Of a DNA stretch of 10,592 nt, positions 1 through 10,592 are shown one piece after another. The notes beneath the pieces were generated by a model, which saw only the letters and a list, made by a program, of their open reading frames with translations, did not search any database and was not told the origin of the DNA. A program made the translations under genes and the position numbers. Origin of the DNA: Polyangiaceae bacterium (lineage in GTDB: Bacteria; Myxococcota_A; Polyangia; Polyangiales; Polyangiaceae); assembly GCA_050287085.1 (NCBI GenBank), contig JBNKBE010000045.1, forward strand, positions 1 through 10,592, read 5' to 3'. The stretch's first letter is position 1, and each line of letters opens with the position of its first letter.

Positions 1-108
1 GTTGCTTGGGGGCGCCCTGTTGCTTGGGGGCGCCCTGTTGCTTGGGGGCGCCCTGTTGCTTGGGGGCGCCCTGTTGCTTGGGGGCGCCCTGTTGCCTTGG
101 GGCGCCCT
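1..108. repeat. 18-bp tandem repeat (GTTGCTTGGGGGCGCCCT), at least 6 copies, truncated by the window edge; in frame within the ferritin-like CDS
   Basis: Five identical copies at 1-90 and one variant (GTTGCCTTGGGGCGCCCT) at 91-108, with no spacers. The minus strand encodes QGAPRQ followed by QGAPKQ units. Confidence 0.97.
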
Positions 109-763
109 GCAGGGAGACGGCGCCGTGCTGGTCATCGAGCGCGGTCTCAACGGCTGCTAGAAACGCGTCGAAAGCGGCCTCTTCGATCGCCAGCACCCGC
201 TTCAGAGCGGGACGCCAGTCTGAGAGCGCAGCCGATAGTCTTTGGCTCATGTTGCGCAAGTGGTCATCTTCGTCGCTGATGATGGCCTTGACCGAAATGC
301 GGGCGTTTGCCTTCTCCAGCAGGGACTGATACACCGGATAGAAGCCGTGCGCGCGCACTTCGATCGCCGTGCTCGTTAGCAGGTAGCAGAGTTCCGGTCG
401 TCCATCTCCCAGGGCGCTGAGAGCTGCCTGGTCGACCGTTTGAAAGTAGCGTTCCGCTTCGGCACCAGCCAGGGTATCTGCATCAGAAAAGGTCGATACC
501 GCTTCGCTACCGCCCAGCGCGAGGGCGAACTTCTTCAGGCGCATCGCGTGAACTGCTTCTTCGAGGATGTGCTGTAACCCTTCGAGATCGAGTGTTTCCG
601 AGCGTCTAGTCTTCAGCATCTTGCGAACGCCGACGTACTCCAAGCGCGACAGGGTATTGAGGAAACGCGCGTGGGTGGAGCGAGAGTCGAGGACTCGAGC
701 GAGTATCTCTTCAAGGCGGCGCTGACTGGGGGCTGCCAGCAGGGAATCGATGAAAGACTGCAT
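1..763 (-). CDS. Ferritin-like (diiron-carboxylate four-helix bundle) protein with a C-terminal (QGAPKQ)n tail; 3'-partial, runs off the window start
   Basis: Translated by hand; absent from the ORF track because it has no stop in the window. ATG at 763-761 is preceded on the minus strand by GGAGTAAGG. It reads MQSFIDSLLAAPSQRRLEEILARVLDSRSTHARFLNTLSRLEYVGVRK...HILEEAVHAMRLKK...CYLLTSTAIEVRAHGFYPVY...IISDEDDHLRNM...QGAPRQ(QGAPKQ)n and is open for 254 codons. The pattern E42, E69xxH72, E135, E165xxH168 matches the ferritin-like diiron ligand set. Confidence 0.88.
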   Translation of the reverse strand, partial: MQSFIDSLLAAPSQRRLEEILARVLDSRSTHARFLNTLSRLEYVGVRKMLKTRRSETLDLEGLQHILEEAVHAMRLKKFALALGGSEAVSTFSDADTLAGAEAERYFQTVDQAALSALGDGRPELCYLLTSTAIEVRAHGFYPVYQSLLEKANARISVKAIISDEDDHLRNMSQRLSAALSDWRPALKRVLAIEEAAFDAFLAAVETALDDQHGAVSLQGAPRQQGAPKQQGAPKQQGAPKQQGAPKQQGAPKQ

Positions 764-894
764 CGCTCAGACCTTACTCCACTTGCGGGTCGGCGCGCCC
801 CGAAAATGGCGCCCTCGGGCAGCGGCGGAACGGCGCGGCTTGCGTGTCGCGGCGAATCCGCATAGAGAGCCCGGGCGCTGCGCGCACAAATTTC

Positions 895-2541
895 ATGATC
901 ACGCTTTCAGGAATCAGCAAAGCTTTCGGAGCACAGACCCTTTTTTCCGACGTGAGTTTGCAGCTCAATCGGGGAGAGCGGGTGGGGCTCGTCGGTGCCA
1001 ACGGTTGCGGCAAGAGCACTCTGCTGAAGATGCTGATCGGCGACGAGCCTACCAGCGGCGGGGAGGTGGCATACACTCGGGGCGCGAAACTAGGCGTTCT
1101 ACGTCAAGATCAGTTCCTGAACGACGACGAGGCCATCATTTCGGTTGCCATGGCCGGCGATCGAACGGCGTCGGATGCGCTTCGAGAGCTCGATGCGCTG
1201 GCTCATGAGTCCGATCCAAGCCCCGAGCGCCTTGGGGAGCTGAACGACGTTCTCATCGCTCACGATGGCTACACGCTGGAGTCCCGTGCGGCCGAGATTC
1301 TGGAAGGACTCGGGATCCCGGCGGGGGTGCACGGCCATGCGCTGGGGACGCTTTCCGGAGGATATAAGCTCCGCGTCTTGTTGACCCAGGTGTTGGTGGG
1401 TAGTCCTGACGCTCTCCTTCTGGACGAGCCCACCAATCACCTCGACATTCTGAGCATCCGTTGGCTCGAGGAGTTTCTGCAGGGTTATCGTGGCTGCGCG
1501 GTCGTGATCTCGCATGACCGTCGCTTTCTGGATCGCTTTGCCACTCGGATTCTCGACGTCGACTACGGCTCGGTCATCTCCTACAGCGGCAACTATACGC
1601 GCTTTCTGCAGCTCAAAGAGGAGACTAGAACCCGCAAGGAAGCCGAGATTGCGAAAGTCGAGCGTGCAATCGCGGAGAAGAAGGCGTTCATCGAACGATT
1701 CAAGGCGAAGGCAACCAAGGCGCGTCAGGCGCAGAGTCGGGTCAAGCAGGTGGAGCGCATGGAGATCGAAGTGCTCGCCCCTTCGAGTCGGCGCTCGCCC
1801 AACTTCAACTTCCGGCAGCGGAGGCCCAGCGGACGCGATGTGGTTGAGGTCTCGGAGATCTGCCATGCATTCGGCGACAAGCCCGTGCTGGATGGCGTAG
1901 CGTTTACAGTTCGGCGCGGCGAGCGCGTCGCCATCATCGGGAAGAACGGCGTTGGCAAGAGCACCCTGCTCAACATCTTGGCCGGTCGCCTGCAGGCAAA
2001 TGCCGGCCAAGTGCAGTGGGGCCATGAAACCCATGTGGGCTACTTCGAACAAGATCACGCCGACGTTTTGGCGCACCCCAAGGCGACGCCTCTGAGCCTA
2101 GTATGGGAACGCTGCCCGATGGAGACGACGAACTTCGTGCGGGGGCATTTGGGGCGTATGTTGTTCTCGCGAGAAGAAGTGGACAAGCCCGTCAGCGCAC
2201 TTTCCGGCGGCGAGGTCGCACGCGTCATCTTCGCTCGACTGTCCGTGGATCAGCCAAACATCATGCTATTGGACGAACCCACCAACCATCTCGATATGGA
2301 GACCATCGAGGGGCTCAAGACGGGGCTAGCGGAGTACGACGGCACGCTCATCTTCGTCAGTCACGATCGCTACTTCGTGTCGGACCTGGCTACAAGAATC
2401 ATTGAACTCCGTCCGGACGGGATGAGCGACTTCCAGGGTACCTACGATGAGTATTTGTCCAAGCAGGGGCAGGATCATCTGGATGTGGAGAGCGCCGTCA
2501 ACGAAGAGCGCTCGAAGCGGCGTGTCAAGCGCAGTAAGTGA
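895..2541 (+). CDS. ybiT: ABC-F family ribosome-associated ATPase, YbiT-like (548 aa)
   Basis: Two ABC domains (Walker A GANGCGKS and GKNGVGKS, LSGG twice, LLDEPTNHLD twice, SHDR twice), an inter-domain linker with KATKARQAQSR, and no transmembrane segments. Segments LRQDQF, DGYTLESRAAEILEGLGI, KLRVLL, LGRMLFS and GTLIFVSHDR..VS.LATRI.E resemble E. coli YbiT as recalled. The ATG at 895 (MITLSGISKAFG) fits the family N-terminus better than the GTG at 844. Confidence 0.9.
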   Translation: MITLSGISKAFGAQTLFSDVSLQLNRGERVGLVGANGCGKSTLLKMLIGDEPTSGGEVAYTRGAKLGVLRQDQFLNDDEAIISVAMAGDRTASDALRELDALAHESDPSPERLGELNDVLIAHDGYTLESRAAEILEGLGIPAGVHGHALGTLSGGYKLRVLLTQVLVGSPDALLLDEPTNHLDILSIRWLEEFLQGYRGCAVVISHDRRFLDRFATRILDVDYGSVISYSGNYTRFLQLKEETRTRKEAEIAKVERAIAEKKAFIERFKAKATKARQAQSRVKQVERMEIEVLAPSSRRSPNFNFRQRRPSGRDVVEVSEICHAFGDKPVLDGVAFTVRRGERVAIIGKNGVGKSTLLNILAGRLQANAGQVQWGHETHVGYFEQDHADVLAHPKATPLSLVWERCPMETTNFVRGHLGRMLFSREEVDKPVSALSGGEVARVIFARLSVDQPNIMLLDEPTNHLDMETIEGLKTGLAEYDGTLIFVSHDRYFVSDLATRIIELRPDGMSDFQGTYDEYLSKQGQDHLDVESAVNEERSKRRVKRSK

Positions 2542-2621
2542 CCGCTGCCCGCCTGTTCAAGTAGGCACTCGGGAGCGCCCAAACGATTGCGATGGCGTCG
2601 TCGACAGCGATAGGATGAACC

Positions 2622-2978
2622 ATGATCATGCGCGTGTATCACTATCCCCGTTGCTCCACCTGCCGCAAGGCCGTGAGTTGGTTGGAGGCCCACGGCGTCG
2701 AGCACGAGCTCGTCGACATCGTGGTTAATCCGCCGGGGGCAGCGGTCTTGGCGGAGGTCCTGCGCAAGAGCGGTCTCGAGCTCAAGAAGCTGTTCAATAC
2801 TTCCGGTGAAGTATATCGCCGCGACGGCTACAAAGAGCGGCTGAAGACCATGTCGGAGCAGGAGGCGCTCAACGCGTTGGCCGCGGACGGCAAGCTGATC
2901 AAGCGACCATTGCTACTGGGAGACGAACTCGCCCTCGTCGGATTTCGGGAAGCGAGCTACGCCGCGGCGCTGCTCTAG
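2622..2978 (+). CDS. ArsC/Spx/MgsR-family thioredoxin-fold protein (YffB/YusI-like) with CxxC
   Basis: YHYPRCSTCRKA, LKKLFNTSG..YR and LIKRPLL motifs; 118 aa; AGGA upstream. An alternative ATG lies at 2628. Confidence 0.9.
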   Translation: MIMRVYHYPRCSTCRKAVSWLEAHGVEHELVDIVVNPPGAAVLAEVLRKSGLELKKLFNTSGEVYRRDGYKERLKTMSEQEALNALAADGKLIKRPLLLGDELALVGFREASYAAALL

Positions 2979-3033
2979 GCTCCTGCTCCGCATGCCGATC
3001 GGGCCAGCGCTCGCGCTCAGCGCGGCGTCCCCG

Positions 3034-4509
3034 TCACGACTTGGGTGTGGTGGCGGCCGCCATCCGCTCTGCAAAGTCAGCCAAGATCGCCGCACCTTGC
3101 GTCTTGCGCAGTGCGTTAAGTCTCCGCCGCAGCTCAGCGAAGCGCTCGCTGTCTTGGCGAATTTGCTGCAGCTGGGGCATGAACTCGCGTTCGATGAGCG
3201 CACCTTCTGATATGCGCTCCGCGTCGTTTTCCTCGACTCCCGGCATCATGCCCACGTAGCTGGGATGCTCTCCTTCGTCCCCCCCGGTCGTCCACAAGGT
3301 GGCCCGCGCCATGGGGAGCGTCTTCATGAATGCACGTCGCGCGCTTAGCAAGCGTTCGGCCGCGAACGCCAGTTCTGTCGCCATGGACGCGGCGTCTTCG
3401 GTGGCCGTTGCAAGACGCTCTCGGAGCGACGGCTGGATCTGTACCAGTTGCCACAGGCGCTGGCGTCCTTCGCCCGCGTCGGCCAGCGTCAAGGCTCGTC
3501 CTTTCGACAGTGCCGGGGCGGCGTCGGCGTGCATACGTGCCCAAGCGATGAGCTTGCGGCGAGCCTCATAGCTGTTGGCATACACAGCGCTGGCTCGCGA
3601 GTGAAAGCGCCAGCCGCTTCCAGAAGCCCACCAATCACCGCTGCTCGCACGGATGGGTACCAAATTTGCCCGCGCCGCGTCGTGGACAAAGCTGCGACCG
3701 TCCAGCGGCGGCCATATCCGACCACTCTCGGCGTAGGGATCTGGCTGGAAGACAATCTCCGAGCCGGGAGTCCATTCGGCGCGCGGGGACTGATCAAGGG
3801 CCGTTAGGCGGCGGAGGTCGACACCGTCCACCGCTGCAAGCTGAACTCCCCGCTGACTGTCAAGGCCTCGCACCTCTCCCAGCAGAGCCAGCGCCGAGTC
3901 GGCTCCCGCGCCCGTCCGGGTCTCGAGCTGGCCCAGCTCGGCAAGCGCGCGAACGCGGTCGAGCGCTAGACCGATGCCGAGTACGAAAGCTTCGCGGATA
4001 CCTTCACCATTGGTCGCAACGGTGTCGACGAAAGGCATGGGACACAATGCGTCCACCAACCGCTTGACCGCGCTGCGGGCCATGGCCTCGGGTGTGTCCC
4101 GCTTGTTCGCCTGGAGCACCAAGCCTAGCGGTGGGTCCTGCTGCCTAACGATCTCCACGGTTGTGCGCAGGAGCTCGAGTGTTGGTTGAAAATGCCCGTC
4201 CCGAGTGTCTGAGACGAAAATGACGGCATCGGCGTGGTCGAGTAGATACCGACGCCGATGTCGCAGTTCAACTTGCCCAGGAACGCTCACCACCTGGCAT
4301 CGTATGGGGCGTCCGTCGTACAACCCCCCTACATATTCTACCCAGTCGAAGTAGACAGTACGCCCATTCGATTCTTCCGGCGACTGAAGCTTCGACCCCT
4401 TCCAAGACTCGCTCAAGCTGCGCAGCGTGGTGGTCTTGCCCGAAAACGGTGGTCCGTCATAAACCAGACGAACCACGAGTCGGCCTGTTGTCGCATCGAT
4501 GTACGCCAC
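3034..4509 (-). CDS. MglA-family small Ras-like GTPase (aa 1-~195) fused to an uncharacterised ~300-aa C-terminal region
   Basis: The N-terminus MAYIDATTGRLVVRLVYDGP aligns without gaps to MglA MSFINYSSREINCKIVYYGP. G1 GPPFSGKT; G2 with the intrinsic Arg finger R50 (RTVYFD); G3 VPGQ79; G4 NKRD; G5 VAT. GTG start, 491 aa. Confidence 0.9.
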   Translation of the reverse strand: MAYIDATTGRLVVRLVYDGPPFSGKTTTLRSLSESWKGSKLQSPEESNGRTVYFDWVEYVGGLYDGRPIRCQVVSVPGQVELRHRRRYLLDHADAVIFVSDTRDGHFQPTLELLRTTVEIVRQQDPPLGLVLQANKRDTPEAMARSAVKRLVDALCPMPFVDTVATNGEGIREAFVLGIGLALDRVRALAELGQLETRTGAGADSALALLGEVRGLDSQRGVQLAAVDGVDLRRLTALDQSPRAEWTPGSEIVFQPDPYAESGRIWPPLDGRSFVHDAARANLVPIRASSGDWWASGSGWRFHSRASAVYANSYEARRKLIAWARMHADAAPALSKGRALTLADAGEGRQRLWQLVQIQPSLRERLATATEDAASMATELAFAAERLLSARRAFMKTLPMARATLWTTGGDEGEHPSYVGMMPGVEENDAERISEGALIEREFMPQLQQIRQDSERFAELRRRLNALRKTQGAAILADFAERMAAATTPKS

Positions 4510-4540
4510 GCGTGAGAAGAGGCAGACGCGACGCTGCGCT

Positions 4541-4903
4541 TCAGAGTGTCAGAGACTTTTCTGCAACGGCCAGCTGATGGCGTGCCATTGCTAGGTTACC
4601 GCGAGACCGGTCAAGTACCAAGTACACGAACATCGCATCGTTGGACGCAAGGGGGCGGATCAAGTGATACTGGGTGCCAAGAGTGATGAGGATGTCTTCG
4701 ATGGCTTCGTTGAGCTCGAGTGCCTTCATCGTCTTGCGTTTCGCGCGAACGACCTCCGTGTTGCCGGCGGCCGCCACCTCGAGGTTGAGCGCCCCGCCAC
4801 CCTCAGCGCCGAGCATCATACCGCTGCCGCTGTCAACCAGTGCAGCTCCTACTGCGCCGTCGACCTTCATGATGGTAACCAGTGTCTCTTTTACGTTTGC
4901 CAA
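4541..4903 (-). CDS. Roadblock/LC7-domain protein (MglB-like candidate GAP or partner of the adjacent GTPase)
   Basis: 120 aa with a roadblock pattern: VDGAVGAALVDSGSGMML...AAAGNTEVVRAKRKTM...IEDILITLGTQYHLIRPL...FVYLVLDRSRGNLAMARHQL. TTG start with AGGAG 9 nt upstream; ends 31 bp before the MglA-like gene on the same strand. Confidence 0.88.
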   Translation of the reverse strand: MANVKETLVTIMKVDGAVGAALVDSGSGMMLGAEGGGALNLEVAAAGNTEVVRAKRKTMKALELNEAIEDILITLGTQYHLIRPLASNDAMFVYLVLDRSRGNLAMARHQLAVAEKSLTL

Positions 4904-5630
4904 GGTTCTTTGCTCCTAGCTGAATCTGTGTTGAAGATTGCGAACGCGACAAGTCGTTTACCTTGCGGCGGCGTTCGTGGGTCCAAACGTAGTGCATGCC
5001 GAAGCGTGGGGCTAATGAAATTTTGCATCGGCGCAGAAGATGAACAGTCCCTACACCGGCGCACCTGTGTGGTGATGGCTCTTTGAGTATGTCGGGCGCC
5101 TCATGGGGTGGCATGTGTGTTCAGGCGTTGGGGGCTTGTGTTCTACGGCGCGATAGAAGGGCTGCGAGCGAGGCTAGAGTGCAAGAGCCGCGTATTGCTG
5201 AGTTTTCGACGTGGAATGACGGATATAGGTAAACAAATGGTGACGTGGTTCGGTGTGGGTGGTGCTGTTTGGGGTCGAGCGAAAATGTGTTCCGGCTGTG
5301 AACGCTCGCTGTATCGCTCAGCAGCCGTGTCGACGTCGTGTCCACAACACGCGGGTCGTCCGAGACGGTCCGCCTCGCGCTTCAGGAGCGAGCCCCGCCG
5401 CGGGCAACGGCGCGAGTCGTCGGATCCTTCGATTCCGGAGGTGTCCTCGTGTCGATTCTGAGCCGCGCCCCAGCGTAGGCTGTAGGAGTGGCGTTGTGCT
5501 TGTAGGTTTCCAGCTCCAAAAGTAGAACGATATCCGGTATGTTCGTTCCTCGGAGCAGGGCCGGGCGAATGCGGGTCAGACGTACCCTTGGCAGCTCTCC
5601 GATGATATGAGGTGAAGGAAGGCCTCCGCG
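4904..5630. promoter_or_regulatory. Long divergent intergenic region, presumed promoters of the roadblock-GTPase and wHTH-lipoprotein operons
   Basis: 727 bp between divergent starts with no convincing CDS. It contains TGTGTTC at 5116, 5137 and 5286, and GAACGA-N12-TCGTTC at 5525-5548. No clear sigma70 or sigma54 consensus was found by eye. Confidence 0.5.
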
Positions 5631-6626
5631 ATGAACTCACAAACACTGATCGATGCCATCGTTAGGCAGACAACGGTTCTCATTGCGCGGCTATCGACGG
5701 CCCAAGGGGTACGATCTCCCTTGGCGCACGTGGCGAATGAAGTGTTCGTTGGATTGGTGCGTGAGCTCGAGCAGCAGGGGGTTGGCAAGAAAGTCATCGC
5801 CGACATGTTCGGTTTGGCCCTGCGCTCCTATCGCCAGAAGGTACAGCGTCTGGGGGAGTCGGCGACGACGCGCGGCGTTACGTTGTGGACAGCGGTGCAC
5901 CAGTTCCTATCGGAACGCGAGTCAGCAACTCGGGCGGAGCTCATCGAGCGTTTCAGGCGAGACGATGAAGTATCCGTACGCGGCATCCTGAACGACCTGG
6001 CGGAGAGCGGCCTCGTGGTGCGCAGTGGCCGCGGGGATGAGACGCGCTATCGCGTGGCAAGCGAAGAGGAGCTGGTGGACGTTGGCGCGTCTCTGCCCTC
6101 CCGCCCCGAGGACGCCAATGCCGCGCTGGTCTGGCTACACGTGTATCGTGAAAGCCCGGTGCGTGCGGACCTTCTCGAGCAGCTGGTACCCCTGCCCAAG
6201 GCCGCCGTTCGGGACGCGGTTACCAGGTTGGAGAGCGACGGCCGGATTCGGCTTGAAACGCGCGCGGATGGGGACTACCTGACGGCAGATCAGTGCCTCA
6301 TCCCGCTCGGTGAGGCAGCAGGGTGGGAAGCGGCCGTGATAGACCACCATCGCACGATGCTCAACGCCCTGGCGGCAAAGATCAACAGCGGGCATCGCGT
6401 GGCCGCCAAAGGTGACGAGCTGGGTGGCACAACGCTCACCTTCGAGCTATGGCCAGGGCATCCCCGCGAACTAGAGGTTCGCCAGCTCCTGGCGAGCACT
6501 CGGGCCAGAGTGATCGGCCTTTGGGAGGATGTGGCCGACTACAATCGAAGTCAAACTGTGGGAGAGACCTATCAGGTGCACTACTATTGTGGACAATACG
6601 TCGTGGCGGAGGAGGATACAGAGTGA
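5631..6626 (+). CDS. Putative DNA-binding regulator: N-terminal HTH, two winged-helix modules and a DUF4423/TIGR02147-like C-terminal alpha/beta region (331 aa)
   Basis: HTH-like GVGKKVIADMFGLALRSYRQKVQRL; wHTH-like ATRAELIERF...VRGILNDLAESGLVVRSG...RYRV and VRADLLEQLVPLPKAAVRDAVTRLESDGRI. The tail DHHRTMLNALAAKI...GGTTLTF...EVRQLLASTRARV...YQVHYY resembles the DUF4423 layout. A purine-rich RBS (GAGGTGAAGGAAGG) lies upstream. The CDS call is confident; the family call is inference. Confidence 0.75.
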   Translation: MNSQTLIDAIVRQTTVLIARLSTAQGVRSPLAHVANEVFVGLVRELEQQGVGKKVIADMFGLALRSYRQKVQRLGESATTRGVTLWTAVHQFLSERESATRAELIERFRRDDEVSVRGILNDLAESGLVVRSGRGDETRYRVASEEELVDVGASLPSRPEDANAALVWLHVYRESPVRADLLEQLVPLPKAAVRDAVTRLESDGRIRLETRADGDYLTADQCLIPLGEAAGWEAAVIDHHRTMLNALAAKINSGHRVAAKGDELGGTTLTFELWPGHPRELEVRQLLASTRARVIGLWEDVADYNRSQTVGETYQVHYYCGQYVVAEEDTE

Positions 6627-8407
6627 TGGCGCGGGATGTCACGCTGACTCGGGGCTCGGTCTGTCTCGGACCGGTCTGTCTCGGACTGGTCTGCTTCGGA
6701 CTGGTCTGTTTCGGACTGGTCGCGTGCGGGCCTTCTTCGGAAGGGACGCCGCTGCCGACGGAGGTCAAGACCGGCAGCCAGACGAACTGGCTGAAAGCCT
6801 GTGACGACTCGGAAGAGTGTGATCAGCTGGAGTGCTTATGTGGCCTATGCACGCTCCGCTGCGATGCGGAGTCGCAGTGTGCCGGCCTAGGGGACGCGAG
6901 CTGTGTTTCTGAGTCGGACCCGGGCGCGGCGCTACTGTGTGGTGGCGCAGCTCCGCCAGGGCCCCTCTGCCTAGGCACCTGTGAGGGGGTAGAATGCGGA
7001 AGCAATGAGGTCTGCGCGGCGGGAGTGTGTATCCCTTCGGCGCCCCCGCCCGAAACGCCGGAGGCGGACGCTACCGCTCCGCTGGAGCCCCTGGCGGACG
7101 CACGTGTCGACATTGATCCAGCGCAGCGCTTTCAAACGTTGCTCGGTTTTGGCGCCGGGTTAGCCTACATGGAAGACCAGATTGTGGCTCATCCGAAGAA
7201 GGCCGAGCTGTTTGAGGATATGTTCGTCGCTTCTGGCTTCGAGGTGTTGCGTATTCGCAATCGCTTCGACGACGACAATGCTGCGGAACTCGCCGCGGCC
7301 ACCGAGATCCTGACGAGTGCCGCGACATTGTCAGGTCGCAAACCCACCGTCTTCATGACGTCGGGAAGTCCGCCAGCGCGGCTAAAAGCCAATGCGTCGC
7401 GCTCTTGCTGCGGTGATGATGGGGCCTGCACCCTATCGCGCGCCCAGGCGGGCGGCTTTGACTACGATGGTTTGGCCGAGTACTGGAGGGCCTCTCTCCA
7501 AGCCCACGACGACGCCGGAATTCTTCCAGATTTCGTGAGCCTACAGAACAACCCGAACTGGGTGCCAGAGGCGCCTGCCTGCGTTGATGCGTGCCGCTTC
7601 TTGCCGAGCGAAGGCGTTGCATCCATGACGCTTGGAGGGGAGCTCATGGACGTCGCATACCCGGGCTATGACGAGGCGCTGCGTGCCGTCCGGGGGGCGC
7701 TGGACACTTTGCCTAGCATTCCGCGTCTGGCGGCTCCGGAGCTCAACTCTATCGACGGATTGGCGGACTATCTGACAGCACTCGATCCGGTGTCCTACGA
7801 CGTTCTGTCGTTTCACCTGTACGAGACGGATCCCCTAACGCTGGAGCCGCAACAACTTGAGGCACTCCGCGATCTAGCGGAAGGCACGGGCCACGACCTG
7901 GTGCAGAGCGAGGTGCAAGTCGACGGAGTTGGGACCGCGATGCTCGGGCACTATTCGCTGTCGTCGGCCAATGCCGTGGCTTACCTAGCCAATGACTTCG
8001 TCGCTACCGGCGCTCAAGATGAGGACTCCGCCGCCCTCATCGCCTTGGACGGTAGCGGGTATACATTGCTCGAGCCCTACTACGCACTGGCGCATTATGC
8101 CCGCCACACCGAAGCGGGTTGGGTTCGAGTCGGCTTGGTCAGTTCGTCGGAAAGCGTTCTGGCTACCGCGTGGGTCGCACCGGATGAGACGGCTCTCACC
8201 GTCGTGTTGTTCAACCCGGGCCAGGACGAACTCTCGGTCGAGATAGCCATTGCAGAAGAGCTGATGAGTGCATTTTCGGCGAGCGGCGTCGAACGAACGG
8301 TCTTCGGCACTGACGAGCGCGGGGCTGAGCTGGGGGAGCTTGCGGACAACGGTGTCGTCTTGTTGCCCGCCCGCGGGATGGTTACGGTCGCTCTGAGCCA
8401 GAAATGA
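6626..8407 (+). CDS. Lipoprotein: Cys-rich N-terminal domain, Pro-rich linker and GH30-like (clan GH-A) glycoside hydrolase domain with acid/base Glu replaced by Asn (593 aa)
   Basis: The ATG at 6626 overlaps the upstream TGA (TGATG) and follows GGAGGAGG. Lipobox LVA-C34; 14 Cys in aa 59-135. GH30 hallmarks: IDPAQRFQTLLGFGA, LRIR, SPPARLK, FVSLQNNP (canonical QNEP), FHLY, LVQSE (nucleophile), YYALAHYARHTEAGWVRV, and a C-terminal beta domain ending LLPARGMVTVAL. Confidence 0.85.
   Translation: MARDVTLTRGSVCLGPVCLGLVCFGLVCFGLVACGPSSEGTPLPTEVKTGSQTNWLKACDDSEECDQLECLCGLCTLRCDAESQCAGLGDASCVSESDPGAALLCGGAAPPGPLCLGTCEGVECGSNEVCAAGVCIPSAPPPETPEADATAPLEPLADARVDIDPAQRFQTLLGFGAGLAYMEDQIVAHPKKAELFEDMFVASGFEVLRIRNRFDDDNAAELAAATEILTSAATLSGRKPTVFMTSGSPPARLKANASRSCCGDDGACTLSRAQAGGFDYDGLAEYWRASLQAHDDAGILPDFVSLQNNPNWVPEAPACVDACRFLPSEGVASMTLGGELMDVAYPGYDEALRAVRGALDTLPSIPRLAAPELNSIDGLADYLTALDPVSYDVLSFHLYETDPLTLEPQQLEALRDLAEGTGHDLVQSEVQVDGVGTAMLGHYSLSSANAVAYLANDFVATGAQDEDSAALIALDGSGYTLLEPYYALAHYARHTEAGWVRVGLVSSSESVLATAWVAPDETALTVVLFNPGQDELSVEIAIAEELMSAFSASGVERTVFGTDERGAELGELADNGVVLLPARGMVTVALSQK
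6658..6721 (+). repeat. 15-bp tandem repeat, about 4.3 copies, encoding VC(L/F)G(P/L) in the lipoprotein signal peptide
   Basis: Units GGTCTGTCTCGGACC / GGTCTGTCTCGGACT / GGTCTGCTTCGGACT / GGTCTGTTTCGGACT / GGTC translate to VCLGP VCLGL VCFGL VCFGL V. Confidence 0.95.
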
Positions 8408-8657
8408 GCTACTCACCGTCCCCGCCTGGGGCGGCGTGACCCCAGGACTGTTGGAAGATTCCGAGCCTGTCGTAGGGTTAAGTCTCAGAAAAGAAAGTCA
8501 GATTGCACAAGCCGCTGCCGGCAAGTTTGGCGCGAGCAGTATTGTCCGCTTTGAGCCACAAAGCAGTAGTATTGCGTTTAGCCCAGCGAACCTGGCGCTC
8601 AGTCCCTGCTCGCTGCAGTTCTGGGCTTCTTTCATTGCCATCGCACACAGAATCACG

Positions 8658-10502
8658 ATGACCGACTCTCCTTTCTCAGCCCAGCAAACTCAAAGCCTTG
8701 CCCGCGAACACGCCGCCTTCAGCGGTTGTGCGCTTGGTCGTCGAGTGGCGGGCGCGCTTGTGCTCGGCTCAGTGCTGGGCCTTGCCGGATGTGAGGCCAG
8801 CACTGACTCAACGCCGGGAAGCTCGGCGCCGGTCGCAGGCTCCGGCGCCTCGGCGGGGGCAGGTGGCGCGGTGGGCGCCGCAGGTGGTGGGGTAACCGGC
8901 GGTGGCGGGGCGCCCGGCGGCGGCACGACAACAGGAGGAACCGGCGCTGCGGGCGGTCCGGTTGACTCTGGGGCTGTGCGGTATACCGCGCCCGCCGGGG
9001 TCCTTCGACGTTTGACGCGTTCTCAAATAGCGAACGCGGTTTTCGATCTGATCGGCGCCCAAATCACCATCGACGACAGTTTCAAAGATACCTACGACGG
9101 GGTCTTCGCTTCGGTAGGGGCTGCCAAGATCACTTCGAGCGATACGGATGTGGAGATTTTTGGCAGCGCGATTGAGGCGGCGGTAGGTGAAGCCTTCGGT
9201 AGCGCGGCTCAGCGAGATGCGCTCATGGGCTGCGCGCCCCAGATGGCGGCGGACGCATGCACGCGAGGATATTTCGAGCGCATCGGGCAGCGCGCCTGGC
9301 GGCGACCGCTAGGGGCCGAGGAGCTGGACCAGGTGGTGGGTGTTGCCGAGCTGGTTGAGACAGAACTCGGTGATGTGACCGAAGGCGTGAAGTGGGCTAC
9401 GGTGGCCCTGCTCGGCTCCCCGAACTTCTTGTACCGCGCCGAGCTGGGTATGCCGGGCGCGGATGGCAGCTTTCGCTTGACTCGCTACGAGATAGCGGCG
9501 CGCTTGTCGTTCCTGTTGTGGGATTCGGTGCCAGACGATCAACTGATGGCCGATGCGGCGAGCGGGAAGCTAGACACCAAAGAGGGTGTCCGCGCCTCCA
9601 TCGAGCGCATGATGGCCATGCCAGCTGGGCGTGAGTCGGTCGGCACTTTTGCCGATCAGTACATGCGACTCGACAAGGTCCTGGAGCTCAAGAAGGACCC
9701 AGCCGCATTCCCGGAACTCTCCGACACGCTACGGCAGGCAATGATTCGCGATATGCGCGCCGTGTGGGAAGCCAATGCGTTTGACGATCAGGCGAGCGTA
9801 ATGGAGCTGTTCACCACCGACAAGGCGATGGTCAACTCCAGCTTGGCGCGCATCTATGGCATCGACGATGCGGGGTTGACGGAAGAGACCTTCGAGCTTC
9901 GCTCGCTACCCGCTGACAGTCCGCGGCGTGGCATCCTGGGTAAGCTGGCGTTCTTGGGGCCGCAAGCGAACCAGAAGGAGGGCTCTCCAACGTTGCGCGG
10001 CAAGTTCATTCGGGCTGCTGTCATGTGTCTGGAGGTTCCTTTGCCCCCCGGCAACGTAGTGCCGGTCATTCCGGAGTCGCCTGAGGGTATGCCCATGACC
10101 AAACGGCAGCGCCTGGAAAAGCATCGTACGGACCCCACCTGTGCGGGCTGCCATTCTCTATTCGACCCGATGGGGGTTCCTTTCGAGAGCTTCGACGCGC
10201 TCGGCCGCTACCGGGAGATGGAAGAGGGGCTGCCGATCGATCCCTCCGGGGAGTTCGACGGCACGCCTGTGGCAGACTCGGTTGAGTTGGCCGACGTCAT
10301 CGCGGCGAGTGATCGGGTTTCCGGTTGCTTGGTGCAGAATTACTACTCCTACGCGGTGGGTCACGAGATTCGACCCGGTGACGCGAGCGTTGTCGACGGT
10401 CTGAAGGCGTCGTTTGAAGCGTCCGGGTACCGTCTCAAAGACTTGATCGTTGAGGTTGCCTCGAGTGATGCGTTTGCCTCCGTTGCACCTCAAGCCGACT
10501 GA
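8658..10502 (+). CDS. DUF1592-family lipoprotein (DUF1587/1595/1592/1588/1585 architecture) with one CxxCH motif (614 aa)
   Basis: Lipobox LAG-C45 and a Gly-rich linker, then LRRLTRSQIANAVFDL, RAWRRPL, ALLGSPNFLYR, YEIAARLSFLLWDSVPDDQL, SPTLRGKFIR..MC, RLEKHRTDPTCAGCHSLFDPMGVPFESFDALGRYR and CLVQNYYSYAVG. The ATG at 8658 is preferred over the GTG at 8436; the exact start is uncertain. Confidence 0.9.
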   Translation: MTDSPFSAQQTQSLAREHAAFSGCALGRRVAGALVLGSVLGLAGCEASTDSTPGSSAPVAGSGASAGAGGAVGAAGGGVTGGGGAPGGGTTTGGTGAAGGPVDSGAVRYTAPAGVLRRLTRSQIANAVFDLIGAQITIDDSFKDTYDGVFASVGAAKITSSDTDVEIFGSAIEAAVGEAFGSAAQRDALMGCAPQMAADACTRGYFERIGQRAWRRPLGAEELDQVVGVAELVETELGDVTEGVKWATVALLGSPNFLYRAELGMPGADGSFRLTRYEIAARLSFLLWDSVPDDQLMADAASGKLDTKEGVRASIERMMAMPAGRESVGTFADQYMRLDKVLELKKDPAAFPELSDTLRQAMIRDMRAVWEANAFDDQASVMELFTTDKAMVNSSLARIYGIDDAGLTEETFELRSLPADSPRRGILGKLAFLGPQANQKEGSPTLRGKFIRAAVMCLEVPLPPGNVVPVIPESPEGMPMTKRQRLEKHRTDPTCAGCHSLFDPMGVPFESFDALGRYREMEEGLPIDPSGEFDGTPVADSVELADVIAASDRVSGCLVQNYYSYAVGHEIRPGDASVVDGLKASFEASGYRLKDLIVEVASSDAFASVAPQAD

Positions 10503-10535
10503 CCCTGCCCTGTAACGAACGAAGAGCTGATGACC

Positions 10536-10592
10536 ATGAAAGCACTGAATCGACGAACCGTTCTCCGGGGCCTCTTGACCACAGGCGCCACG
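10536..10592 (+). CDS. 5' end of a Tat-signal protein, probably the DUF1552-family partner of the DUF1592 gene (partial)
   Basis: MKALNRRTVLRGLLTTGAT contains the twin-arginine motif NRRTVLRG. It starts 33 bp after the DUF1592 stop, with GAAGAG upstream and an alternative ATG at 10530. DUF1552 genes typically follow DUF1592 genes; only 19 codons are visible. Confidence 0.72.
   Translation, partial: MKALNRRTVLRGLLTTGAT

Follow-up and report, generated by a model that had tools for sequence, protein, structure and literature searches.

What connects a predicted cytoplasmic regulator to the exported lipoprotein encoded directly behind it is the question raised by this locus. The window (the whole 10,592-nt stretch analyzed, from contig JBNKBE010000045.1 of a Polyangiaceae bacterium) contains, on the forward strand, open reading frames for a regulator of 331 aa (5631-6626) and for a partner of 593 aa, predicted to be a lipoprotein (6626-8407). 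As an earlier note on this DNA had described, the TGA of the regulator overlaps the ATG of the lipoprotein (TGATG, 6624-6628, base 6626 being common to both genes), and a ribosome-binding site lies inside the first gene: the Shine-Dalgarno sequence GGAGGAGG occupies positions 6608-6615 within the regulator 3' end, 10 nt before the partner ATG. That note had suggested a cis-acting link, a co-translational link, or one via the N-terminal peptide. The last is the one of the three that is backed by covariation between a short tag in the partner and the regulator.

In the structure model of the regulator (pLDDT 82), the three HTH/wHTH-like modules noted previously correspond to an N-terminal HTH and two winged helices, but a fourth, C-terminal domain had gone unnamed. 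The N-terminal helical domain (5631-5861) carries R68 (codon 5832-5834) in its predicted recognition helix, a position that covaries in the family with an upstream palindrome. The first winged helix (aa 83-149; 5877-6077) matched wHTH domains with VIA Z scores of 8.6-9.2, and the second (aa 157-223; 6099-6299), taken from the model, includes Y172 and C222, which covary with tag positions -1 and +1. The C-terminal domain (aa 231-325; 6321-6605) is described as HetR-hood-like on the basis of structure comparison, in which HetR chain 4ynl_B ranked first, and tag covariation, which involves A246, K250, T267, L269, T270, E272, I295, W298, and A302; R291 of this domain is invariant. Confident but unpaired strands in the monomer models would fit a swapped dimer.

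No Pfam or NCBIfam family exceeded its cut-off on the regulator, and no characterized regulator family claims it. Its sequence places it in an unnamed family, with 2,745 homologues among 8,000 candidates scored. The weak Pfam matches (AlkZ-like, DUF5805, FeoC, MarR, and TrmB) were rejected as family labels, as they reflect the winged helices. Profile searches of PDB sequences likewise gave generic winged-helix matches alone. Foldseek and VIA searches with the whole model returned winged-helix domains only, with HetR absent among the rows listed, and Foldseek with the C-terminal domain model found nothing better than two rows at E about 8.

The arrangement extends across the family. With a relaxed tag pattern ([GD][SGT][EQNS][TS][HN][WF], shortly after the lipobox Cys), a tagged exported protein followed 242 of 274 non-redundant regulators, compared to 3 of 274 in the opposite-strand control; a strict pattern gave 227 of 288. 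The other 32 of 274 regulators were without a tagged partner, and a divergent regulator subfamily has coupled lipoproteins that lack the tag. The gap between the genes was ≤0 in 179 of 227 pairs. Partners were 179 to 827 aa long, with cargoes in 94 clusters; among them are several protease inhibitors or baits (serpin, Kunitz, Kazal, and pacifastin). Genomes contain up to about 30 copies of the pair, and 12 distinct core 4-mers were found among the 19 partners of one genome. In the source genome, the association of regulator and tagged partner exceeds chance, because its 4 regulator paralogues and 4 tag/Cys-profile matches coincide at the same 4 loci. Both counts bear out the expectation that homologues would consistently precede an exported, coupled protein that bears the motif and whose cargo varies; the two genes are a genuine pair, and they define an as yet unnamed family.

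The partner starts with a putative signal peptide (6626-6727), lengthened by a 15-nt tandem repeat, whose lipobox LVAC was located by eye. The earlier note had the mature lipoprotein beginning with GSQTNWLKAC; instead, with the lipobox Cys at residue 34, the motif does not begin until residue 50. The tag GSQTNWL (aa 50-56; 6773-6793), identified by the family motif and covariation, is the proposed ligand. Residues 59-135 (6800-7030) form a module with exactly 14 Cys, as had been counted before, for which no family matched consistently (at most 5 of 97 members). Of the constant TNWL/Cys module and variable cargo proposed earlier, the hexapeptide is constant and the cargo variable, but the Cys module, although usual, is dispensable (≤2 Cys after the motif in 6 of 227 partners). 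The tag adjoins the first Cys of this disulfide-rich module, which may impede tag release.

The previously noted sugar-enzyme-like domain proved to be a GH30 xylanase-like cargo (7106-8395) in sequence and domain layout, matching 9ywn over partner residues 161-590 (E, 3.8e-46), with Glyco_hydro_30C marginally below the cut-off in the Pfam scan. GH30 enzymes have two catalytic glutamates, the acid/base (NEP) and the nucleophile. The aligned motifs indicate that the window cargo does not have both: the nucleophile Glu is kept (QSE), and the acid/base Glu is replaced by Asn (NNP instead of NEP). In every cargo orthologue where a script located the motif, the NEP position read NNP, NDP, or NHP and the second Glu was kept.

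Each of six consecutive tag positions covaried with its own regulator column: -2 with 302, -1 with 172, 0 with 298, +1 with 222, +2 with 295, and +3 with 246. The z values at these positions were 4.3-8.6, compared to at most 4.0 at twelve flanking partner positions. The 227 pairs were divided into a discovery set of 134 and a held-out set of 93, with the loci of both sets drawn from one family tree; in the held-out set, the same column ranked first at five of the six tag positions and third at the sixth. Across all 227 pairs, R298 occurred with Glu in the tag (110/114), W298 with residues other than Glu (106/107), A246 with Trp (155/156), and T246 with Phe (53/54), and Asp or Glu at 302 was found with Asp at tag position -2 in 1 of 87 cases. 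Couplings within the regulator linked 172 to 270, 269 to 298, and both 269 and 267 to 295. This pattern is consistent with a peptide strand in the cleft of the hood, forming a predicted pocket. Because the tag changes in step with that pocket, the six-residue tag is likely the signal that the regulator reads.

Covariation could also reflect shared ancestry, if the two genes were a co-inherited cassette and the tag a sorting or folding element read by another protein. There are few independent changes on the tree and none is significant alone (no single independent-pair test with a median p <0.05; best, 0.0625). The tag sits where surface-sorting signals sit, the LES of Bacteroidota being at a comparable position, and the Cys module could be a packing surface for its W and L. 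However, flanking positions of the same gene share this ancestry yet show no peak, and each tag position picks a different column, with a helical and strand register and complementarity of charge and size. Independent pairs tracked as predicted (mean same/other, 1.9/0, 4.0/0, 4.7/0, 5.0/0, 7.1/1.2, and 2.2/0.3), whereas the predicted direction was absent in this test for six wrong tag-column pairings. Furthermore, the tag persists without the Cys module and, in a profile search of the source genome, was found solely beside the regulator. Co-inheritance by itself seems a very improbable explanation.

HetR is regarded as a cyanobacterial speciality with its own fold. Among 48,161 PDB chains, the best match to the C-terminal model was 4ynl_B, the HetR hood with PatS6 (Z, 4.9; rmsd, 3.8; 76/76 residues). 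The next rows had Z of at most 3.5 and no chain reached Z 5, and the low absolute Z makes support for the modeled hood fold moderate. HetR was also the best named family for the regulator in ESM features (0.90; 198/256). Judged by sequence, the regulator is not a member of HetR, DUF6502, or DUF4423. Peptidase_S48 (PF03574) and HetR_C (PF18460) were absent from its Pfam scan and were not among the 25 families listed for 118 members, a PF18460 search of three regulator-rich genomes found no regulator, and the regulator profile retrieved no HetR chain at E up to 10. Among the matches listed from openly accessible literature, there was no myxobacterial HetR homologue of this sort by title, and the term 'HetR-like' was absent. 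HetR, rather than DUF6502 or DUF4423, is the informative relative of the regulator.

The reference systems are PatS6 and PatX6 with HetR in Anabaena/Nostoc PCC 7120 (PDB 4YNL and 4YRV; PMC4649674 and PMC12756182). PatS6 extends the HetR hood at beta3 by one strand and also touches the helix that follows (PMC4649674). PatX is Sec-exported and cleaved by PatP, and the PatX hexapeptide binds HetR (PMC12756182). It is highly likely that the bound tag would run as a strand, in extended form, beside hood strand 267-272. Positions -2, 0, and +2 would then be on helix residues 302, 298, and 295 and positions -1, +1, and +3 on residues 172, 222, and 246. The match of this geometry to PatS6 on the hood was counted as support for the tag as ligand.

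The two systems would have in common an N-terminal HTH reading a palindrome, middle domains, and a C-terminal alpha-beta-alpha-beta domain, predicted to be hood-like here. They also share a hexapeptide with Ser/Thr in fourth place, a ligand encoded within an exported precursor (PatX there and, as predicted, the lipoprotein here), and, presumably, a peptide that forms an added strand against the following helix. HetR is an intertwined homodimer that takes the peptide in its hood cleft and releases DNA; for the regulator, the pocket is deduced from covariation. Unlike HetR, to which it has no sequence match, the regulator has two winged helices in the middle, and half-sites in its family are 10 bp apart (GTG/GGG-N10-CAC/CCC) rather than 5 (GGG-N5-CCC). 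The proposed ligand is GSETHW-like rather than RGSGR (XRGSGR), and it resides in a lipoprotein precursor of 179-827 aa whose cargo varies and whose translation is coupled to that of its own regulator. The hosts are Myxococcota instead of cyanobacteria, and a single genome can have as many as about 30 paralogous pairs with matched codes.

The palindrome GTG-N10-CAC lies upstream of the gene pairs, 31 ± 1 bp before the -10 box. Its EM log-likelihood was 341, compared to 13-24 in shuffles, and its symmetry was recovered when the search was seeded from a half-site. A strict TAnnnT was present 30-32 bp from the palindrome in 68 of 183 cases. A site of CRP type was rejected because a spacing of N10 fitted far better than N8 or N6. 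The palindrome takes the form GGG-N10-CCC when residue 68 is Arg, G..C middle bases being found with R68 in 27 of 33 cases and with other residues in 1 of 150. This covariation points to the N-terminal HTH as the reader of the palindrome in its own promoter, and it very probably reads GTG-N10-CAC, or GGG-N10-CCC when residue 68 is Arg. The family is marked by a coupled gene pair, a conserved tag, a variable cargo, and a conserved palindrome at a fixed distance from the -10 box. In the 727 bp upstream of the window copy, no palindrome was convincing (the best scored 5.8 bits, compared to 5.8-21 at other Arg68 sites). A global regulon in the source genome was rejected: palindrome matches of at least 13 bits numbered 73, with 83 expected from a Markov control, and -10 boxes at the right distance numbered 16, compared to 13-29 at control offsets.

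Because the site is at -51 to -36, within 1 bp phase of the -10 box and with no -35 consensus, the regulator probably activates its own operon. We are evenly divided on the fuller proposal, that the regulator is a HetR-like dimeric activator of its operon that the hexapeptide tag of the partner switches off after export, proteolysis, and return to the cytoplasm. By analogy with HetR and PatS/PatX, the peptide would be produced by export, cleavage, and re-entry, and its binding would shift the middle domains so that DNA is released. Every surface protein would then be under negative feedback of its own, and the matched codes of pocket and tag would keep each loop separate from those of its paralogues. 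The idea that the tag arrests translation was dropped, as its residues covary with the product of the preceding gene of the operon and are followed by long cargoes.

With the same regulator, operator, and pocket, the ligand might instead be the tag in the unexported cytoplasmic precursor, so that backed-up precursor shuts the operon, by the same logic as with FlgM and ExsE, which are secreted regulators. Translational coupling makes both proteins together, the tag is ∼50 residues from the start, ahead of any Cys needing oxidation, and inspection of loci by eye, uncounted, showed neither a peptidase nor a permease gene associated with the pair. Reading both faces of the tag needs an unfolded chain, which was counted in favor of such an export gauge. 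Full-length cytosolic PatX, however, does not bind HetR and requires export (PMC12756182), and the diversity of paralogue codes exceeds what a general gauge needs, although it suits gene-by-gene feedback. This reading appears unlikely. We consider it more unlikely still that the peptide is a co-activator, freed by breakdown of the surface protein or received from neighbors to turn the operon on, in a replace-on-loss or quorum loop like those of ComRS and PlcR-PapR. The activator-type position of the site agrees with it, and induction on cleavage would make sense for protease-inhibitor and bait cargoes, but in HetR, the sole structural relative, the peptide acts as an off switch (PMC4649674).

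Most known cases of peptides signaling to receptors in the cytoplasm are from Gram-positive bacteria. RRNPP receptors (Rap-Phr, PlcR-PapR, PrgX, and ComR) pair a cytoplasmic regulator with a linked exported peptide precursor, in paralogous pairs with matched specificity, and some of their pheromones come from lipoprotein genes. The family described here is similar in its linked, matched pairs, with the peptide role predicted. It differs in that RRNPP peptides are bound in a TPR domain, in Gram-positive hosts; for the regulator, Pfam scans found no TPR family, and the structure model has no helical array resembling TPR. Lipoprotein-derived pheromones are cut from the signal peptide, whereas the tag is in the mature chain.

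More tentatively, and with some doubt, HetR-PatS/PatX might be one branch of a wide, unrecognized superfamily of hood-domain peptide receptors. Myxobacteria would run dozens of insulated copies, each tuned by a readable residue code to the hexapeptide that is released from its partner lipoprotein at the surface and travels from cell to cell. Activator-inhibitor control of this kind (lateral inhibition) would decide which surface protein is displayed by which cells of the swarm; TIGR02147 and DUF6502 would act alike with their own tags. The regulator family itself would carry HetR-peptide logic into social bacteria that are Gram-negative, with dozens of copies acting orthogonally. Its specifics are a DNA site with a code set by one residue, a ligand of six residues, and a pocket code of six contacts. 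It would also provide the missing reader for the tags after TIGR02147 and DUF6502 genes, and its orthogonal switches under peptide control would make a natural kit.

Both of these uncharacterized families, to which the earlier note had compared the regulator, precede exported tagged proteins (judged by eye) but would be no more than remotely related to it (hhalign E, 0.046 for DUF6502 and 0.001-0.002 for DUF4423). A coupled lipoprotein with a short post-Cys tag came next in 28 of 28 full-length TIGR02147/DUF4423 (PF14394) loci (30 fetched; by eye), and that tag is G[TS]ET[GD]NP-like, unlike that of the regulator family. TIGR02147/DUF4423 occurs in the same genomes, and its N-terminal half is unlike that of the regulator. 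The hhalign similarity (E, 0.0011 and 0.0022; probability, 13-20%) is weak and covers the last winged helix and the C-terminal domain; TIGR02147/DUF4423 HMMs did not match the regulator family, their source-genome matches being other genes. DUF6502 (PF20112) gave no HMM match to the regulator over the cut-off, was not found in the source genome, and had no papers in a search of openly accessible literature. DUF6502 proteins are about 270 aa, and in 27 of 28 full-length loci (30 fetched; by eye) they were followed by an exported protein with G[IMLV]GG[TS]G or GMSGTG, a motif often repeated, near its N-terminus. In ESM features, DUF6502 was the nearest named cluster to the C-terminal domain of the regulator (0.85), a similarity to be taken as a lead only.

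The regulator gene (positions 5631-6626, + strand, 331 aa) and the gene for its predicted lipoprotein partner (6626-8407, + strand, 593 aa) have base 6626 in common, and GGAGGAGG is placed 10 nt 5' of the partner's ATG. By eye, partner residues 31-34 (LVAC) resemble a lipobox; the GSQTNWL motif occupies residues 50-56, residues 59-135 contain 14 Cys, and the cargo is a GH30-like domain (match to 9ywn, E 3.8e-46) with a substituted acid/base Glu. The layout described in the earlier note (overlapping ORFs, an RBS inside the first gene, a 14-Cys module and a sugar-enzyme-like domain) was seen again in the sequence. The mature lipoprotein does not begin with GSQTNWLKAC, as had been proposed; the motif sits 16 residues into the mature chain. 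Neither Pfam nor NCBIfam provided a name for the 331-aa protein.

Four copies of a 15-nt unit (6659-6720; VCLGP VCLGL VCFGL VCFGL) extend the partner's signal peptide and put four extra Cys ahead of the lipobox. In the GH30-like cargo (7106-8395) and its orthologues at other loci (L005, L006, L035, L038, L041-L043, L250 and others), the nucleophile Glu was retained, and the acid/base Glu was replaced by Asn, Asp or His in all orthologues where the motif was located. The cargo is a conserved non-canonical GH30 that perhaps acts as a sugar-binding protein or as an enzyme for activated substrates.

Full-length regulators (E < 1e-60, at least 290 columns, < 85% identity) were drawn from all fetched loci; the first set comprised 160, and another 128 were collected later and held out. 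A partner carrying the hexapeptide tag was detected with a strict pattern in 134/160 and 93/128, respectively, and in 2/160 on the opposite strand. The earlier note had suggested tabulating the downstream gene; with a relaxed pattern, a motif-bearing partner was present for 242 of the 274 regulators with at least 300 nt of downstream sequence (opposite-strand control, 3/274). Four regulators and four matches to the tag/Cys-module profile occur in the window's own genome, at the same four loci. The frames abut or overlap in 179/227 pairs when the first candidate start is taken, and the tag lies 3-28 residues past the lipobox Cys, mostly 9-14. The TNWL/Cys module, proposed as a constant unit, held for the tag but not for the cysteines, which are dispensable: 6 of 227 partners retained the tag with at most two Cys after it. 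The C-terminal domains were variable, as predicted, with 94 cargo clusters among 166; 15 of the 94 cluster representatives matched Pfam (serpin, Kunitz, Kazal, pacifastin, RCC1, Kelch, FGE-sulfatase and others), and 79 had no Pfam match. The pairing rule is not universal, because the relaxed pattern found no tagged partner for 32/274 regulators and a divergent subfamily (E ~1e-50; L205-L218) is mostly coupled to long lipoproteins without a TH/NW tag.

Regulator homologues numbered 2745 among 8000 candidates scored; a limit of E 1e-30 gave 637 representatives. They were present in 29 of 61 relatives (maximum, 34 matches in one genome) and, in some cases as weak and partial matches, in 60 of 301 genomes sampled from the phylum; titled records were mainly from Polyangiaceae or Myxococcales MAGs. 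The regulator and its tagged partner are a real family, of which no prior description was found in the open literature searched. Two or three regulators lie in tandem cassettes inside 10 kb at L077 (G024:C53), L047 and L232.

The regulator family is outside HetR, DUF6502 and DUF4423. Loci of TIGR02147 and DUF6502 have the same gene grammar, each with its own tag: by eye, a coupled lipoprotein with a GTETGNP-like tag was found at 28/28 full-length TIGR02147 loci and an exported partner with a GIGGTG-like tag at 27/28 full-length DUF6502 loci. Profile links to both were weak, and ESM features gave both as leads for the regulator's C-terminal domain. The window's genome has three DUF4423 genes (G000:C13:102562-103473, C5 and C54); two of these share an overlap with a lipoprotein gene whose tag is of the GTETGNP or GTKTGNG type, and the remaining one is extended at its N-terminus and overlaps no partner. 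At L219, the ORF after the regulator has a repeated SGGTHW-like unit, reminiscent of the repeated tags of DUF6502 partners.

The palindrome gGTGcnnAATTnngCACc was found upstream of 121/156 regulators (EM log-likelihood, 341 versus 13-24 in shuffles), and a half-site seed with symmetry not imposed recovered its right half. Among 183 sites scoring at least 7 bits, from 280 upstream regions, a strict TAnnnT lay 30-32 bp from the palindrome centre in 68; other distances accounted for at most 4 each. The palindrome is positioned at -51 to -36, a -35 consensus is absent from palindrome-bearing promoters, and 29 of the 107 promoters with palindrome and -10 box are leaderless, with the start codon 12-13 nt past the -10 box start. 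Class II activators have sites with comparable promoter position and phasing. We infer from the palindrome's position and its tight phasing to the -10 box that the regulator is an activator. When sites were chosen blind to the palindrome's two middle bases, recognition-helix column 68 had the top mutual information with both bases among 331 columns; G..C accompanied Arg68 in 27/33 cases and other residues in 1/150. Of five supported independent pairs, 4.4 agreed and none was opposite (median p 0.06). Control looks local, because the palindrome was not enriched across the window's genome. At G000:C51:1367 and C15:58137, lipoprotein genes are preceded by strong palindromes whose -10 box keeps the family's spacing; these are possible in-trans targets, although such matches are at chance level in the genome-wide count. 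Upstream of the window copy, which has Arg68, no convincing palindrome was found. Candidates for a decayed operator at 5572-5587 (CGG-N10-CCC, 1.1 bits) and 5277-5296 (5.8 bits) are weak, with no -10 box at the family's spacing.

The link via the N-terminal peptide raised in the earlier note gained support from covariation. Across 134 pairs, tag positions -2 to +3 (G to W of GSQTNW) each selected a separate regulator column (302, 172, 298, 222, 295 and 246), and in 93 held-out pairs five of the six columns again came first, with column 298 third. The residue tables read like chemistry. Arg298 paired with a tag Glu in 110/114 and Trp298 with non-Glu in 106/107; Ala246 paired with Trp in 155/156 and Thr246 with Phe in 53/54; an acidic residue at 302 met Asp at -2 once in 87; and small or polar residues at 295 (S, G, T, Q) went with His and N, V or I with Asn. 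The columns for -2, 0 and +2 sit on successive turns of helix 286-307 and those for -1, +1 and +3 on the opposite side; the peaks of second rank follow strand 267-272 in antiparallel order (-2:272, -1:270, +2:267), and couplings within the regulator joined 172 with 270 and 267/269 with 295/298. In 186 pairs, the six tag positions reached z 4.3-8.6, versus 2.8-4.0 at twelve positions that flank the tag in the partner gene and share that gene's ancestry. On a tree built without the covarying columns, matched traits mostly changed the same way, far above the opposite way, and wrong pairings did not; none of the single matched-trait tests reached significance. The window pair fits the code (W298-Gln, I295-Asn, A246-Trp, C222-Thr, Y172-Ser). 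Paralogues within one genome differ: the relative G006, with 29 full-length regulator matches, had 12 core 4-mers among 19 partners.

The AlphaFold2 model of the regulator (pLDDT 82) comprises an N-terminal helical region that contains an HTH, a pair of winged helices and a C-terminal part of two long helices and extended segments that are confident yet unpaired, as a swapped dimer would give. HetR was the best named family in ESM features of the whole regulator (rank 11, after the family's own clusters; 0.90, 198/256). Folded alone (pLDDT 87) and compared with 48,161 chains, the C-terminal domain matched the HetR hood-PatS6 complex first (Z 4.9, rmsd 3.8, all 76 residues), ahead of mostly single helices from Z 3.5. 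A common origin with the hood is probable rather than firm, since Z is low, Foldseek with the domain model did not recover the hood, and no sequence profile search tied the family to HetR. According to PMC4649674, PatS6 is an added strand at beta3 of the hood, with contacts to Arg223, where the hood starts, and to acidic residues in the helix that comes next; the inferred tag pocket has the same layout.

The family likely works like HetR with PatX. A regulator dimer would activate its own operon from the palindrome, and the partner's tag would bind the hood and, by analogy with HetR, likely release DNA. That the peptide is instead a co-activator in the same pocket seems improbable. The tag could travel as PatX does, through export, cleavage and return of the hexapeptide to the regulator. 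According to PMC12756182, PatX is Sec-exported and cut by the peptidase PatP, and the resulting hexapeptide binds HetR, a precedent for a pair without a membrane transducer; uncut cytosolic PatX is described there as not binding HetR. Sensing of the precursor in the cytoplasm, again through the same pocket, is a less likely reading. The PatX-like route with the tag as ligand seems to us about evenly balanced overall, its cleavage, import and sign being drawn by analogy.

The window begins with about five repeats of an 18-bp unit (1-105). An ABC-F type ATPase, an ArsC/Spx-like protein and a 231-aa minus-strand protein with only a weak Pfam match (844-2978 and 74-766) are unlinked to the pair. 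Divergent from it (4903-3034, minus strand) are a 120-aa roadblock-like gene and then a 491-aa small-GTPase protein, presumably MglA-like, whose approximately 300 additional C-terminal residues match no known family. Downstream are a lipoprotein with DUF1587/1595/1592/1588/1585 (8658-10502) and another gene beginning at 10531; the same five domains form the cargo of a tagged partner at another locus, L088.
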